Source of the DNA: a virus | Length of the DNA: 64,000 nt | Virus record (IMG/VR): IMGVR_UViG_3300032298_001038 | Coordinates: 64,001 to 128,000 of that record | Reading direction: 5' to 3' (one strand) | Part shown: positions 1 to 64,000 of the stretch, piece by piece | Layout: the number at the start of each line of letters is the position of its first letter | Position numbering within the stretch: position 1 is the stretch's first letter | The notes under the pieces: generated by a model | Database searches by the model: none | What the model saw: only the letters and a program-made list of their open reading frames with translations | Told to the model about the DNA's origin: nothing | Position numbers and translations under genes: made by a program

Positions 1-98
1 ATCGAAGATATCACCGGCACTCCAATCCGAACCGCACTCCGGGCAATTTCCGTGGCTGTCGAGCGGGACTTCGGCGTAGGTGGTTTTGTCGTAGGCGT

Positions 99-344
99 TC
101 ATGCAGAAACTACCTCGTCGGGAAGGATTCGAAACTGGTCGTGGTAGGGTAAGATGCTGAGCGACCGGCCGTTATCCCAGCGCACGCTAATCTGGTGAAA
201 TTCGCGCGGGCCGTTGAGATTTACATACGTGATTGTGCCTTCCAATCCCACAGGCATGCCGTCTTCAACTGGCTTCCACGTGGAATTGTGGTTAGTCATG
301 GGCGCAGTTAACTTCACTCGCTGGCCGACTGTGTAGAGTTCCAT
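99..344 (-). CDS. small phage protein, DUF4314-like
   Basis: GQRVKL..M...P.G.EGTI..V...QISVRWDNGRSLSILP..DQFR pattern resembles DUF4314. Confidence 0.6.
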   Translation of the reverse strand: MELYTVGQRVKLTAPMTNHNSTWKPVEDGMPVGLEGTITYVNLNGPREFHQISVRWDNGRSLSILPYHDQFRILPDEVVSA

Positions 345-529
345 AATTTGCTTCCGGGTGAAACGTTGTAAAGTTCGCAGAACAGGGACGCCAAATCACC
401 CACGCTCATGCTGGCGTACTGAGACAGGTCTTCAGTGCGCGCGTGGTTGAGCGTGTTATCGCTGACTTGGATATCTAATTCCCGCATGGCCAGAAGTTCC
501 GCCAACAGGTCTTGGTTGCGTGGATTCAA
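314..529 (-). CDS. hypothetical protein (TTG start, MNPRNQDLL...)
   Basis: AGGAG RBS 5 nt upstream of TTG at 529; this is the 3' part of the listed 314..826 ORF. Confidence 0.5.
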   Translation of the reverse strand: MNPRNQDLLAELLAMRELDIQVSDNTLNHARTEDLSQYASMSVGDLASLFCELYNVSPGSKLWNSTQSASE

Positions 530-545
530 AACGGCTCCTGTTTTG

Positions 546-914
546 TTAATTGTTTTCGGCGCGGGATTGCAGAAACGACGAATAGACTTTCGCCGCTGCG
601 GCGAGTTCTTTTCCCATCGCTTTGACTTCGTCGAGGATGTCACACACTTCCTGCGCGTCGTCGTCTGAAAATTCTTCGATTTCGATCTTGGCTTTGACGA
701 GCCGGATGTGGGCGCGTGAGCGACGGATAGTCTCAAACTGAACGTCCATGTCGATTTTTTCAAGCGCCTCTGCAATAGCCTTGGCGATCGGATTGCTGTC
801 CTTGCTCTGCTCGACGAGAGATTCAATGTCTCGCTCGATCTGCCGAAGCCGAATCAGCCCTTCATCGATCAAATCCAAAATCTGTGTGCGCTCGTTATCG
901 GTGAATTGCATCAT
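546..914 (-). CDS. hypothetical helical/coiled-coil protein
   Basis: 122-aa ORF with GGAGG RBS. Confidence 0.7.
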   Translation of the reverse strand: MMQFTDNERTQILDLIDEGLIRLRQIERDIESLVEQSKDSNPIAKAIAEALEKIDMDVQFETIRRSRAHIRLVKAKIEIEEFSDDDAQEVCDILDEVKAMGKELAAAAKVYSSFLQSRAENN

Positions 915-935
915 GCAACCTCCTGAATAGATATG

Positions 936-976
936 AAAAAACCGGGGCGGGTAGATTGTTGCCTACCCGCCCCGGT
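936..976 (-). terminator. intrinsic terminator closing the GGY-NN array transcript
   Basis: perfect 14-bp inverted repeat ACCGGGGCGGGTAG/CTACCCGCCCCGGT (941-954, 963-976), followed by a T-run on the minus strand. Confidence 0.85.
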
Positions 977-984
977 CGCAGTTT

Positions 985-1703
985 GCCAATGCATGCCTCG
1001 CCGGAACAAGCCTCATCAGGCATCGCCCAGCCTGTCCAAGCCTGCCGCGGATAGCCGAACCACTCCCGGCCTCTCCTCGCCCTGCCTAACCCTGCCTGCC
1101 GAACCGAGCCTGACCCTGCCTCGCGGAGTCAAGCCCTGCCGTGCCTGCCGTGTCTATGCCTCTGCCCGCCGGTCCCGGCCACTCCCGGCCAAGCCCAGCC
1201 TCGCCTGCCGTGTCTATCCCGGCCGGGGCGCTCCCGGCCTTGCCATACCTCGCCTGCCGAGCCTATCTGGCCGCGTCGAGACGAGCCGTGCCTAACCATG
1301 CCTGCCATCCCGCGCCCGTCATACCGCGCCTTGCCACGCCTGTCCGAGCCTGCCGTGTCTAAGCGACACCGATCCTCACCAAAGCATGCCGTGCCTTGCT
1401 CTGCCTGCCTCGCCATGTCGCTGCTCGCGCGTCCACGCCGTGCCTTACCCAGCCTGCCGGTCCAAACCGAACCTTGGCTATCCACACCTCACCGCTCGTC
1501 GCCCCGCCTCGCCGTGCCATGCCTGCCCAGCCCTGTCAAGCCGAGCCATGCCTAGGCATGCCGAACCGAACCGCGTCCAGTCCAAGCCTGCCGCGTCGTG
1601 CCTAGCCGAACCTAGCGTTGCCCTACCAAGCCTGCCGTGTCTATGCAGTTGCAAGCCAATTCTTGCCCATCCCGGCCACGCCTAACCCAGCCTGCCGTGT
1701 CTA
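985..1703 (-). ncRNA. GGY-NN 5-nt periodic repeat array, putative guide-RNA array (VIPR-like)
   Basis: Minus strand reads (NN-GGY)n, e.g. TG GGT TA GGC GT GGC CG GGA TG GGC. It contains 13 GGCAGGC delimiters spaced 44-69 nt and 5 exact TAGACACGGCAGGC copies. It lies directly downstream of the Cas7-like operon and ends at a terminator. Confidence 0.8.
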
Positions 1704-1721
1704 AATGCTCAGGCTCGATGC

Positions 1722-2207
1722 TCAGGCTCGCGCCACGCGCCGATTGCGCCGGCGTGTGGCGTTGCGGGCTACACGATCCAAAGCAGCGAACACAGGCGTC
1801 AACTCGCGCAGCGATTCGTACTTGCGTCGAACTCGCTGCAACTCGTCAATCGCCTGCTGCAACAACTGTGCGCGCATTTCGGCACTGCTCATCACGTCGG
1901 TGAGTGCACGATAGCCACCACCGCCGCTTTTGCGATCCGAAACGAGCGACACGAACATCGGCATACGAACACTGCCGTTCGGCGTGTCGAGTACTTCGAT
2001 GTTCAACCGGATGATCTTCCTCGCCTGCTCCAATCGAAACTGGTGCGCGGCTTCGGTGTCATCCCATTCAAACTCTGCGTGGAGCGCAGTGTTTTCATCA
2101 CGAGCAAACTCCACAACCGCTTCGGGCGGAACGCGGCCGTCGTGCTCGTTGTAAATCTGCGTCAGTTCTTCCTTGATGGAAGAGATTGCTCTACGGCGTC
2201 TCGCCAT
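1722..2207 (-). CDS. conserved phage protein, partner of the Cas7-like gene
   Basis: PEAVVEFARDENTALHAEFEWDDTEAAHQFRLEQARKIIR matches a widespread phage family; GGAG RBS. Confidence 0.8.
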   Translation of the reverse strand: MARRRRAISSIKEELTQIYNEHDGRVPPEAVVEFARDENTALHAEFEWDDTEAAHQFRLEQARKIIRLNIEVLDTPNGSVRMPMFVSLVSDRKSGGGGYRALTDVMSSAEMRAQLLQQAIDELQRVRRKYESLRELTPVFAALDRVARNATRRRNRRVARA

Positions 2208-2224
2208 AAGAACTCCTTGTTAAA

Positions 2225-3028
2225 TCAACCCTTCACACACTCGAAATGACCCCAGCCCATACCGCACGAGTTGGGCGAGTCAGCGCGGCCTTCGCCGACG
2301 CCGACCTGCATCCCGGCACGCAGCATGAGGTTGGCGATGTCAGCCGGCGTAAACATGTCGGCGTCGAAGCGCACGCGAACCTTGGCCCGCCACGATTCAA
2401 ACATGGCGCGCACACGAATATCAGCGACGCCGGTCGCATTGCGCACCGTGTGCTCGACGTGCTTCGGCTTGGCGTCCACCAACTTGCCCTTGCCATCCGC
2501 GTACAGATGAATCAGCGGCGTACCCTCGACAGCATCGAAGCCGTCGGCCTCGACGAAGATGGCCTTCTTCGCCTTGGTCTTGTGATAACCCACGACCACG
2601 CAGGAGTCAACCAGCGCGTTTCGCAGGGCACTTGCCGGGATGCCACACCAACCCTTGGTCGAGCGGTGCTGGGCTTCCTTGAAGTTCGCCTCGAAGTCCT
2701 TGGCCTCGCGCTTCTTGCCCTTGGAAGCCGTGGAGCCGGCGGCCTGCTTCTCGCGCATCATCTCGCGTGCCTTCTTGCCGAACGCCAACTGCACGTACGG
2801 CGCCGTGCCGCGGATCACGATCTCCACAGTCTTGAAGTTGGGCGCGGTGATCGTCACGCCCAGCCTTTCGGCGACGGCGATATCGATCTTATTACTCGGG
2901 TCAAGGTGAGTTTCAACGATATCTTTTACGCGCTTACGAAACACGCCATCTTCAATCTTGGATGACTTGGATTGCGCGGTCTTAGTCTTGGTCGCCGTTT
3001 TCTTCGAACCCTTGAGCATCGTTGCCAT
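2225..3028 (-). CDS. stand-alone Cas7-like RAMP protein
   Basis: N-terminal strand VEIVIRGTAPY, IPASALRNAL motif, C-terminal G-rich loop AGMQVGVGEGR...GMGWGHFE. Confidence 0.8.
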   Translation of the reverse strand: MATMLKGSKKTATKTKTAQSKSSKIEDGVFRKRVKDIVETHLDPSNKIDIAVAERLGVTITAPNFKTVEIVIRGTAPYVQLAFGKKAREMMREKQAAGSTASKGKKREAKDFEANFKEAQHRSTKGWCGIPASALRNALVDSCVVVGYHKTKAKKAIFVEADGFDAVEGTPLIHLYADGKGKLVDAKPKHVEHTVRNATGVADIRVRAMFESWRAKVRVRFDADMFTPADIANLMLRAGMQVGVGEGRADSPNSCGMGWGHFECVKG

Positions 3029-3042
3029 GTCTATTCCTTGGT

Positions 3043-3077
3043 AAAAGAAAAACCCACGGCGAAAGTGCCGTGGGTTT
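3043..3077 (-). terminator. terminator-like hairpin just upstream of the Cas7-like RBS
   Basis: 11-bp stem AAACCCACGGC/GCCGTGGGTTT followed by TTCTTTT on the minus strand. Confidence 0.6.
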
Positions 3078-3248
3078 AAATAACAAAAGCGTGCCCCGGG
3101 AATTGCACCCGAGTGGTTTTGGTACTCTAGCCTGCCGTATAACCCCGACAGACAACCGCGTACAATTTTTGACGTCGGTTACGCCGACGTACGTACACGT
3201 ATCATAGAGTAGGTTATCCCAACCAGTTCGCTAGAACGCACGCATAAG

Positions 3249-3602
3249 TGGAGCCGGCGGGAATCGAACCCGCGTCCAGAAACGTTTCCAGTAAGAACGT
3301 CTACATGCGTAGCCAGTTATGTGTCACCAACTGGCAATGCTATCCGCACACTTAGCGGAGTCAGGCGGTTTACCGCCATCTCGCCCGATTACTTTGCCGG
3401 ACCGACGCAGGTGGCTTACCACCATCAACCTGATTGGGCAATGAGGCTCAGGTCGCCCCACTCGCGGTCCTGACTAGGTCAGGCAGCGAGGGCCGGAGCA
3501 GAAGCGCCGGTTAGAAACTTAATCGGCTTTTAACGTGGCCAACCGATCAACCACGGCATGCAATCCAAACCTTCTCCGTCCTGTCGATACCAGTACGGCC
3601 CC
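3249..3602 (-). ncRNA. ssrA: tmRNA
   Basis: 5' GGGGCCGTACTGGTATCGAC and 3' GGACGCGGGTTCGATTCCCGCCGGCTCCA tRNA-Ala-like ends; internal tag frame GASAPALAA*. Confidence 0.93.
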
Positions 3603-3604
3603 AA

Positions 3605-3678
3605 TAGCGCGGGTGGGATTCGAACCCACAACCTATTGATTTTGAGTCAATCGCCTCTGCCAGTTGGGCTACCACGCC
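3605..3678 (-). tRNA. tRNA-Leu(CAA), short variable loop
   Basis: ATTGA-CTCAAAA-TCAAT anticodon arm, GGTTCGAATCC T-arm, 74 nt, CCA not encoded. Confidence 0.88.
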
Positions 3679-3690
3679 AAACTATACCAC

Positions 3691-3763
3691 TGACCCCACG
3701 GGGATTCGAACCCCGGTAAACGGAACGAAAATCCGTTGTCCTAGGCCACTAGACGATGGGGCC
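3691..3763 (-). tRNA. tRNA-Glu(UUC)
   Basis: ACGGA-TTTTCGT-TCCGT anticodon arm, GGTTCGAATCC T-arm. Confidence 0.9.
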
Positions 3764-3817
3764 AAACGTATTAGAAAACCGACGCAAAACGTCGAGTTTC
3801 CAATACGAGTTGGGCAG

Positions 3818-4111
3818 TCACTTTTCGGACCAAAACATTTCAGCACGCGCGATAGCGGTTTTGATATTTTTGTGTCCGACCGGATTTGCTGAATGTACCA
3901 CGACTGTCAAGGGCGCCAATGTCTTTTTGTAAGCGGCCTCTTCAATAAATTTGGCAATATCGTAGCCGGTTTTTTCTTCGCCAAGGTCGTGATCGAGTGA
4001 CAGGTGCGTGATGCGGCCAATACGCAGCGCAGTGATTGCGGCGTCTGCGGTTTTTAGCCAGACGTCGAACTCGGGCGGCTTTGGTCGAACATCGTCTACC
4101 CAAACTTTCAT
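3818..4111 (-). CDS. cyclic-phosphate-processing receiver-domain (cREC) protein
   Basis: VWVDDVR...LSLDHDLG...TGYD...VHSANPVG motifs. Confidence 0.8.
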   Translation of the reverse strand: MKVWVDDVRPKPPEFDVWLKTADAAITALRIGRITHLSLDHDLGEEKTGYDIAKFIEEAAYKKTLAPLTVVVHSANPVGHKNIKTAIARAEMFWSEK

Positions 4112-4272
4112 TGTTTTTTCTTTCGTTTAGTCGCCTTGCGCGATGTTTTGCCTGTGTCGTGCGAATCCAAATCAGTCACGACGATATCAATGCGCCGGCG
4201 CAGCAAATCCAAATCGCGGCTGATTTTGCTCAGCATAGCGCGCATTTCACTCAGCGACAGTGGTGTCGACAT
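4108..4272 (-). CDS. hypothetical protein (MSTPLS...)
   Basis: ATG at 4272 with GGAGG-like RBS; ATGA overlap with the next gene. Confidence 0.55.
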   Translation of the reverse strand: MSTPLSLSEMRAMLSKISRDLDLLRRRIDIVVTDLDSHDTGKTSRKATKRKKKQ

Positions 4273-4693
4273 TTGGTTCCTCCTTGGCGCGCGACATCTG
4301 CGGGAAACCAGTTGCCGCAAGCCACGCAGCAACTTTGTCTGTATCTAACGCAAACTGGACGCCGACGATAAACCTGCCGCCAAGACCAACAATTTTAGCC
4401 GATGGCGGATCAAACTGCTCGTTAGCGATTGCGAGTAGTTCGCCGTGCTCAACGAGGTTTGGCCAATACTCGTTTTGTTCGGTTGTCCAGACGTGAGCAT
4501 CATCGACCACCAATGATGTAATCAGGTCGGTAAGGGAACCGACAGCCGGAGGGCGATCGAGCACGTCAGGCTGCGGGCCAATAAAGTTTCGTAGGTCGAC
4601 GTCATCCTGAAACGTCACGCGCTTGTCGGGATGCACGGTCAGCATCTTGGCGAACTTCTTGACCGTGTACTTGTACTTTTTCTCGTCAGTCAT
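4247..4693 (-). CDS. hypothetical protein (MTDEKKY...)
   Basis: ORF track, start trimmed to the ATG with a GAGG RBS. Confidence 0.65.
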   Translation of the reverse strand: MTDEKKYKYTVKKFAKMLTVHPDKRVTFQDDVDLRNFIGPQPDVLDRPPAVGSLTDLITSLVVDDAHVWTTEQNEYWPNLVEHGELLAIANEQFDPPSAKIVGLGGRFIVGVQFALDTDKVAAWLAATGFPQMSRAKEEPNVDTTVAE

Positions 4694-4700
4694 TGGGTCC

Positions 4701-4973
4701 TCATAGTCTTTCCAGCAAGCCGCGTAGTGCCGCTGCGATCTGCGCGCAATCCTCGTCATCGTCATTATCGGTGTAGGCGTCGCGGGCCTGCTCTAACGCC
4801 GCCCGCTCCTCGTCGGTGAGTGCGGCGTCCATCTGCACAATCACGTTGCCGTCGCAGACCGACAGCGTGGCGTCCTGATCGGCGAGGCGGCGGATGGCTT
4901 CGCGGTGCTTTTCTAATTCTGCCGCAAGAAGTTTATTTGCTGCGCGGAGATTTGTGAGTTCACAGTCCGTCAT
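4701..4973 (-). CDS. hypothetical protein
   Basis: ORF track, tiles with neighbours. Confidence 0.6.
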   Translation of the reverse strand: MTDCELTNLRAANKLLAAELEKHREAIRRLADQDATLSVCDGNVIVQMDAALTDEERAALEQARDAYTDNDDDEDCAQIAAALRGLLERL

Positions 4974-4975
4974 CG

Positions 4976-5182
4976 TTAACTCCTTGCGCCCATGATGTGG
5001 GCAACGTGGCCGTACATTCTACTCTTGCGCTGCGCGGCCTGCACCTCGTTTTCCATGTCTTGCAAGATTCGAAACAGGCGCTCTTGCGAATCTTCGGGCA
5101 GCAGGGCGATGTCATTCGCCAGTTTCTGGTTCTGCCCGCGCTGCCGTAGGAGCATACTCTGGATGTGCCGTAAAAAACTCAT
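4976..5182 (-). CDS. hypothetical protein
   Basis: ORF track, GGAG RBS. Confidence 0.55.
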   Translation of the reverse strand: MSFLRHIQSMLLRQRGQNQKLANDIALLPEDSQERLFRILQDMENEVQAAQRKSRMYGHVAHIMGARS

Positions 5183-5576
5183 CGTCTCTCCTTTTCCGCG
5201 ATTCGGCCAGCAGTGTCTGAATGTCTGCGTCTGAATAGACTACGCCGTCTATTTCAAACGAACCGTCGTCGACGCCATTGACGGTTTCAGGGATGTCGTA
5301 CGGCAAGTTGTCTACGTACGAGTCGTCGTGCTGGTGCACGTGTGCGCCGACTTCGACGGTGTTGGCGAATTCCATGATGCACAGCGCTTCCGGCGGCCAT
5401 TCGCCGAAACAGCCGCGAGCGCCGGGGAAGATTAAATCTACCGGCACGAGGCAATTCAAACCCTTCATGGTTTGCCAACGCCGTTTGATATCTTCAAACT
5501 GTCCGGGCGTGTACAACGCCCACCAGTATTGATAGCCGAACTCTTCCTCGATCCGAACCAGAATGTTTTTTTCCAT
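5112..5576 (-). CDS. hypothetical protein
   Basis: ORF track, AAGGAG RBS. Confidence 0.65.
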   Translation of the reverse strand: MEKNILVRIEEEFGYQYWWALYTPGQFEDIKRRWQTMKGLNCLVPVDLIFPGARGCFGEWPPEALCIMEFANTVEVGAHVHQHDDSYVDNLPYDIPETVNGVDDGSFEIDGVVYSDADIQTLLAESRKRRDDEFFTAHPEYAPTAARAEPETGE

Positions 5577-5589
5577 GTGGCTCCTTTAG

Positions 5590-5665
5590 TAGGGCGGGTT
5601 GGAGTCGAACCAACCTATGGGCACCTTATAAGAGTGCTGGATGCAACCGGCTTACCTTCCGCCCC
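5590..5665 (-). tRNA. tRNA-Ile(UAU)
   Basis: GCACT-CTTATAA-GGTGC anticodon arm, GGTTCGACTCC T-arm. Confidence 0.88.
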
Positions 5666-5709
5666 AAAAGCGGGCGCCGGGGAACTTGGGCGATTCGCCC
5701 GGCGCCCGC
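5666..5709 (-). terminator. GC-rich hairpin plus T-run directly 5' of tRNA-Ile (terminator or processing signal)
   Basis: 12-bp stem GCGGGCGCCGGG/CCCGGCGCCCGC. Confidence 0.45.
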
Positions 5710-5714
5710 CGTGA

Positions 5715-6098
5715 TCAGCGGTAACGCTTACAAGCGTACCACCGACCATTGCGACCGCAGGCTACGCCTTGGTCAACAACGCGCATGCCGCTATTCGAGT
5801 AGCAGCAGTTGTTAAGTGCCTGCTCGGGCGTCGCACCCATGCCAACGCCTTCGTAGCCAGAGTTGCCACCGAAATGCTGGACCACGCCGCGGCTGGCCAT
5901 CATCTCAGCAACACCCTGCGCAGACCCGGTGCCGCCAACAGCGTCGGACTGCGAGGTGTAGGCATAAACACGTTCCTGCGAAACTGGAGCCGTCGTGGCT
6001 GCCGGCGCAGAATACGTGTAGTTACGCCGCCAACGGGGAGCCGCCTCGACCGTGGACGCGGCGAGAACGACAAACAGACACATCAGAATGCGAACCAT
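5715..6098 (-). CDS. secreted small Cys-containing protein
   Basis: signal-peptide-like N-terminus; GYEGVG...ALNNCCY...GRWYACKRY pattern, which I recall from planctomycete proteins. Confidence 0.7.
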   Translation of the reverse strand: MVRILMCLFVVLAASTVEAAPRWRRNYTYSAPAATTAPVSQERVYAYTSQSDAVGGTGSAQGVAEMMASRGVVQHFGGNSGYEGVGMGATPEQALNNCCYSNSGMRVVDQGVACGRNGRWYACKRYR

Positions 6099-6167
6099 AA
6101 ATCCTCCGTGATTGTGCCGGTGGTGTGCCCGGCTAACGAGAATCCAAACCCCACACCGGGCAAAAAA

Positions 6168-6464
6168 CTAGCGACCGACAGGCTTGGTGAACTTGGTGAG
6201 TTCCTTCACCCTGTCACCGTTCTCGACGTAAAGCCACGTCTTGGGTCGCGGATCGTCGGGCTGATTAAACGCACGGAACTCGTCGAGGTTGTAGCAGTAC
6301 GCCGCAGCCTCGAACGGGCCGTTATCGACTACACACACGACGGCGCCCATGTCCTCCTTGATGAAGAACTCAGCCTCGTCGCGGGTGATTTCGATAGCGT
6401 CCAAGTTTTGCTTGAGCGCCGCAGCCTTGTTCTTGGGCTGCTGCGTTTCGATGTAATAACCCAT
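6168..6464 (-). CDS. hypothetical phage protein (MGYYIET...)
   Basis: start trimmed so it does not overlap tRNA-Val. Confidence 0.7.
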   Translation of the reverse strand: MGYYIETQQPKNKAAALKQNLDAIEITRDEAEFFIKEDMGAVVCVVDNGPFEAAAYCYNLDEFRAFNQPDDPRPKTWLYVENGDRVKELTKFTKPVGR

Positions 6465-6490
6465 CTGGTTCCTTTCGTTAAAAGGTCCAA

Positions 6491-6564
6491 TAGGCGCAGA
6501 GGGATTCGAACCCCCGACCTTCGGTATGTAAAACCGACGCACTAACCAACTGTGCTATGCGCCT
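6491..6564 (-). tRNA. tRNA-Val(UAC)
   Basis: TCGGT-TTTACAT-ACCGA anticodon arm, GGTTCGAATCC T-arm. Confidence 0.9.
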
Positions 6565-6572
6565 ACGCGAGA

Positions 6573-6833
6573 TCAGAGGTCTTCGGCCGTCTCGCGGACG
6601 TCCTTGTCGCCATCATCGGCGTACATCGCGAACATGCTGTCTTCGCGGTAGTACGAGATCAGATCGCAGACCTTGTCGTCAAGATCAGCCACGAGATCGC
6701 CGAGATCGTCGGGCATATCTCCGCCCAGAACCTCGCCCGTCTCCGGGTCGATGTTCATGCCTTCAGCGTCGAACACGTTCTTCTTGACATTGTCCCACGC
6801 AGTAACCAGCAGTTCAATTTCAAGCGGCAGCAT
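6573..6833 (-). CDS. acidic hypothetical protein
   Basis: ORF track, AGGAG RBS. Confidence 0.65.
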   Translation of the reverse strand: MLPLEIELLVTAWDNVKKNVFDAEGMNIDPETGEVLGGDMPDDLGDLVADLDDKVCDLISYYREDSMFAMYADDGDKDVRETAEDL

Positions 6834-6853
6834 TGTGCGCTCCTGTACGGGTG

Positions 6854-7186
6854 TTAGTCGGGAATCACGTAATCAGGCGGCAACGGCACCCAACTCTTGG
6901 CGCGCTCCGCGTCGTAAGGCATCCACCACGGCGCGTCGTCCGCGTCGCAAACGCCCCAGTCGTTGTTGATAAACTTGTTGTGATTGATAGCGTTCACAAC
7001 ATGATCCGGCAGGTCGACGATGACTTCCTCGCCGTCTTCGTTTTCGGTCAAACCCTTGGTTTCTACGGTCGGGTCAAATCGACCGATGTGCAGCCCGACA
7101 GGGTGACCGAAGTAATAGACCATTTGGCCTTCTTCCGGCAGCCGATCCGAACACCGAATCCAACCGCGTTCTTCAGCAGATCGCAT
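6854..7186 (-). CDS. hypothetical protein, DUF551-like
   Basis: WIRCSDRLPE N-terminus and W.PLP C-terminus. Confidence 0.6.
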   Translation of the reverse strand: MRSAEERGWIRCSDRLPEEGQMVYYFGHPVGLHIGRFDPTVETKGLTENEDGEEVIVDLPDHVVNAINHNKFINNDWGVCDADDAPWWMPYDAERAKSWVPLPPDYVIPD

Positions 7187-7203
7187 ACGGTTCCTTTTGT
7201 TAT

Positions 7204-7479
7204 TTATTCGTCTTCTTCTTCGCCGCCGAACATTTCATTCCAGCATTTGTCGCAAATGCCAGAAATAAGAAATTCACGCTCGGCTGCGGTGAGATACGAG
7301 AAACAATCCTGCGCGAAACCGCCGTTACGGAAACGTGCCAAATCTTCAATCTTGGCGCGTACCGTCTGCTTTTCGCTGCACGAATAACAAGGCCCCGACA
7401 CCTCCGCGTAGGTGGCGTCAGCATTGTCGACGGCGCAAATGCCGTCACGGAACGCATACTTTTCGATCAGAAAGGACAT
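7204..7479 (-). CDS. Zn-ribbon-like small phage protein
   Basis: CYSC ... AEREFLISGICDKCW motif. Confidence 0.65.
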   Translation of the reverse strand: MSFLIEKYAFRDGICAVDNADATYAEVSGPCYSCSEKQTVRAKIEDLARFRNGGFAQDCFSYLTAAEREFLISGICDKCWNEMFGGEEEDE

Positions 7480-7492
7480 TGAAATCTCCTAA

Positions 7493-7576
7493 TGGGGTCG
7501 GTGGGACTTGAACCCACACGGGATTACTCCCAACGGATTTTAAGTCCGTTGCGGCTGCCGATTACGCCACGACCCC
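7493..7576 (-). tRNA. tRNA-Leu(UAA)
   Basis: ACGGA-CTTAAAA-TCCGT anticodon arm, long variable arm, GGTTCAAGTCC T-arm. Confidence 0.9.
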
Positions 7577-7625
7577 AATGCCGCCAGCCGAGTAGCCCCG
7601 GTTAGAACTGGCGGAAAGGGTCATG

Positions 7626-7925
7626 TCAGGCAAACCGGTCCTGCATACGAGCATTCATCCACTCGTTCATGTTTTCGAGTGAACCCCAGCAAGAGCCGGG
7701 CGCTTCGTTGTAGAACCACTGGACGTAGAGTTTGAGCAGCCCGATGTTCTGCTCGTCGGCGCAACCCACGGCACGCCGCAGGTCGTTGGTGATGACGCCG
7801 GTCAGGAAGTCGCCGGGCTTGATGCCCTGTACGACATAGCGCCGAATGGCTTCCTGCATGTGGGGCGGAATGGTCGCGTAATCGCCCCGAAACTCTACGT
7901 CGAATTCAAACTTGGTTGCGGTCAT
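7626..7925 (-). CDS. conserved phage hypothetical protein (MTATKF...)
   Basis: PGDFLTGVITNDL..AVGCAD motif; start trimmed. Confidence 0.7.
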   Translation of the reverse strand: MTATKFEFDVEFRGDYATIPPHMQEAIRRYVVQGIKPGDFLTGVITNDLRRAVGCADEQNIGLLKLYVQWFYNEAPGSCWGSLENMNEWMNARMQDRFA

Positions 7926-8167
7926 CTCTGCGTCCAGACGTACCACTGATTGTTTTCGTATTTCCACCACTGCCCGTTGTGGTACATGACACGGGCCTGT
8001 GGTTGCGGCTGCGCTTGCCCCGCGGGCTGCATCATCGGCTGCTGCGCCGGAGATTGCAACTGTTGCGGTTGAACGCCTAATTTCTGCTGCATTTTGTCGG
8101 CACCGATCTGGGCGAGCGGTTGCAAAAACGGCATGAGCAGCGTGAAGAGCAAAACAAACAACTGCAT
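7922..8167 (-). CDS. small secreted/membrane Gln-rich protein
   Basis: hydrophobic N-terminus, GGAGG RBS, ATGA overlap with the next gene. Confidence 0.65.
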   Translation of the reverse strand: MQLFVLLFTLLMPFLQPLAQIGADKMQQKLGVQPQQLQSPAQQPMMQPAGQAQPQPQARVMYHNGQWWKYENNQWYVWTQR

Positions 8168-8213
8168 GGAAAACCTCCTTGCACAAGAAAGCCAGCGATC
8201 CTCCGCCGGACAA

Positions 8214-8285
8214 TGGGGCCGGTGGGATTCGAACCCACAACCAAAGGATTAAAAGTCCCTTGCGCTACCGTTGCGCCACAGCCCC
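8214..8285 (-). tRNA. tRNA-Lys(UUU)
   Basis: AGGGA-CTTTTAA-TCCTT anticodon arm, GGTTCGAATCC T-arm. Confidence 0.9.
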
Positions 8286-8304
8286 AACCGCCGTTGTTAC
8301 ACGA

Positions 8305-8937
8305 CTACCGAGTCGTTACCCGAATTCGTGGAAACCCGCAATTTCCGTTCGGGCATTGACTGCGCACGTTCACACCGTTCTTGCGATTGATCTCGGCAGC
8401 ATTGGGACCGTGATAGACCCCGTCGTCGGTATAGCCCACGTAGGGCTTCCGCGGCTCCGTCATGACCAACCAAAGTCGCCACTTGCCGCCTTCTTTTTTG
8501 AAAGCCTGAACATACTCCGTCTCTGCTTCGGTCGGCAAGAGTTTAGAGTTTTCACGGTAGAAGGCTTCCTCTTCCGTGGGTTCAGCCGTCGGCTCACCCG
8601 TCGTGGTGCCCTGTACGACACGCGCGACGGCGTACTGTCCTCGCACCTCCAACAGTTCGAAATCGCGGACGCTAATGTACGCGTCGTTGTCTCGAAACAG
8701 CGCGGTAGATTGCTGCGCAAACTCGTCACGCCGCGGGAGCGTGGGAGACAGCGTAGTCATCATGGCCTGAACGTCTTCGCGGTTGTAAGCCTCGAAGTTC
8801 TGATCCAGCGCCGCACGAATCTTGCTTTCTTCCGGGTGATCGGCGCGCGCGAGAGCAGCGTAACCAAGGGCAAAAGCAATCAACGCAACCCACCACCAGA
8901 ACGCCGACAGAAAAACAGAGCGAATGATTTGAAACAC
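8305..8937 (-). CDS. membrane-anchored NTF2/SnoaL-like protein
   Basis: GTG start after AGGAGG; N-terminal TM segment then IRAALDQNFEAYNREDV...GGKWRL pattern. Confidence 0.55.
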   Translation of the reverse strand: MFQIIRSVFLSAFWWWVALIAFALGYAALARADHPEESKIRAALDQNFEAYNREDVQAMMTTLSPTLPRRDEFAQQSTALFRDNDAYISVRDFELLEVRGQYAVARVVQGTTTGEPTAEPTEEEAFYRENSKLLPTEAETEYVQAFKKEGGKWRLWLVMTEPRKPYVGYTDDGVYHGPNAAEINRKNGVNVRSQCPNGNCGFPRIRVTTR

Positions 8938-9116
8938 TAGTTCTTGCCTCCTCGCATGCAAAAGTCAGCAAATGCCCCCGCCAGTCCCATGCCAGTAAAA
9001 GCCAACACGACTTGCGTGGTGGATTCAAAACTTTGCCCAGCCGCGTAACCGATGGCTGAGCCGGCAATGACTGCAACGAACAACGTGACTTCGCGAATCA
9101 GACGAAGCGTGGACAT
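8937..9116 (-). CDS. small two-TM membrane protein
   Basis: ATG with GGAGG RBS, two hydrophobic segments. Confidence 0.6.
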   Translation of the reverse strand: MSTLRLIREVTLFVAVIAGSAIGYAAGQSFESTTQVVLAFTGMGLAGAFADFCMRGGKN

Positions 9117-9170
9117 GGGTTCCCTCCCGGTGTCTGGACGCGCACCAAAATCCCGTAATACAAAACCCAC

Positions 9171-9211
9171 GGGGGTGCTAAGAATATGCCCGGTTTTTGG
9201 CAAAAATTTAG
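9171..9211. promoter_or_regulatory. 41-bp conserved intergenic motif, copy 1
   Basis: 34/41 identical to 31045..31085. Confidence 0.6.
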
Positions 9212-10344
9212 CCGGGATTCGAAACGGCCGGGGCTTCGATTTTGCGTTTTTTAAACTTTTCTGGCAGCGTGTACCAGCCGTCAGAATACAGTTCGTGAAT
9301 CTGCGTAAACGCTTTGTCGTACATCGCCCCGCAGGTTTGGAGACTGTACTTATGCCGGGCGTAGGCGGCAACTTTTCTTCTATCTAAATCGTCGACGATT
9401 TCAAGGGCTTCCAACCAATCGCGCAAAGTCTTGCACCGGTAACCACTCAGGCCGGGCACTACGGTCTCTGTAAACGCGCCGTAATCGGTCGAGACGAGCG
9501 GGGTGCCACACAGCATGCCCTCGACACCAGAGCCGCCAAATGGCTCCAGAAAGTTCGTAGGCATGAGCGAGCAGATGGCGTTGCGCATAAATTCGCTGCG
9601 CTGCTGGCCTGTAATCGGCCCCCAGTATTCGATGTTGGGGTGCGCCCACTTAGTGTGGTCGCCTTGCCCGCAAAGAATAATCTTTCTGTCGCCGGTGTAC
9701 TTGGCGATTTCTTTAAGCGTGTCCAGTCCTTTGCAGGAGTCAATACGGCCGAGAAACGCGTAATACTTGCCCGGTTCGTAACTAGGCGCCCAGTGGTCGA
9801 TATCGAAATAGTTCGGAATAACCCACTCGTAGTTTGTGCCCTGCCTGTTTTCTTTGGCGCAATGAAAGTGCCGCCACGCTTCGGATTCAAAAATACGCAT
9901 GGTGCCGGTCATGAGCGTCGGGTAGCCGATGCCGGTTTCAATGTGGATGTTCTTGGGAAACTCCTGCATGACACGGGAATGCGCGTGACCAAACGGGTGG
10001 CAAATCAAGTCTGTCGGCTTGACTCGCTTCCGCATCTCCGAGATTAACTTGGCTTCAAATATCTGATGATGCCGAGTGCCGACAGCCGCGAGATCGCCGT
10101 GGAACGATTTCTTGTCGCGATTGCCGATGTATTCGTCGTACTGCGCCTTCAGCAGCATCGTCACTTTTTCATTGGCTTGGCTTTCGCTGCCTTCGTTGGC
10201 GTACTCGATAATCTCGTAGCCAAACGGGCGCATCATCTGGGAAAAGCGCAGGGCTTTGCCGGTGAACGCACAATGAGAAAACGCCTGATTATGAATGGTG
10301 TGAAAAATACCAATCAGATGCAGCGTGGGCTTGGCCATCGTCAC
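9208..10344 (-). CDS. glycosyltransferase family 4 (GT-B)
   Basis: AFLGRIDSCKG and EPFGGSGVEGMLCGTPLVSTDYGAFTE motifs. Confidence 0.88.
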   Translation of the reverse strand: MTMAKPTLHLIGIFHTIHNQAFSHCAFTGKALRFSQMMRPFGYEIIEYANEGSESQANEKVTMLLKAQYDEYIGNRDKKSFHGDLAAVGTRHHQIFEAKLISEMRKRVKPTDLICHPFGHAHSRVMQEFPKNIHIETGIGYPTLMTGTMRIFESEAWRHFHCAKENRQGTNYEWVIPNYFDIDHWAPSYEPGKYYAFLGRIDSCKGLDTLKEIAKYTGDRKIILCGQGDHTKWAHPNIEYWGPITGQQRSEFMRNAICSLMPTNFLEPFGGSGVEGMLCGTPLVSTDYGAFTETVVPGLSGYRCKTLRDWLEALEIVDDLDRRKVAAYARHKYSLQTCGAMYDKAFTQIHELYSDGWYTLPEKFKKRKIEAPAVSNPG

Positions 10345-10359
10345 TCCTTTGACAATGAA

Positions 10360-10815
10360 TTACTTGCTCGCGAATGGCAGAAACTTTTGCGCCATGTCCG
10401 TTTCGGCGTTAATGATTTCCAGTTTTTCAGCAGCCGCACGTAATTGGGCAATGATTTTTTTGCGGTCGTGCTTGGTTGTCAGCGGGACTTTGAGCACATA
10501 TTCGTTCTGCGGCCCAAATGTGACTTCTACATTGCCGCCTTCGGTATTGAACGAGATCGGTGAAAAAAGGTCGGTGACTTTACGCAAATACTCGTTTTCG
10601 ATTGCGAGGTCAGCAATACGCTTGGCCAGTTCGTCGATCTTGGTGTTGCCGAATCCAAACTCGCGAAGGATGGTATTAGCGCGCAAACCACCTGCGGCGA
10701 CTTGGAGCAGTTTGCCGACGAGATCGACGCTGATCCCGGACAGCGATTCCAGCAGCATGTCTTTAGGGAGATTCTGTTCTTGTTTGCACCCGGTTTGTTT
10801 GTTGCAACAACCCAT
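10360..10815 (-). CDS. hypothetical protein (MGCCNK...)
   Basis: ATG with GGAGG RBS. Confidence 0.65.
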   Translation of the reverse strand: MGCCNKQTGCKQEQNLPKDMLLESLSGISVDLVGKLLQVAAGGLRANTILREFGFGNTKIDELAKRIADLAIENEYLRKVTDLFSPISFNTEGGNVEVTFGPQNEYVLKVPLTTKHDRKKIIAQLRAAAEKLEIINAETDMAQKFLPFASK

Positions 10816-10837
10816 AGAAACCTCCGTGTTTAAATAA

Positions 10838-11179
10838 CTAATACAGCCGCGTGATCTTACGCCGATCACGAATATCGTCATTGCTGACCGGCACCGTAAT
10901 TGGCGACATATCTTGGCGCTGCGTCGTGACGGCTGTACGCGGCGGATTATTGCGCGTTTCGGCCATTGCAAACAGCGCCCGCGAGTACTGCTGTTTAACC
11001 TGCCAACGCCGCTCTCTGAATTCGCTACGCACGCGCCTGATTCGCGCTTCTGTCCGTACGATGAGCGTGACGAGCGCCAGTACGCCGAAGAATAAGAGCG
11101 CGACAAGAACCAGCGCCCATGTTTGCTCAGGCATTGGCTGGGGGATGGCTTCTGCCGGCGGAACGATGTTGGGATTCAT
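10838..11179 (-). CDS. single-TM membrane protein
   Basis: ORF track, hydrophobic segment. Confidence 0.6.
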   Translation of the reverse strand: MNPNIVPPAEAIPQPMPEQTWALVLVALLFFGVLALVTLIVRTEARIRRVRSEFRERRWQVKQQYSRALFAMAETRNNPPRTAVTTQRQDMSPITVPVSNDDIRDRRKITRLY

Positions 11180-11726
11180 AACAGTCGGCGCAGACAGGTA
11201 AGTACTTTTCTTCGCACCCCAACTCGACGGACGGGCCGGAGAGTGTCGGCTGGCCGTTGAGCAGTTTAAGGTTGAACACGGCTTTTCGCAAGCAGAAGTT
11301 GCATGTGGTTTTGACCTCTTCGATACTGTCGGCCAATTCCATGAGTCGTTGCGCGGCGGGGAAGAGTTGGCGGCGGAAATCGGTGCGTAACCCGTAGCAG
11401 ATCACAGGGACGTTGGGGGCTGTGTGGACGCACCGGTGCAACTCGTCAATATCGTGCGTGGTCAAAAACTGAACTTCGTCAACTAAGACGCAGGCAAAAC
11501 CGACGAGATCAGGCAGCATGAACGGGCCTACTCGCGGCACAAAACAGTCTGCTGGCATTTCTAAGCCGGCGCGTGTCTTAATGATATCTTTGCCGAACCG
11601 CGTATCGAGTTCGGGTTTGACGAGCAGAACTTTTTTACCCTGCTGTCGGTAGTTATGCGCCACGGCCAAAAGATTGAGCGTCTTAGCGCTACCGACCGCG
11701 CCGTACCGAAAATAGAGTTTAGCCAT
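11127..11726 (-). CDS. tdk: thymidine kinase
   Basis: YGAVGSAKT P-loop, LVDEVQF, YGLRTDF, C-terminal Zn site and YLPVCADCY. Confidence 0.93.
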   Translation of the reverse strand: MAKLYFRYGAVGSAKTLNLLAVAHNYRQQGKKVLLVKPELDTRFGKDIIKTRAGLEMPADCFVPRVGPFMLPDLVGFACVLVDEVQFLTTHDIDELHRCVHTAPNVPVICYGLRTDFRRQLFPAAQRLMELADSIEEVKTTCNFCLRKAVFNLKLLNGQPTLSGPSVELGCEEKYLPVCADCYESQHRSAGRSHPPANA

Positions 11727-11729
11727 ACA

Positions 11730-12233
11730 TTATGGGTAATTAAATGGAAAACTCTGTTCAGCGCCCGTACCGTTGGCAGTATACGTGCCGCTAAAAAGAA
11801 CACTATCGACGACAAATTTATCCGCTTCAAAATCAAATTTCCACTTACGCACAGTGACTGTACCGAAATTGCCAAAGCCGTTTTCTTTGGTGATTTTTAT
11901 GCGTAACGTATTTTCGCCTTCTTCAAAATCGTCTTTTTTTACTGATTCTTTTGTCACGTCACCACACGACTCGCCCTCAACCTCGTCGCTTGTGCTCCAA
12001 ACTGTACCTGCAAGTTTCATCTCAGGCGCCTTGTGCGCGCCAATGCTTTTATCGTTTAAATAAACTTCCCAGTCGTCGTCGGTGATTGAGTTAACGTTAC
12101 ACATTTCAATTGTGTACTCAAATTCATTGCAGCAGCACGGGTCGTCCTCGTCGGCGAGCACAAGCGGACCACTGCAACCGACAACGCGCAATCTAGGCCC
12201 GCAACACGCATTGATGACAGTGAGTTTGGCCAC
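11730..12233 (-). CDS. Cys-rich beta-sandwich protein, probably virion-associated
   Basis: ORF track; context among fibre genes. Confidence 0.55.
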   Translation of the reverse strand: MAKLTVINACCGPRLRVVGCSGPLVLADEDDPCCCNEFEYTIEMCNVNSITDDDWEVYLNDKSIGAHKAPEMKLAGTVWSTSDEVEGESCGDVTKESVKKDDFEEGENTLRIKITKENGFGNFGTVTVRKWKFDFEADKFVVDSVLFSGTYTANGTGAEQSFPFNYP

Positions 12234-12239
12234 GATTCA

Positions 12240-13397
12240 TCACGCCGGGTCTTCTGACTTTACGCCAAACTGAAACGAATTGATTTCAGCGACCGACCAC
12301 CGATCACTCGTTTCAGGATTGTCCAGTATGTATTCCGGTCCACGTGTTTTATACGTGTTGTCTGACATGACATATTTATCGGACAGATCGTACGTCGTTT
12401 CAGAACCCGATTTTCCGATAATACGGTACGCAGAAGCCAAACTGGCGTTTTTGGCTTTCGTGCTAATGCGCACAGCACCTACAAGCGTTCCGGGCGTCAA
12501 ACTACTGGCGTCAATATTTGCCCAATTGTACAGTTGTATTTGATTAAACGCACTTGTACGAATGCCGCTCGTATCTCCGTCGTTGCTATACAGTCGTTGA
12601 TAATTACCGGTGGAGAACCATTGGTTTGCGGTAACCGCGGCGTCAAAATTATCGCTATCTACCGACACGTTTCGCACAACGGTTTCCGGGCCAAGCCATG
12701 TGTTTTCACGCGTACCAGTGTTGTCGACAAGGTAGAGATCGTCGATATAGCAGCCGCTACTTGTATATTGCCGAATACGCCCGTTAACAAATTCGATTTT
12801 TGCGATATTGCTAATTGTTGTCAGATCAGTCTTTTGCAGCGAATTCGAATTAACCAGCGGCATGCCTGCAATATGCATTGCCAATGTGTTTGTCGCGCTT
12901 TCAATATCTAATTCGAATTCGAAATAAATCCATTCATTTATCGCGACGATTTGGCCATGATATTCGCCGCTCAAACCGGCGGTGTAAGTATCAACAATTG
13001 TGTTCGCTTGCACGACATTAATGTTAACGTCTGTACCGTACTCAACTTGTGAATTGCTACTTGTCGGTGTCGTGTCAAACGTTAACGTCAACACAAGAAC
13101 GTTTGAACTGTTATAGAAACGCAAAAATGGTCGACCGCTCGGGTACAGCGCGGTATCGCTGGTTGTTGTAACGTAATTGTGCAATGCAAAACCCAGATAA
13201 AGCGTTTTTGCGGAATGCGTGCCGATGTTTGTCAACGATAGCCGATAATCCAGCGCTTCGTCCCCGTAAAGGTGCATGGAATTAGGGCCGGAGCCGGAAC
13301 GCACGTTGCTGTTCAAACCCATATTCGTTGTGTTAGTAAGCGTCCAGTGATTTTCGTCCAGATCGCGGTTGAACCCGTCAAAGAAAATAATGGCCAT
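12240..13397 (-). CDS. putative tail/virion structural protein
   Basis: MAIIFFDGF N-terminus, Thr/Asn/Ser-rich beta composition, YIDDLY motif. Confidence 0.6.
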   Translation of the reverse strand: MAIIFFDGFNRDLDENHWTLTNTTNMGLNSNVRSGSGPNSMHLYGDEALDYRLSLTNIGTHSAKTLYLGFALHNYVTTTSDTALYPSGRPFLRFYNSSNVLVLTLTFDTTPTSSNSQVEYGTDVNINVVQANTIVDTYTAGLSGEYHGQIVAINEWIYFEFELDIESATNTLAMHIAGMPLVNSNSLQKTDLTTISNIAKIEFVNGRIRQYTSSGCYIDDLYLVDNTGTRENTWLGPETVVRNVSVDSDNFDAAVTANQWFSTGNYQRLYSNDGDTSGIRTSAFNQIQLYNWANIDASSLTPGTLVGAVRISTKAKNASLASAYRIIGKSGSETTYDLSDKYVMSDNTYKTRGPEYILDNPETSDRWSVAEINSFQFGVKSEDPA

Positions 13398-13408
13398 AGC
13401 AACCTCAA

Positions 13409-13741
13409 TTACGGCTTATAGGTCAACATGTCTATTGTAACGTTTGTGATTCGTGATTCGTTTTGCGGCCCGGTATACAGCAGCACGTCATGAACGTATT
13501 GCGTTATTGCGTTTATATTTTTTGTTGGGTCTAGGTAGGTCAACGTATTCACATTGAATTGCGTAATACGCGTCGAATTTTGGTTTTGGTTCTCGTAGAT
13601 TAATCTATCGATGACCAGTTGCGTAATGCGTGCGTGCGGTTTTGTTTGGTCCGTGTAGTCGAGCCTATCCAAACTCAGTTGCGTGAGGCGCGTTTCTAGA
13701 AAAGGCTCACGCGGCGTACGAAAACCTAAATGACCGCGCAT
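13409..13741 (-). CDS. hypothetical protein with internal ARITQ repeats
   Basis: five (T/A/S)(R/A)(L/I)T(Q/N) repeats; translationally coupled to the collagen gene. Confidence 0.6.
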   Translation of the reverse strand: MRGHLGFRTPREPFLETRLTQLSLDRLDYTDQTKPHARITQLVIDRLIYENQNQNSTRITQFNVNTLTYLDPTKNINAITQYVHDVLLYTGPQNESRITNVTIDMLTYKP

Positions 13742-15594
13742 TATGGCACCAAATCACCGGTGAGAATCCACTGATTATCTGCGATCATAATTAACGTCGC
13801 TGTACTGTATGTATCGCGTAAGGTTGGCCCGGGTGTAGAGAACAGCGTGCAGCCAGAACCAGCCACACACGTTACAGAACCCGAACCAATGTTAATGATA
13901 TCTATGTTTACGCCCGGCAAAATTGTGGTGTATGGACTCGGGAATGAGTACCGTTGTGGCACGGTGATTGTAATGTTTGACGCCGAGTTGCACAGGAGTA
14001 TTTTTCCCGCGTCACTCGCTACGAAAGTGTAATTAGCGCTGACATTTGTAAAACTTTGAGAAAGCGCAAAATTACCTTGAGGTCCGGCAGCGCCGCTTGG
14101 GCCTGTCGGACCTGTTGCGCCGCCGGGCAAACCCTGCGGGCCGGTCTCGCCCTGTGGGCCTGTTGCGCCTGACGGGCCAGCGGGACCTGTGGCGCCAGTT
14201 ATACCGATACCAGTCGCACCACGCAGCCCGGCTGTACCTTGCGGCCCGGTTGGTCCCAAAGGCCCTGTTGGTCCGGTCGGACCAGAAACACCAGTCGCCC
14301 CTGTCGGTCCGTTTTCGCCTTGAATTCCGTCTTCGCCCTGCGGACCTGTTGGTCCGGACGGGCCGGTGGCGCCAAGCGGACCAATTTCACCTTGCGGCCC
14401 TGTAGGCCCGTCGACACCTGTTGGACCAGTTGAACCGACGACACCAGTAGCGCCTGTTTCGCCGGTTTCTCCTTGATCGCCTGTAAGACCAATTAGACCT
14501 GTAGGTCCGGTTTCGCCTTGTGGTCCCGTCGCGCCTGTTTCTCCAGTTGGACCTGTCGGACCTTCAATGCCCGTTGGTCCTGTCGTGCCCTGCAAACCAG
14601 TTGGACCTGTGGCGCCAGATGGTCCTGTTGCGCCAGTTGGACCGGCAATGCCTTGTGGTCCCTGCTCGCCCTGCGGGCCTTCGCTGCCGTTTGTACCCGG
14701 CAAACCCTGCGCGCCCGTGGCGCCTTGAATGCCCGTTGCCCCAGTCGGCCCGGGAATACCGGTCACACCAGTCGCGCCGGTAGCGCCCTGCTCGCCGGTG
14801 TCGCCCGTCAAACCTGTGGCGCCCGTGGCGCCGTCAACACCTGTTGCGCCTGTCGGACCTTCTATACCCGTTGCGCCGCGAAGGCCAGACGCACCTGTCG
14901 GGCCGACGGGTCCATCAACACCTGTTGCGCCTGTTGCACCAGCGCCGCCTTGTACGCCCGAAGCGCCGGTCGCACCTACCGGGCCGAAAGGACCAACCGC
15001 GCCTGTCGCGCCGATTTGACCCATAGGCCCTGTTGCGCCAGTGGGGCCTGTCGTGCCTCGTGGGCCAGTAGGGCCTGTAGTTCCTTGTGTGCCAGTTACA
15101 CCCGTTGCGCCAATGACGCCTGTTGAGCCGGTTACACCTTGCGGACCCGTCGCGCCTGTAATACCTGCGGCGCCAGTAGACCCTTGAATACCAGTCGCGC
15201 CAGTTGCGCCTGTTAAACCTTTTGTACCTTGCGGCCCAGTCGCGCCGCTGGCGCCCATCGGGCCAACCATGCCAGTAACGCCGACAGCGCCGCTTGGCCC
15301 GACAGCGCCTGTAGCGCCCTGCGGTCCCGTGGCGCCACGTACGCCGGTCGCACCGACGCCGATAATCTCCGCGGGAATCTGCGCGACGGGGACTTTACCG
15401 TCGCTGCCAAGGCTCGCGACGCCATTGGGTTGGCCGCGATCGCCCCACGTCAGCGCGCCTAAAATATCTAAAAGGCGACCAACCGTGGTTTTTTTAGTTA
15501 TCGGCGGTTGTGCCTGTTGATCGACAATCGCCAGTAGGTCATCGCGATTCGGCGAATCTTTCAGCGGCAGATCGGATATGCGTTTTTTGGCCAT
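13741..15594 (-). CDS. collagen-like tail fibre
   Basis: over 400 aa of Gly-X-Y (GATG/GPTG); N-terminal KRISDLP anchor; C-terminal ...WILTGDL head domain. Confidence 0.88.
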
Positions 15595-15671
15595 AGGCTA
15601 TTCTCGCAGCAAAGAGTTTCTGCCTCATAAAATAGCATATTTTGAACACTCAATCCACTTGCCTTATTTGT

Positions 15672-15713
15672 AAAAAACAAACGCCTACCCGCCAAATAAA
15701 TGACGGGTAGGCG
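15672..15713 (-). terminator. intrinsic terminator
   Basis: stem CGCCTACCCG/CGGGTAGGCG followed by TTTGTTTTTT on the minus strand. Confidence 0.75.
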
Positions 15714-15751
15714 CTGTAATAAACGATAAAGCCGATTAAACGCTGAAAATA

Positions 15752-16105
15752 TCAGCCGTTGTTGGCCGGCGCCGGTTCGACCGGATCGACAGCCGTCACC
15801 GTGCCGTCGTTGTTGTACGAAAACTCGCCAACAACAGCGGCGCCCGGGGCAATCGCTTCAGCCTTGACCGTAGCCAGCAGCGCGCCGATCTTGCCATGAA
15901 GTTCAAACACTTCCTTGGCGTCGGTGCCGAGGGCGGCAGCGATCTCAGACGGCTTCACGCGGGGGTTCTTCCAAAACTGTTGTGCGCCTTGGTTGAACGC
16001 CTGCACGAGTTGCTGGAACGTCATGCGGGCCTGCTGCTTGAGTTGCTGAGCCACGCGGTCAGCAGCGGCGACTTCGGGAACCTGCGGATTATCAAGAACA
16101 CCCAT
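15752..16105 (-). CDS. hypothetical protein
   Basis: ORF track, GGAG RBS. Confidence 0.7.
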   Translation of the reverse strand: MGVLDNPQVPEVAAADRVAQQLKQQARMTFQQLVQAFNQGAQQFWKNPRVKPSEIAAALGTDAKEVFELHGKIGALLATVKAEAIAPGAAVVGEFSYNNDGTVTAVDPVEPAPANNG

Positions 16106-16159
16106 TGTTTAAATCTCCAGAGAAAAGGGCCACACGTGTGAGAACCAGTATACACAATT

Positions 16160-16963
16160 CTATTTACGCCGCCAGACTTCCGCGTTGCTGTATTTCTGCA
16201 TAAGCGCCGGGCCAAGAATCTCAAGGGCTTTCTTCGGTACGGGCGCGACAGCCGGGCGAATTGTGTGCAAGCCCGGAATACGATGCACGTTGACATCGTC
16301 TTCTTTCGTGACCTGCTCTATGTTGACAAAGTTATGCTCAAACGGAGTCTCGCCCAAAAACTCATACACCCGCCGCATGGTCGGACCGGGGTTTTGCGTC
16401 AGGTCGTCAAACTCGACAAACAGCATGGAGTTGGCATAGCCGCGCGACAAGGCGTCTTTAACGCGGTTATAGGCAAGACCCACCGGCTGCCCTTGGCTAG
16501 CCCAGATATCGCAACGGCCGTCGAGCGTTTGGGCTTTGAAATAGTCGGCCTGCTCAAACGCCCACTGACTTTGCCCGGTAGACTTCCGCCAGAGTTGTTC
16601 GAAACTGGCAAGAATCTCAGCAACATCACGAACAGGGACAATAAACTTAGCCGGACCACCTTTGACGAACTCGACCATCTCGATGAGCGAAAGCCAGCCG
16701 CGGCCTTTGTCGACAATGATATCTTTGTCGGTGTTGTGATAAGAGTCTAGGGCGGCAACCATGACCCGTCGCAGTTGGTCGTAGTTGATACCTTCAGCCT
16801 GATGCTCGATCAATTTGTCCCACTGGTTGCGAATGTTGAATAAAACATCGTGGCAACCGGACGTAGCCGGGGACACATAGAACTTGGGATTCTGCGCTAA
16901 GATATTGCATAGCAGCGTGGACCCGGCGCGAGGCAGGCCGCTGATAAAGTAGTGCGTTTTCAT
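16160..16963 (-). CDS. sulfotransferase family protein
   Basis: 5'-PSB loop ISGLPRAGSTLL; PVRD...ILASF; RVYEFLG. Confidence 0.88.
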   Translation of the reverse strand: MKTHYFISGLPRAGSTLLCNILAQNPKFYVSPATSGCHDVLFNIRNQWDKLIEHQAEGINYDQLRRVMVAALDSYHNTDKDIIVDKGRGWLSLIEMVEFVKGGPAKFIVPVRDVAEILASFEQLWRKSTGQSQWAFEQADYFKAQTLDGRCDIWASQGQPVGLAYNRVKDALSRGYANSMLFVEFDDLTQNPGPTMRRVYEFLGETPFEHNFVNIEQVTKEDDVNVHRIPGLHTIRPAVAPVPKKALEILGPALMQKYSNAEVWRRK

Positions 16964-16970
16964 GCGGGCA

Positions 16971-16999
16971 AGCGTACACGACCCGACAAAAACGGTCAA
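16971..16999 (-). promoter_or_regulatory. sigma70-like promoter, probably giving a leaderless sulfotransferase mRNA
   Basis: TTGACC-17 nt-TACGCT; ATG 7 nt downstream of the -10 box; no SD sequence. Confidence 0.5.
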
Positions 17000-17253
17000 C
17001 CCAGTTTTTCGGCGAGGAAATAACTGCCCGATTTGAGTCCGATTGACCCGCCGCCTACAGAACTAAACTTTGGAACGATGTACGTCTGGCTTCCCGAATA
17101 CAACAGGAACTCATGTGCGCCGAACGTGTATGTAGTGCCGCTCTGCATGTTGTACACGACCGTGGCCCCTCCGTCGGCTAACGAGTCCCACGAAACATAC
17201 CCACTGTCGTCGTATGAGTTGAGTCCGCCGCCGATGGCTCCGCGGGCTGCACG
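16996..17253 (-). pseudogene. in-frame 85-codon continuation of the upstream gene after a single TGA (readthrough extension or relic)
   Basis: same frame as 17254..17736; reads RAARGAIGGGLNSYDDSGYVSW...LAEKLG*. Confidence 0.5.
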
Positions 17254-17736
17254 TCACGCAAACGCCAGCGTAAACGATATGTTGCAATTCCCACTGCAAT
17301 CATACACCTCTACGGTATAGGTGCCATGCGAGAACACAAGTGTGTGGGTGCCATTGGATATGCCGAGAGGCGTGGCGTAGCGTTCATCGTCGTAGTTGTA
17401 CCCCGCCTGCGACCCATTGAAGGTAAATGGTGCCGAGCCGTAAATAATCATTATAGTGCTGCCGCCGGTCTTGGTAAGCGTCGCGGCGCTCAGCGTTTCT
17501 GCCGTTACGGTGAACGAACTGTATTTGCCGTTTACGCCCGAATATGTGAGCGGGCTGGCGGTAGAGCCTTGTCCGCTGACGGTGCCGCTCGTGCGGAACT
17601 GGTAATTACCAGTAGTGATGACAGGCACAGTGAGGGGAGCGACGGCCGTCCAGACCTCAGTTGTGCCAAGATAGACCTTGCTCGGCGTTGCATTGCCAAG
17701 CCGAAACGAGACTACATTCGTGTTGCCGATCTTCAT
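17254..17736 (-). CDS. fibre-associated protein
   Basis: MKIGNTNVVSFRLG...KVYLGTTEVW N-terminus typical of small phage fibre-associated proteins. Confidence 0.7.
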   Translation of the reverse strand: MKIGNTNVVSFRLGNATPSKVYLGTTEVWTAVAPLTVPVITTGNYQFRTSGTVSGQGSTASPLTYSGVNGKYSSFTVTAETLSAATLTKTGGSTIMIIYGSAPFTFNGSQAGYNYDDERYATPLGISNGTHTLVFSHGTYTVEVYDCSGNCNISFTLAFA

Positions 17737-17747
17737 GCTGGCCTCGG

Positions 17748-20700
17748 TCAGTCGGTGATAACGTAGAACGTGCTGGCGTCCTTGGAAGCGAGCGCGTCGT
17801 ATTCGGCTTGCGTCAGGCTGACGATGTTGGTGATCTGGTCGGCACCGGCGATTCCCGTGGTGACGCTGGTGATCGCGCCGCCCGTGTAGGCTGTGGTCTG
17901 TGTTGTGCCATCGGGGAACGTAAGGCCGCCTGTGCCAGACACACCTACAATCTTGAGGTTGTTAACAAACGTGGTGTCCGCAGCGTCGGCTGTGATGGAA
18001 GAACCGATGATGTGAGCGTTTGATTGACTGTTGGTGTTGTTGCTCTGGCCGCCAAGAACCGAAGAATAGGCGCCGCTAGCGGTGTTGTCTTCGCCGCCAC
18101 TGATGGTGCTGCGGTTGCCGCTGGCGGTGTTGTTATAGCCGCCGACAACGCTGTAATTGCCGTTAGCGGTGTTGCTTCTGCCGCCGCTAACGGCGCTGTA
18201 GGCGCCGCTGGCGGTGTTGCCAAGGCCGCCGACGACGGCGCTGTAGTTGCCGCTAGCGGTGTCGCCGCTGCCGCCGCCGACGACGCTGGCGTAGCCACTG
18301 GCGTTATTTTGATTGCCGCCGACGAGGCTGGCGTAGTTACTGGCGTTGTTCTGTCTGCCGCCGCCCACAGTACCGTAGGTGCTGCTAGCAGTGTTATTAT
18401 TGCCGCCGCCGACGGTGCTGCGGTCGCCGCTGGCGGTGTTGTTATAGCCGCCGCTGACGGTGCTGTAGTTGGCGCTAGCGGTGTTCTGTCTGCCACCGCT
18501 GACGGTGCCGTAGTAGCCGCTGGCGTTGTTGTTCTGGCCGCCGCTGACGGTGCTGGAGGTGCCGCCAGCAGTGTTTTGATAGCCACCGCTCACAACGCTG
18601 TACAGGCCGCTGGCGGTGTTGTTTCTGCCGCCGCTGACGGTGCTGCGGTCGTGCGTGGTGGCGTTGTTCCTGCCGCCGCCGACTACGCTGGCGTAGCCAC
18701 TGGCGGTGTTTTGATAGCCACCGCTCACAACGCTGTAAACGCCGTAAGCCTCGTTATCAGTACCGCCACCAACAGTGCTGCCCACCTCACTGGCGGTGTT
18801 CCTCCCCCCGCTGACGGCGCTGTACAGGCCGCTGGCGGTGTTTCCCCGGCCGCCAAGTACGCCGGAGTATGTTCCGCTGGCGGTGTTTTCCCGGCCGCCG
18901 CTGACGGCGCTTCGAGTGCCGCTGGCGGTGTTGCTTTCGCCGCCGCTGACGGTGCTTCGAATGCCGTTGGCGGTGTTGCCTGTGCCGCCGCTAACGGTGC
19001 TGTAGTAGCCGCTGGCGGTGTTGGCACCGTTGACAGGCACAATGCTGTTTGACCCAGAACCGGTTGTGTACGGGCTGGACCCGCCGCCGGACGAGATTTC
19101 CCAGCGATTAGTCGACGTTGAGTAAGCAAGGGTCGCGCCGTTAGTAGCCGAACCGGCCCAGCCCTCTGAACCATACGGGTCAAGAATCCACGGAGACGTT
19201 GCGGCCGTCCACGACGACCCCATGTTGTCAGACTTCAGTACTTGATTCATGCCGGTCGGACTCGGAACAGAAGCAGAAGAAGGCTGTTCAGCCACCCACT
19301 GGTTCATCATGCTGTCCCAAGTCAGCACGTAACCGTCTGTGATACTACCTGCGGGAAAAACGCTTCCGGCTTCCCAGTTGTTATTTAAAGTATTCCACAC
19401 AAGATGCGGCGACGAACTAGAACCGCTGGGTAGGCTGCCAGAGGCGGCAGTGGTTTGAGTTGTGCCGTCGGGGAACGTGATGCCTCGATTGCTGTCCACG
19501 ATCTTCAGCGCATTGACGAATGTCGTGTTCGCAGCGTCGGCTGTGATACCAGAGCCGATGATGTGGGCGTTAGCGTTGTTGTTCGTACTGTTGTTCTGGC
19601 CGCCAAGTACGCTGGAATAGGCGCCGCTAGCGGTGCTGTTGTAGCCGCCGCTGATAACGCCGAAGACGCCGCTGGCGGTGTTGCCCCAGCCGCCGCTGAC
19701 GGTGCTGTAGTCGGTGTTGGCGGTGTTCTGTCTACCGCCGCCGACGGTGCTGATATACCCGCTGGCGGTGTTGCTAAAGCCGCCGCTGACGGTGCTGTAG
19801 TTGCCAAGTGTATCGTTGTTATCACCGCCGCCAACGAAACTGTAACTGCCGGTCGCGTTGTGCGAAAAACCGCCGCAAATAGTCGCCGCGGGGCCGTCAG
19901 CAAGATTAAATTGCCCACCGCATATCAGCGCGTGCGTACTACCAGTTGCCGAATTGTGACTGCCGCCATGTACGGCCGAGTAATTAACAGAAGCCGTGTT
20001 GTCAAAACCACCCCCGACGACGCTGGCGTAGCCACTGGCGGTGTTTTTATAGCCGCCGCTCACAACGCTGGAAACGCCGCTAGCGGTGTTCTGTCTGCCG
20101 CCGCCCACAGTACCGTAGGCGCCGCTAGCAGTGTTATTAATGCCGCCGCCGACGGTGCTGCGGTCGCCGCTGGCGGTGTTGGTACCGTTGACAGGCTGAA
20201 TGCTGTTTGTGCCAGAACCGGTTGTGTACGGGCTGGACCCGCTAGCCGTAGTCTGCGTTGTGCCGTCTGGGAACGTGATGCCTCGACCGCTGTCCACGAT
20301 CTTCAGCCCATTGACAAAGGTTGTGTCCGCAGCGTCGGCTGTGATACCAGAGCCGATGATGTGGGCGTTAGCGTTGTTGTTCGTACTGTTGTTCTGGCCG
20401 CCAAGTACGCTGGAATAGCCGCCGCTAGCGGTGTTGCCTGTGCCGCCGCTGACGGTGCTGGAGATGCCGCTGGCGGTGTTGTTTACGCCGCCGCCTACGA
20501 CGCCATAGCCGCCGGTTACCGAATTCGACCGGCCGCCCGCAACAACGGTATAGCCAGCCGACGCGCTCGACAAATTATTGGAGCCGCCGCCGACCACGGG
20601 ATACACGCCGCCCGCGGCTGTGTTGTTACGCCCGCCGCCGACAAAAGCACCGGTAGTGCCAGCGCTGTTGAGCGCGCCGCCCACCACAGCAGAAATGGCG

Positions 20701-21932
20701 CCACTAGCGACGTTGCTCTCGCCTTCGAGGTTGCTTTCGTTGATCCAGCCGCCACCGGCAACAACGGCGCCAATGCCGTTGGCGGTGTTTTCCCGGCCGC
20801 CGCTCACAGTAGAATAGGTGCCGCTGGCGGTGTTGCCCAAACCTCCGGCGACCGTTGCCTCAGACATGCCGCTAGCGAAGTTGCCGTTGCCGCCGCCGAC
20901 GGTGTTGGCGTAACCGGCTGCGGTGTTGTTTATGCCGCCCAGCACGCTGGAATAGTTTTGGTTGGCAACGTTGTTCTGGCCGCCAAGTACGCTGGAGTAT
21001 GTTCCGCTGGCGGTGTTGTTCTGGCCGCCAAGTACGCTGGAGTATGTTCCGCTGGCGGTGTTGTCTTCGCCGCCACTGATGGTGCTGCGGTTGCCGCTGG
21101 AGGCGTTGCTTTTGCCCCCGCTGACGGCGCTGCACACGCCGCTGGCGATGTTGCCCCAGCCGCCGCCGACTACGCTGGTGGAGCCGCTGGCGGTGTTGTT
21201 TCTACCGCCGCTGACGATGGTAGCGTTCTCGCTGGAGGTGTTGTTAATTCCGCTGCTGACGGCGCTGTATTGGCTGCTGGCGTTGTTGCCAAAGCCGCCG
21301 CAGACCACGCTGTAGTCGCCGCTGGCGGTGTTGTTAATTCCGCTGCTGACGGCGCTGGTGTAGCCGCTGGAGGTGTTGTTCCTGCCGCCGCTGACGGTGT
21401 TGGCGTAACCGGCTGCGGTGTTGTTCTGGCCGCCAAGTACGCTGGAGTATGTTCCGCTGGCGGTGTTGTTACCGGTGACAGGCACAATGCTGTTTGTGCC
21501 AGAACCGTCCGTATACACGCTACTCCCGGCGGTACCTTGCGCACCTGTTGCGCCTTCCGGTCCTGTGGCGCCGGTAGGACCTTCCGGTCCTGTGGCGCCC
21601 GTGGCGCCGTCTAAACCAGCAACGCCTGTGGCGCCCGTGGCGCCGTCTAAACCAGCAACGCCTGTTGCGCCCGTGACGCCGGCTGGACCAGCAACGCCTG
21701 TTGCGCCCGTGACGCCGGCTGGACCAGCAACGCCTGTGGCGCCCGTGACGCCTGTAACTCCAACGCCACTACCACCGCCGCCAGTAGACCAGTTCGCAAC
21801 ATTACCGTCCGCGTCTAACGCGTAGATTTTCTTATCCGCAAGATTCAGCGCCAACTCGCCGGGGACGAGGTCGCTGGCGGCTGGCTCTAAACCGGGAACG
21901 TCACTGCGCTTGTGGCGAATTTTGTTAGACAT
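17748..21932 (-). CDS. large tail fibre/adhesin with a short collagen segment and three beta-roll repeat blocks
   Basis: dozens of ~15-aa NTASGxYSxVxGG repeats; the block ends TFVNxLKIV...[11 protein letters not shown] occur three times. Confidence 0.88.
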
Positions 21933-21954
21933 TGTGAATTTTCCTGTTTAATAC

Positions 21955-22188
21955 TTACGAGTATGTGCCGCCGTCGATTTCGTCCGGCAGTTGTAGTGAC
22001 GGAAGTTTGCCGTTTGCATCCAAACTGGCTACACCGCCGGCCACACCACGAAACACGGCAATGATGCTTGACAGCATCGTACGTTTCGTGCTAATCGGCG
22101 TGACGCCTGTGTCAACCAGAGGAACCACATCGGTCGGCAACGGTTCGTCTTTTAGCGGAAGTTGAGATATCTTTTTGTTGGTTGCCAT
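21955..22188 (-). CDS. stand-alone fibre N-terminal anchor module
   Basis: KKISQLPLKD...GVASLDANGKLP is paralogous to the N-terminus of 13741..15594. Confidence 0.7.
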   Translation of the reverse strand: MATNKKISQLPLKDEPLPTDVVPLVDTGVTPISTKRTMLSSIIAVFRGVAGGVASLDANGKLPSLQLPDEIDGGTYS

Positions 22189-22523
22189 GAGTCACGCCTG
22201 AGTGATCTAGCCTTGTGCCGTTGCAGCCAGTTTTTCAACTTTTCTGGCCCCTGATACCCGACCTGCCGGGCAACAACAGTAGTGCCCTCTAGTATAAGAA
22301 AAGTGGGCACACTTTTAATATCGTGCAATTTGACAAGTTCTTTTTCGTTGTCGAAGTCAATATAGCCCCACTCGTAATCTTCGACAATTGAGGGGTCGGC
22401 TTTAATGTCTTCTTTGAACTGCCGACAGGGGCCGCACCAAGGGGCTGTAAAAATAAGCAACTCTGCCGCCTCTACGTTAGCCGCGGCCACCAGTAGAAGC
22501 AGGCAGAGCAACAAGTTTTTCAC
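22152..22523 (-). CDS. thioredoxin-like protein with signal peptide
   Basis: FTAPWCGPCRQF, IKSVPTF; hydrophobic leader. Confidence 0.85.
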   Translation of the reverse strand: MKNLLLCLLLLVAAANVEAAELLIFTAPWCGPCRQFKEDIKADPSIVEDYEWGYIDFDNEKELVKLHDIKSVPTFLILEGTTVVARQVGYQGPEKLKNWLQRHKARSLRRDSWQPTKRYLNFR

Positions 22524-22531
22524 GGCGGGCC

Positions 22532-22834
22532 TCAGTATTCGTCGATATCGTCCTGCTCGTAGTGGTGGCGGTGCTTGTTCTTTTTATCAGAATGCTTTAC
22601 GCCATCCAAACTGTCCGCCGCGCGATTGAGCCATTTGGCTAGTTTACGTGCGTCAATTGCTGTCAGAATGGGCGGCTGATTGCCGTAAACATCGAAAACA
22701 ATTCCTGACTCCACGTGATCGTCTACCTGCCAGTCGCCGGCTTGTATGGCCAGCGTCGGCGCGTCCTTGTTACCGGCTACGGAAGAATTTACGAACTGAA
22801 TACTATCCGGGCGATTTTCAACAATCGTGGCCAC
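22532..22834 (-). CDS. hypothetical protein
   Basis: ORF track, tiles. Confidence 0.65.
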   Translation of the reverse strand: MATIVENRPDSIQFVNSSVAGNKDAPTLAIQAGDWQVDDHVESGIVFDVYGNQPPILTAIDARKLAKWLNRAADSLDGVKHSDKKNKHRHHYEQDDIDEY

Positions 22835-22837
22835 AAT

Positions 22838-23101
22838 CTACTGCTCCGAAAGGTCGTCAAGAATTACCGGGGTGTACGAGCCAGACCAGAGGTTGGCAAA
22901 TTTACCGAAATACTCGTCGGCGTCTTCTTGCGAAAACCCGTCAGAGAAAAGTTTCTCGTAAATCTTTGTCTTGCTGTACACGGCGACCGGATCGTGGTGG
23001 CCAATGTAACCAACCCCCACCAACGCCGAATGCATGTTTTCTAAAAACACGGCTTCGGGGTTGAGGTCGCCAAGCGCGGCGGCAACTCGTTGAGCGTCCA
23101 T
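22838..23101 (-). CDS. conserved phage hypothetical protein
   Basis: ALVGV...PVAVYS...EDADEYF...TPV pattern. Confidence 0.7.
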   Translation of the reverse strand: MDAQRVAAALGDLNPEAVFLENMHSALVGVGYIGHHDPVAVYSKTKIYEKLFSDGFSQEDADEYFGKFANLWSGSYTPVILDDLSEQ

Positions 23102-23103
23102 GC

Positions 23104-23607
23104 TTACAAGTTTTCGTCAATGTCGTCGAGGAACAGCACGGCGATATCACTGGCGCGCCGGTATCCCTCGCGAATGCCTTTTTGATAGTCGTAGGTGCCG
23201 GGCGCCGCAGGCCGTTCCGTCAGGTCTGCAATTACCGCCAGACATGCCTTTATTTTATTGCGCAACTGTCGGTATTCAAAGGAATTGCGAATTAAATCTA
23301 CACTAACGCCGGCTACTGTCCGGTCAAGCCGGGCGAGAATTTCCGGCTTAAGCCCCATTTCCTGTAACAATTTAATGCAGTGGGCCAGACTGTTGTGGTC
23401 TGTAAAATTAGCGGGAGTATGCGGGACATATTTTTGCGCGAGGTCTAGCAGCAGAAAAGCCACGTTGCGCAGCGCAGAATTAACGGTCTTATTAGCCGGG
23501 CTGATGAGCAACTGGCGCTCGATTTGTTGCACTTCTTTGCGAGCAACAAATAACGAGTAATCACGTTCTTGATTTAATTGATCGTGATCTTGAGCGAGCA
23601 CGGGCAT
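23104..23607 (-). CDS. hypothetical protein (MPVLAQ...)
   Basis: start trimmed to the ATG with a GGAG RBS. Confidence 0.65.
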   Translation of the reverse strand: MPVLAQDHDQLNQERDYSLFVARKEVQQIERQLLISPANKTVNSALRNVAFLLLDLAQKYVPHTPANFTDHNSLAHCIKLLQEMGLKPEILARLDRTVAGVSVDLIRNSFEYRQLRNKIKACLAVIADLTERPAAPGTYDYQKGIREGYRRASDIAVLFLDDIDENL

Positions 23608-24238
23608 TTTTAGACTCCCTTCGGGGTTTGATACCGCGATCCTCCAGTGCAGATTCAACAATGGTGTAAATCTGGCGGTGCGTTACGTCCGGCGGCTGCG
23701 ACGCGTCAATGACTTCGGTCACTTCGGCGGTATACTGTCCGGCAAATTCGAGATAGGCTTCGCGCATGATCTTGCGATCTTCCATGCAGCGCCGCTCATA
23801 ACGATCCCGCGGCTTTCCCATGCGCTTCTTGGCTTTGGCCGGCGCAAGGTCAAGCAAAAAGCAAATGTCAGGAACGATGCAGTTTGAGAGTTCAAAGATA
23901 TCAAAAAGCACGTTTTCGGGCATGTCGTTCATGACGCCCTGATACACCAGCGTCGACAAGAACCAACGGTCGCAGATGATGACGGTTTGCTTTTTGATTT
24001 GTTTGGCTGCGTATGCCGACAACTCTGCGCGACCGGCTGAGAACAAAAGCATCTGCGCGAAGGGGGTAATCGGCCCGTCATTGTCGAGGAGCAACTGCCT
24101 GATAGCCGTGCCGATCTTGGTCGTGCCGGGATCAGCCACGAGTTCGACTTTGTAGCCAGCCGCAGCAAGAGATTGCTGAAGCATACGGGCCTGCGTGCTC
24201 TTGCCGGCACCGTCGATCCCTTCGAAGCAAATAAACAC
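23561..24238 (-). CDS. tmk: thymidylate kinase
   Basis: FEGIDGAGKSTQ, ICDRWFLSTLVYQG, PDICFLLD. Confidence 0.93.
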   Translation of the reverse strand: MFICFEGIDGAGKSTQARMLQQSLAAAGYKVELVADPGTTKIGTAIRQLLLDNDGPITPFAQMLLFSAGRAELSAYAAKQIKKQTVIICDRWFLSTLVYQGVMNDMPENVLFDIFELSNCIVPDICFLLDLAPAKAKKRMGKPRDRYERRCMEDRKIMREAYLEFAGQYTAEVTEVIDASQPPDVTHRQIYTIVESALEDRGIKPRRESKNARARSRSRSIKSRT

Positions 24239-24258
24239 AGAAAGTGTTCCTGAAGGAT

Positions 24259-24579
24259 TTAGCCAGTGATTCGAATAGAGGTGTCGGCTACCGGGCCAGA
24301 CGCGCGAATGTTTCCGCCCGCGGTTCCAGAAATCGCCATAGCCGGCTGGTTGAAAGTAGGTTCGTTGTTGTACGAAAACAGCAGGCGTTCAGTGCCGTCT
24401 TTGAATCGCAAAGCAATGCCGTTAGCCGTCGGCGACTGTGCAACCCCAATTGCGCCCTTCTCAACGAACCAGTTTTTAGCGTATGCGCAAAAATCTTGCA
24501 ATACTTTGCCCTTCGCCGCTTTGGGGTTTTGGGCAATGTAATCACTCAGCATCTGATCGAATATTTCGTTTTCTTGCAT
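24259..24579 (-). CDS. hypothetical protein (MQENEIF...)
   Basis: start trimmed. Confidence 0.6.
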   Translation of the reverse strand: MQENEIFDQMLSDYIAQNPKAAKGKVLQDFCAYAKNWFVEKGAIGVAQSPTANGIALRFKDGTERLLFSYNNEPTFNQPAMAISGTAGGNIRASGPVADTSIRITG

Positions 24580-25315
24580 AACGCACTTCGGCTTTCTTTT
24601 CTTTAGGCTTAACAGGTTTCGCTTCTTTTTCACGCGCGGCGATAGATTCTTGCACCTTCTTCGTCAACTGCATAGCCGCTTTTTCAGCCTTGGCTTTTTG
24701 CCTGCACGCTTTGATTTTTTGGCTTACGTCAGACAATAGGTTGCGCGCGGCATGCACGTAAAGGCGCAGCATGTAGTACTTGTTCGCGGCGTGCACTGAC
24801 AGCAAGTCGCCGTCTAACTGAGCCAGCATTTTTTTAGATTTGGGCACGACCGCCATGCCAAGCAAATCTAAACCTTTGGCAAGTTCTTTTGCGGTACAGA
24901 TAATGTCAGCCACGGCAACAATCTGAGTTCCAACCGCGCTCTGGCTAAGCCGCCCGCGAAACTCCATATCGCGCTTTGTCTCTACCAAGCGGAAATCGCG
25001 GCTCAAGGCGGCTACCATCGCGGCAATCTGTACGTTGGCGATCTCGGCAATATGCTCGAAGGCGCAGGCGTGGACGTTCAAGACATCATGGAGCACACTA
25101 CAATGCACAATCGCGGCCACCGTGTCTTTGACGTTTTCAGGCACATAGTCCGCGCGCAGGTCTTGATACAGTTTTTGCGCAATGACTTCGGCCTGACTAG
25201 CGACTCGTTTGCAATGGGCTAATACGTCTTCGCCAGAGTTGGTCTGCCGCGCCTCGTAGCATTGTCGGGCAAATATCAATGTTTTTTCTAACGATAAGTC
25301 GTCGGCTTTTTTCAT
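24542..25315 (-). CDS. HD-domain protein, (p)ppGpp-hydrolase (Mesh1/SAH)-like, degenerate
   Basis: HCKRVA, VLHDVL, VAALSRD, AVADII; GGAGG RBS. Confidence 0.7.
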   Translation of the reverse strand: MKKADDLSLEKTLIFARQCYEARQTNSGEDVLAHCKRVASQAEVIAQKLYQDLRADYVPENVKDTVAAIVHCSVLHDVLNVHACAFEHIAEIANVQIAAMVAALSRDFRLVETKRDMEFRGRLSQSAVGTQIVAVADIICTAKELAKGLDLLGMAVVPKSKKMLAQLDGDLLSVHAANKYYMLRLYVHAARNLLSDVSQKIKACRQKAKAEKAAMQLTKKVQESIAAREKEAKPVKPKEKKAEVRYARKRNIRSDAE

Positions 25316-25337
25316 GGGTGCCTCCGTGCACCGGATT

Positions 25338-26381
25338 TCATACAAGCCGCAAAACCGATTGCCAGCCCAGTTCAAACGATTTGCGGCGCGAGTTTAAGTT
25401 GTAATTGATTTTTTTGTTCATTGCGTCGATGTGTCGCGGTTCGGCGACAAGGGCTTGCAATGTTTCACCAAACAAGTCGTAATCAGCATTGGCGTGCGGA
25501 ACGCCGTTTTCGTCGTAGTCTATTTTTGTTTTTACTAGTACGCCATTTGCGTCTGGATACACAAAGTCTGTTTGCGGCGAAACTGCGAGCGTGACAACCG
25601 GCGTACCGCAGCAGATAGATGTCAGGCTACAAACACCGTAGTTATCGCACTCGGCCGGGAAGACAGTTAAATCGTGAGATGCGTAAAAACCAGCACGAGC
25701 AGGAATTGGAATGTTTCGCTTTAAAACGACGCGGCCGTCAGTTTTACGGCCAAGCCGCTGAAAAAACTTGGCGATAGACGGCGAAAACTTGCTAGACGAG
25801 ATCGCGACCGTGAGGTGAATTTCGTGCATGTGCGTCAGCAAGTATTCCAGTTGATCCAAAAAATAGTTTTGCGAGCAACGCGCGTTTCGATCGAACCACG
25901 GTAAAAATAGTTTTATCTTACGTGGGTTGACCGCCGTATCTTTCTTGGTCGGCGGTAAGCCGGCATCGAACGGAATCAGCGTTACGTTTCGAAACTTGTA
26001 AACGCCATGAAATAGTTCGCGGCACTCTGTCGACATGGCGATTAGGTGGTCTGCCTGTCGGGCCGCTTTGCGGAACGGCGGATTCAGTTCTTGCCACATG
26101 GGGGCAATCACTGTCGTAGCGCCGTGACGTTTCGCGATGTTAATTTGTTCAATCTTGGGAATATGCGTCCACACAACGACGTGATGTTTTTTCACCCAGT
26201 CGCTGTACCGTTGCTTGCTTTTGTAGACGACAACGTTATCGTAAGCGGTCTTGATCTTCGGCGGCTGATTGTCGCTATAAATAGAAAAATCTACGCCCTG
26301 ATTGCGCAGAAAATCAGCCAGACGCACTGCGAGATATGCCTGATCGCATTGTGCGTAATGCGTGTAGATGCCGACGCTCAT
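25338..26381 (-). CDS. glycosyltransferase, GT4-like
   Basis: HDLTVFPAECDNYGVCSLTSICCGTPVV resembles the GT-B C-terminal motif. Confidence 0.7.
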   Translation of the reverse strand: MSVGIYTHYAQCDQAYLAVRLADFLRNQGVDFSIYSDNQPPKIKTAYDNVVVYKSKQRYSDWVKKHHVVVWTHIPKIEQINIAKRHGATTVIAPMWQELNPPFRKAARQADHLIAMSTECRELFHGVYKFRNVTLIPFDAGLPPTKKDTAVNPRKIKLFLPWFDRNARCSQNYFLDQLEYLLTHMHEIHLTVAISSSKFSPSIAKFFQRLGRKTDGRVVLKRNIPIPARAGFYASHDLTVFPAECDNYGVCSLTSICCGTPVVTLAVSPQTDFVYPDANGVLVKTKIDYDENGVPHANADYDLFGETLQALVAEPRHIDAMNKKINYNLNSRRKSFELGWQSVLRLV

Positions 26382-26383
26382 TG

Positions 26384-28315
26384 TTACCCGCCTGCGGGAG
26401 CCGGCTGTCCATATTGCTGCTGCATAACCATGGCGCCGCCTTGTGACCGGGCCTGCTGCCGGATGTCATCAATAATGCTAGTTACGAGCGCGTGCATGGT
26501 GTTGTCGCCGCGCTTGAGTTTGATAAGTTCCGAATCTTTCTGCGACTCGGGCATAGACAGCAACTGATTCGCGATGAGTTGCGCTTGTTGCTGGAGGTCT
26601 TCCGGTGTACGCGGAATGCTGCCAGAGTTTTGCCGCTGCATGAGGAACTGATCGACGGACGTGGGCTGGCCCGGGGCTGGCATTCCCGGCGGACCCGCCG
26701 GTGCTGCTGGTGCGCCGCCTTGCTGCGGCATACCGGTCGCACCGGCACCGGGCTGCCCTACGCCACCTATCATCTCGGCTTGCTGCGACAGGTCCTTCAT
26801 CTGCTGAGACTGTTCCATCTCCTTCTGCATGCGCTCTTGCTCTTCGGCGTAGATACGCTCTTCTTCCAACATCCGCTTTGTCTCTTCCTCGTAATCCAAG
26901 CCGACCGACTTAAGGCCCGTCGTCTTGCTGATCTGCTGGCCCTGCATGAGTTGTAGTTTCGCCATCTGCCGGTTGAGGTCGTCGGCGTGTGTAACGCGCA
27001 TTAACTTGGCGCCCACAGGCTCCCACGACATGATCTTGGCGATGTTGCCGGCGAGATCAGTCAGGAAGCGATTCATGTTATGCGGCAGATGGCTCCAGTT
27101 GGCTTCAAACAAACGAAGCGCGGCAGGAGCAGCCTGAAGTTGCAGTGTGCCGTTAAACAACTCAACCGGCATGCCAATGCACTTCAGCAGCGTTTCCAAA
27201 CCCTGATCCAAAAGTTCGCGCGGAGCCAATTGGCTGGCGTCACCGCCGAGCGCCTGATAGTTGACCGGAAACGGCAGCACGTTCCAGCGGGCTGGGTCCG
27301 TGCGGCGGGCACGGAGCATGGAGTTCACGCGGGCCGTGAAGTTCGAAAGATTGATCGTGTGGACGGGGTCACTCGATTGTGCGTCACCACCGCGGGGCGC
27401 CGGCGTGATTACGCGGAACGGAATCACGTAGTCGAGCGCGACGGCTTCGTTGTATCGATGCAGAATTTGGTAATACCACGCCTGCCGAAAATTCGTCAGC
27501 ACGCGAGAGATACCCCAACCGCGATTGCGCATGCCTGCCAGCGCGTCTTCCTTGAGATGGTAGATCACGCCTTTGTCGAACATCAGGTTCTGTTCATTCT
27601 TGATCGCTTGGATAACTTCCCAACTCGCGCGCTCAAGGTGATGCAAGTGGCCGTTCTTGATCAGCGTGCGGTAGTCCTGCGGAATCTTCCAAACGTACGA
27701 GCACTCGTTGCTGTAGGGGTCCCATAAGATATCTATTTCGTGCGGACTCCAACGCTTGACGTGCATCTGGTCCGAGTCGCCGCTACGGCGGTCGATGTGC
27801 TTCCATTCGCCGGTTACTTTGCACTTGGGGCACGTGGCGTGAAACTGAAAGTTCTGCCACTTGAAATCACACTGCGGGGAGTTGTGTACTTTGTCGAGCG
27901 GCATTTCGAGGCCGCAGCGCTTGCACGACAGATACCGGCGAAATGGCACCAGCAAACTCGTAAACGAGTTGCCATAGGCCATGTAATCCAAGCCGATGCT
28001 GTGCAGTGTATTTTTGATGCTTAGCGTGTCGTCGAGAAACACGCGGAACTTTTCCTTCTCTTCCCGGCCGGTCGTATTTTCACCAATGTCGTAAACTTCG
28101 ACGTCCGTGATGAAGTACGACACCACCCGGTCGATGGCTTGCCGGTAAGGGCCGTTGGCGTTCATGACGTACTCAGTCCAGCGCAAGGCTGTCTGAATAC
28201 TCTCGGGCATAGACAGGCTGGCAATATCGCAGAACGGGTCCGGGAACCGCTCATCAGCGGCTACGCCTTTGCCAAGCGAGTTGTAACCTAAATCTGCGGT
28301 AGGGGCAGTACTCAC
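26384..28315 (-). CDS. probable portal protein
   Basis: RGWGISRVL...ILHRYNEAVALDYVIPFRV pattern as in large-phage portals; ~640 aa; Q/P-rich C-terminal tail. Confidence 0.65.
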   Translation of the reverse strand: MSTAPTADLGYNSLGKGVAADERFPDPFCDIASLSMPESIQTALRWTEYVMNANGPYRQAIDRVVSYFITDVEVYDIGENTTGREEKEKFRVFLDDTLSIKNTLHSIGLDYMAYGNSFTSLLVPFRRYLSCKRCGLEMPLDKVHNSPQCDFKWQNFQFHATCPKCKVTGEWKHIDRRSGDSDQMHVKRWSPHEIDILWDPYSNECSYVWKIPQDYRTLIKNGHLHHLERASWEVIQAIKNEQNLMFDKGVIYHLKEDALAGMRNRGWGISRVLTNFRQAWYYQILHRYNEAVALDYVIPFRVITPAPRGGDAQSSDPVHTINLSNFTARVNSMLRARRTDPARWNVLPFPVNYQALGGDASQLAPRELLDQGLETLLKCIGMPVELFNGTLQLQAAPAALRLFEANWSHLPHNMNRFLTDLAGNIAKIMSWEPVGAKLMRVTHADDLNRQMAKLQLMQGQQISKTTGLKSVGLDYEEETKRMLEEERIYAEEQERMQKEMEQSQQMKDLSQQAEMIGGVGQPGAGATGMPQQGGAPAAPAGPPGMPAPGQPTSVDQFLMQRQNSGSIPRTPEDLQQQAQLIANQLLSMPESQKDSELIKLKRGDNTMHALVTSIIDDIRQQARSQGGAMVMQQQYGQPAPAGG

Positions 28316-28323
28316 CAAATCAC

Positions 28324-28485
28324 CTACTTTTGGTTGGTGTTATGTGCTGCTTCAGCCGCCCGCTTGCGAAAGTCATCGTCCAGTTCGGCGGCCGACGGCT
28401 TTTTGTTATTTATTTGAGCCGCCGTCTTTTCAGGCTCGTGTTCGGGCGGGGTAATACCGGCTTTAATAACGCCGTGCTTTTCCAT
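28324..28485 (-). CDS. small hypothetical protein (MEKHGV..., 53 aa), not in the ORF track
   Basis: fills the gap between neighbours, ATG directly after the upstream stop. Confidence 0.55.
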   Translation of the reverse strand: MEKHGVIKAGITPPEHEPEKTAAQINNKKPSAAELDDDFRKRAAEAAHNTNQK

Positions 28486-28488
28486 AAG

Positions 28489-29424
28489 TTACAGCCCTGT
28501 TGACGTCACCGCGCGCTCGACCGTCAAAACACAATATTCGCGGCTGTCATAAACATACTGAAAACCGGTCGTATGCACAAGATAAAGCCGTTTGTCATCG
28601 CTGATTTGTGCGGCCCACGGGCGTTGATACGGATCATTAGCGGGCGGAAACCAGCGCGCAGCATTCTGGTCAAAACGCAAATCGTAAATTAACACAATAA
28701 ACCCGCTTTCTTCCAGCCCGTACTCGTCGGTAGCGGTCAGCGAGACGATAACGTCGTGGAAGAAGGCCGGAACAGTCCCGATACCCTCTTTTTCAAAGTA
28801 CACAAGTTTTTGCGGCGGACCGACACGTTGCGCGTGACCGATAGCGCCCGCAGCGTTTTGCGTCTGCGTCGGCGGTTTCTTTTTCAAGCCAAATGCGGCC
28901 ATCGGGCTGTAGTTGCGGTCAATTTTTTCTAGCGGCGGCCCGGGCGGAACAGGCGGAGGAGTGACGCCGCGAATCTCCTCTTCTAATTCGTTAACAATTT
29001 CAATCTCGTCAAAGTCTTCTTCTACCGGCGGCTGCGCAGGCGAGACGAGCGCGTTTGTTTTCTTCGCCGGTACGCGCTGAACGCCGGATTTTGCCATCTT
29101 TGCCATTTCTTCAAAAACCATTGCGGCACGCTCCCGTATCGAGTCAATATCGTCACCGACTATTATTTCATTGGCTTTCGCCATCGCCACGTTTAAACGA
29201 TCCGACGTAAACTCACTCAGCGCCACATCGCTAGTATTTTTGCCATTTGGGTCCACGATGTTTATACGCACTTTTGACATATCGTGAGGATCGTAGTTCA
29301 CCGGCGTGCCGCCCGCAGTGGCTTTACCGACAACTACGCCGCGCAGACCAGCCGGGCCACGGCGGATGTAGTCCGCCATTGTGCGCCCGTTTTCCATCTG
29401 GATTTCAGAAGGGTCTTTGTACAT
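28489..29424 (-). CDS. hypothetical protein
   Basis: 311-aa ORF. Confidence 0.75.
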   Translation of the reverse strand: MYKDPSEIQMENGRTMADYIRRGPAGLRGVVVGKATAGGTPVNYDPHDMSKVRINIVDPNGKNTSDVALSEFTSDRLNVAMAKANEIIVGDDIDSIRERAAMVFEEMAKMAKSGVQRVPAKKTNALVSPAQPPVEEDFDEIEIVNELEEEIRGVTPPPVPPGPPLEKIDRNYSPMAAFGLKKKPPTQTQNAAGAIGHAQRVGPPQKLVYFEKEGIGTVPAFFHDVIVSLTATDEYGLEESGFIVLIYDLRFDQNAARWFPPANDPYQRPWAAQISDDKRLYLVHTTGFQYVYDSREYCVLTVERAVTSTGL

Positions 29425-29438
29425 AGTCTCTGATATCT

Positions 29439-29474
29439 AAAAAAAAAGGGGCGCGCTGCGTAGCGCTAACCCCC
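29439..29474 (-). terminator. intrinsic terminator
   Basis: GGGG..GCGCT/AGCGC..CCCC hairpin followed by T9 on the minus strand. Confidence 0.6.
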
Positions 29475-29747
29475 AAAGTTTTCGGGGCGGAGTCCGTCAC
29501 ACACACTGTATAACAGACTTTTCTGAATCTGAAAATACAACCTGCCGAGTGGCACGCCGGCGCCGCACACTTCAGTGACGCGCTCCGGCGACGTAATTAC
29601 TTCGGCAAAAACTCCGCCAGACAACAGATGCGCTACCACTAAACCCGAATCGTCGTCTTCCGGAAAAACCGGCAAGATACGAGGATTTGCGTCGTAGTCG
29701 AGTAACCACGATAAAATTGGTTTTTCGGGTTTAAGGAAGTAGCGCAT
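29466..29747 (-). CDS. hypothetical protein
   Basis: ORF track. Confidence 0.65.
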   Translation of the reverse strand: MRYFLKPEKPILSWLLDYDANPRILPVFPEDDDSGLVVAHLLSGGVFAEVITSPERVTEVCGAGVPLGRLYFQIQKSLLYSVCDGLRPENFGG

Positions 29748-29752
29748 GGTTG

Positions 29753-30817
29753 TTATGCGATCTTGGCCGCAGGGAACGAGGGCTTGGTGTCGGGCGCCAC
29801 TGGCGCAGCAAACGGCCCAGAGTTGTTCGGCGGCGGCGACCAGTCCACGGGCGACAGCACAGTTCCGGCGTAATCTTCCGGCATGTCCTGCACCGTTTCG
29901 AGCGGAAACACCTGTAAGGCAGACAATCGACTGACGCGCACCGGTTGCGAAGGATTCTTCGCTGCCAGCAGCAGGTCATTAAAAGACGCCTCCCACTGAT
30001 ACTTTGGCGGAAGCGCTGCGCGCATCGCCGCTACGGCCGCGTCCGGTACCGCGACGACAGCCTCGTCAAACGGCAACGAAAACGTGCAGTGGTCGCGCTG
30101 GAAGAGCAACGCGTCAACAGCAGTTGCCCATTCAACCTCGACGCCGCCGAACTCCGCGCGGAATTCAGAGACAAGGTTGTCCAGTTCAGCCGTACCAACC
30201 GACATCGGGAACTCGATGCCGTGTCGCGCCAAAATCTTCGCGGCTGGATTGGGCCGTCTGACGGACACCTGACCCAAAGTCGCCGCCGGGTTTTCCAACT
30301 CAAAGCCAAGCACGCCAGAATAGTCTTCAGCGACAATCTTGCCGTGCTCATTGCGAACAACTTCCGGAAACCGAAACACCGACAGATTCTCGTGTACGCC
30401 AAACGACACGCGCTGCCCGTACGCGACAAGATTCGCGAGCAGTTCGTTTGCGCGGCGGGCAAGTACGACGTTGTTCGCCGGTAGCGTACGGCCGCCACCT
30501 CGCGGCGTGTAGGGCATCGTCAGGTCGTAACTAAAGATCGGCGTGTACACAAGCCGGTCGTTCTGCTGTCGGCTGATGGCGCCGGTGAAGTTCAACGACT
30601 CGCCTTCGAGCGTCAGCAGCGGGGGTCGGCGGCCGGTGATACGCCGCACAGGTTTGTCGAACGTCTGGTCGATGCCGGGCAGATACAACCCGGCAACAAC
30701 GCCGTCAAGATAGTGGGAAACGTTCTCCCACCGTTTCAGCAGTCGACGCTGCTGAGCGATTACCGCGGTCACCTTCTGGGCGGTTCCAGTATTCGTATTT
30801 TCTGCTGCAATTGTCAT
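29753..30817 (-). CDS. hypothetical protein
   Basis: 354-aa ORF. Confidence 0.75.
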   Translation of the reverse strand: MTIAAENTNTGTAQKVTAVIAQQRRLLKRWENVSHYLDGVVAGLYLPGIDQTFDKPVRRITGRRPPLLTLEGESLNFTGAISRQQNDRLVYTPIFSYDLTMPYTPRGGGRTLPANNVVLARRANELLANLVAYGQRVSFGVHENLSVFRFPEVVRNEHGKIVAEDYSGVLGFELENPAATLGQVSVRRPNPAAKILARHGIEFPMSVGTAELDNLVSEFRAEFGGVEVEWATAVDALLFQRDHCTFSLPFDEAVVAVPDAAVAAMRAALPPKYQWEASFNDLLLAAKNPSQPVRVSRLSALQVFPLETVQDMPEDYAGTVLSPVDWSPPPNNSGPFAAPVAPDTKPSFPAAKIA

Positions 30818-30826
30818 GGGCGTCCT

Positions 30827-31012
30827 TTACAGGCTTCGGACTACATCGCGGCGACGTACGCCAGCGTCATAATAAGTGTTCTGTTTTTCTACTTCCCATT
30901 CTTGTGGAGTGACGACAATTGGTGGTCGCGAGTAGAACACCAATAGAATTTTGTCGTCCCCAATCTTTCGCTGGCGCTTGACCGCGCTACCACGAAAAGT
31001 AACAACACGCAT
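30827..31012 (-). CDS. hypothetical protein (MRVVTF...)
   Basis: start trimmed to the ATG with a GAGG RBS. Confidence 0.6.
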   Translation of the reverse strand: MRVVTFRGSAVKRQRKIGDDKILLVFYSRPPIVVTPQEWEVEKQNTYYDAGVRRRDVVRSL

Positions 31013-31044
31013 GTGACCCTCTTTACTAGCACGCCCTAGAAAAT

Positions 31045-31085
31045 GGGGGTGCTGTAAATATGCCACGTTTTTGCGAAAAATTTAG
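31045..31085. promoter_or_regulatory. 41-bp conserved intergenic motif, copy 2
   Basis: 34/41 identical to 9171..9211. Confidence 0.6.
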
Positions 31086-31495
31086 TTGTCTGGATCGGGC
31101 AGCGCGCTGTCGAAAATGTTGATCGTTTCGCCGTCTTCGTCGGAGAAAAACTCATCCGGAGAGACACCCGACTTTTGCGGTGACGGGGCGTTCAGTTGCG
31201 GCGGGTCTTCAAGGTGTGTTGGGTCGACGCCGAGGTAGCCGGTGTCGTCTGGTTCGATCTCCTGCGCCGTGTCGAAGAGCGGGATGTTGCCAGTCGGCGT
31301 CATCAGGTGGCGCATCGGGGGTTTTGATATGTTTAACCGCTTACCTTGGTAGCAGGCTACGGATACGTCGTGATTGATGAGCGCTTTCAGGCGGGCGGCA
31401 AGTTCTTCAGCAGTGTTGAACACTTCTGCGGCAAAAGAACCGTCGGCCTGAAGGACGACGACGTGAAACAAGTCTGTGTTGTTTTCTTCAGTCAT
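31082..31495 (-). CDS. acidic hypothetical protein (MTEENN...)
   Basis: start trimmed to follow the upstream stop. Confidence 0.65.
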   Translation of the reverse strand: MTEENNTDLFHVVVLQADGSFAAEVFNTAEELAARLKALINHDVSVACYQGKRLNISKPPMRHLMTPTGNIPLFDTAQEIEPDDTGYLGVDPTHLEDPPQLNAPSPQKSGVSPDEFFSDEDGETINIFDSALPDPDN

Positions 31496-31496
31496 G

Positions 31497-32141
31497 TTAC
31501 TCGCACACGATGAGGGGGTCGTTGCCGTCAAACGGACTGAGAATTCCGTTTTGCTGCAAGAAGTTTAAAGCGGCTTGTTCGTTCGGTACGGGTACGTGGC
31601 GCACAACTGGCGGGCCGGCCATGCGTTTCTCCAGCATGGCAATGAATCGATTTGAAATGATACCGAACACCTTTACTTGCAGTATCTCGTTAAACCGCGA
31701 CGTGGGGTCCGGAATAGAGATATCGTAAGCAAAGGTGCTCGCGAAATATCCGCTGCGCGATTCAGAAAACGCAATGCCAGATAAAAAGGCAAAGCATTCT
31801 TCTTCGCGCTGCTGGGCGATGCCGTACAACCTCTTGTCCCAGTTCACCGGGCGCTGGCGGCCGGGGAGCGCGTGCTGCCCAAGACCAGAAAAGAACACTT
31901 CGTTAGTGTCAGGTTTCAAGTCAATGCAGAACGGCCGCAGATCAGCGGACTCGGCCGGGAAGCGCGCGTCGAACTCAATTATGGGGTCTCGATCAAAGCG
32001 CCCGGATGTGATCAGCAGCGCAGGGGTGAACAAAGATATTTGTTTGTTCAGCCCGCGAAGCGACTCGGAGCATGACCGCGCTGCGATATCGTCAGCGTTT
32101 GTGACTTCATCGACACGCGTAAAAGAGGGCGGAAGAACCAT
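31497..32141 (-). CDS. hypothetical protein
   Basis: ORF track. Confidence 0.7.
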   Translation of the reverse strand: MVLPPSFTRVDEVTNADDIAARSCSESLRGLNKQISLFTPALLITSGRFDRDPIIEFDARFPAESADLRPFCIDLKPDTNEVFFSGLGQHALPGRQRPVNWDKRLYGIAQQREEECFAFLSGIAFSESRSGYFASTFAYDISIPDPTSRFNEILQVKVFGIISNRFIAMLEKRMAGPPVVRHVPVPNEQAALNFLQQNGILSPFDGNDPLIVCE

Positions 32142-32142
32142 G

Positions 32143-32781
32143 TCATTTCTTTGGTTGCGGCATGCCGGCGTGAACTTTTTGAATAAGCAACAGTAACACG
32201 AACGCCGCGTCCACTACGTTGTCGATACCCGTAGATTTGTACTTCGACGTGTCGAACGCAGCGCCTAACGCTTTGTTGGCGGCAATGATCATTTCTTCTT
32301 TGCTCGCCTTGCCGTTACCCGTCGCGTACTTCTTGATTGTTGAAATAGCATAACCGTTCGACACCAAGTTGTGTTCTTCCGCCCATGTAGCCACCGTCAC
32401 CTTCATACCGCCCAATACCTCAGACGCCGTGGCGACGCGAGACAATACGGCTGGAATGCCAAATTTTTTGTTAACGAAGAATTCCTTGGGTGGAGAATAT
32501 TTGACATCTTCGTAACCGATTACTTCAGGTTTCGTTACGTTTAAAAACGCACGCAGCCGCACAAACCGTGCGGCGCCGGACTCAAGGCCCTGCGGCGACA
32601 AGTCCCACTGAAACAGTTGCAGTTTTTCCTGCAACAACTTTTTGCCCGGAATGTAGTCGTACACTGCCACGCCACAATTACTGCCCAAGTCGAGGCCAAG
32701 GAATCGCGTTGCGTCATCCGGACACGGACCCACTTTGGAGGCAAACGTCTCCGGGTCCTTGTACATCCTGTACTTCGGCAT
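32143..32781 (-). CDS. RuvC-like Holliday junction resolvase
   Basis: LGLDLGSNCG, GYEDV, IKKYATGNGKASKEEM, DNVVDA. Confidence 0.85.
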   Translation of the reverse strand: MPKYRMYKDPETFASKVGPCPDDATRFLGLDLGSNCGVAVYDYIPGKKLLQEKLQLFQWDLSPQGLESGAARFVRLRAFLNVTKPEVIGYEDVKYSPPKEFFVNKKFGIPAVLSRVATASEVLGGMKVTVATWAEEHNLVSNGYAISTIKKYATGNGKASKEEMIIAANKALGAAFDTSKYKSTGIDNVVDAAFVLLLLIQKVHAGMPQPKK

Positions 32782-33449
32782 TACTTCGTCTTTCTAAAAA
32801 CGTTAAACAAACGGCGGAGCCACGATTTTTTAACTGGCGGCTCTAAGGTCGCTGTAAGTTTGCGAACCTCTTCGCTGCATTTGCCCAACTCCGAAGAGCG
32901 AGCCTTCAGTTCGGTCAGCAATTTCTGAATTCGAGTTTGCAATACATCTTGATACATGCGCAGATGTTCTGCCATAAAATTGGCGTCATACGTGACGCCT
33001 TTTGTGTGGTTTACAAACTCACGCACCGTCGCGCAAAACCGCGCCATATCCGTGTGGGCGGGAGATTCTTCACCAACAATAGATACCTCACGCACGGCGA
33101 TAAACCACGCCGCACAAAACACTTCTCCAATCGTCGCGAAGATAAACTGCCGCACGGCGTAACGCGAGTTATGAAAATCGTACCGAAGCAACGCCTGCTC
33201 AAAACTTAACACCGGGTCAGCGCCGTTGACGAAATCACGCTGAGCGCTCGCGAACGCGGTCAATGCGGCGTTGATTTCGTCAGCCGTGATATTTTGCTTC
33301 TCGCGCCACTGTGCTCGATCAGCCGGCTCGTTGACTTCTAGGTTTTCAACCGCAATGCGCATGAGCGTCGGCGTAATGTATGCGTAATCCCGCTCGGGAT
33401 TGTACATAGGGCCGGTGTCACCCTTTTGCCGATAGCCGATGTCACCCAT
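32781..33449 (-). CDS. hypothetical protein
   Basis: ORF track. Confidence 0.7.
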   Translation of the reverse strand: MGDIGYRQKGDTGPMYNPERDYAYITPTLMRIAVENLEVNEPADRAQWREKQNITADEINAALTAFASAQRDFVNGADPVLSFEQALLRYDFHNSRYAVRQFIFATIGEVFCAAWFIAVREVSIVGEESPAHTDMARFCATVREFVNHTKGVTYDANFMAEHLRMYQDVLQTRIQKLLTELKARSSELGKCSEEVRKLTATLEPPVKKSWLRRLFNVFRKTK

Positions 33450-33473
33450 CTGTTCCTCCTTGAACTGGCTGCG

Positions 33474-34319
33474 CTAATTGGCAATGTGCCTATTTGATTT
33501 GCAACAGTTGACGCACATCGCCGCCGGGTTTTCTGGATCAAAAAACGCGATGGTGTTGCATATCCGGCAGTGCGTTTCAACGTACGTCTTGGCGTGCGTC
33601 GCGTAAGAACACTCGTTATATCCGACGGGGCAATTGACGCAAGAGTGCTGAAATTCATTCGGGCAGGGTTTGACCCGGCAGCGCACCTCTAGCAACGACT
33701 TGTTAGCCTTGAGCATGCTACTGGTAATGCTTACGCGATGAAACGACGGCCTGTCACGGGAGCGGTCGGCTTCGACGTGGGCGAAGAACATCAAGTTAAC
33801 AAAGTGCATGCCAATGCCGGCATACTGGTACGGCCCCCACGAGTTCGTCGAGAAACCGACGATTCGCGAGATGGCGCGACAACTGTTAGCAGAGAAAAAC
33901 TGCGTAAATAACTCGGCGCATGGCGTACCGGCCAGCGCGCGGCAATGAAACAAAAATCCGTGCTTGTCTTTCCGTTTCATCGGCACAACTTTTTCGACGC
34001 AGATGGGCACGATCTCGTCGCGCATCTGCCGCGTCCAAGGCACAACGGGTTCGCCGGCGATCAGGAGGTCTATATTGCCGGCCAGCCGCCACGCAAGTTT
34101 TGCCGCAGGCTTAGCGGTTAACTGCGTTCCCGCCATTAAACGTATCGTCTCAAAAACAGCGTTCCGCGACACCGTTGGCGGCAGCGCGGAACACAAACTG
34201 TCAGTGATTTCGTAAATAGTGTTTCCGACAATCGATTGATCAATGTGCCCGCGGAGTATTTCAAACAACTGCGCTCGGCGGGTAAAAATCTGTTTCCGGC
34301 TAAATTTTTTCGCCGTCAT
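33474..34319 (-). CDS. hypothetical protein with C-terminal Cys cluster (Zn-binding)
   Basis: CRVKPC...CVNC...C...CRIC...CVNC. Confidence 0.7.
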   Translation of the reverse strand: MTAKKFSRKQIFTRRAQLFEILRGHIDQSIVGNTIYEITDSLCSALPPTVSRNAVFETIRLMAGTQLTAKPAAKLAWRLAGNIDLLIAGEPVVPWTRQMRDEIVPICVEKVVPMKRKDKHGFLFHCRALAGTPCAELFTQFFSANSCRAISRIVGFSTNSWGPYQYAGIGMHFVNLMFFAHVEADRSRDRPSFHRVSITSSMLKANKSLLEVRCRVKPCPNEFQHSCVNCPVGYNECSYATHAKTYVETHCRICNTIAFFDPENPAAMCVNCCKSNRHIAN

Positions 34320-34957
34320 TGTGTCTGTAGGGTAACGGGGGCAGCCGACGAAATGTCGGGCGAGTTATCTGCTGGTGCGGTTGTCGTGTCAGTCACAACC
34401 TGCTTGTTTTTATTAGCGGTTTCCCACTCCTTGAACGCAGTGACACAACGATCGTTGGTCTTTTGCGCCAAGTCAGCAACCTGCTTGGACAACTCACGAA
34501 GGGAGACAATAATAAAACCAAACTCGTTCGTAATCAGTGTCGACAGGTCGCCAATGCACGAAAGCGTCTGCATCTTGACGCTGTGGTCAACTGTCTTGTC
34601 GCCTTTGCTGATAGCAAAATCGAGCGTCAGACCTTTGAAGATAACCTGCGGCGGCAGCGGCTCGTCGGTTGAACGCCCGTTGAGTTCCGCAGCCAAAATC
34701 TTCAGCGTGTCAAAACGCTGATACAAACGCTCCATCTCTTGCGTCATGTCTCGCATAAACGTCGAGGGATTGATGCGCTCGACCGACGGTGTTTCCATTT
34801 GAATGCCCGGGACGCTGGCGGCAGTCATCGCTTTGGCAGCCATTTCCTTGATGGCCTGCTCCATCTGTGCAGTATTTAAGCGCACAGGGACGTTCTGCAC
34901 GTTCGGGCCGGTAGTGGTCACAGATTGAGCGTCAACAATTGTGGGCTTATCGGCCAT
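34316..34957 (-). CDS. hypothetical protein
   Basis: ORF track, ATGA overlap. Confidence 0.7.
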   Translation of the reverse strand: MADKPTIVDAQSVTTTGPNVQNVPVRLNTAQMEQAIKEMAAKAMTAASVPGIQMETPSVERINPSTFMRDMTQEMERLYQRFDTLKILAAELNGRSTDEPLPPQVIFKGLTLDFAISKGDKTVDHSVKMQTLSCIGDLSTLITNEFGFIIVSLRELSKQVADLAQKTNDRCVTAFKEWETANKNKQVVTDTTTAPADNSPDISSAAPVTLQTQ

Positions 34958-34959
34958 GT

Positions 34960-35367
34960 TTATCTCTCCGTAGCGATGGCGAATCCAAACCAGTAGCGAA
35001 GTCCTACTGCCGTATTTATATCGTCTCCGTAAATTAAGTCAACAGGGTTTCCAGTGACCACGTGCAACGTTCTAACCGGTTTCGCCACATACCCAACGCA
35101 GGCGATACCGATTTGAATGACAGCGGCAAACGCGAGGTCTGCTTTGGGGCTTAGCAGGTACTCAAATACCGGTATCCGTAAATACTGATCGTTGGTAGTC
35201 AAGGCAATGCTCGGCGGAGAGGCAGCGTCTACGCGAGCATCAATAACAAACCAGTCTTCTGGCAGCCCGGGTTGTTTTGCGTGAATAAGCGCGGGCGAGA
35301 ACGGCTTATCAGACGGCCAGTTCTCTCGCGTGGCTTTCATATCTAAACGCGATACAACAATTTTCAT
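34960..35367 (-). CDS. hypothetical protein
   Basis: ORF track. Confidence 0.65.
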   Translation of the reverse strand: MKIVVSRLDMKATRENWPSDKPFSPALIHAKQPGLPEDWFVIDARVDAASPPSIALTTNDQYLRIPVFEYLLSPKADLAFAAVIQIGIACVGYVAKPVRTLHVVTGNPVDLIYGDDINTAVGLRYWFGFAIATER

Positions 35368-36065
35368 AGTTCAATTGTCCGGGCTACAACAGCCTCGACG
35401 CCGCTGTCGTTAACGTTGATTCGCACACCGTCGCGGAAATGACACAGAGGAATGTTTTGATGCTTTAGGGCTGCCCCGAGAATACGGTCGCCGTTCTTCT
35501 GCTGGAAGTCTGGAGACGGAAAGTCAAAGCGACGCAGCAACTCTGTCTTAATCGCCCACCAACCGCTGATGACGTATGGCAAGTAAGTGTTGTCCTGCTC
35601 AGGGTTGAACCACGTTTGCTGCGACGCCCACGCCAGTTGCGCATCCGGTAGTTTCGCCTTCTGGACAGACCCAATCAGGTTGCAGCCATTGACGCTTTTT
35701 ATGACGCGTTCCAGCCAGTCTTCAACCGTACACTCTTTCGGCTCCAGATACGAGTCGTGATCAAACCACATTGTAATCGGCGCCCTGATCGCCGGCTCGT
35801 GAAACATTTGACGCATCATGGGGTATTTCATGATGTTGTTCGCGCTATGGAACAAGACGGTGCTGTGAAAGTGATCCGCAATCTGCCGCTGCAAAAATGA
35901 CGCCGTGTCTGGCCCCACAGCGTTGCAGCCAAAACGGAATTCAATATTCCGCTTGGCTAGGCAACGCATAGGGTCATTCAGCACCCGCTGCGCGAGTTTG
36001 AAGTGTTGTTCTTCTGCGCCGTAAAACAACACGCAGATACAGACGTCAGCGGCTCCATCCGCCAT
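35364..36065 (-). CDS. glycosyltransferase-like protein (GT-A fold)
   Basis: MWFDHDSY DxD-like motif, SGWWAIKT, GDRILG. Confidence 0.55.
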   Translation of the reverse strand: MADGAADVCICVLFYGAEEQHFKLAQRVLNDPMRCLAKRNIEFRFGCNAVGPDTASFLQRQIADHFHSTVLFHSANNIMKYPMMRQMFHEPAIRAPITMWFDHDSYLEPKECTVEDWLERVIKSVNGCNLIGSVQKAKLPDAQLAWASQQTWFNPEQDNTYLPYVISGWWAIKTELLRRFDFPSPDFQQKNGDRILGAALKHQNIPLCHFRDGVRINVNDSGVEAVVARTIEL

Positions 36066-36080
36066 ATCGAATCCGTTCGA

Positions 36081-36509
36081 TTAGAGGGCTTTAAAATGTT
36101 CCTCAATCACGGCAGCAATCTTCGCAAACGACGTGCCGCTGTCGTTTAACGCCATAAGCGTGGTTTCTTGTTTGATGGCAACTTCGTGGCCAAAGTAACC
36201 ATCATCTGACTCCATCCCAGACCAACGCCGCACGGGGTCGGGCAAAGAGTATTCTTCAGGCGTCCAAACATTTCGTGCGTCGAATCCAAAAATCGTATGG
36301 CCGGCAGAAACATTTTCGCCGGCGCCGGCTTTACGCGCGCGAACGCGAATTTTGTGTTCGTGTTCTTTCTGATAAAGATCGCACAGCACGCCCAAACAAC
36401 AATGCTTGGTAATGCCGGTTTTTGTTTTTACCTTCAACGCCCCGCGGCCCTGCTTGTACCGCTTCGACCGCAGGGCTTTGACCCACTTTTTGGCAATCGC
36501 GGCTTTCAT
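36081..36509 (-). CDS. conserved phage hypothetical protein
   Basis: WVKALRS..YKQG...HCCLGVLCDL...LNDSG.SFAKIA. Confidence 0.75.
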   Translation of the reverse strand: MKAAIAKKWVKALRSKRYKQGRGALKVKTKTGITKHCCLGVLCDLYQKEHEHKIRVRARKAGAGENVSAGHTIFGFDARNVWTPEEYSLPDPVRRWSGMESDDGYFGHEVAIKQETTLMALNDSGTSFAKIAAVIEEHFKAL

Positions 36510-37054
36510 ATCTTTACCTGCTTGAGACTGTTCTTGGCTACCGCAACCGGCAGCACTACCGGGGCTACGCGGGAGAGCGACAAAAGTTTAAATATCGTAT
36601 TCACATCGTTCTTGTTAGGCGGCACATCAGAGTGCATCTGCGATAACACGCGATCGATGGCCAGCATAAAGTCATCACGAGACCGTTCAGAGCCAAAAGA
36701 AAACCGAACTGAAAACTGCGTGACAGTCTTTCCGGCGTGCTCGTCGGCAACGTCTCGTCGTTCCCATGCTTTGCCTGTTTCGTCACGAATGTAAATTACC
36801 GCAAGCCGGCCGTGATTGTCGTATACAACGAGCGTCACAGATTCGTCCGGGTCTTGCGTGAGTGAAAACACATGGGGCATTTTTGTTGCCGGAATAAACG
36901 GCAGTTTCGATAACTTGTCGCCGTCCAACGCAACGCGAAACAACTGTACCGGAAAAGACCGCCGTTTCTTGGGCGGCCCCATTACGGCGAACTCGGCTTC
37001 AATGGCTGGAACGCCGGGTTCGACGACTACGGGTACATTGCGGATTGCAAGCAT
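36506..37054 (-). CDS. hypothetical protein (MLAIRN...)
   Basis: start trimmed to follow the upstream stop. Confidence 0.65.
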   Translation of the reverse strand: MLAIRNVPVVVEPGVPAIEAEFAVMGPPKKRRSFPVQLFRVALDGDKLSKLPFIPATKMPHVFSLTQDPDESVTLVVYDNHGRLAVIYIRDETGKAWERRDVADEHAGKTVTQFSVRFSFGSERSRDDFMLAIDRVLSQMHSDVPPNKNDVNTIFKLLSLSRVAPVVLPVAVAKNSLKQVKI

Positions 37055-37064
37055 TGGTGCCTTT

Positions 37065-37973
37065 CTATCGTGTAATATCGGACTTGCGCTTGGGGGTGGT
37101 CGACTCTTCTTCTTCGTCATCCGCCTCGTCGGCACTGTCCAATTGCGAGATAACTTCCTCGTGAACCTTGTTGCACATGGCAATGTGATCCGCCACCATG
37201 TCCGACATCATGTCAAAGTTCTGCCGCATTTCAGCGAACAGGCCAATGATGATTTCGTCAAGGCGCTCGGGGGACGCGTTTGCCACGTCGTCGTAAATGT
37301 TATCTGTATCTTCCGCCAGCCAGAGTTTTTCGGAACGGGCGATAAACCGCTTCTGGTGGTTAATCAGATCGAGCAGTTGCTGCTTCAGGCCCTTGGGCGC
37401 CTGATGCGTACGGCCGCTGTTCTTCTTCTTGCCGCGAATCTCTTGAAGTTCAAGCGCCAGATTGCGCGCTGTCAGGGCTTCCTCTGCGCACTTACCCTCC
37501 AGCACGTTTCGCTGGTCTTCGTCGGCCACCTGCGACAGCAGTTGGACGTGCGACACCGTCATCCGCCAACGCGGCCGTTCCGGACAACGTAACGCCAGCA
37601 AGCGGGTGATCTCCTGCTCGCTGGGGTACCGCTCGTGAAAATTCACGGCGCCACGCAACTGGTCGGCGGTGTAGACGGGCGCGAAGATTGAAATAATGAG
37701 CGACGCGCCGTCAATGTGCGACGCCCGCTGCTCGTCGGTCAAATACGTTTCGGGGTCGTTCTTGACGTCGGTAATCAGTTTGCCGACCCGCCAAAACGCC
37801 GTCAGGCTCGCAACCTGTACGTCGCCGAAAATCTGATCGATCTCCGCGACGACGTCGCGCAGTTCGTTTGTCAGCGTGTGCTCATTCAGGCGGTCAGCAA
37901 CGTTCTCCGCGCCTTCAGCGCCTTGAACAAAGTCAGCCTGCATAATCGACATCGCATTGGATTTGCGACCCAT
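37065..37973 (-). CDS. helical DNA-binding protein, DUF1016/YhcG-N-like
   Basis: FWRVGKLI...QLRGAVNFHERYP...SHVQLL...LTARNL pattern. Confidence 0.5.
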   Translation of the reverse strand: MGRKSNAMSIMQADFVQGAEGAENVADRLNEHTLTNELRDVVAEIDQIFGDVQVASLTAFWRVGKLITDVKNDPETYLTDEQRASHIDGASLIISIFAPVYTADQLRGAVNFHERYPSEQEITRLLALRCPERPRWRMTVSHVQLLSQVADEDQRNVLEGKCAEEALTARNLALELQEIRGKKKNSGRTHQAPKGLKQQLLDLINHQKRFIARSEKLWLAEDTDNIYDDVANASPERLDEIIIGLFAEMRQNFDMMSDMVADHIAMCNKVHEEVISQLDSADEADDEEEESTTPKRKSDITR

Positions 37974-37991
37974 AACTTCCTCCTGTGATGG

Positions 37992-39131
37992 TTAACTGTT
38001 TGGAATCAATAACTTCATGGCAGCGCTCTGTAACGCGTCTCGTGTCGTGTAATACTGGTTGCGGGAATACCGCAGAATTGAACAAAACATGTCGTACAGC
38101 GATCGCGAGTTCATGACTTCACGCGTGTACACGTCAATTGGATTTCGCGGATCAATGTCGGCGCCGACCATAGCCGCGTTTTTGCATATCTGCCGCGCAT
38201 CATCCCGTGTAACTTTGAACCGCCCAAGGTAGTCGATCCAGTTCGCTGTGGCTGCGTCCAGCACGGTTTTTGAATCCGAGAAATTCAACGACGTAGCCAT
38301 CAACCTATTGACGTTTTTGGCTACAACGCCCATGTCAATTTCTCGGGTTACCGTCTTGCTAATCATGATCGCCGCGCGGCCTAGCAGGTCGGCGCCGATG
38401 TGCCGCATATGAAAGCCCTTCCGGCGATGCTCGATTGCCGGCCCGAACTTGGTCATGATGCACAGCGCAGCCCGCATGGCGAAGCCGCTGTCTTCGCGAT
38501 TCGAGAAATACCATCCACCGGCAAAGATGTGCCGCCGGTCGGTATAGATATCATTGCGCTTGCTATTTGTGTCGATGTAGTAAATGCGCAACTCGCGGCC
38601 GACCAACTCAGCCCGGTAAAACTCTGCCGCAGGTTGCTTGGCTTGAATCTCGTCAGCCACCATGTTGAAAAAGACAGCGTTGTCGAGCAGGCGGTGGTCA
38701 AGACCAAGGAAACCTTCGATTGTCTTGGAGTTGTGATCGACGAGCAGCGTACGCTCACGAAGCAGTTCAAAGCGTGACCGCAGCACAGCGTTGTAGATGC
38801 CCACGGCCGTGGCGATGTCGCCGTTGTCGAGGCTAACGCTGTATTTGCCGCGCGTCTCGCCGGCGAGTTCGTTGAACACGCTGTTCAGCCCGGCGGCGAG
38901 GGCGTTCGCCACGGCCGAAAACCCGATCGCGTTGAACCGGTAGTTGTTCTCGGCAATCCGGCCGTCGGCGGCCATGGACAACTGCGCCTCGTCGACAATC
39001 GGGATCGACTCGGTGTCGGCGCTGCGCTTGGCGAGGAAGTCGCGGCAATCGGCGAACTGCGCTGCGTTAAACGCCAGCGCGGGTACAGGCGCAAACACGC
39101 TGCGCGACTGCTGTGCCGACGGCCTAACCAC
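37992..39131 (-). CDS. DUF932-like phage protein
   Basis: LLVD...IEGFLG..H..LDN; GWYFSNRE.SG pattern. Confidence 0.45.
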   Translation of the reverse strand: MVRPSAQQSRSVFAPVPALAFNAAQFADCRDFLAKRSADTESIPIVDEAQLSMAADGRIAENNYRFNAIGFSAVANALAAGLNSVFNELAGETRGKYSVSLDNGDIATAVGIYNAVLRSRFELLRERTLLVDHNSKTIEGFLGLDHRLLDNAVFFNMVADEIQAKQPAAEFYRAELVGRELRIYYIDTNSKRNDIYTDRRHIFAGGWYFSNREDSGFAMRAALCIMTKFGPAIEHRRKGFHMRHIGADLLGRAAIMISKTVTREIDMGVVAKNVNRLMATSLNFSDSKTVLDAATANWIDYLGRFKVTRDDARQICKNAAMVGADIDPRNPIDVYTREVMNSRSLYDMFCSILRYSRNQYYTTRDALQSAAMKLLIPNS

Positions 39132-39143
39132 GACGCGAGCCTC

Positions 39144-39740
39144 CTACTCTTCGAACCAGTCGCCGCCTATGCCCCCGAAGAAGGCCGCAGACGGCTCAAC
39201 ATGGATCACGCCGCCTTCCGGCGCGCCGAACGTCCAGCGTACGCATGGGACGTCGGTGGCTGGCCGTACGGGAAGGTCCATATTATGCGCCACGAAGAAC
39301 TTTCTGACAACCGGAAAAACGAACACAAATGGGCGGTCTAGGCTGACTGCAAAACCATGCAGGGCTTTTGACAACGTGCGCATCAAGATGTTGTTTTTTG
39401 TAGATAACAAATCGCTAATCGTTAACTGATACAGCGACAGGCTGGCTTTATTTCCAGCGTCGTCGCGCCGATAACCGCAATAACCGATTCGCTTGCCGCA
39501 CAGCGTCGCGGGGAACTGGGGGAACGCTGAGTTGAACCACGCGCAACTCATCTCGTGCGTCCCGGTCGCGTCTCGGCATAGGTTGACGAGCCGGCCCCAA
39601 CTTCTGGGTTTGACGCCGCACTCGTTGAATACGCGGCGGACGATGCGGCTCTCGTACGATAACTGCCGCTGAAACCCATCGGTCTGCGCCCGCGAGTTTT
39701 CGTCAAACAAATTGTTAAAGAACTGATCGCGATCCATCAC
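39144..39740 (-). CDS. hypothetical protein
   Basis: ORF track. Confidence 0.7.
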   Translation of the reverse strand: MMDRDQFFNNLFDENSRAQTDGFQRQLSYESRIVRRVFNECGVKPRSWGRLVNLCRDATGTHEMSCAWFNSAFPQFPATLCGKRIGYCGYRRDDAGNKASLSLYQLTISDLLSTKNNILMRTLSKALHGFAVSLDRPFVFVFPVVRKFFVAHNMDLPVRPATDVPCVRWTFGAPEGGVIHVEPSAAFFGGIGGDWFEE

Positions 39741-40186
39741 GCACGTTTATTTTTCTTGATGTGTTTTTTGATTGCCTTGACAGCCTTGGTCAACTCGAAC
39801 AGCCGCTCGTCATCGTCGAATATCCCGTCACCTTTGGTTTCAGACTCGTAGACAGTTTCGCCGCCGCAGTCCGGAACATCGGCCCGGAAATAGCCATGCC
39901 GCAACCGCAGATAACCAACCTGATCATTATTTTTATCAAACACGTCGTACTGCTCCGGGCAGGCACTGCACGTGCAGACAAGCCGCAACCCGTCAATGTC
40001 GATGTCTGCCATGTTGTATCTCGTGGTTTGCCACAACTCCAGTTCAGCCCGTAGGCCCGCAATCACTTCGCGTAATTGACGAATTTCGGCGGCTGCTGCG
40101 CGAAGCAGTTCAGATCGGTCTAGTGCGCGACACTGAGTAACCGACGCCTCTAATTGCACTATGATGTCAATACCGCGGGAAGACAT
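39737..40186 (-). CDS. conserved phage protein (CSACPEQYD family) with N-terminal coiled segment
   Basis: TCSACPEQYDVF...VGYLRLRHG. Confidence 0.7.
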   Translation of the reverse strand: MSSRGIDIIVQLEASVTQCRALDRSELLRAAAAEIRQLREVIAGLRAELELWQTTRYNMADIDIDGLRLVCTCSACPEQYDVFDKNNDQVGYLRLRHGYFRADVPDCGGETVYESETKGDGIFDDDERLFELTKAVKAIKKHIKKNKRA

Positions 40187-40692
40187 TTTGTCACTTTTTG
40201 CGTCGGCGGGTTGAGTTTATCTATTGAAAACAACCGAGTTAAACGTTTTTTATCGTAATCGGCGTACACCCCGTCGCGCCACCCGATTTCTTGATGTACC
40301 CAGCCAAGAATCTCGACCTGCCTAAACTCGCGTGGCCTCGGAAACGCGGCCCACACGATTAAGTCAGAAATAGAATTTTGATGATAGCGAATCGGCACGC
40401 CTTCGCTCACACGAATTCTTCGGACTTCAGTGTTGTTTCCAACGTCAGGATACATGTCGTATTTGTAGTGCTCTGACGCGTGCCAGACGTGGCCGTGCCA
40501 ATACCTGTTTAAATATTTAGCAACAGCAAGTTCACTAATTGCTGCGGCGACACTCGCAGTTCGGTCGTCTTCTAACCGCGTCGGGTCTTGGTACCACGGC
40601 GCGTCTTCTCGTCCCCAGTTCGCCGTGTACCGCCGAATGCCTACGTCTGACGCGCGCTCATATTCCCATGTTTCTAAATCAATAACAATCAC
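40159..40692 (-). CDS. conserved phage protein, possibly PD-(D/E)XK fold
   Basis: SELAVAKY...PDVG..TEVR. Confidence 0.55.
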   Translation of the reverse strand: MIVIDLETWEYERASDVGIRRYTANWGREDAPWYQDPTRLEDDRTASVAAAISELAVAKYLNRYWHGHVWHASEHYKYDMYPDVGNNTEVRRIRVSEGVPIRYHQNSISDLIVWAAFPRPREFRQVEILGWVHQEIGWRDGVYADYDKKRLTRLFSIDKLNPPTQKVTKCLPAVLTS

Positions 40693-40716
40693 TGACGAAT
40701 CCTTTCGTAAATAACG

Positions 40717-42093
40717 TCAGTCTACCTGCCCAAGCGGATCGAAATCTTCTGGGATGATGCTGTCGCCCGACATGCTGGCCGCAGCCATCAACTCGGGCAC
40801 GTCTGTCATCTGCTGCGTCTTCAACTGCTCCATAACTTGAGCGCGATACTTTTTAGCCGGGTCACAAATAACGTACTCGTTGACGCCGAGCAATCCGTGG
40901 AGAACACCGAGCACCTTTTTGTTTTCTTCGAGCGCCACTGAGGCTTCAACTTCGGAGAGCGCACTCTGCTTCGAGATACCGAGAGCCGTGGAATAGACGA
41001 GCGGCGTGTCTGCATTTTTAGTGCCGTGTTTATACTCCAAGTCACAAACCTGTCGTACCAACGCTGGCAGTTTCGGATCAATGCCCGGCTGCGGCTTCTT
41101 GTCGGCCGCCTGCAAGTCCATGAGCAGGCGGATAGACGCCGTATGCCAGTCCCAGTAGTGATACTGCTGATTTCTGTAGTTTTCATTTCCTTCAGCGTCC
41201 TTTGCTGAAATGATGTCGTTGTACCACATAAGATTGACAACCAGTTTGCGGCCCGGCGCGCCAAGGTTGTTCTTGGTCGCGATAAGCCGTACTGCCTGTC
41301 CTTCGGCACGGCCAGCCACGATGTTGTTACGCGACGCCTTTTGCATGTCGATGATGAGCGTCGGATAGTAATCGAGGCTGGCGCCGCCCGGAGCGTACTT
41401 CTTCGGCGGACCGAAGCCCATGCTGTTGATTTCTTCTTTGAGATGATTTGTCGCAATAAGTGCGATTGGGTAGTGCCGAAGAGTGGGCACTAACGCCGTG
41501 CGCATAAAATCCGACAAGTTGCGCGCCAAATACGGATGGCCCGCGGCTGCATGACCCTCTTCCGCCACCTTTTCAACGCGACGATCTACCTCGACAGCAG
41601 AGATAGAGTCGACGCCGATACAAATAGGAATAACCCGGTCCGGGGCGTTGGCCGCGTCAATCTGCGAGTGAATAGCCTTGCAGAAACCCATGTACTTGCT
41701 CTGCCACTCTTCCACGCTGGCCGCAGTCGTGACCTTGGTGCGGGCGATGTGCTGCGGGTTATGCCCCAGCATGCCCGCCAGCATTGTCGGGCTGCCCTTG
41801 TTCTCGGTGTCGATAAGAATGGCACCGCCACCGTAAACGTGGAACCACCGCATGATTTCCAACAGCAACGCCGACTTGCCGGCGCTGAACTCGCCACGGA
41901 GTTGCGTAAACCGCGACAACGGAAAGATATTGGCTTGCAGCAAATAACGCGCGGCTAAAGTCGGCAACGGCAACCCGATGAGCGGGTCGTTGTCCTCGGC
42001 GTTCGCTTTGAGGACTTCGGTGATTACAGGGTGCTCGCCGTTAACGTCGAACACGCTGACATCATTATCTTCGTTCTTTTTCTTACGACCCAT
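40717..42093 (-). CDS. RecA/UvsX-like recombinase
   Basis: Walker A GEFSAGKS, IDTE, Walker B GVDSISA, ATNHLKEEI...PGGASLDYY. Confidence 0.88.
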   Translation of the reverse strand: MGRKKKNEDNDVSVFDVNGEHPVITEVLKANAEDNDPLIGLPLPTLAARYLLQANIFPLSRFTQLRGEFSAGKSALLLEIMRWFHVYGGGAILIDTENKGSPTMLAGMLGHNPQHIARTKVTTAASVEEWQSKYMGFCKAIHSQIDAANAPDRVIPICIGVDSISAVEVDRRVEKVAEEGHAAAGHPYLARNLSDFMRTALVPTLRHYPIALIATNHLKEEINSMGFGPPKKYAPGGASLDYYPTLIIDMQKASRNNIVAGRAEGQAVRLIATKNNLGAPGRKLVVNLMWYNDIISAKDAEGNENYRNQQYHYWDWHTASIRLLMDLQAADKKPQPGIDPKLPALVRQVCDLEYKHGTKNADTPLVYSTALGISKQSALSEVEASVALEENKKVLGVLHGLLGVNEYVICDPAKKYRAQVMEQLKTQQMTDVPELMAAASMSGDSIIPEDFDPLGQVD

Positions 42094-42110
42094 GTGTTCT
42101 TCCTATAGTT

Positions 42111-42149
42111 AAAATGCCCGGGCGGTAGCAACATTACTGCCGCCCGGGC
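42111..42149 (-). terminator. intrinsic terminator
   Basis: stem GCCCGGGCGG/CCGCCCGGGC followed by a T-run. Confidence 0.7.
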
Positions 42150-42156
42150 TAATTGA

Positions 42157-43158
42157 TCAGCGAATAATACGACTACGGCCGCGGCCTGCACCAGTACGCT
42201 TCGACTTTTCGGCAAGCAGGTATTGCCTCAAATCCACGGACATGATTCGCTGCATGTTCACTTTCGGCTCGTAATCCGGCTGTTCAAACCGGCCGAGCAT
42301 GTAAGTGTCGAGTGCGCCCAGAATCTGCGCCACGCACTCAAGATGCTCCTCGCGAGCCGTGCCGCGGCGCTCGGCGAGCATCTTTTCAACAGCAAAAACG
42401 GGGTCCATCTTGCGGCCGCGCTTTACGCCGGCCTTTTTGCAAACTCGCTCGAAGAACGGGACTATTTTGTCGCCGTGCTTCATGTGTGCGAGCACGAACG
42501 CCGCAATCATCGGCGATTTAATAGTGCCGCAGCGGTACGCAAAATCGTCGAGCGCGGCCAGTTGTTCCTTGAACGCACTGATGTGGTCATACACGGTCGC
42601 CTTTGAGGTGGCAACGTGTGTTGTAGTGCTGGTTGCAGCATTGAATATTTCAAACGCGTAACCGAGCGGTGTGGCGATGCCGGTGCTGCTTTGAAACAAA
42701 GCAGAATTTGTCGGAACACGGTGGTGCTTGAGCGCGCCGTGTACGTTATCCGACGCGTTCTTTTTGGCCTCAAGACTATCATAATAGCGGAAGTGTTTTT
42801 CCGCTTCGGCATCGTTGCGAACGGGCACAATAAAGACCTGCACACGCCGCGGGATAAAGTCACTCAGACCGTTCTCCCAAACATGTGACCGGCCGTGGCC
42901 GTCTAATTTGCACCGGCGGCCGTCGGGATACTCGGCCATGTGGACACGAGCGTGCGAATCATTGAACGTACGCAAGTGATCGGTACGGCGGCGCGTCGCT
43001 CGATTTGATTTTTGAATTGGATTTGGCGGAACCTTGATCCAGTCCGCAGCCGACATGTAAACACTCTTAAGACCCGTGACGTCAATCATCTTGGGCTTAA
43101 GTTTTAAATTCTTCGCACTCTTGACCGTCTTGGTCGCAGAGGAGCGGGACTTGGCCAT
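42157..43158 (-). CDS. ParB/Srx-like N-terminal domain protein
   Basis: KLDGHGRSHVW motif; basic N- and C-termini. Confidence 0.55.
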   Translation of the reverse strand: MAKSRSSATKTVKSAKNLKLKPKMIDVTGLKSVYMSAADWIKVPPNPIQKSNRATRRRTDHLRTFNDSHARVHMAEYPDGRRCKLDGHGRSHVWENGLSDFIPRRVQVFIVPVRNDAEAEKHFRYYDSLEAKKNASDNVHGALKHHRVPTNSALFQSSTGIATPLGYAFEIFNAATSTTTHVATSKATVYDHISAFKEQLAALDDFAYRCGTIKSPMIAAFVLAHMKHGDKIVPFFERVCKKAGVKRGRKMDPVFAVEKMLAERRGTAREEHLECVAQILGALDTYMLGRFEQPDYEPKVNMQRIMSVDLRQYLLAEKSKRTGAGRGRSRIIR

Positions 43159-43262
43159 AACGCTGCAATCCTTTATGAAGGGGGGTAAGAACAACCGAAT
43201 AACCGTCACGAGGCCGGGGCGAAAAGCGCGCGCTGCCCTCGGCCCCGTGACGGCAAAAGAAA

Positions 43263-44642
43263 CTACTTCTTCAACTTGGCCGCTTTAGCGCGAGCACGCG
43301 CAAGAATGTCAGCGGGCTTCAACTTGTCACCCGCCGGCTCCTGCGCGGGAGCCTCGGCTGGGGCGCCAGAAAACAGATCACCGACACCGGCGGCCTCTTC
43401 TGGACTGATCTCGCCCGTGGGCGACTCAGCCTCCCACGGAGCCACAGGCGCCGCCGCCTTGGGCGCCGGCGGCGTCACGGGCTTCGGAGCCGCTGGGCGC
43501 TGCTGGAAAGCCTGTACGGCCTCGTCGTTCTCGTCGTCAATAAACTCGGACGCCGAAGCGGCCGGCGCAGAAGACGAAGAACTACGACCAAGCGTCCGCA
43601 AATACTGCGGATACTCACGCCACGCGAACTCAAGCGCCTCGCGCGGGAAAGCCCCGGCCAACTTTTCAGCCTGCTCTTCGTACGACAGCACGTTGAGCAT
43701 CTGGTCCCACGACTGACCTTCCTCCGCAATACGATCCGCATACGGCTCCAGCGAAATCTGCTGGCCGTTATACGTGTCGTGCACAATCGCGAAGTGGGTG
43801 AAGGCGCTGCGCCGGTCAGGCGGCGGGTAGCCGACGATGTACTGCGAGTCCTTCGGGCCACGAGCGTACTTCGGGCAGAAGAACGTCTCGGGGCCGTCGG
43901 CGCCGATGCCCATCACTTTCTGCTCCTTGCTCTGATAAGCCTCGGGCAGGATGGTGAGCAACTTAGCCGAATCGAACGACAGCATATCGCCGGTCAGGTA
44001 CTCGTTAGTATCCGGGTCACGAACCTTCAGAATCGAGAACAGCGACTGGAGCGCGCTGAACTTGAGGCCGATTACGCGAGCGTTCTTCTTCGGATCATCG
44101 AGGAATTGGCTCAACACAATCTGCCCGCGGTCGTCAGTGCCGACGATACTGGCCGAAACAAACAGAATCTTCTCAGGCTTGGTCAACGAGCCGATGTGCG
44201 ACTTCATGACCTTCGGCTTCTGAAGCAGTTCGCTGTAGAGCCGGCCGATACCCGGGGTCTCCTTGTTCTTCCACGCGACGTTGTACAACAAGTTGTACGG
44301 ATTCTCGCGCAGGTCCATTTCTGGCGACCCGTCCGTCAGAATTACGCACACGCCGGGATTACCGACCCAGTGCGCAACGGTCCGCAAACGGCACCAGTCA
44401 CCGATAGCAACGTCGTCAGCGCCCTCTCGGAAGTTGACAAACTGGCGCTGGCCGTTGCCCTCTTCGTACATGGGCATCAGCCGCAGGCACAAGCCGTTGG
44501 CCATGAGTTCGTTACCCGCAGCGATTAGAACATTTTTGCCGTACGTGTACGGGCTGTTCTTGCGGGGACCGTTGTCAAGATTGTGCTGCCGGCGGAACTC
44601 GGGGTCGATGGCAGCAAGATTTTCAGAATCATAACGGGGCAT
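43263..44642 (-). CDS. putative single-stranded DNA-binding protein
   Basis: located between the RecA-like and DNA polymerase genes; acidic Ala/Pro-rich C-terminal tail (inference only). Confidence 0.4.
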   Translation of the reverse strand: MPRYDSENLAAIDPEFRRQHNLDNGPRKNSPYTYGKNVLIAAGNELMANGLCLRLMPMYEEGNGQRQFVNFREGADDVAIGDWCRLRTVAHWVGNPGVCVILTDGSPEMDLRENPYNLLYNVAWKNKETPGIGRLYSELLQKPKVMKSHIGSLTKPEKILFVSASIVGTDDRGQIVLSQFLDDPKKNARVIGLKFSALQSLFSILKVRDPDTNEYLTGDMLSFDSAKLLTILPEAYQSKEQKVMGIGADGPETFFCPKYARGPKDSQYIVGYPPPDRRSAFTHFAIVHDTYNGQQISLEPYADRIAEEGQSWDQMLNVLSYEEQAEKLAGAFPREALEFAWREYPQYLRTLGRSSSSSAPAASASEFIDDENDEAVQAFQQRPAAPKPVTPPAPKAAAPVAPWEAESPTGEISPEEAAGVGDLFSGAPAEAPAQEPAGDKLKPADILARARAKAAKLKK

Positions 44643-44733
44643 TTTAAGCCTCTTTCTTTGTTGTGCTAGGTATCGTACCCAGCGTTGTTAATAAAGTACG
44701 GGATGCTGATTAGGCTCCCGCGTTGTTGCTTGC

Positions 44734-44761
44734 AGTGTAGCAGACCGCGCGGAAGAATCAA
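44734..44761 (-). promoter_or_regulatory. sigma70-like promoter for the putative SSB gene
   Basis: TTGATT-16 nt-TACACT with an extended TG. Confidence 0.5.
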
Positions 44762-44766
44762 GCCCC

Positions 44767-47700
44767 CTATTTCTCGGCCAACCAGTGCAATCCGAGCGCC
44801 TTGGCTTCGTCATCGCTCAGTGTCTCGCCCCAGTGGACGAACACCTCGCGAGAAGACCCGAAGCGATACGGACCAGCATCAATCAAACCACCATCCAACC
44901 GTCGCGGATAAAACGGCACAGCATCGATCATGCATTTGGGCACCACCTCTTTGTACACCTGTTCAGCGTGCTCAATCGGCACAATTAACACAATGGCGTC
45001 GTGAATCTGCAACCCAATTCGGTAATCGATTTCTGGGTGCTCGTCGCGGTAACGCTGGAAATTAGACAAGGCAATAGACACGGCATCGGCCACGCCGCCT
45101 TGAATCGGGAAGTTCTGCGCTTGCCGCTCCTGCTCGCCTCTGATGGCGCGATCTTTTGACGGCACAAACCGCCGCATGCGCCCGTACGGTCCCATGAGCC
45201 AACCCGGGTCTTGCGATCGGGCGCGGCACTCAGCCAAGAAATGACGCGTGCGAGGATAGGACGCAAAATACGCCTCGATCATCGCTTGGCACTGATCGGC
45301 CGTAACATCGACGCCTTCTTCTTTACACTGTCGCGCAAGGGCTTCGGCGCCGCGACCGTAGGGAATACCGAAGTTCACGTTTTTGGCCGCGATACGTAAA
45401 CCTTTCTTGCCGGCTTTCTCCAGCCCCTTCTTTGTCGGCTCAACGTCGCTAATGCCGAACGTTTTAATTGCCTGTTGGCTGTGGATGTCGTAATGGTCGG
45501 GGTGGCTTTCCGGCAGCAGGTTACGCCGCACGTGTTCGATCATGTCTGCGTCTTGACTCAACCACGCGAGGACCGCCAATTCCGCACCAGTGAGGTCTGT
45601 TTCAATCCCGACGTAGCCGGGCGGGACGCGCAATATTGAGCGAACCGGATGTTGGTATTGTTCGCCAAGAATTCGTTCGTAGTCGTTTTCTCGTCTGGAA
45701 CTGAGGTTTTGCAGTGGGGGTCGCGAGGAAGACGCACGACCAGTTTCTTTAGTTTGGAAAAAGTGAGTACGGACCCGACCGTCGGCGTGAACGCAGCCGA
45801 CAAGACCTTTTTCATACGAGTAATTACCGTTTTCATCGACTTCGTAGTCTCCGTCATCCGTGATAGAAGGCTTACGCAACACCGACTGCAAAACCTGACT
45901 GATAAACTTGTAGTCCCGGATTTTAGCCGCGGTGGGATTTATGTGCCCGAGAATGCCAAGGCTTTCCTTGTCGGTGCTGGGCGTAGCCGTATCAGGATTC
46001 ACACCCCGCCAACTCATTTCGTTCCACAGAACCGGCCGCTTACCGGTTGTCTTAACTGGCCGCAGGTTCAGCAACTGCGCGCCTTCCGGGACGTTTGGCG
46101 GATTGGTATATCTATTTGAAAACGCTTCGCCAAATAAAGCGACCGACAACTGCGGCTGGCTCTTTGGGTTGAAATCCGGCCAGTTTAATTCTGCGCGAAT
46201 CTCTGCCAACAGTCGTTCTTGAGTATTCATGAATAACGTTGTCAGTTCGTCGGCGCGTGTGCGGTCGATCACAAGCCCGGTCATTTCCATTTCCAGAAAC
46301 GACAACGACGCCCGGTGCGCTGTCCAGTACGGCAACCAGCAATCGTGGCCGTGTTGGTCACGGGCGAGAGCGCCGTCTTTACCGTTAGTGCCGTAAAAAT
46401 GCATCATGATTCGGCGCGTGACGTCAGCGTCGTATGCGCCGTAAGGATGCAGCACGTGGGCAGGGCAATCTCCGTAGCCCTCCATATCGCCGGCTTTTAA
46501 CTTGTTCTCGGCGCGATAGCGTTTACGCCACTCGTTCAGTTCGTCCCAGTATGTAGGCGCACTGGTGAATCGCATGGAGCAGACGTCGAGGCCATATTTG
46601 GCGCACTCATTAACCGCGTGGTACATGAGGCTGGTGTCCCAGCCGCCGTGGGTTCGGTCGTCCGGGTCGGTGGCGGGAGCATACTCCGGGCGCACATCCA
46701 CGCCAAAAGCAAACAGCCATGGCAAGTCAGCACGGAAAAAGTGACCGCCGACACGGACATGCCTTTCCGGCGTACTTTTGAGCAACCGGGCGAGTTGCAA
46801 CCGTGCCGCCTCCAGATTAGGTTTAAAAGCATCTGCACCTCCTTGATGGCGCAGAACAATTGTGCGCGCCCACTTATCCTTATTTGATATCTGAACAGTA
46901 CGAAGATACGCACTTTCTTCTGTCGGGTAGTCGCCGTGCCACTCGCAGTCGACGGCGATAATGTTGGCACTCGGGTCTGGATCGGCCAGCATTGCGTCCA
47001 CGGTTTCACGCAGGGCGTCTTCCGTGTAGATGTCGGCGTGATCGACCTCTTCAACGATTGTCTCGCGGTTTTCGACCAAGTCTTTGAACCGCGCCAACTG
47101 CCCGCAAAAGTCTTCGTACACCTCGGGCTTGCGGAGAACGTAGCCCGGATGCATCACAGACATGACGCGAATTTCACGCTCGTGGCCGTCGGCGTCGTAT
47201 GTCTTCAGCGGCGTCGCTCGGCCGGCAAGATCAGACACGCTGGCATTAGTATTTAAAACAGCCTTCGTGGCCTCGTTACCAAGACACAGAATATAGTCCG
47301 GTTTGACAAGCCTGATTTCCTGCGCTAGTAAAACCGCGCAGTTTTTAATCCACGCCGCAGGAACTGCGGTAGTGTCGGGCGTCGGAGAGCCGAACTTGCA
47401 CGCGTGCGTAATGTACCACTCGCGGTAGTCTTGCGTATTGAACCCGCACTGCCGCAGCGCTTTGAACAGCGGTTCCATCACAGGGCCGGTGATCGCGCTG
47501 CGGTCGCTCAACTCGTTAATGCCCGGAATCTTGCCGACGATCATTACGCGCGCCGGCTTCGGGCCGTAGACGGGGTCGTCACCGGTGCCGTACTTCATCA
47601 AATGACCGGGCAGGAACTGCACAATCTCAGCGCCGCCCTTGAGCGTGATCGGCATCGAGAACGCCGGGTCATACAGCGCGGCTCGGTAAAGATGGACGAG

Positions 47701-47916
47701 TTTTTCGCCCACCGGTAGTTTCTTTTTGTTTTTGACGTTCACAACCGTGGGGTCGTCACCTAGTGCCACGGCGTGAGCAATAAAGTCGGCGCCTGCTGGA
47801 GGCATGCCGACAGAATCAAGCGCAACCATCGGAAACAGGTCGGCGGTTAGTTCCGCCCCTGTGTCGTCGTAAAGTGCGCTGGCATGCCTGTGATTTAAAG
47901 ACACAGCGTGGGCCAT
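44767..47916 (-). CDS. family A DNA polymerase with N-terminal UDG-like and 3'-5' exonuclease domains
   Basis: UDG-like GKIPG..E and HPGYVLR; ExoI VDCEW; ExoIII YGAYD; motif A DLTGAEL, motif B AKNVNFGIPYG, motif C QIHDAIV. Confidence 0.92.
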   Translation of the reverse strand: MAHAVSLNHRHASALYDDTGAELTADLFPMVALDSVGMPPAGADFIAHAVALGDDPTVVNVKNKKKLPVGEKLVHLYRAALYDPAFSMPITLKGGAEIVQFLPGHLMKYGTGDDPVYGPKPARVMIVGKIPGINELSDRSAITGPVMEPLFKALRQCGFNTQDYREWYITHACKFGSPTPDTTAVPAAWIKNCAVLLAQEIRLVKPDYILCLGNEATKAVLNTNASVSDLAGRATPLKTYDADGHEREIRVMSVMHPGYVLRKPEVYEDFCGQLARFKDLVENRETIVEEVDHADIYTEDALRETVDAMLADPDPSANIIAVDCEWHGDYPTEESAYLRTVQISNKDKWARTIVLRHQGGADAFKPNLEAARLQLARLLKSTPERHVRVGGHFFRADLPWLFAFGVDVRPEYAPATDPDDRTHGGWDTSLMYHAVNECAKYGLDVCSMRFTSAPTYWDELNEWRKRYRAENKLKAGDMEGYGDCPAHVLHPYGAYDADVTRRIMMHFYGTNGKDGALARDQHGHDCWLPYWTAHRASLSFLEMEMTGLVIDRTRADELTTLFMNTQERLLAEIRAELNWPDFNPKSQPQLSVALFGEAFSNRYTNPPNVPEGAQLLNLRPVKTTGKRPVLWNEMSWRGVNPDTATPSTDKESLGILGHINPTAAKIRDYKFISQVLQSVLRKPSITDDGDYEVDENGNYSYEKGLVGCVHADGRVRTHFFQTKETGRASSSRPPLQNLSSRRENDYERILGEQYQHPVRSILRVPPGYVGIETDLTGAELAVLAWLSQDADMIEHVRRNLLPESHPDHYDIHSQQAIKTFGISDVEPTKKGLEKAGKKGLRIAAKNVNFGIPYGRGAEALARQCKEEGVDVTADQCQAMIEAYFASYPRTRHFLAECRARSQDPGWLMGPYGRMRRFVPSKDRAIRGEQERQAQNFPIQGGVADAVSIALSNFQRYRDEHPEIDYRIGLQIHDAIVLIVPIEHAEQVYKEVVPKCMIDAVPFYPRRLDGGLIDAGPYRFGSSREVFVHWGETLSDDEAKALGLHWLAEK

Positions 47917-47919
47917 TGT

Positions 47920-48999
47920 TCACTCTAAGAAAGACAAATCAGCCTTGACGTTTACTGCGGAAGCCGCAGCCGAAAGAATGTCACGCAAATCACCCCGCGA
48001 GTAGTCGGCCGGATCGCGTTCGTCCGGCAGCACTACGGGCACGACATGCAAATTGTGTTGACACAACTGCGTGACCACGTGCTCCAACTCCTTTTGGGCG
48101 TCGCAATCTAGCACAACGAAGACCGGCTTTCCAGCCCACGTCGTTGCAATCGTGTTTTCCTGCCAGTAGGACAAAGTTTTACCGAAGATAGACACCCCAG
48201 CCCGCCCAATCCGCCAGACGCTTGGAGCGCCCTCGACAATCACGGCAGTGCGTTCGCGGCAAGCGTTGTCGTAGTTATACAGTGCGCGGCTTTTGCGCCC
48301 CTGCGTGTAGTACTTGGGTTCCTGCTTGCTCGCTGGGTTGCGAGTTAAACGGCCCTGCCACGCCAGCAACTTCCCGTTAAAGAACGACGGAATATAGATT
48401 CGACCGTTCATGATTCGGTAGCGTGTCGTGGCGGCGGTGCAGACGCCGACCTGAAAAACATCTGACAGTTCATTGATATCAAATCCGCGGTCGGTTAAGT
48501 ACTCGACTGCGGGGTGTTGCGCCGGCAAATCTTTCAGCGGAATGATTTCACCGGGAACATCAATCGTTTCCGGGGCTATCGACAAATCGCCGGAGCGAAT
48601 CGCCATTTTGCGGTTCGCCCATTTGCCGGGGCCAAAAATCATGTCTTCTAATTGTTCCGCTCGGCCCGGGGTCGCTATGCAGCCGTTTTTGTAGCATGTC
48701 GCGAGAAACGTGTCAGTCCGTCTGCCGGTTCGCTGATCGTAATCTGCGCCGTACAGATGATTAATCCACAACTTGTTGCCGACATCGTTACAGAACGGGC
48801 AGTTCACGCAGTAGTATTCGCCCCACCAGTGCGCTTGGGTGATAATGCGCCCGGGACGGAGCGGGTCTGGAAACCGCTGGATATTCGCCGATGATCCGGC
48901 GTTTGCGATCTTCACTTCGCCAAACTTGTGTTCCAGCAGCGCATACAAGTTGGGGTTTAACGGATTTACTCTAGGCATTGACGAGTGTGTCATTGCCAT
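47920..48999 (-). CDS. DnaG-like primase (Zn finger plus TOPRIM)
   Basis: CVNCPFC, RIYIP, VIVEG, VLDCDA, DPAD. Confidence 0.88.
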   Translation of the reverse strand: MAMTHSSMPRVNPLNPNLYALLEHKFGEVKIANAGSSANIQRFPDPLRPGRIITQAHWWGEYYCVNCPFCNDVGNKLWINHLYGADYDQRTGRRTDTFLATCYKNGCIATPGRAEQLEDMIFGPGKWANRKMAIRSGDLSIAPETIDVPGEIIPLKDLPAQHPAVEYLTDRGFDINELSDVFQVGVCTAATTRYRIMNGRIYIPSFFNGKLLAWQGRLTRNPASKQEPKYYTQGRKSRALYNYDNACRERTAVIVEGAPSVWRIGRAGVSIFGKTLSYWQENTIATTWAGKPVFVVLDCDAQKELEHVVTQLCQHNLHVVPVVLPDERDPADYSRGDLRDILSAAASAVNVKADLSFLE

Positions 49000-49007
49000 A
49001 AAAACTC

Positions 49008-50705
49008 CTACAGCATGTCGCTTCCGAACGTATCAATGTTTGGCATCACGCGGCGGCGCTGAACATCGCCCGGCGCCACAACGACGTTGTTGTGTGACGT
49101 CGGAGCCGTGTCATCGCGACGCATGATCTTTTTGCCTAATTCATTGACGTAATATTCGTCGTCGACCGATCGTACATCGACAACGTTTTCATCTATCTGA
49201 ACCAGCCCGTACGGTGACGCTGGCCGCCCGAAACGAATCTTCGACCAGTTGATCGTCGACACGCGCGATTCCGGATCGGGCCGGTTGAGGCAGATGCAGG
49301 CGTGCAAATTCTCGGCAAAGGCTTTTGAACCCTGCGCGTCAAAATGCGTCACGTGCCGATAAGGCGGGATGTTCTTGATGTCGCTACCCGCCAACTGATG
49401 CGCCAAGAAAATCGCGCACTGGAACGGGATAGCAACCGCAGTCTTCAACTCGTCGGGCAACATTTGCAACTGTCGCCAAATCTGTTCTTGGTACTTTGTC
49501 GCTGTGTTCTGCGCCATTTCACGATTGAGCATGATGCTGGCATAGTCGATGCACACCACGCCAATCTGCATCCCAGTCTGCGCGACGAGGTTTTCCAGCG
49601 TGGCCACGATTTCGTGGACGCCGCCGTTGCCGCGACCGCCGGTGTCCGGGTTTGCTGAAAAATCGAGAAACACAAAGTTTGAGTTGTACCACTGCTGCAC
49701 CGCAGACCAACGGTCCCGCTCGCACAACAGGATTTCAGAATTTGCGTTAACTGGAATGTGCCGCTCGTACGGTTTCAATGTCTCGCGCGTCGACAGCCCA
49801 GCCCACACCTCTTCGGACGACTTGTTGATAAACGCCGCACGTTCGATGTGCGCCGCGGCAGAGTAGAACGTGTAGTTCAACTTTTGCGCGCCGTCCTCGT
49901 AGCAGATGTAAACCGCCAGTTTGTTCTGGTTGTTCGCCGCATACTGCTGGGCCATCCGAATTGCGACGGTGGTAAGCATGGTGGTCTTTCCGCCGGCATA
50001 CGGGCCAAGCATGCCGATCACGTCGCCCTCGCGAAAGCCGCTTATAAAGTTATCAATCCACGCAATCGTGGTGGGTTCAAACTTGGGCGGCAAAACAAGT
50101 TCGTCGCCGAAATCGGGCATGACGGCGGAATTCACCGCCTCGTTGCCGAGAAATTTAATCGCCTGCGCTTGCGTGTTAAACTCTGACAACAACTGCTGGA
50201 ACTCCAGCGGCGACGTGTTGTCGTTGCTCTGCCCGATCAACGTTCTGAGCCGTTGCTTCAAAAACCGAGCATTTAAAAACCGACGAATAATGTTTGTGAC
50301 GTACGTTCGTTCGGCTCTGTGCTCCGCAGGTTCTAGTTCGCGGGCCGGCGGCGCAAAGGCAAAATCAATAAAACCTTCCGCTTCGGGGCTTTCACCAAAG
50401 AGGAAGTCCGCTTCGTTCGGCCCCATCGCAATCGTATGCAATTGCGACATCGATTCGATTTCGGACAAGAACATGTCCTTCGTCACGACTCCGTGCCGGT
50501 CGTGCAGGCTGACGTAGATCAGCATGAACAGGTGCAGACCCTGCTCGTCTGCCCCGTTGAATAGCGCTGGCGCAAAACTCACCCGTAACGCCGACTTAAG
50601 CAGGCTTGGAAACCGGATCAAACCCCGCACAAGTGCTTTGATTTCGGCGAACGTGAGGGCGATATCGTCAGTGGGTGTGTCGTTGAATCTTCCATAACTA
50701 GGCAT
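49008..50705 (-). CDS. DnaB-like (SF4) replicative helicase
   Basis: GPYAGGKT, YEDG, CIDY, AHQL, GSKAF; start trimmed to the ATG after GGAGG. Confidence 0.85.
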   Translation of the reverse strand: MPSYGRFNDTPTDDIALTFAEIKALVRGLIRFPSLLKSALRVSFAPALFNGADEQGLHLFMLIYVSLHDRHGVVTKDMFLSEIESMSQLHTIAMGPNEADFLFGESPEAEGFIDFAFAPPARELEPAEHRAERTYVTNIIRRFLNARFLKQRLRTLIGQSNDNTSPLEFQQLLSEFNTQAQAIKFLGNEAVNSAVMPDFGDELVLPPKFEPTTIAWIDNFISGFREGDVIGMLGPYAGGKTTMLTTVAIRMAQQYAANNQNKLAVYICYEDGAQKLNYTFYSAAAHIERAAFINKSSEEVWAGLSTRETLKPYERHIPVNANSEILLCERDRWSAVQQWYNSNFVFLDFSANPDTGGRGNGGVHEIVATLENLVAQTGMQIGVVCIDYASIMLNREMAQNTATKYQEQIWRQLQMLPDELKTAVAIPFQCAIFLAHQLAGSDIKNIPPYRHVTHFDAQGSKAFAENLHACICLNRPDPESRVSTINWSKIRFGRPASPYGLVQIDENVVDVRSVDDEYYVNELGKKIMRRDDTAPTSHNNVVVAPGDVQRRRVMPNIDTFGSDML

Positions 50706-51450
50706 ACCGCCTCCAATGCTTCCGAATACCTGCGACAAACTTTTTTAGACTGGGCGGGACAAACCAATCGAGTTCCGGGTTGGCCTCAATGAACTTGTCG
50801 TATAGCGCTTGTTTCGTTTCGTACTCTATCGCAGCAGGCCAGATAAACTTGTTTACAGCCCGCTGGCACTGCAATTCAGCCGCAAAGGCGTGCCGCAAAA
50901 ACGGCGGCGCATTTACGTGAGACTTGTCGCACAGTACGAGCAGCACCTGATCGTCTTCAGGCAGATTAAACGCCTCAGTGATTGCGTAACGAGTAGAAAT
51001 AGACGCCTCAGCCGAAGCATATTGTTGTTGAACCTGCGTGTCAAAGGTTCGTAAATAATCGTTGTAAACATCAAACGAAATTGGACTGCTAAGAATTTCC
51101 GGCTTGTTGTTAATAACATTTTTGCCGGCTGCGATCCTCGCTGCGTGCAGTGACGGCGAGAAGTGCGCGGCAACCCAAATACCCGGGCTGGCGTCGTGAC
51201 GCTTGATCAGCGGTACGATTTTGCTCCAAACCGATTTGTGGTTGGTGCCGTACCTGTCGCGCCCGCCGTCCCAGTGCGGCCGATCAATTGTGTGGGCGTC
51301 TGCGTCCCAGTCGATCGTGCCTTCGCAAAAATAGATAAACAAGTAGCGCACGTAAGCCGCTAGTTGTTTGTCGCTCAATTGCCGATACCACTCCGGATCA
51401 AGCGGTGGTCCGTTATCGGTCTTTTGTTCGCCAACTCCTTGCGGCATCAT
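50698..51450 (-). CDS. hypothetical protein in the replication operon
   Basis: 250-aa ORF between the two helicases. Confidence 0.7.
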   Translation of the reverse strand: MMPQGVGEQKTDNGPPLDPEWYRQLSDKQLAAYVRYLFIYFCEGTIDWDADAHTIDRPHWDGGRDRYGTNHKSVWSKIVPLIKRHDASPGIWVAAHFSPSLHAARIAAGKNVINNKPEILSSPISFDVYNDYLRTFDTQVQQQYASAEASISTRYAITEAFNLPEDDQVLLVLCDKSHVNAPPFLRHAFAAELQCQRAVNKFIWPAAIEYETKQALYDKFIEANPELDWFVPPSLKKFVAGIRKHWRRYA

Positions 51451-52945
51451 TCCAATCTTGCTCCCATCCCAACAGTTTGTAACTATCGCGGCGGCCGGTG
51501 CTCTTGCGATAGAACGTCGGGTCGAATGTGTCCATACAGTCGATAACTTCGCCGAACTCTTTCTTGACCCCGTCAGGTGATGTGTAAGTTCGACTTACGC
51601 GCCCCGGCCCCTGTACGTCCACGATGTCGCTGTCGCGGTCGTCGGCCCGTACAAGAACGTTTAACTGCTCAAAGTCAACGCCGGTCGACCACACGTCGGT
51701 GGCGATGACGCGTCGCAAAGCGCCGCTTTCAAACGCAGATCGCATATCGTGCTTTTGTACGTCTGTAAGCGGTTTATAGTCTTGCGGCAAAAGTTTAAGC
51801 CGCTTGTACGCTGTGCAATCGTACGGCGCCATCTGCGAATACATGAGTGTGAATTCGGGCAGAAGCGAACCAAGATGCACCGCATGTTCAATGGTCTCAA
51901 CCAGAATGAGAATCTGGTAGTCTTCGGGGTATTCGCGCACAGCGTCGGCGATAAGGCTGTTGCGGGCGTGATTCGTCCAGATGCCGTAGCGCTTGCGCGC
52001 GACGCGGTGCTTGTACCTCTCCGCGGGGTTGTGTGTCAAGCGGATTGGCAGCCAGCGCACTTTGACCGGCACCACGAGGCCCAGTTCGACCGCTTGCTGG
52101 TACGGGAGGTCGAAGATCATCGGCCCGAACAGCGGCTCCAAAATCGCGTGAGCGTTGTCCATGCGCGCATACGGCGTGGCAGACATGCCGAAGTTGCGGC
52201 TGTTTCTATACCGCGCCGCCAACGCCGTCGAAAAGTTAATTGTGGCAAGTTGGTGAACTTCATCGGCAAACATGAAGTCTGCTTCGCCGTCAGCGTGTTG
52301 CAGGCTTCCAGCCGTAATGACGGTGACTCGCTCGCGCTGTTTCCACCCGTCACCGATCATGCCCACCTTCGGTACAAACCGCCGGAGGCTGCGCACGATA
52401 CGCTCCGCCACGTCGACGGACTTGGTGACTACGTCGATGCGGGCGTCTGGAAACAATTGCGAGGCGGCGCCAATCAGGGTCGTCTTGCCGAAGCCCGTCA
52501 CGGCTTTGATGATGCCGCACGGAACACGCGAAATTAGTCGCAGGCATTCTTCCTGTCGAGCGCGGAACTCGATCTTGCCGGACAGGTTCTCCCACCGCGG
52601 CACATAACAATCGGGGCGTTTGCGTTGCGGAGACGAATCGATAATGGTCAGCGCGCAGCCCAGTTTCTTGAGCCTGTTAACCATGCGCGCCATGTAGCCG
52701 CTGAGCAGCACAACATGACCGTTTTCAACGCGATACAGTTTGTACTCGCGCGTTTGAAAGAAAATCCGCTGCCCAGTAATCGGATTCTTGCGAGACTGCC
52801 CATGAAGTTGTTCGACGTGCTCGTAGCGGAGGTCTTTCGTCAGCCGAGTGGTCAGTTCTGGATTCAGGGCAGTTCCGCCGGCGCCCGTAATCTTGAGCAC
52901 GTTTCCGGTGCGGTTAATAACCACCGGATATCCAGCGAAATTCAT
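51413..52945 (-). CDS. SF2 helicase (UvsW/XPB-like)
   Basis: AVTGFGKT, ADEVH, GMSATP, STGVDF, QGPGRVSR. Confidence 0.88.
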   Translation of the reverse strand: MNFAGYPVVINRTGNVLKITGAGGTALNPELTTRLTKDLRYEHVEQLHGQSRKNPITGQRIFFQTREYKLYRVENGHVVLLSGYMARMVNRLKKLGCALTIIDSSPQRKRPDCYVPRWENLSGKIEFRARQEECLRLISRVPCGIIKAVTGFGKTTLIGAASQLFPDARIDVVTKSVDVAERIVRSLRRFVPKVGMIGDGWKQRERVTVITAGSLQHADGEADFMFADEVHQLATINFSTALAARYRNSRNFGMSATPYARMDNAHAILEPLFGPMIFDLPYQQAVELGLVVPVKVRWLPIRLTHNPAERYKHRVARKRYGIWTNHARNSLIADAVREYPEDYQILILVETIEHAVHLGSLLPEFTLMYSQMAPYDCTAYKRLKLLPQDYKPLTDVQKHDMRSAFESGALRRVIATDVWSTGVDFEQLNVLVRADDRDSDIVDVQGPGRVSRTYTSPDGVKKEFGEVIDCMDTFDPTFYRKSTGRRDSYKLLGWEQDWNDAARSWRTKDR

Positions 52946-52946
52946 G

Positions 52947-53444
52947 TTAGTCGCTTCCCGGGCCTGCGACTGGTTCGATTGATATGACTTCAAATGTCCC
53001 ATATTTATCTTGTGCGTTGTTAAATGGCGAAAATCCTCTGTACTTGCCGATGAGTGTGAGCAAGTGGTTGAAGTCCGCCAATGATATCTCATCGGGGAGC
53101 ACGGCGGAAACGACTACCGTGTCCCCCGGGCGAAACGCCTCATGCAGCGCGTAGTGACTGCGCATACCGTCGTTGTTTTGATTCGGTGTCAGGATCGTTC
53201 GACGCCAGTCATTGCGCGGCTCGCCGACAATCACAGGACACCAATCAATCTTTTTGACCTCCGAATGGTGACGATTAGCGATCTTCGCCGCGTGACGCAT
53301 GCAGGCCAACCACGCTGACGACATGAACATTACGCGGTCACTCGGGTCGCGCTCGAAGCAGAATATGACCTGTCCGTGCCGCCGCTTTTTAGCCGCACCA
53401 AGGCATACGCGATTGAAGCGAATTGTGACCGTAATTTCTTGCAT
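52947..53444 (-). CDS. second RAMP (Cas7/Cas5-like) protein, minimal
   Basis: ITVTIRF...LG N-terminal strand; HEAFRPG; C-terminal LIGKYRGFSPF...YGTFEV G-loop. Confidence 0.55.
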   Translation of the reverse strand: MQEITVTIRFNRVCLGAAKKRRHGQVIFCFERDPSDRVMFMSSAWLACMRHAAKIANRHHSEVKKIDWCPVIVGEPRNDWRRTILTPNQNNDGMRSHYALHEAFRPGDTVVVSAVLPDEISLADFNHLLTLIGKYRGFSPFNNAQDKYGTFEVISIEPVAGPGSD

Positions 53445-53445
53445 G

Positions 53446-54387
53446 CTATTTCTTTGGCGGATTCATGTGGTATTCGTACGACCCACATTCCGCCGGCGTC
53501 TTGAAAAACAGGTTTGGCGCAAACAGCCCGTCGCGCGCACCCTTGCGGTTTTCCAGCCCTGACAGCCAGTTGTCGTTGACGTAACGAATAAACGCTTGTG
53601 ATGCCCGTAAGTCGCCCTTTGGGCCACTTCCCGCCGCCTGATGAATGCGATACAAAAAGTTAGCCGGGTTTTTTAAATCGACGCGCCCTACCGGCTGCGT
53701 CTTCCAACTATTCAAAACAGAAGCGCAACGAAACTCGCGCGCCTTGGTCAGCAGTTTTTTGCTATTTGAAACTTTTTGCTGGATTGCCGGCGTAAGGCCG
53801 AGAAACAGTTCAAGTTTCTTGATACGTTCCGGCCGGCGGCGATCGATATACCACCGCGGGTCGACAATGTAGATGAGCATCTTGGCCGCGGACGCCGGAT
53901 CAAGCGTAGGGATAAAACCTAGCGCTTTGTGCGCGGGATGCATCTGGAAATACTGCTGGACGGATTCGTCGTAGTCGTAATTCGTGCGCAGCATCCGCGC
54001 AAGCATCGCGTACGCCGGGTAGTCGTGCATTGTTAATTGATGCCAACCGCCGCACGCGGGGGCTACAGTAGCCGTCCGCATGCGTTGCAAGACCAGTTCC
54101 GGACTGCTCAGTTCATACTGGCTGTCCAGAATGTTCGGTCCGGCAATTTCAACCGACCGGACTTCGCCCCTGTATCGGCGATGGTAGAGCGCACAAATTA
54201 GTTCTGCATTTTGTTTAACGCCCAGCACGCGGAACGTCAGTCCAATTCCAGAAACAATAGGCGACAACAAAAAACTGTCGGCTATCTGTTCTGAGTTTTT
54301 TACAGAACTAATACCGCGGGCGTACCAGACTTTGCCGTCATCCGCAGTGTGAAGTTTAATAATATTTTCATCCTGCGGTACGAACAT
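53446..54387 (-). CDS. IS110-transposase/Nop-domain-like protein
   Basis: HPAHKALGFIPTLDPASAAKMLIYIVDPRWY...KKLELFLGL resembles the Transposase_20/Nop core. Confidence 0.55.
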   Translation of the reverse strand: MFVPQDENIIKLHTADDGKVWYARGISSVKNSEQIADSFLLSPIVSGIGLTFRVLGVKQNAELICALYHRRYRGEVRSVEIAGPNILDSQYELSSPELVLQRMRTATVAPACGGWHQLTMHDYPAYAMLARMLRTNYDYDESVQQYFQMHPAHKALGFIPTLDPASAAKMLIYIVDPRWYIDRRRPERIKKLELFLGLTPAIQQKVSNSKKLLTKAREFRCASVLNSWKTQPVGRVDLKNPANFLYRIHQAAGSGPKGDLRASQAFIRYVNDNWLSGLENRKGARDGLFAPNLFFKTPAECGSYEYHMNPPKK

Positions 54388-56524
54388 TGCGCAACTCCGG
54401 CGGTTCCAACTCGATAGTTGATTCAAACAAATGCGACAGGCTTGAAGCGTGGGTTACAAGTAGACATTGTAACCCTTTTGCTGTCGAGAGGTCTCTTAAC
54501 TTTTCGAGCACGGGCGCTAACGCTTGGATGCGCGGTTGATCCAACGACGCAGTCGGCTCATCCAAAGCGAGTAGACCGATCTCTTCTGCAAACATCGCGT
54601 TGACGGCGACTCGAAACGCAAGTGCCAAGACTGTCTTTTGTCCAATGGACAATCGTTGCGCGGGTTGTCGTCGACCATCGTAAAACTCGGCGATAAAGTT
54701 TGGGGCACCATCTCCGGCCACTCTTACCTGAAAGTTTACACTGAATATCTGCAACAATTCATTAATAGCCGTTTCCAGCCGCTGCAAATTTCGCTGGGCA
54801 ACAATCCGGGGCGCATTTTTCAAGGCCTCCCGGGCTTGCTCAGCCAAAGTCGACCACTTACGCAGTTTAACAGCGTCACTTTCTTGCTTAACTGCCGCTT
54901 CGTATTGCTCCTGTAGCCGCCGGTGGTCTGCGGTCAATTCAATCTTTTGCCGTTCGAGAACCTGCCTGTTTGAGCACTGCGTCCGCAGTTCGGTCAGCCG
55001 CGCCGTCGCCAAGTGGGCGTCGGCTTCGGTTGTCGTGATGGCTTTGATATCTTCAGCCAACTTTTCCATGCGCTCACGAACAGCGGTTACCGCGCCGTTC
55101 AGTTTGGCGATGTGCTCGCGAGTCTTTTGCATCAGCGGCGCCAACTCATTCTGGGCCGCTTCAAAATCCTCGTAGTCAGAGACCGCCTGCTGAAGTTCCT
55201 CTTCGGTAGATTCCGGCGGCTTGACAATTGTCAGGTCGCGCTCGGAGTCGTCGAGATGGCGTTCGCGGGCAGTCAATTTCTCGTTTAACGTTTCCCACTG
55301 GCTGCGGAGTTTTTCTGCCGCGGCGGCGTTTGCCACCGCAGTTTGAAGTTCAGATAACTGTTCACGCAATTTAGGAATTTGCGCCTGTTGCTCACTAACC
55401 TGCGACGCTAATTGGGATGAGGGGGTGTGGCAAGTGGGACACTCGACCACGCCGGCCTCAGTAAACATGGCAACGAACCGTTCGGCGTCTTTGATTTGAC
55501 GTTGCACTGCCTCCACATTCCGCTGCCAATCGGCAGCCGACTGGCCACTTGGGGTTGGCGGTTCTGGATTCCTAGCGCGCTCTTCAGCAATCTCGTCGCG
55601 CTGCGATTGAATCTTGGTCTTAACCTTTGCAATGTTCTTGTAGTTTTCCCAATGACCTAGCGCAATCTTGGCTTCACGATGATTGGCTTCTTTACCGTTG
55701 ATAGCCGCCGAGAATGCGTCTAGGTCTTTTTCGTACTGTCGACAGGTTTCTTCCGACTCTTCAATTTCACGCTCGTACTCAGTTGCTTGCTGGGTTAGCC
55801 GTTGCAGTTCTGCGCCTGCTTTTTCTCGGGCTTCCCATTGCTGGATAAGTTTCTGATCACGCTCCTGTACCTGTAGAAAGGCATCGAGTGACGGCAGTTT
55901 TTTGATCTGGTCCGTCAGGTCGTCGATTTGTTTGGTGATCTCCGCTTGTTCCAGAAGTATTTGCGAACTGGACTTTACGATTTCAGGCACGTTGAGTTTC
56001 AGCAGCCCTTTGCCAATTACGTCTTGGCACTTGTCGGCTTTTGACGTATTGAACAGCCGCTGAAAAAACTTGTCCGTGTCCGTCTGGTTGTCGTCAATAA
56101 ATGAGAATATTTCGGTCTGGGAGACGATGATAAACCGGCTGATGAACTTGGCGTCCACACCCAGCAGTTTTTCGACCCCAGCCGTTACCGCCTTATCCCC
56201 GCGCGCAACTTCCTTGCCGTCAACAGTCAAAATAGACTGCTCTTTCTCCGGCAGCAGGTATCGCGTCACGACGGCAATGTGGCCGTTGTGCTCGAACTCA
56301 AGGGTCGCGTAGGACGGCTCACCTTCCTTGGCGTACTGGCTGATGTTGTCAGCCTTCACGCCGAAGTTGGGATTCTCGCCCGTAAGGAGCCAGCGGATGG
56401 CACCGAAAAGACTGCTTTTGCCAGAACCGTTTTCACCAAGAATGGCAACGAGGCCGCGTGTAAATTCACACGTCCGCTGTCGATGGTGAACCCAGTTCCT
56501 CACTTCCAGTTTCAGAAGTTGCAT
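54368..56524 (-). CDS. SbcC/Rad50-like ATPase
   Basis: GENGSGKSS, SQTE Q-loop, coiled coil with CPTC hook, LSIGQ signature, LDEPT. Confidence 0.92.
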   Translation of the reverse strand: MQLLKLEVRNWVHHRQRTCEFTRGLVAILGENGSGKSSLFGAIRWLLTGENPNFGVKADNISQYAKEGEPSYATLEFEHNGHIAVVTRYLLPEKEQSILTVDGKEVARGDKAVTAGVEKLLGVDAKFISRFIIVSQTEIFSFIDDNQTDTDKFFQRLFNTSKADKCQDVIGKGLLKLNVPEIVKSSSQILLEQAEITKQIDDLTDQIKKLPSLDAFLQVQERDQKLIQQWEAREKAGAELQRLTQQATEYEREIEESEETCRQYEKDLDAFSAAINGKEANHREAKIALGHWENYKNIAKVKTKIQSQRDEIAEERARNPEPPTPSGQSAADWQRNVEAVQRQIKDAERFVAMFTEAGVVECPTCHTPSSQLASQVSEQQAQIPKLREQLSELQTAVANAAAAEKLRSQWETLNEKLTARERHLDDSERDLTIVKPPESTEEELQQAVSDYEDFEAAQNELAPLMQKTREHIAKLNGAVTAVRERMEKLAEDIKAITTTEADAHLATARLTELRTQCSNRQVLERQKIELTADHRRLQEQYEAAVKQESDAVKLRKWSTLAEQAREALKNAPRIVAQRNLQRLETAINELLQIFSVNFQVRVAGDGAPNFIAEFYDGRRQPAQRLSIGQKTVLALAFRVAVNAMFAEEIGLLALDEPTASLDQPRIQALAPVLEKLRDLSTAKGLQCLLVTHASSLSHLFESTIELEPPELRNVRTAG

Positions 56525-57644
56525 TGGGTTCCTCGTTCATGAACTTAGAAAACTGCGCTTCCAATTCCTTTGCCGGGTCGTCCGCCGTCAAAAGAGCAGA
56601 AGCCAATTTGTATGACTCGTTATCGTCGCCGATTAAATCGGACAACGCGGACAATAGATCGTTCTTAACCGAATCGCGGTTTTGGGATTGCCGCGGAGCC
56701 ATCTTGTCGGTCAGCGCCTCGCAAAACAAGTGCGCCGAATCAGACACCACGGTTGTGATGCGCAAAAAAGCATCAGGGAGCCGTTTGTCAAACTTAACTC
56801 GAACAAGCGGCTTGTGGATATCATGGTGGTGCCCGGCGGACTTACTGTCTGAGATCAACTTTTCAATCTCTCGCGCCAGTCTGCCCGCGCACAATTCGTC
56901 AAGCAACTCAACGTCTTTTACGACGTAACTCAACGTGCCGCGAGTTTTCAGCGGCTTGTCTTCAAAAATAATCTCGCCGTTGTGCGCGGAGATAACAAAG
57001 AAAAACTTCGCCGGCTGCTCGCCCATATCTTGCATAGCCGTCGAGCCGGGCGAAAGCATCTTGATTGACTTGCCCTGCGCGTTGACACCTTCAGCCACTT
57101 TGGTCACGTGAAAGTCGCCCGCAAGCACGGTCTGCACATGATGCACATCGGTCAGTTCGCATTCCGTGCGGCCGATCTCGCCCATGAAGTCTTTCCAGAC
57201 CTGATGGGTCACCAAGATATCTGTATCCTCGGGTACGGCTTGAAACGCCGCCTGAATCTCGCCGCGAGGAAGCCAGTCGAGTCCCCGCACGCTAATGCTG
57301 GTAGCGCCAAAATCGGCGCTAATGTTGTGCAAGTGAATCGGCCACGGGTGGATGCTCAGCCACGGCGCGTTGCGATCGTATTCGTGATTGCCCTGAATGT
57401 AGTACACGTTCAGTTGCGCCGCCTGCATGCGCGATAGCCCCTCGCACAACTTGGCGATAGGGCGGGCAAGGTTTTGTTTCTTCTCTAGTACGTCGCCGCC
57501 AAGAATCAGCGGCAACCGGTGCGCAATGCAGTAGTCAATAATCTGCGCAAAACTGTAATAGGCATCGCCGTAAATGCCCGGCTTGGTTGACCAAGCCCCG
57601 TCCTCCAGATGGAGGTCGGCGCTAAACACAAAAAGCGGCTCCAC
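56466..57644 (-). CDS. SbcD/Mre11-like nuclease
   Basis: ADLHL, GGDV, QGNHE, VTHQ, GDFH, PGS. Confidence 0.9.
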   Translation of the reverse strand: MEPLFVFSADLHLEDGAWSTKPGIYGDAYYSFAQIIDYCIAHRLPLILGGDVLEKKQNLARPIAKLCEGLSRMQAAQLNVYYIQGNHEYDRNAPWLSIHPWPIHLHNISADFGATSISVRGLDWLPRGEIQAAFQAVPEDTDILVTHQVWKDFMGEIGRTECELTDVHHVQTVLAGDFHVTKVAEGVNAQGKSIKMLSPGSTAMQDMGEQPAKFFFVISAHNGEIIFEDKPLKTRGTLSYVVKDVELLDELCAGRLAREIEKLISDSKSAGHHHDIHKPLVRVKFDKRLPDAFLRITTVVSDSAHLFCEALTDKMAPRQSQNRDSVKNDLLSALSDLIGDDNESYKLASALLTADDPAKELEAQFSKFMNEEPNATSETGSEELGSPSTADV

Positions 57645-57655
57645 GCAAAAACCTC

Positions 57656-58306
57656 CTATTCATCATTGTCTGGTTTAAAAAACATGTCGAACTGCGACAT
57701 GCCATTATCATCGTCATCGTCGTCAAAATACTGGGCGTCTTCATCATAATTATTTTCGGGCGGCCAGAGTTTTTTGGTCGGACCGAACGGACCTTCGTGC
57801 CAGTTCTTGTGGTATTTCTCAAACGGGAAAAACTTCAGCAGCGTGTTGAAAAAGTTTGACACCAAGTCCGGCAGAGAATGTAAATCGTTTTTGGGCGTGT
57901 TCTTGTACAGCGCCAGCGTCTTTTTCCACTCTGTCGGTTTTCCGCTAAACCAGCCGTCGTCAGTCTTGATTTTTTTACTGGTTTCCGGCCCCTCCTCGAC
58001 TGTCACCAGTTTGAAGAACGACAACGAAAACATGTCGGCTAACTCGTCCATCGTAGGACCAGTCGCGACTTTGATTTTTCGAATCTTGTCTTTTTTCTGA
58101 ACCCGACTGAGCGCGCTATCGAAATCCTGATGCATCCCCTCCAGCGCCAAAGCCATTTTTGTTGCGTCAATAAAACTTTTCACACCCAAACCGTTCGGGT
58201 GCATCAAGTCCAGCACCGACCGCAGCAAATAGTATTCGCGGCGAAGTGTGGTGACGTACAGCCGGATGAATTGCATCTCCGACGGCGTCATAGCCGAAAA
58301 TTGCAT
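57656..58306 (-). CDS. hypothetical protein with acidic tail
   Basis: ORF track. Confidence 0.7.
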   Translation of the reverse strand: MQFSAMTPSEMQFIRLYVTTLRREYYLLRSVLDLMHPNGLGVKSFIDATKMALALEGMHQDFDSALSRVQKKDKIRKIKVATGPTMDELADMFSLSFFKLVTVEEGPETSKKIKTDDGWFSGKPTEWKKTLALYKNTPKNDLHSLPDLVSNFFNTLLKFFPFEKYHKNWHEGPFGPTKKLWPPENNYDEDAQYFDDDDDDNGMSQFDMFFKPDNDE

Positions 58307-58319
58307 GCCGCACCGCGCA

Positions 58320-58517
58320 CTACAGGGCTGGGCCGACGATCGAAACCTCGGGGATCGCTACCGTGTTTAAGATAGCATTAAATCCGTGTTCCGCCCAGTC
58401 GAATTTGTAGTGTGGGTTTTTTCTGTTTACACACTCCACTATCGTGAAATGAATTAACGGCCGGTCGCCGATACGCACCAGAACTTTGTCGCCGACACGG
58501 TACTTTCCGTCAAACAT
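58320..58517 (-). CDS. small SH3-like hypothetical protein
   Basis: YRVGDKVLV N-terminus. Confidence 0.55.
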   Translation of the reverse strand: MFDGKYRVGDKVLVRIGDRPLIHFTIVECVNRKNPHYKFDWAEHGFNAILNTVAIPEVSIVGPAL

Positions 58518-58544
58518 GTCGGCCTCCGTGCCGCAACCAGCAGG

Positions 58545-58781
58545 TTATCTATTTTTCTGCTTCCAAACTCTAAGCCGACGCTTCATCGACTCGGCGCTGT
58601 TGACAACCTCGTTCAGCACAGCAAGCAACTGGTCTGCCTGCTGGTCTGGCGAATACGTCTCCTCGTCGCTGGCCATGTCGTGCAAAACGTCATCCAGCAA
58701 TTCGTAAAGAATCCGGTATTCCGACTCGCCAATAATGTCGGGATCAATAAATATCTCACTGAGGTGCGGCATAGTGTTCAT
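58545..58781 (-). CDS. hypothetical protein
   Basis: ORF track, ATGA overlap. Confidence 0.6.
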   Translation of the reverse strand: MNTMPHLSEIFIDPDIIGESEYRILYELLDDVLHDMASDEETYSPDQQADQLLAVLNEVVNSAESMKRRLRVWKQKNR

Positions 58782-59083
58782 GTTTCTTTTACAAAAATAC
58801 CCTCGGGTGTCAGCGTGCCTTTACGATCTTTAATCGTGTCGTACGCGTAAGTAAGACATTCCGTCAAATCGGTCCCGTACAGTTCGCAATACAAGATCAG
58901 CGTCACAAGCACATCACCAATGCCGTCAATAATGCCGTCGTCGTCGCGTTTGAGCGTGGCGTCCGCCAGTTCGCCCAACTCGGACATTGTCTTCATGAGT
59001 TGCGCGGTCGTATTGCTGTTCGAAATAATTTGACGGTCTCGCGCCCACTGCAAAACTTTCTCTTCCAGTTCTTGAAACGTCAT
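58778..59083 (-). CDS. MazG-like nucleotide pyrophosphohydrolase
   Basis: KTMSELGELADA...DGIGDVLVTL...CLTYAYDTIKDRKG. Confidence 0.88.
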   Translation of the reverse strand: MTFQELEEKVLQWARDRQIISNSNTTAQLMKTMSELGELADATLKRDDDGIIDGIGDVLVTLILYCELYGTDLTECLTYAYDTIKDRKGTLTPEGIFVKET

Positions 59084-59301
59084 TTATCCTCCAATGAAAT
59101 AATTCCGTGCTCTGGCGGATTGTCCGTATCTAATATCGCGTTGCGTACGCTGATGTGCTGCGCAATCTCTGCACGTTGAGTTCGTACCTCGCGGCGAAGA
59201 GATTCAATGTGCGCTGCGGCTTCTAACGCTAATTGCGCTCCGTCAGCACGCGGCCGGCCGGCAGCCCACAGCGTCAATCGGTGCACAATGTCGGCGCTCA
59301 T
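59080..59301 (-). CDS. hypothetical protein
   Basis: ORF track, ATGA overlaps. Confidence 0.6.
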   Translation of the reverse strand: MSADIVHRLTLWAAGRPRADGAQLALEAAAHIESLRREVRTQRAEIAQHISVRNAILDTDNPPEHGIISLEDK

Positions 59302-59462
59302 TTCTCGTCTTCCATTGACACCAACTGCCCGTCGGCGTTTTCGACCAGCCCGGTGCGAATTACGATCTCGCCGTCGTCTTCCTGCTCAATCTCAAACCAT
59401 ACAGGCATAAAGTTATTTAGTGACTTGCGCAAATCGTCAAGCGTCATGTGCATGTTGGCCAT
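59298..59462 (-). CDS. small acidic protein (MANMHM..., 54 aa), not in the ORF track
   Basis: GGAG RBS, ATGA overlap with the next gene. Confidence 0.55.
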   Translation of the reverse strand: MANMHMTLDDLRKSLNNFMPVWFEIEQEDDGEIVIRTGLVENADGQLVSMEDEK

Positions 59463-59495
59463 AAATTACTCCGTAACTCATACGTCAGCCTCCGA

Positions 59496-59566
59496 ATGCC
59501 CGACTAGGATTCGAACCTAGACAAAGGGAACCAAAATCCCTTGTGCTACCGTTACACCATCGGGCA
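59496..59566 (-). tRNA. tRNA-Gln(UUG)
   Basis: TGCCCGA/TCGGGCA acceptor stem, AGGGA-TTTTGGT-TCCCT anticodon arm, GGTTCGAATCC T-arm. Confidence 0.9.
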
Positions 59567-59575
59567 ACTGCGCTT

Positions 59576-59734
59576 GCATCCCTGCGTTGACGACTTCCGA
59601 CACACGCTCGAAAGGAGTCCTCTTTGTTTAAACGTTGTCGGCTTCGGCGTTACAAACCCACGGCCGACTAGGGTGTTGGACCGCCGTCGATTAGAGCGGC
59701 TTTCAACGCCTTGCGACGTCGCGACGCTGGGCAC
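59576..59734 (-). ncRNA. candidate structured ncRNA (6S-like rod)
   Basis: nested long-range pairings found by eye; ~160 nt directly 5' of tRNA-Gln. Confidence 0.4.
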
Positions 59735-59746
59735 CAACCTGCCCTG

Positions 59747-60325
59747 CTATTTTTGTCTCGCTACGGCTGTCACGAATCTCTTAGCCAACTCGATTGTCGT
59801 TAAATTGTCTACCTCCGCGTTGTGCAACTGTCCGCCCATGTGCGGCGCATACAAATCACGCAACCGCGTCAGCGAATAACCGCCGGAGTGTTTTCCCGCC
59901 GCGTTCAAAAACCGCGCAATTGCCGCGGTGTCAAACGCCGGGTACGTAAAGTACATGTCCCACGTGCTGTTGTCGAGTAAATAAGCCCGCAAGAAACTGA
60001 CGTCAAACGCGACGTTGTGTCCGGCCGGAATTAACCGCGCCTTGCCAGACTTGCGAATCATCGCCTCGATGTACGAGCAGAGTTGATTGCTGGCCTCTTG
60101 CGCGGGGATCGCCGTGGCGTCGTGTTCAGCGATGTTGATTTTGTTCACGGAGAGCGCGCCTGCTGTAAGCGCATACTCTTCGTGCTTGATCTTCAAATAA
60201 AGCCCGTGTTCGCCGTTATCGCGGGGAATGATATTAAAATCTGGATCGACGCAAATCGCAGACACAGTAAGCAAACTGTGCTGCGGCGTCAGACCGCCTG
60301 TTTCCGTGTCGACGAACAGGTACAT
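59747..60325 (-). CDS. DEDDh 3'-5' exonuclease (DnaQ-like)
   Basis: VDTETGG, GHNVAFD, HNAEVD. Confidence 0.9.
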   Translation of the reverse strand: MYLFVDTETGGLTPQHSLLTVSAICVDPDFNIIPRDNGEHGLYLKIKHEEYALTAGALSVNKINIAEHDATAIPAQEASNQLCSYIEAMIRKSGKARLIPAGHNVAFDVSFLRAYLLDNSTWDMYFTYPAFDTAAIARFLNAAGKHSGGYSLTRLRDLYAPHMGGQLHNAEVDNLTTIELAKRFVTAVARQK

Positions 60326-60606
60326 TAGTTGAAGTGCTCTTCGGTTTCTTCGGGGTTGCCCTCAAACCCCACAAACTCACCACCTTCTTCGTTGAAGATG
60401 ATGCCGGGCGTTGTCTGCGCCGGGATGTCTTCCGCGGCAGCGTGGGCGGCACGAAGCAGCAACGCGTATATCTCGTCACCATGCTCCTTGCCGAACCTCA
60501 TGCATAAAAGCCCACGTACAGACAGATAAGCCTCGTACGGCTCAAAACCGTCGGCTGTCGGTTCGTAGTCATCAAAATCAGCAAAATCTGCGTTTGTCAT
60601 AACCAC
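60325..60606 (-). CDS. acidic hypothetical protein
   Basis: ORF track. Confidence 0.65.
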   Translation of the reverse strand: MVMTNADFADFDDYEPTADGFEPYEAYLSVRGLLCMRFGKEHGDEIYALLLRAAHAAAEDIPAQTTPGIIFNEEGGEFVGFEGNPEETEEHFN

Positions 60607-61746
60607 TCAAAAAATAACGGTGAGTGAAATCAATCGGTCTTTCAACGGGAACAAATACACTCCGCGCAAAGAGTAGAGGCGCGGAGTTTCGTGGCGCATG
60701 AGCACGATGTCTTCACCCGTCTCGGTTTCCCGAACAAGGCGTGCAGTGCTGTATGGGCCGAGAGTATCTTGGTTGGCGTCTAACACAACAAGAAGATCAG
60801 TCTCGGGAATCGGAAACCGAACTGTCGCCCCTACGGGACCAGTTGCGCCGGTGACGCCGATCCTAACAGATTCTCGACCCATGTCAAACACGTGTTCAAG
60901 TGCCGCGATGTCTTCAACATCAGCAACCGCTTGCACGATTGGCTTGAGCGGTTTGCCTAAGTTACCAGCCGCAATGTATTCAAACTGCGGCTTTGAAATC
61001 ACAGCGTAAATATCCAGTTGCTGTGCAACTACGCACAACGCAAGAAACAACGCCGTCGGAATATCTGGGCACAGTACTTCTGTTTTTACAATGCGCAGAT
61101 GTTCGTAGTCTTTGGGCACACAAACAAACTCGCCGCTTTCGAGCAGCACGAAATACCGGTTCGTGCCGTTGTCAAAAGCCAGCCCGCGAATTTCTGGCCC
61201 GCGCTGCGAGTTGCCAAGTGTCGCCGAAAAGTACACCAACTTTGCGTCTAACTTAGAAAGCACGTCGTCGGTAATATTTTCCGGTTCAAATACTCGCTTC
61301 ACGAGCCAGTGGTTAAAAAGTTCCGGGGGCGCCGCCGGTTTCTTAGCCGGGGCAGCATCCTCGGCTAGTTCGTCCGCAAGGCTCTGTACCAGTTCTTGCA
61401 GCGTTTCTTCGGTCAGCGGCTTCTCGCGCCCCATCAGGCCGATAAACGCCAACAGACTTGCCAGCAAGATTTCCGGGACCATTTCAGCCGGCACGCCGCT
61501 CTTGGTCACGATGGCTTTGTACTTTTCAGATAACAAAGCCTTGGTAATAGAAAAGGGAATTCGACTCCATTCGATCTCGGGCAGGCTCGCCAATAACTCG
61601 GCGATTGCAAACCCGGTGTTGCAGGACTTCGAGTGCCGAAGAAGTTCTACAAGGCCGGCCGTCAGAAATAACTTGTCCGCCGGCGGATGGCCAGAGATGT
61701 TCTCTAGAAAACTGTTAAACGGTTCTGTCAGGTGATTGTCGCTCAT
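60607..61746 (-). CDS. hypothetical protein
   Basis: 379-aa ORF. Confidence 0.75.
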   Translation of the reverse strand: MSDNHLTEPFNSFLENISGHPPADKLFLTAGLVELLRHSKSCNTGFAIAELLASLPEIEWSRIPFSITKALLSEKYKAIVTKSGVPAEMVPEILLASLLAFIGLMGREKPLTEETLQELVQSLADELAEDAAPAKKPAAPPELFNHWLVKRVFEPENITDDVLSKLDAKLVYFSATLGNSQRGPEIRGLAFDNGTNRYFVLLESGEFVCVPKDYEHLRIVKTEVLCPDIPTALFLALCVVAQQLDIYAVISKPQFEYIAAGNLGKPLKPIVQAVADVEDIAALEHVFDMGRESVRIGVTGATGPVGATVRFPIPETDLLVVLDANQDTLGPYSTARLVRETETGEDIVLMRHETPRLYSLRGVYLFPLKDRLISLTVIF

Positions 61747-62944
61747 TGGTAATTTTGCCCGCGTACACGTCGTTGCATGTTTGAAATAACTGACTGAACG
61801 TCGTTATTGTTGGTTGGTCTAAAAAGATGACGTGACCGCCGCGGATTTGAATCTCTGTTTGAAGGGTGTCGTCCGGCTTTGAAAACAGAACGAATGTGAA
61901 TCCAGTCTGGTGCGGCTCGACCATCCGAAGCGTTTCAAGGCGCTCCAAAAACAGTCGCACTCCGCGCTGACACTCGCCGGCGACGATCATCACGCCGCCG
62001 GGAGTGCCAAAAAAGTTTCGAAGTTGTTCGGTGTAGGCGAATAGGTCTACGTATGCCGCGGCGCCAACAGCGGCGCCAATCTCAGCGCCACGAATGTTAG
62101 GCGCGGTGTGCCGGCCGATCTCGCCAATCTCGGCGGCTACAAGGGCTGGCAGCCCCAAATCAAGTACGCCGGCTAGCAGACTCTTCTGCCTGTCAGCGTC
62201 AGCGGCAAAGCCAACGAGGCCAATCGCCTCTCCGTAGCCCATTCCGCGCTCGGCAGCAAAGCGAGCAACGGAATTGATATCAATAGGCGGCTGCGGGTGC
62301 GCAGCGTAGACGTCGTGCGACGCCGCGGTCAGCGTAGCGATTAGAAAGTCTACGTATTGCGCCTGAAAAAACGGCAGCAGTATTTGCGCCAGCGGGACGC
62401 CGGTTGATTCGTTACCTAAAAAAAAACCAACTGGTTTTTTGTTTGCATGCGCCAAATACACAACCCTAGCAGCGTCTTCGTAGGGTTTTACATCTTGGAT
62501 GGCGGGTTCTGTAAACGATACGCGCTCCGGCGGAAAAAACTCAGTGCCGGGATTGTGTGTGACAGCGTCAAACAAACAGAGGTTGCTGCGCATCTGCGGC
62601 GGCAATGACAGCCGGTCTGGTTCGCCAGCAGGAAGTTCCATAATGTTGCCGACGCCGCACAGCAACCACTCCGCGCGGATACCGATCTTGGTCACGATCT
62701 GCGCGGCCATGTTGATCGACAGCCGCGAATGGCCGTAGAGCACGCGGTACATGTGGCGGTAGCAGACACCAGCCGCTGCGGCCATCGCGTGTGAATCACC
62801 GTGGAACAACGCGTTGCATGCATATGCAAGTCGGGCTTTGACGGCAGGATACTCGTGCCAAACCTGCCTCTTGTTCTGCCCGTACTTTTCCATGGCGGCT
62901 TTATCGCGCCGCACACGGTTTTTACGCCCGCTTTTGTTGACCAT
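61715..62944 (-). CDS. HTH (Cro/CI-like) fused to a deoxyhypusine-synthase-like domain
   Basis: N-terminal MAAAAGV...MYRVLYG...AEWLLCGVG; C-terminal GMGYGEAIG, KSLLA...LGLP, GAAVG..AYVD, GGVMIVAG. Confidence 0.5.
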   Translation of the reverse strand: MVNKSGRKNRVRRDKAAMEKYGQNKRQVWHEYPAVKARLAYACNALFHGDSHAMAAAAGVCYRHMYRVLYGHSRLSINMAAQIVTKIGIRAEWLLCGVGNIMELPAGEPDRLSLPPQMRSNLCLFDAVTHNPGTEFFPPERVSFTEPAIQDVKPYEDAARVVYLAHANKKPVGFFLGNESTGVPLAQILLPFFQAQYVDFLIATLTAASHDVYAAHPQPPIDINSVARFAAERGMGYGEAIGLVGFAADADRQKSLLAGVLDLGLPALVAAEIGEIGRHTAPNIRGAEIGAAVGAAAYVDLFAYTEQLRNFFGTPGGVMIVAGECQRGVRLFLERLETLRMVEPHQTGFTFVLFSKPDDTLQTEIQIRGGHVIFLDQPTITTFSQLFQTCNDVYAGKITNERQSPDRTV

Positions 62945-63998
62945 TGTTTTCCTGTCGCTCTTGATCTTGCTGCCGCATCTTCTTGAGCAACCCGCTCCCC
63001 GCGCTTCTAAACTTGCCGTAGCCGCCAATCATGCGCTGCTTGGCCGTAGCGTTCAATGCCGCCGCGGTCAGGTCAATGTCTTCAGTCAACAGTTCTGACG
63101 GATAGCGCAAAAACGACAGCATTAACGTGTCGAGTTTATTTTCTGTCTCGTCCAGCCATCGCTCCTGCCAGTTCTTACCGCCAGACAACAACAACCGTTT
63201 GTGCTTCAAGATTTTTGTGCCACGGAAATTGATGCGCTCAACGGGTGACTTTTGCTCGGGCAGCGAAACAAACAGTTGCCGAAACTGGAGCCGCCAACCG
63301 CCGTCGACCGGGATAGGCACAAGCCGCCAGTACGCAGCAACTGTGTTGCGATGTATACGCAATTGCCGACTACGTTGTTGGATCAGCCGTTTGTATCTCT
63401 GCGTTTCACGCTGGATGATGAGCAGCGCTTCGGCCGCGTCGTCGGCACTGGCGTGGTTTGTCGAAGATATACGCGGCGCCGGAACAAACTGCTCGGTGAT
63501 GTACGGTGTCACGTAAATGCGTCCTGCGGCTCCTTGCCGAAGAAACGCGTTAATCACCAGCCGCATCTGCTGGTACTGCCGCATGGCGACTGCGCACCAA
63601 CACGACGGGCAGAAGTTCGAGTGCCCGCACGATTTAAACTTGCGGACGTTCTGCAACGCCGGCGGATATATCATCACCGTTGGGCAACAACTGGCGCACA
63701 GTTCAAACGCGCCAATAGCCCGCTGGGCGTCAAAGTAATGTTGATTTGGAATAATGCCGCGAACGAGAAAGTACTTATCGTACTTGGCCAGTTCGTAAGC
63801 ACGCGTTAAAAACTGCACGCGGCGAAAGTTAACACACGCCCGCATCGTTGGCAGGCTGTGGTCGCCGTCAGGCAAATCGTACGTGGCGGCGATGGCGGCA
63901 AGACACGGATTGCGGGACCGATAGCCGACAATAGGCAACGACCACCGCACAGCCTTTTGATAGGCGCTGTCGAAAACATCGAGTCCGACGGACATCAC
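62922..63998 (-). CDS. hypothetical protein with Cys motifs
   Basis: 358-aa ORF, CGHSNFCPSC; start lies at the window edge. Confidence 0.7.
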   Translation of the reverse strand: MMSVGLDVFDSAYQKAVRWSLPIVGYRSRNPCLAAIAATYDLPDGDHSLPTMRACVNFRRVQFLTRAYELAKYDKYFLVRGIIPNQHYFDAQRAIGAFELCASCCPTVMIYPPALQNVRKFKSCGHSNFCPSCWCAVAMRQYQQMRLVINAFLRQGAAGRIYVTPYITEQFVPAPRISSTNHASADDAAEALLIIQRETQRYKRLIQQRSRQLRIHRNTVAAYWRLVPIPVDGGWRLQFRQLFVSLPEQKSPVERINFRGTKILKHKRLLLSGGKNWQERWLDETENKLDTLMLSFLRYPSELLTEDIDLTAAALNATAKQRMIGGYGKFRSAGSGLLKKMRQQDQERQENNGQQKRA

Positions 63999-64000
63999 GC

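What the first reader, a model, noticed from the sequence alone, without database searches (positions are those of the whole stretch)
985..1703. Two-level grammar inside the array: 13 GGCAGGC phase-shift delimiters and 5 exact TAGACACGGCAGGC headers
GCCTGCC (minus GGCAGGC, a 1-nt rather than 2-nt gap) starts at 1040, 1094, 1143, 1203, 1252, 1300, 1348, 1403, 1452, 1521, 1586, 1630 and 1690. Spacings are 54, 49, 60, 49, 48, 48, 55, 49, 69, 65, 44 and 60, and many equal 5n+4. The exact 14-mer GCCTGCCGTGTCTA occurs at 1143, 1203, 1348, 1630 and 1690; the copy at 1690 opens the array. Example units on the minus strand are TG GGT TA GGC GT GGC CG GGA TG GGC AA GAA TT GGC TT and TT GGT AG GGC AA CGC TA GGT TC GGC TA GGC AC GAC GC. 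Off-consensus triplets (GAC, GGA, GCC, CGC) keep the register. This suggests about 13 individually processed guides of roughly 8-13 NN positions each, with the phase shift marking a processing or filament-capping site and TAGACAC marking duplicated or newly added units.
Basis: seen in the sequence. Interest (0 to 1): 0.82.

Follow-up and report, generated by a model that had tools for sequence, protein, structure and literature searches.

The report
Phage VIPR guide-RNA array, staggered type
The five-base GGC-NN rhythm, with GGCAGGC marks every 44-69 bases, is the guide-RNA array of a phage VIPR system, a CRISPR-like DNA-silencing system first described in 2026 preprints, so it is a well-resolved new example of a known kind.

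Summary
All 13 GGCAGGC sites and all 5 TAGACACGGCAGGC copies lie at the stated coordinates on the minus strand. Nothing like this array occurs elsewhere in the 198-kb phage genome.

- **Family-wide pattern:** In 68 related loci, 78% of 457 one-base-short junctions read exactly GGCAGGC. Unit lengths peak at 44, 49, 54, 59, 64 and 69 nt.
- **Array starts:** Arrays begin at GGCA|GGC straight after non-repeat DNA, so the heptamer is a two-sided boundary signal.
- **Variable positions:** The NN positions carry 3.94 of 4 possible bits.
- **TAGACAC:** It is a clade-specific copy of the array's leader junction. Three of the four internal copies cancel the phase shift. Units just after a copy are shared with relatives less often, which hints at turnover there without proving it.
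- **Targets:** None is secure. Unit 9 spells the Walker-B motif of an AAA_5 ATPase.

RNA processing was not tested. This scan has found staggered VIPR arrays before on other DNA. Verdict: a new member of a known kind.

The parts
2225..3028 (-). vipr-like gene: 267-aa RAMP (Cas7/Csm3-fold) protein with a basic N-terminal extension
1722..2207 (-). vap-like accessory gene (161 aa), function unknown
   Evidence: It matches phrog_15946 at E 1e-24. A 153-159-aa gene lies directly after vipr in the relatives. Its atlas neighbours are viral hypothetical proteins.
978..1703 (-). Staggered vrRNA array: leader junction plus 13 units of GGY-NN pentamers separated by GGCAGGC
   Evidence: This is the only period-5 GGY tract in the 198-kb genome. 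It lies on the same strand as vipr, as in 82 of 83 loci.
1690..1703 (-). Array leader junction TAGACAC+GGCAGGC, 19 nt after the vap stop codon
   Evidence: Every close relative starts its array with (T)TAGACAC, GAGACAC or AAGACAC followed by GGCA|GGC, right after vap.
1633..1692 (-). Unit 1 (10 NN, ends in an internal header at 1637-1643); no counterpart in relatives
1589..1632 (-). Unit 2 (8 NN); diverged counterpart is the first unit of L001
1524..1588 (-). Unit 3 (3 + 9 NN, with an internal +1 slip)
1455..1523 (-). Unit 4 (13 NN); shared with L001 unit 3
1406..1454 (-). Unit 5 (9 NN); identical in L001. Two 18/18 one-base-skip hits in IMG/VR, close to the number expected by chance
1351..1405 (-). 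Unit 6 (9 NN, ends in the header at 1355-1361); shared with L001 and L087
1303..1350 (-). Unit 7 (6 + 2 NN, with an internal -1 slip at GACGGGC); unshared
1255..1302 (-). Unit 8 (7 + 1 NN); shared with L001 and L087; ends in the header-like TAGGCTC
1206..1254 (-). Unit 9 (7 NN plus an in-register header at 1210-1216); shared with L001 and L087; spells [DE][IM][NK]RAPRYT
   Evidence: It has one 18/18 hit in the Walker-B motif DEINRAPRYT of an AAA_5 ATPase gene.
1146..1205 (-). Unit 10 (7 NN, internal GGCGGGC slip, ends in the header at 1150-1156); unshared
1097..1145 (-). Unit 11 (9 NN); unshared
1043..1096 (-). Unit 12 (10 NN); the most widely shared unit (L001, L087, L085)
978..1042 (-). Unit 13 (about 12 NN), running into the terminator without a closing delimiter
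940..977 (-). Intrinsic terminator closing the array (16-bp stem, 11 G-C pairs, T run)
   Evidence: Equivalent hairpins end the arrays of L001, L086 and L087.
3130..3138 (-). Lone ACGGCAGGC in the leader upstream of vipr; role unknown
   Evidence: A similar stretch occurs in L087.
3050..3077 (-). Terminator-like hairpin just upstream of the vipr ribosome-binding site

Best explanation
The region 978-1703 (minus strand) is the guide-RNA (vrRNA) array of a phage VIPR system.

Transcription (inferred). The array is probably transcribed with, or just after, the vipr (2225-3028) and vap-like (1722-2207) genes, and it stops at the terminator at 977-940.

How a unit works (by analogy with the published type II system). 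Each unit is a run of about 8-13 GGY-NN pentamers. One Vipr protomer grips each GGY. The NN pairs are presented to double-stranded DNA and read two target bases, skipping the third.

The junction. GGCAGGC is the join between units. The last pentamer of one guide (GGCA-G) and the first of the next (G-GCNN) share one G, so the register slips by -1.
- Shown: the heptamer is a conserved, two-sided boundary signal. It opens arrays after non-repeat DNA and closes them before non-repeat DNA.
- Inferred: the 4-nt spacing stops a Vipr filament from continuing across the junction. Each unit would then form its own ribonucleoprotein, and the exposed junction would be cut or trimmed, giving 12-13 guides.

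The header. TAGACAC is the leader junction of arrays in this clade. Its internal copies mark the edges of blocks of units. They were most likely left when units or blocks were added or exchanged next to a leader-type junction. This last step is the weakest.
For: Protein.
- The C-terminal Gly-rich loop is invariant.

Context.
- The genome is a virus record of 198 kb carrying tRNAs and a tmRNA.
- The order is vipr, a small accessory gene, then the array, with no cas genes or CRISPR repeats.
- In 82 of 83 loci with a homologue there is a GGY period-5 array on the gene's strand.

Published model.
- VIPR vrRNAs have 9-16 YNNGG repeats, and staggered arrays derive vrRNAs from positions overlapping by 1 nt.

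Delimiter.
- There are 13 of 13 GGCAGGC in the window.
- Of 457 GGY-N-GGY junctions in 68 loci, 357 read GGCAGGC, and the single base is A in 83%.
- Unit lengths of 5n+4 account for 271 of 374 units, with peaks at 44-69 nt.
- Slips of -1 far outnumber +1.
- Of 58 arrays located without using the delimiter, 27 begin exactly at GGCA|GGC after non-repeat DNA.
- The arrays of L001, L086, L002, L083 and Cy-LDV1 end with GGCAGGC followed by non-repeat DNA.

Modularity.
- Units 5, 6, 9 and 12 recur nearly unchanged and in the same order in L001, L087 and L085, while other units are replaced whole.

Variable positions.
- Entropy is 0.76 (G1), 0.89 (G2), 1.32 (Y3), 1.96 (N4) and 2.00 (N5) bits.

Targets.
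- No guide matches its own genome, as the paper reports for VIPR.
- Unit 9 spells the DEINRAPRYT Walker-B region of an AAA_5 ATPase, with the wobble base skipped.

Header.
- It lies at the array start in all close relatives.
- Internal copies occur only in this clade.
- Units downstream of a header are less often shared.
- The window's extra unit 1 sits between two headers, ahead of an otherwise L001-like series.
Against: - No RNA data exist for this locus. The paper states that staggered arrays, unlike two other array types, were not confirmed by small-RNA sequencing.
- Sequence-level kinship to the published Vipr proteins could not be tested. There was no hit to SUSP1 in the phage collection and none in the PDB sequences.
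- Target evidence is thin.
  - Unit 5's two exact hits lie in unrelated genes and number about what chance gives.
  - Units 4, 6 and 12 gave nothing convincing.
  - Unit 9 has a single hit.
- Register slips also occur inside units 3, 7, 8 and 10, so a slip alone does not always mark a guide boundary.
- For the header, the association with unshared units rests on 49 non-independent units from 5 arrays. Several header-preceded units are shared between relatives.
Confidence: 0.8

Rival explanations
1. The array is a VIPR array, but it is not cut into 13 guides. It would act as one long RNA, or as a few RNAs bounded by TAGACAC. These would carry several Vipr filaments joined by GGCAGGC hinges, and the header would serve as a 3' tail or an internal start signal.
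For: - There is no processing evidence for staggered arrays.
- Headers divide the window's array into 5 blocks, and the array start always carries one.
- Type II vrRNAs carry an invariant 3' tail.
Against: - Most of the family, including L002, L084, Saal and Cy-LDV1, has no or almost no internal headers yet keeps GGCAGGC every 44-69 nt.
- Header junctions fold no better than plain ones: mean -12.7 against -13.6 kcal/mol, p 0.43.
- No sigma-70-like promoter was found in the region.
- Blocks would be up to about 280 nt long, far above the published vrRNA size of under 100 nt.
Confidence: 0.12
2. The tract acts as DNA. It would be an array of protein-binding sites, for example for the 161-aa partner protein or for partition or packaging factors, and not an RNA gene.
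For: - Regular short repeats can be iterons or centromere-like sites.
- vap proteins of some VIPR types are predicted DNA binders.
Against: - Strand polarity is strict: GGY lies on the vipr strand in 82 of 83 loci.
- A strong terminator in the same orientation closes the array here and in relatives.
- The hypervariable NN positions and whole-unit turnover fit guides, not binding sites.
- The published system shows such tracts are expressed and co-purify with Vipr.
Confidence: 0.04
3. The tract is a decaying pentanucleotide microsatellite, or a compositional artefact, with no function.
For: Some pentamers are off consensus, and a few slips lie inside units.
Against: - NN dinucleotide entropy is 3.94 of 4 bits, while GGY is conserved.
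- All 13 slips in the window use the same heptamer, with A as the single base.
- The same grammar recurs in 68 loci whose proteins are 50-90% identical.
- Units are conserved between phages whose flanking genes have diverged.
Confidence: 0.01

Closest known systems
VIPR systems with staggered vrRNA arrays (bioRxiv 10.64898/2026.04.26.720920, main text and fig. S18 legend)
   Same: - A phage-borne stand-alone RAMP gene with a small accessory gene.
- An array of GGY-NN pentamers in runs of about 9-13.
- Neighbouring guides overlap by one base, so the end of one marks the start of the next.
- No guide matches its own genome.
   Different: - This locus is not shown to be among the paper's 664 loci.
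- The text I could read does not give the GGCAGGC consensus, its use as an opening and closing signal, or the TAGACAC leader copies.
- The paper did not confirm staggered arrays by RNA sequencing.
Type II VIPR of Escherichia phage SUSP1 and the Pseudomonas fulva prophage (same preprint; structures in 10.64898/2026.04.26.720927)
   Same: - One protomer binds per pentamer, GGY is sequestered, and NN reads DNA with a one-base skip.
- The protein is a small RAMP with a G-loop.
   Different: - Type II vrRNAs are separate transcripts of about 100 nt, each capped by an invariant 3' tail with a pseudoknot.
- Here the units abut without tails, and no conserved structure was found at junctions.
- No sequence match to SUSP1 was found.
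CRISPR arrays with class 1 Cas7 backbone filaments (type III Csm3/Cmr4)
   Same: - Guides stored in an array.
- Units are shared in the same order between relatives, variable units lie toward the leader, and the most widely shared unit lies near the far end.
   Different: - There are no repeats of 25-40 nt and no contiguous spacers.
- There is no cas1, cas2, cas6 or cas10.
- Specificity sits in dinucleotides interleaved with GGY.
TRAP (trp RNA-binding attenuation protein) binding GAG/UAG triplets spaced by 2-3 nt
   Same: A protein oligomer reads a triplet repeated about every 5 nt, over about 11 repeats.
   Different: The fold and the role are unrelated. This was my first guess before I found the VIPR papers, and I dropped it.

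Membership tests
[not shown]
   - Invariant Gly residues lie at 243, 245, 247, 256 and 260, and W259 is nearly invariant.
- The thumb was not examined residue by residue.
VIPR system | Sequence kinship to the published Vipr proteins (PSI-BLAST family seeded with X1U2U4) | not testable with these tools
   - The published sequences are not held here.
- tblastn against cultured phages finds Cy-LDV1, 27 Mycobacterium-phage records and 2 Gordonia-phage records, but not SUSP1.
- There is no PDB sequence hit.
VIPR system | vrRNA of alternating conserved GGY and hypervariable NN, with 9-16 repeats per guide | tested here: met
   Entropy is 0.76-1.32 bits for GGY against 1.96 and 2.00 bits for NN. Units hold 8-13 repeats.
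VIPR system | Minimal locus (vipr plus vap and intergenic RNA, no CRISPR array or other cas genes), mostly in phages | tested here: met
   - The neighbours have no cas families.
- No CRISPR-type repeats were found.
- The record is a virus record.
- The vap-like gene is syntenic in relatives.
VIPR system | NN positions match natural DNA targets under the one-base skip rule, with the skipped base at the codon wobble position | tested here: inconclusive
   - Unit 9 has one 18/18 hit, in frame, in the Walker-B motif of an AAA_5 ATPase.
- Unit 5 has two 18/18 in-frame hits in unrelated genes, near the chance level.
- Units 4, 6 and 12 gave nothing convincing.
VIPR system | vrRNAs are expressed and co-purify with Vipr; the complex silences DNA targets | not testable with these tools
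   No RNA or binding data exist for this locus.
Staggered vrRNA array (sub-architecture) | Adjacent vrRNAs derive from positions overlapping by 1 nt, so the end of one marks the start of the next | tested here: met
   GGCAG and GGCNN share one G at all 13 junctions. 5n+4 spacing dominates across the family. Processing itself was not tested.
CRISPR-Cas array | Direct repeats of about 25-40 nt separating unique contiguous spacers, with adaptation genes nearby | tested here: not met
   Neither the tandem-repeat nor the family scans found such repeats or cas1/cas2.

The most novel reading that the evidence does not exclude
GGCAGGC, more fully CAY-GGCA-GGC, is a sequence-specific maturation site. 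The TAGACAC-GGCA copies are scars of polarised growth: new guides would enter next to a leader-type junction, which is duplicated each time. Staggered VIPR arrays would then record acquisitions at the leader end, much as CRISPR arrays do, but without Cas1. Arguments for: every array has a different first unit, the most widely shared unit lies near the far end, and units next to a header are the least shared.
Probability: 0.12. Interest if true: 0.8.

Novelty: new member of a known kind. Interest (0 to 1): 0.35.

Why it matters
VIPR was published only in 2026, and its staggered arrays are the one architecture the authors did not verify by RNA sequencing.

This locus and its relatives supply a precise, testable grammar:
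- a conserved heptamer that opens, separates and closes guides;
- guide lengths quantised at 5n+4;
- turnover of whole units between sibling phages.

The same grammar occurs in cultured phages: Mycobacterium phage Saal and about 26 related records, and Cyanophage Cy-LDV1. In those phages, end-mapping and mutation of the junction are ordinary experiments.

The result does not change the concept of VIPR. If unit addition proved to be polarised at leader-type junctions, it would bear on how guide arrays grew before CRISPR adaptation existed.

Tried and rejected
- **TRAP-like RNA sponge or DNA iteron array.** This was my first guess. I dropped it once the neighbouring RAMP gene and the VIPR papers were found.
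- **Single-sequence fold of the 267-aa protein.** It was useless at pLDDT 33.6 and was redone with an alignment.
- **Sequence libraries.** Pfam, NCBIfam, PADLOC and the PDB sequences gave no family for vipr or vap. Rfam found nothing in the array.
- **Header as a structured 3' tail.** Rejected: header and plain junctions fold alike.
- **Header as a sigma-70 promoter.** There is no promoter-like site in 850-3350. Phage-specific promoters were not tested.
- **Header linked to the vipr start codon.** AGACATGGCA occurs at the start codon in the window, L001, L087 and L088. It is absent in L085 and L086, which do have headers, so I treat it as unproven.
- **Self-targeting and sibling targeting.** No guide from 8 arrays scores above shuffled guides against the window's own genome or against two sibling contigs. 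On a third contig, G003, the only match above background is unit 5's IMG/VR hit, which is there by construction.
- **Convergent targeting of the contig holding unit 5's hit.** The best other guide reaches only 19 of 26.
- **Other target scans.**
  - Exact scans for units 12, 4 and 6 gave nothing convincing in IMG/VR; the hits for units 12 and 6 do not extend or lie in no reading frame. Unit 4 also gave no hit in genome contigs.
  - Neither the DHFR, the portal nor the AAA_5 target gene has a homologue in the window's genome.
- **BLAST alignment of arrays.** It was confounded by the repeats and was replaced by unit-by-unit scoring.
- **Metagenome scan with the single protein.** It returned only 2 loci.

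Full report
**1. Observation**

TAGACACGGCAGGC occurs at the 5 listed positions.

- The window holds 20 GGCAGGC against 9.7 +/- 2.9 in shuffles.
- Thirteen of the 29 minus-strand copies in the whole 198,312-bp genome fall in this 0.7-kb tract.
- Mononucleotide shuffles of the tract give 0.27 copies.
- Base identity at lags 5, 10, 15 and 20 is 0.44-0.49, against about 0.25 in control regions.
- Spacings between successive GGY are 5, 10 or 15 nt in 75 cases, 4 nt in 14 cases and 6 nt once. The single base at the 4-nt spacings is A in 13 of 14.
- No other period-5 GGY tract exists in the genome.

Three corrections apply.
1. At three of the four internal TAGACAC junctions, the header adds one base. 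This cancels the -1 slip, which is why those spacings are 60, 55 and 60.
2. Extra slips lie inside units 3, 7, 8 and 10.
3. Unit 13 runs into the terminator without a closing delimiter.

**2. Context**

The tract is non-coding. It lies 19 nt after the stop codon of a 161-aa ORF (1722-2207, minus strand). That ORF follows a 267-aa ORF (2225-3028, minus strand) by 17 nt.

A 16-bp G+C-rich hairpin with a T run closes the tract at 977-940.

The genome is a virus record of 198 kb. The window carries a tmRNA and seven tRNAs.

**3. The protein**

Sequence libraries give no family for the 267-aa protein, but it has 2811 homologues.

The C-terminal glycine-rich segment is invariant across the family.

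**4. The published system**

A literature search then found two 2026 preprints.
- VIPR consists of a stand-alone RAMP (Vipr), an accessory gene (vap), and vrRNAs of 9-16 YNNGG repeats.
- GGY is gripped by the protein, and NN reads double-stranded DNA while skipping every third base.
- Seven types are described.
- Among the array architectures are "staggered arrays with overlapping vrRNAs". The fig. S18 legend says that individual vrRNAs derive from positions overlapping by 1 nt, so that the end of one marks the start of the next.

GGCAGGC is exactly that arrangement: GGCAG and GGCNN share the middle G.

The paper says the ribozyme-separated arrays and the single-vrRNA systems were confirmed by small-RNA sequencing. 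The staggered type was not.

**5. Family-wide test of the first level of the grammar**

- In 82 of 83 loci carrying a homologue, a GGY period-5 array lies on the gene's strand.
- In 68 non-redundant loci I found 457 GGY-N-GGY junctions. Of these, 357 read GGCAGGC, and the single base is A in 83%.
- Unit lengths peak at 44, 49, 54, 59, 64 and 69 nt. Of 374 units, 271 have length 5n+4.
- Arrays were also located without reference to the delimiter. In 27 of those 58 arrays, the first solid run of repeats starts exactly at the second GGC of GGCA|GGC, directly after non-repeat DNA. CAY often precedes it.
- Several arrays end with GGCAGGC followed by non-repeat DNA and a terminator.

The heptamer is therefore a two-sided boundary signal and not only a by-product of two repeats overlapping.

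Position-specific entropy is 0.76 (G1), 0.89 (G2), 1.32 (Y3), 1.96 (N4) and 2.00 (N5) bits. NN dinucleotides carry 3.94 of 4 bits.

**6. Unit modularity**

I compared arrays of close relatives whose Vipr proteins are 73-93% identical to the window's.
- Whole units are shared in the same order. Unit 5 is identical in L001. Units 6 and 9 recur in L001 and L087. Unit 12 recurs in L001, L087 and L085.
- Units 1, 7, 10, 11 and 13 have no counterpart.
- Each array has a different first unit.
- The most widely shared unit lies near the terminator end.

**7. The second level: TAGACAC**

- Every close relative begins its array with (T)TAGACAC, GAGACAC or AAGACAC followed by GGCA|GGC, right after vap.
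- Internal copies occur only in this clade. Arrays with other leaders do not repeat them.
- Header junctions fold no better than plain ones.
- No sigma-70-type promoter was found in the region.
- Across five arrays, units that directly follow a header are unshared in 18 of 24 cases, against 8 of 25 for the rest (Fisher p 0.004). The counts are not independent, and shared units that follow a header do exist.
- The window's extra unit 1 sits between two headers, ahead of a series that otherwise parallels L001.

I read the header as a copy of the leader junction that marks block edges. Its link to recent addition is a hint only.

**8. Targets**

- Under the one-base skip rule, no guide matches the window's own genome or two sibling contigs better than shuffled guides do.
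- Exact IMG/VR scans gave the following.
  - Unit 12 (first 8 NN): 10 hits forming 4 distinct sequences, none extending to the ninth NN.
  - Unit 4: no hit, and none in genome contigs either.
  - Unit 6: one hit, in no reading frame.
  - Unit 5: two 18/18 hits. Both are in frame with the wobble base skipped, but they lie in a DHFR gene and a portal gene. I estimate that number to be close to chance.
  - Unit 9 read through its in-register header: one 18/18 hit spelling EINRAPRYT, within DEINRAPRYT, the Walker-B region of an AAA_5 ATPase.
- N4 is purine-rich (62%), as first codon positions are.

These results fit the VIPR code but do not establish a target.

**9. Mechanism**

- **Shown:** the anatomy, the conservation and the modularity.
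- **Taken from the published type II system:** one protomer binds per pentamer, two neighbouring protomers share each GGY, and NN reads DNA.
- **Inferred:** a 4-nt spacing cannot be bridged by two neighbouring protomers. Each unit would then nucleate its own filament, and the junction would be cut or trimmed.

**10. Verdict**

This is a genuine VIPR locus with a staggered array, a new member of a known kind. Earlier follow-ups of this scan reached the same class on other genomes.

Two things are added here: the quantified junction grammar and the clade-specific leader copies.

Cultured phages carry the same grammar. In Mycobacterium phage Saal the array lies between gp50 and gp51 in the immunity region. 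In Cyanophage Cy-LDV1 the arrays lie after g34. These phages make the open question, processing at GGCA|GGC, directly testable.

Noticed in passing
L118 (Mycobacterium phage Saal, NC_023580.1) 2110-2360; L119 (Cyanophage Cy-LDV1, BK059895.1) 3160-3380 and 3960-4100: Cultured phages carry homologues of this protein (33% and 48% identity) next to GGCAGGC-delimited GGC-NN arrays. In Saal the array lies between gp50 and gp51 in the immunity region, and its last GGCAGGA abuts the gp51 start codon. All these genes are annotated as hypothetical.
   Followed up: partly
window 3028-3040 (minus); the same place in L001, L087, L088: The vipr start codon lies in AGACATGGCA. This equals the header variant TAGACAT+GGCA used in L001's array. 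It is absent from L085 and L086, so it may be chance or an autoregulatory site.
   Followed up: partly
window 3130-3138 (minus): A lone ACGGCAGGC lies in the leader between the tmRNA gene and a terminator-like hairpin (3077-3050) that directly precedes the vipr ribosome-binding site. L087 has a similar stretch. How vipr is transcribed past this hairpin is unclear.
   Followed up: partly
window 1705-1730: An exact 13-nt tandem duplication (ATGCTCAGGCTCG x2 on the plus strand) spans the vap stop codon. The second copy recreates the TGAGCATTTAGACAC junction seen in L087.
   Followed up: no
window 3248-3764, 5589-8286, 59496-59566: The phage encodes a tmRNA (tag peptide GASAPALAA) and seven tRNAs (Leu x2, Glu, Ile, Val, Lys, Gln), most of them just upstream of the VIPR locus.
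   Followed up: no
window 3818-4111 (minus): A 97-aa protein matches the cREC_REC cyclic-phosphate-processing receiver domain (PF20274, E 1e-25), next to the tRNA/tmRNA cluster.
   Followed up: no
window 14130-15215 and 21589-21755; 18072-21472: Period-9, 18 and 27 repeats look like collagen-type Gly-X-Y coding on the minus strand. A long 45-nt (15-codon) repeat tract is probably a fibre or tail gene.
   Followed up: no
all 346 distinct units from 73 loci: N4 is purine-rich (A 0.32, G 0.30) while N5 is even. The commonest NN are AA, GC, GA, AC and AT, and the rarest are CT, CC and TA. This is as expected if guides mostly copy codon positions 1-2 of the sense strand.
   Followed up: partly
L117 (IMGVR_UViG_3300033149_007212): The contig holding unit 9's candidate AAA_5 ATPase target comes from the same metagenome (3300033149) as two Vipr-carrying contigs of this family (L053, L077).
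   Followed up: no
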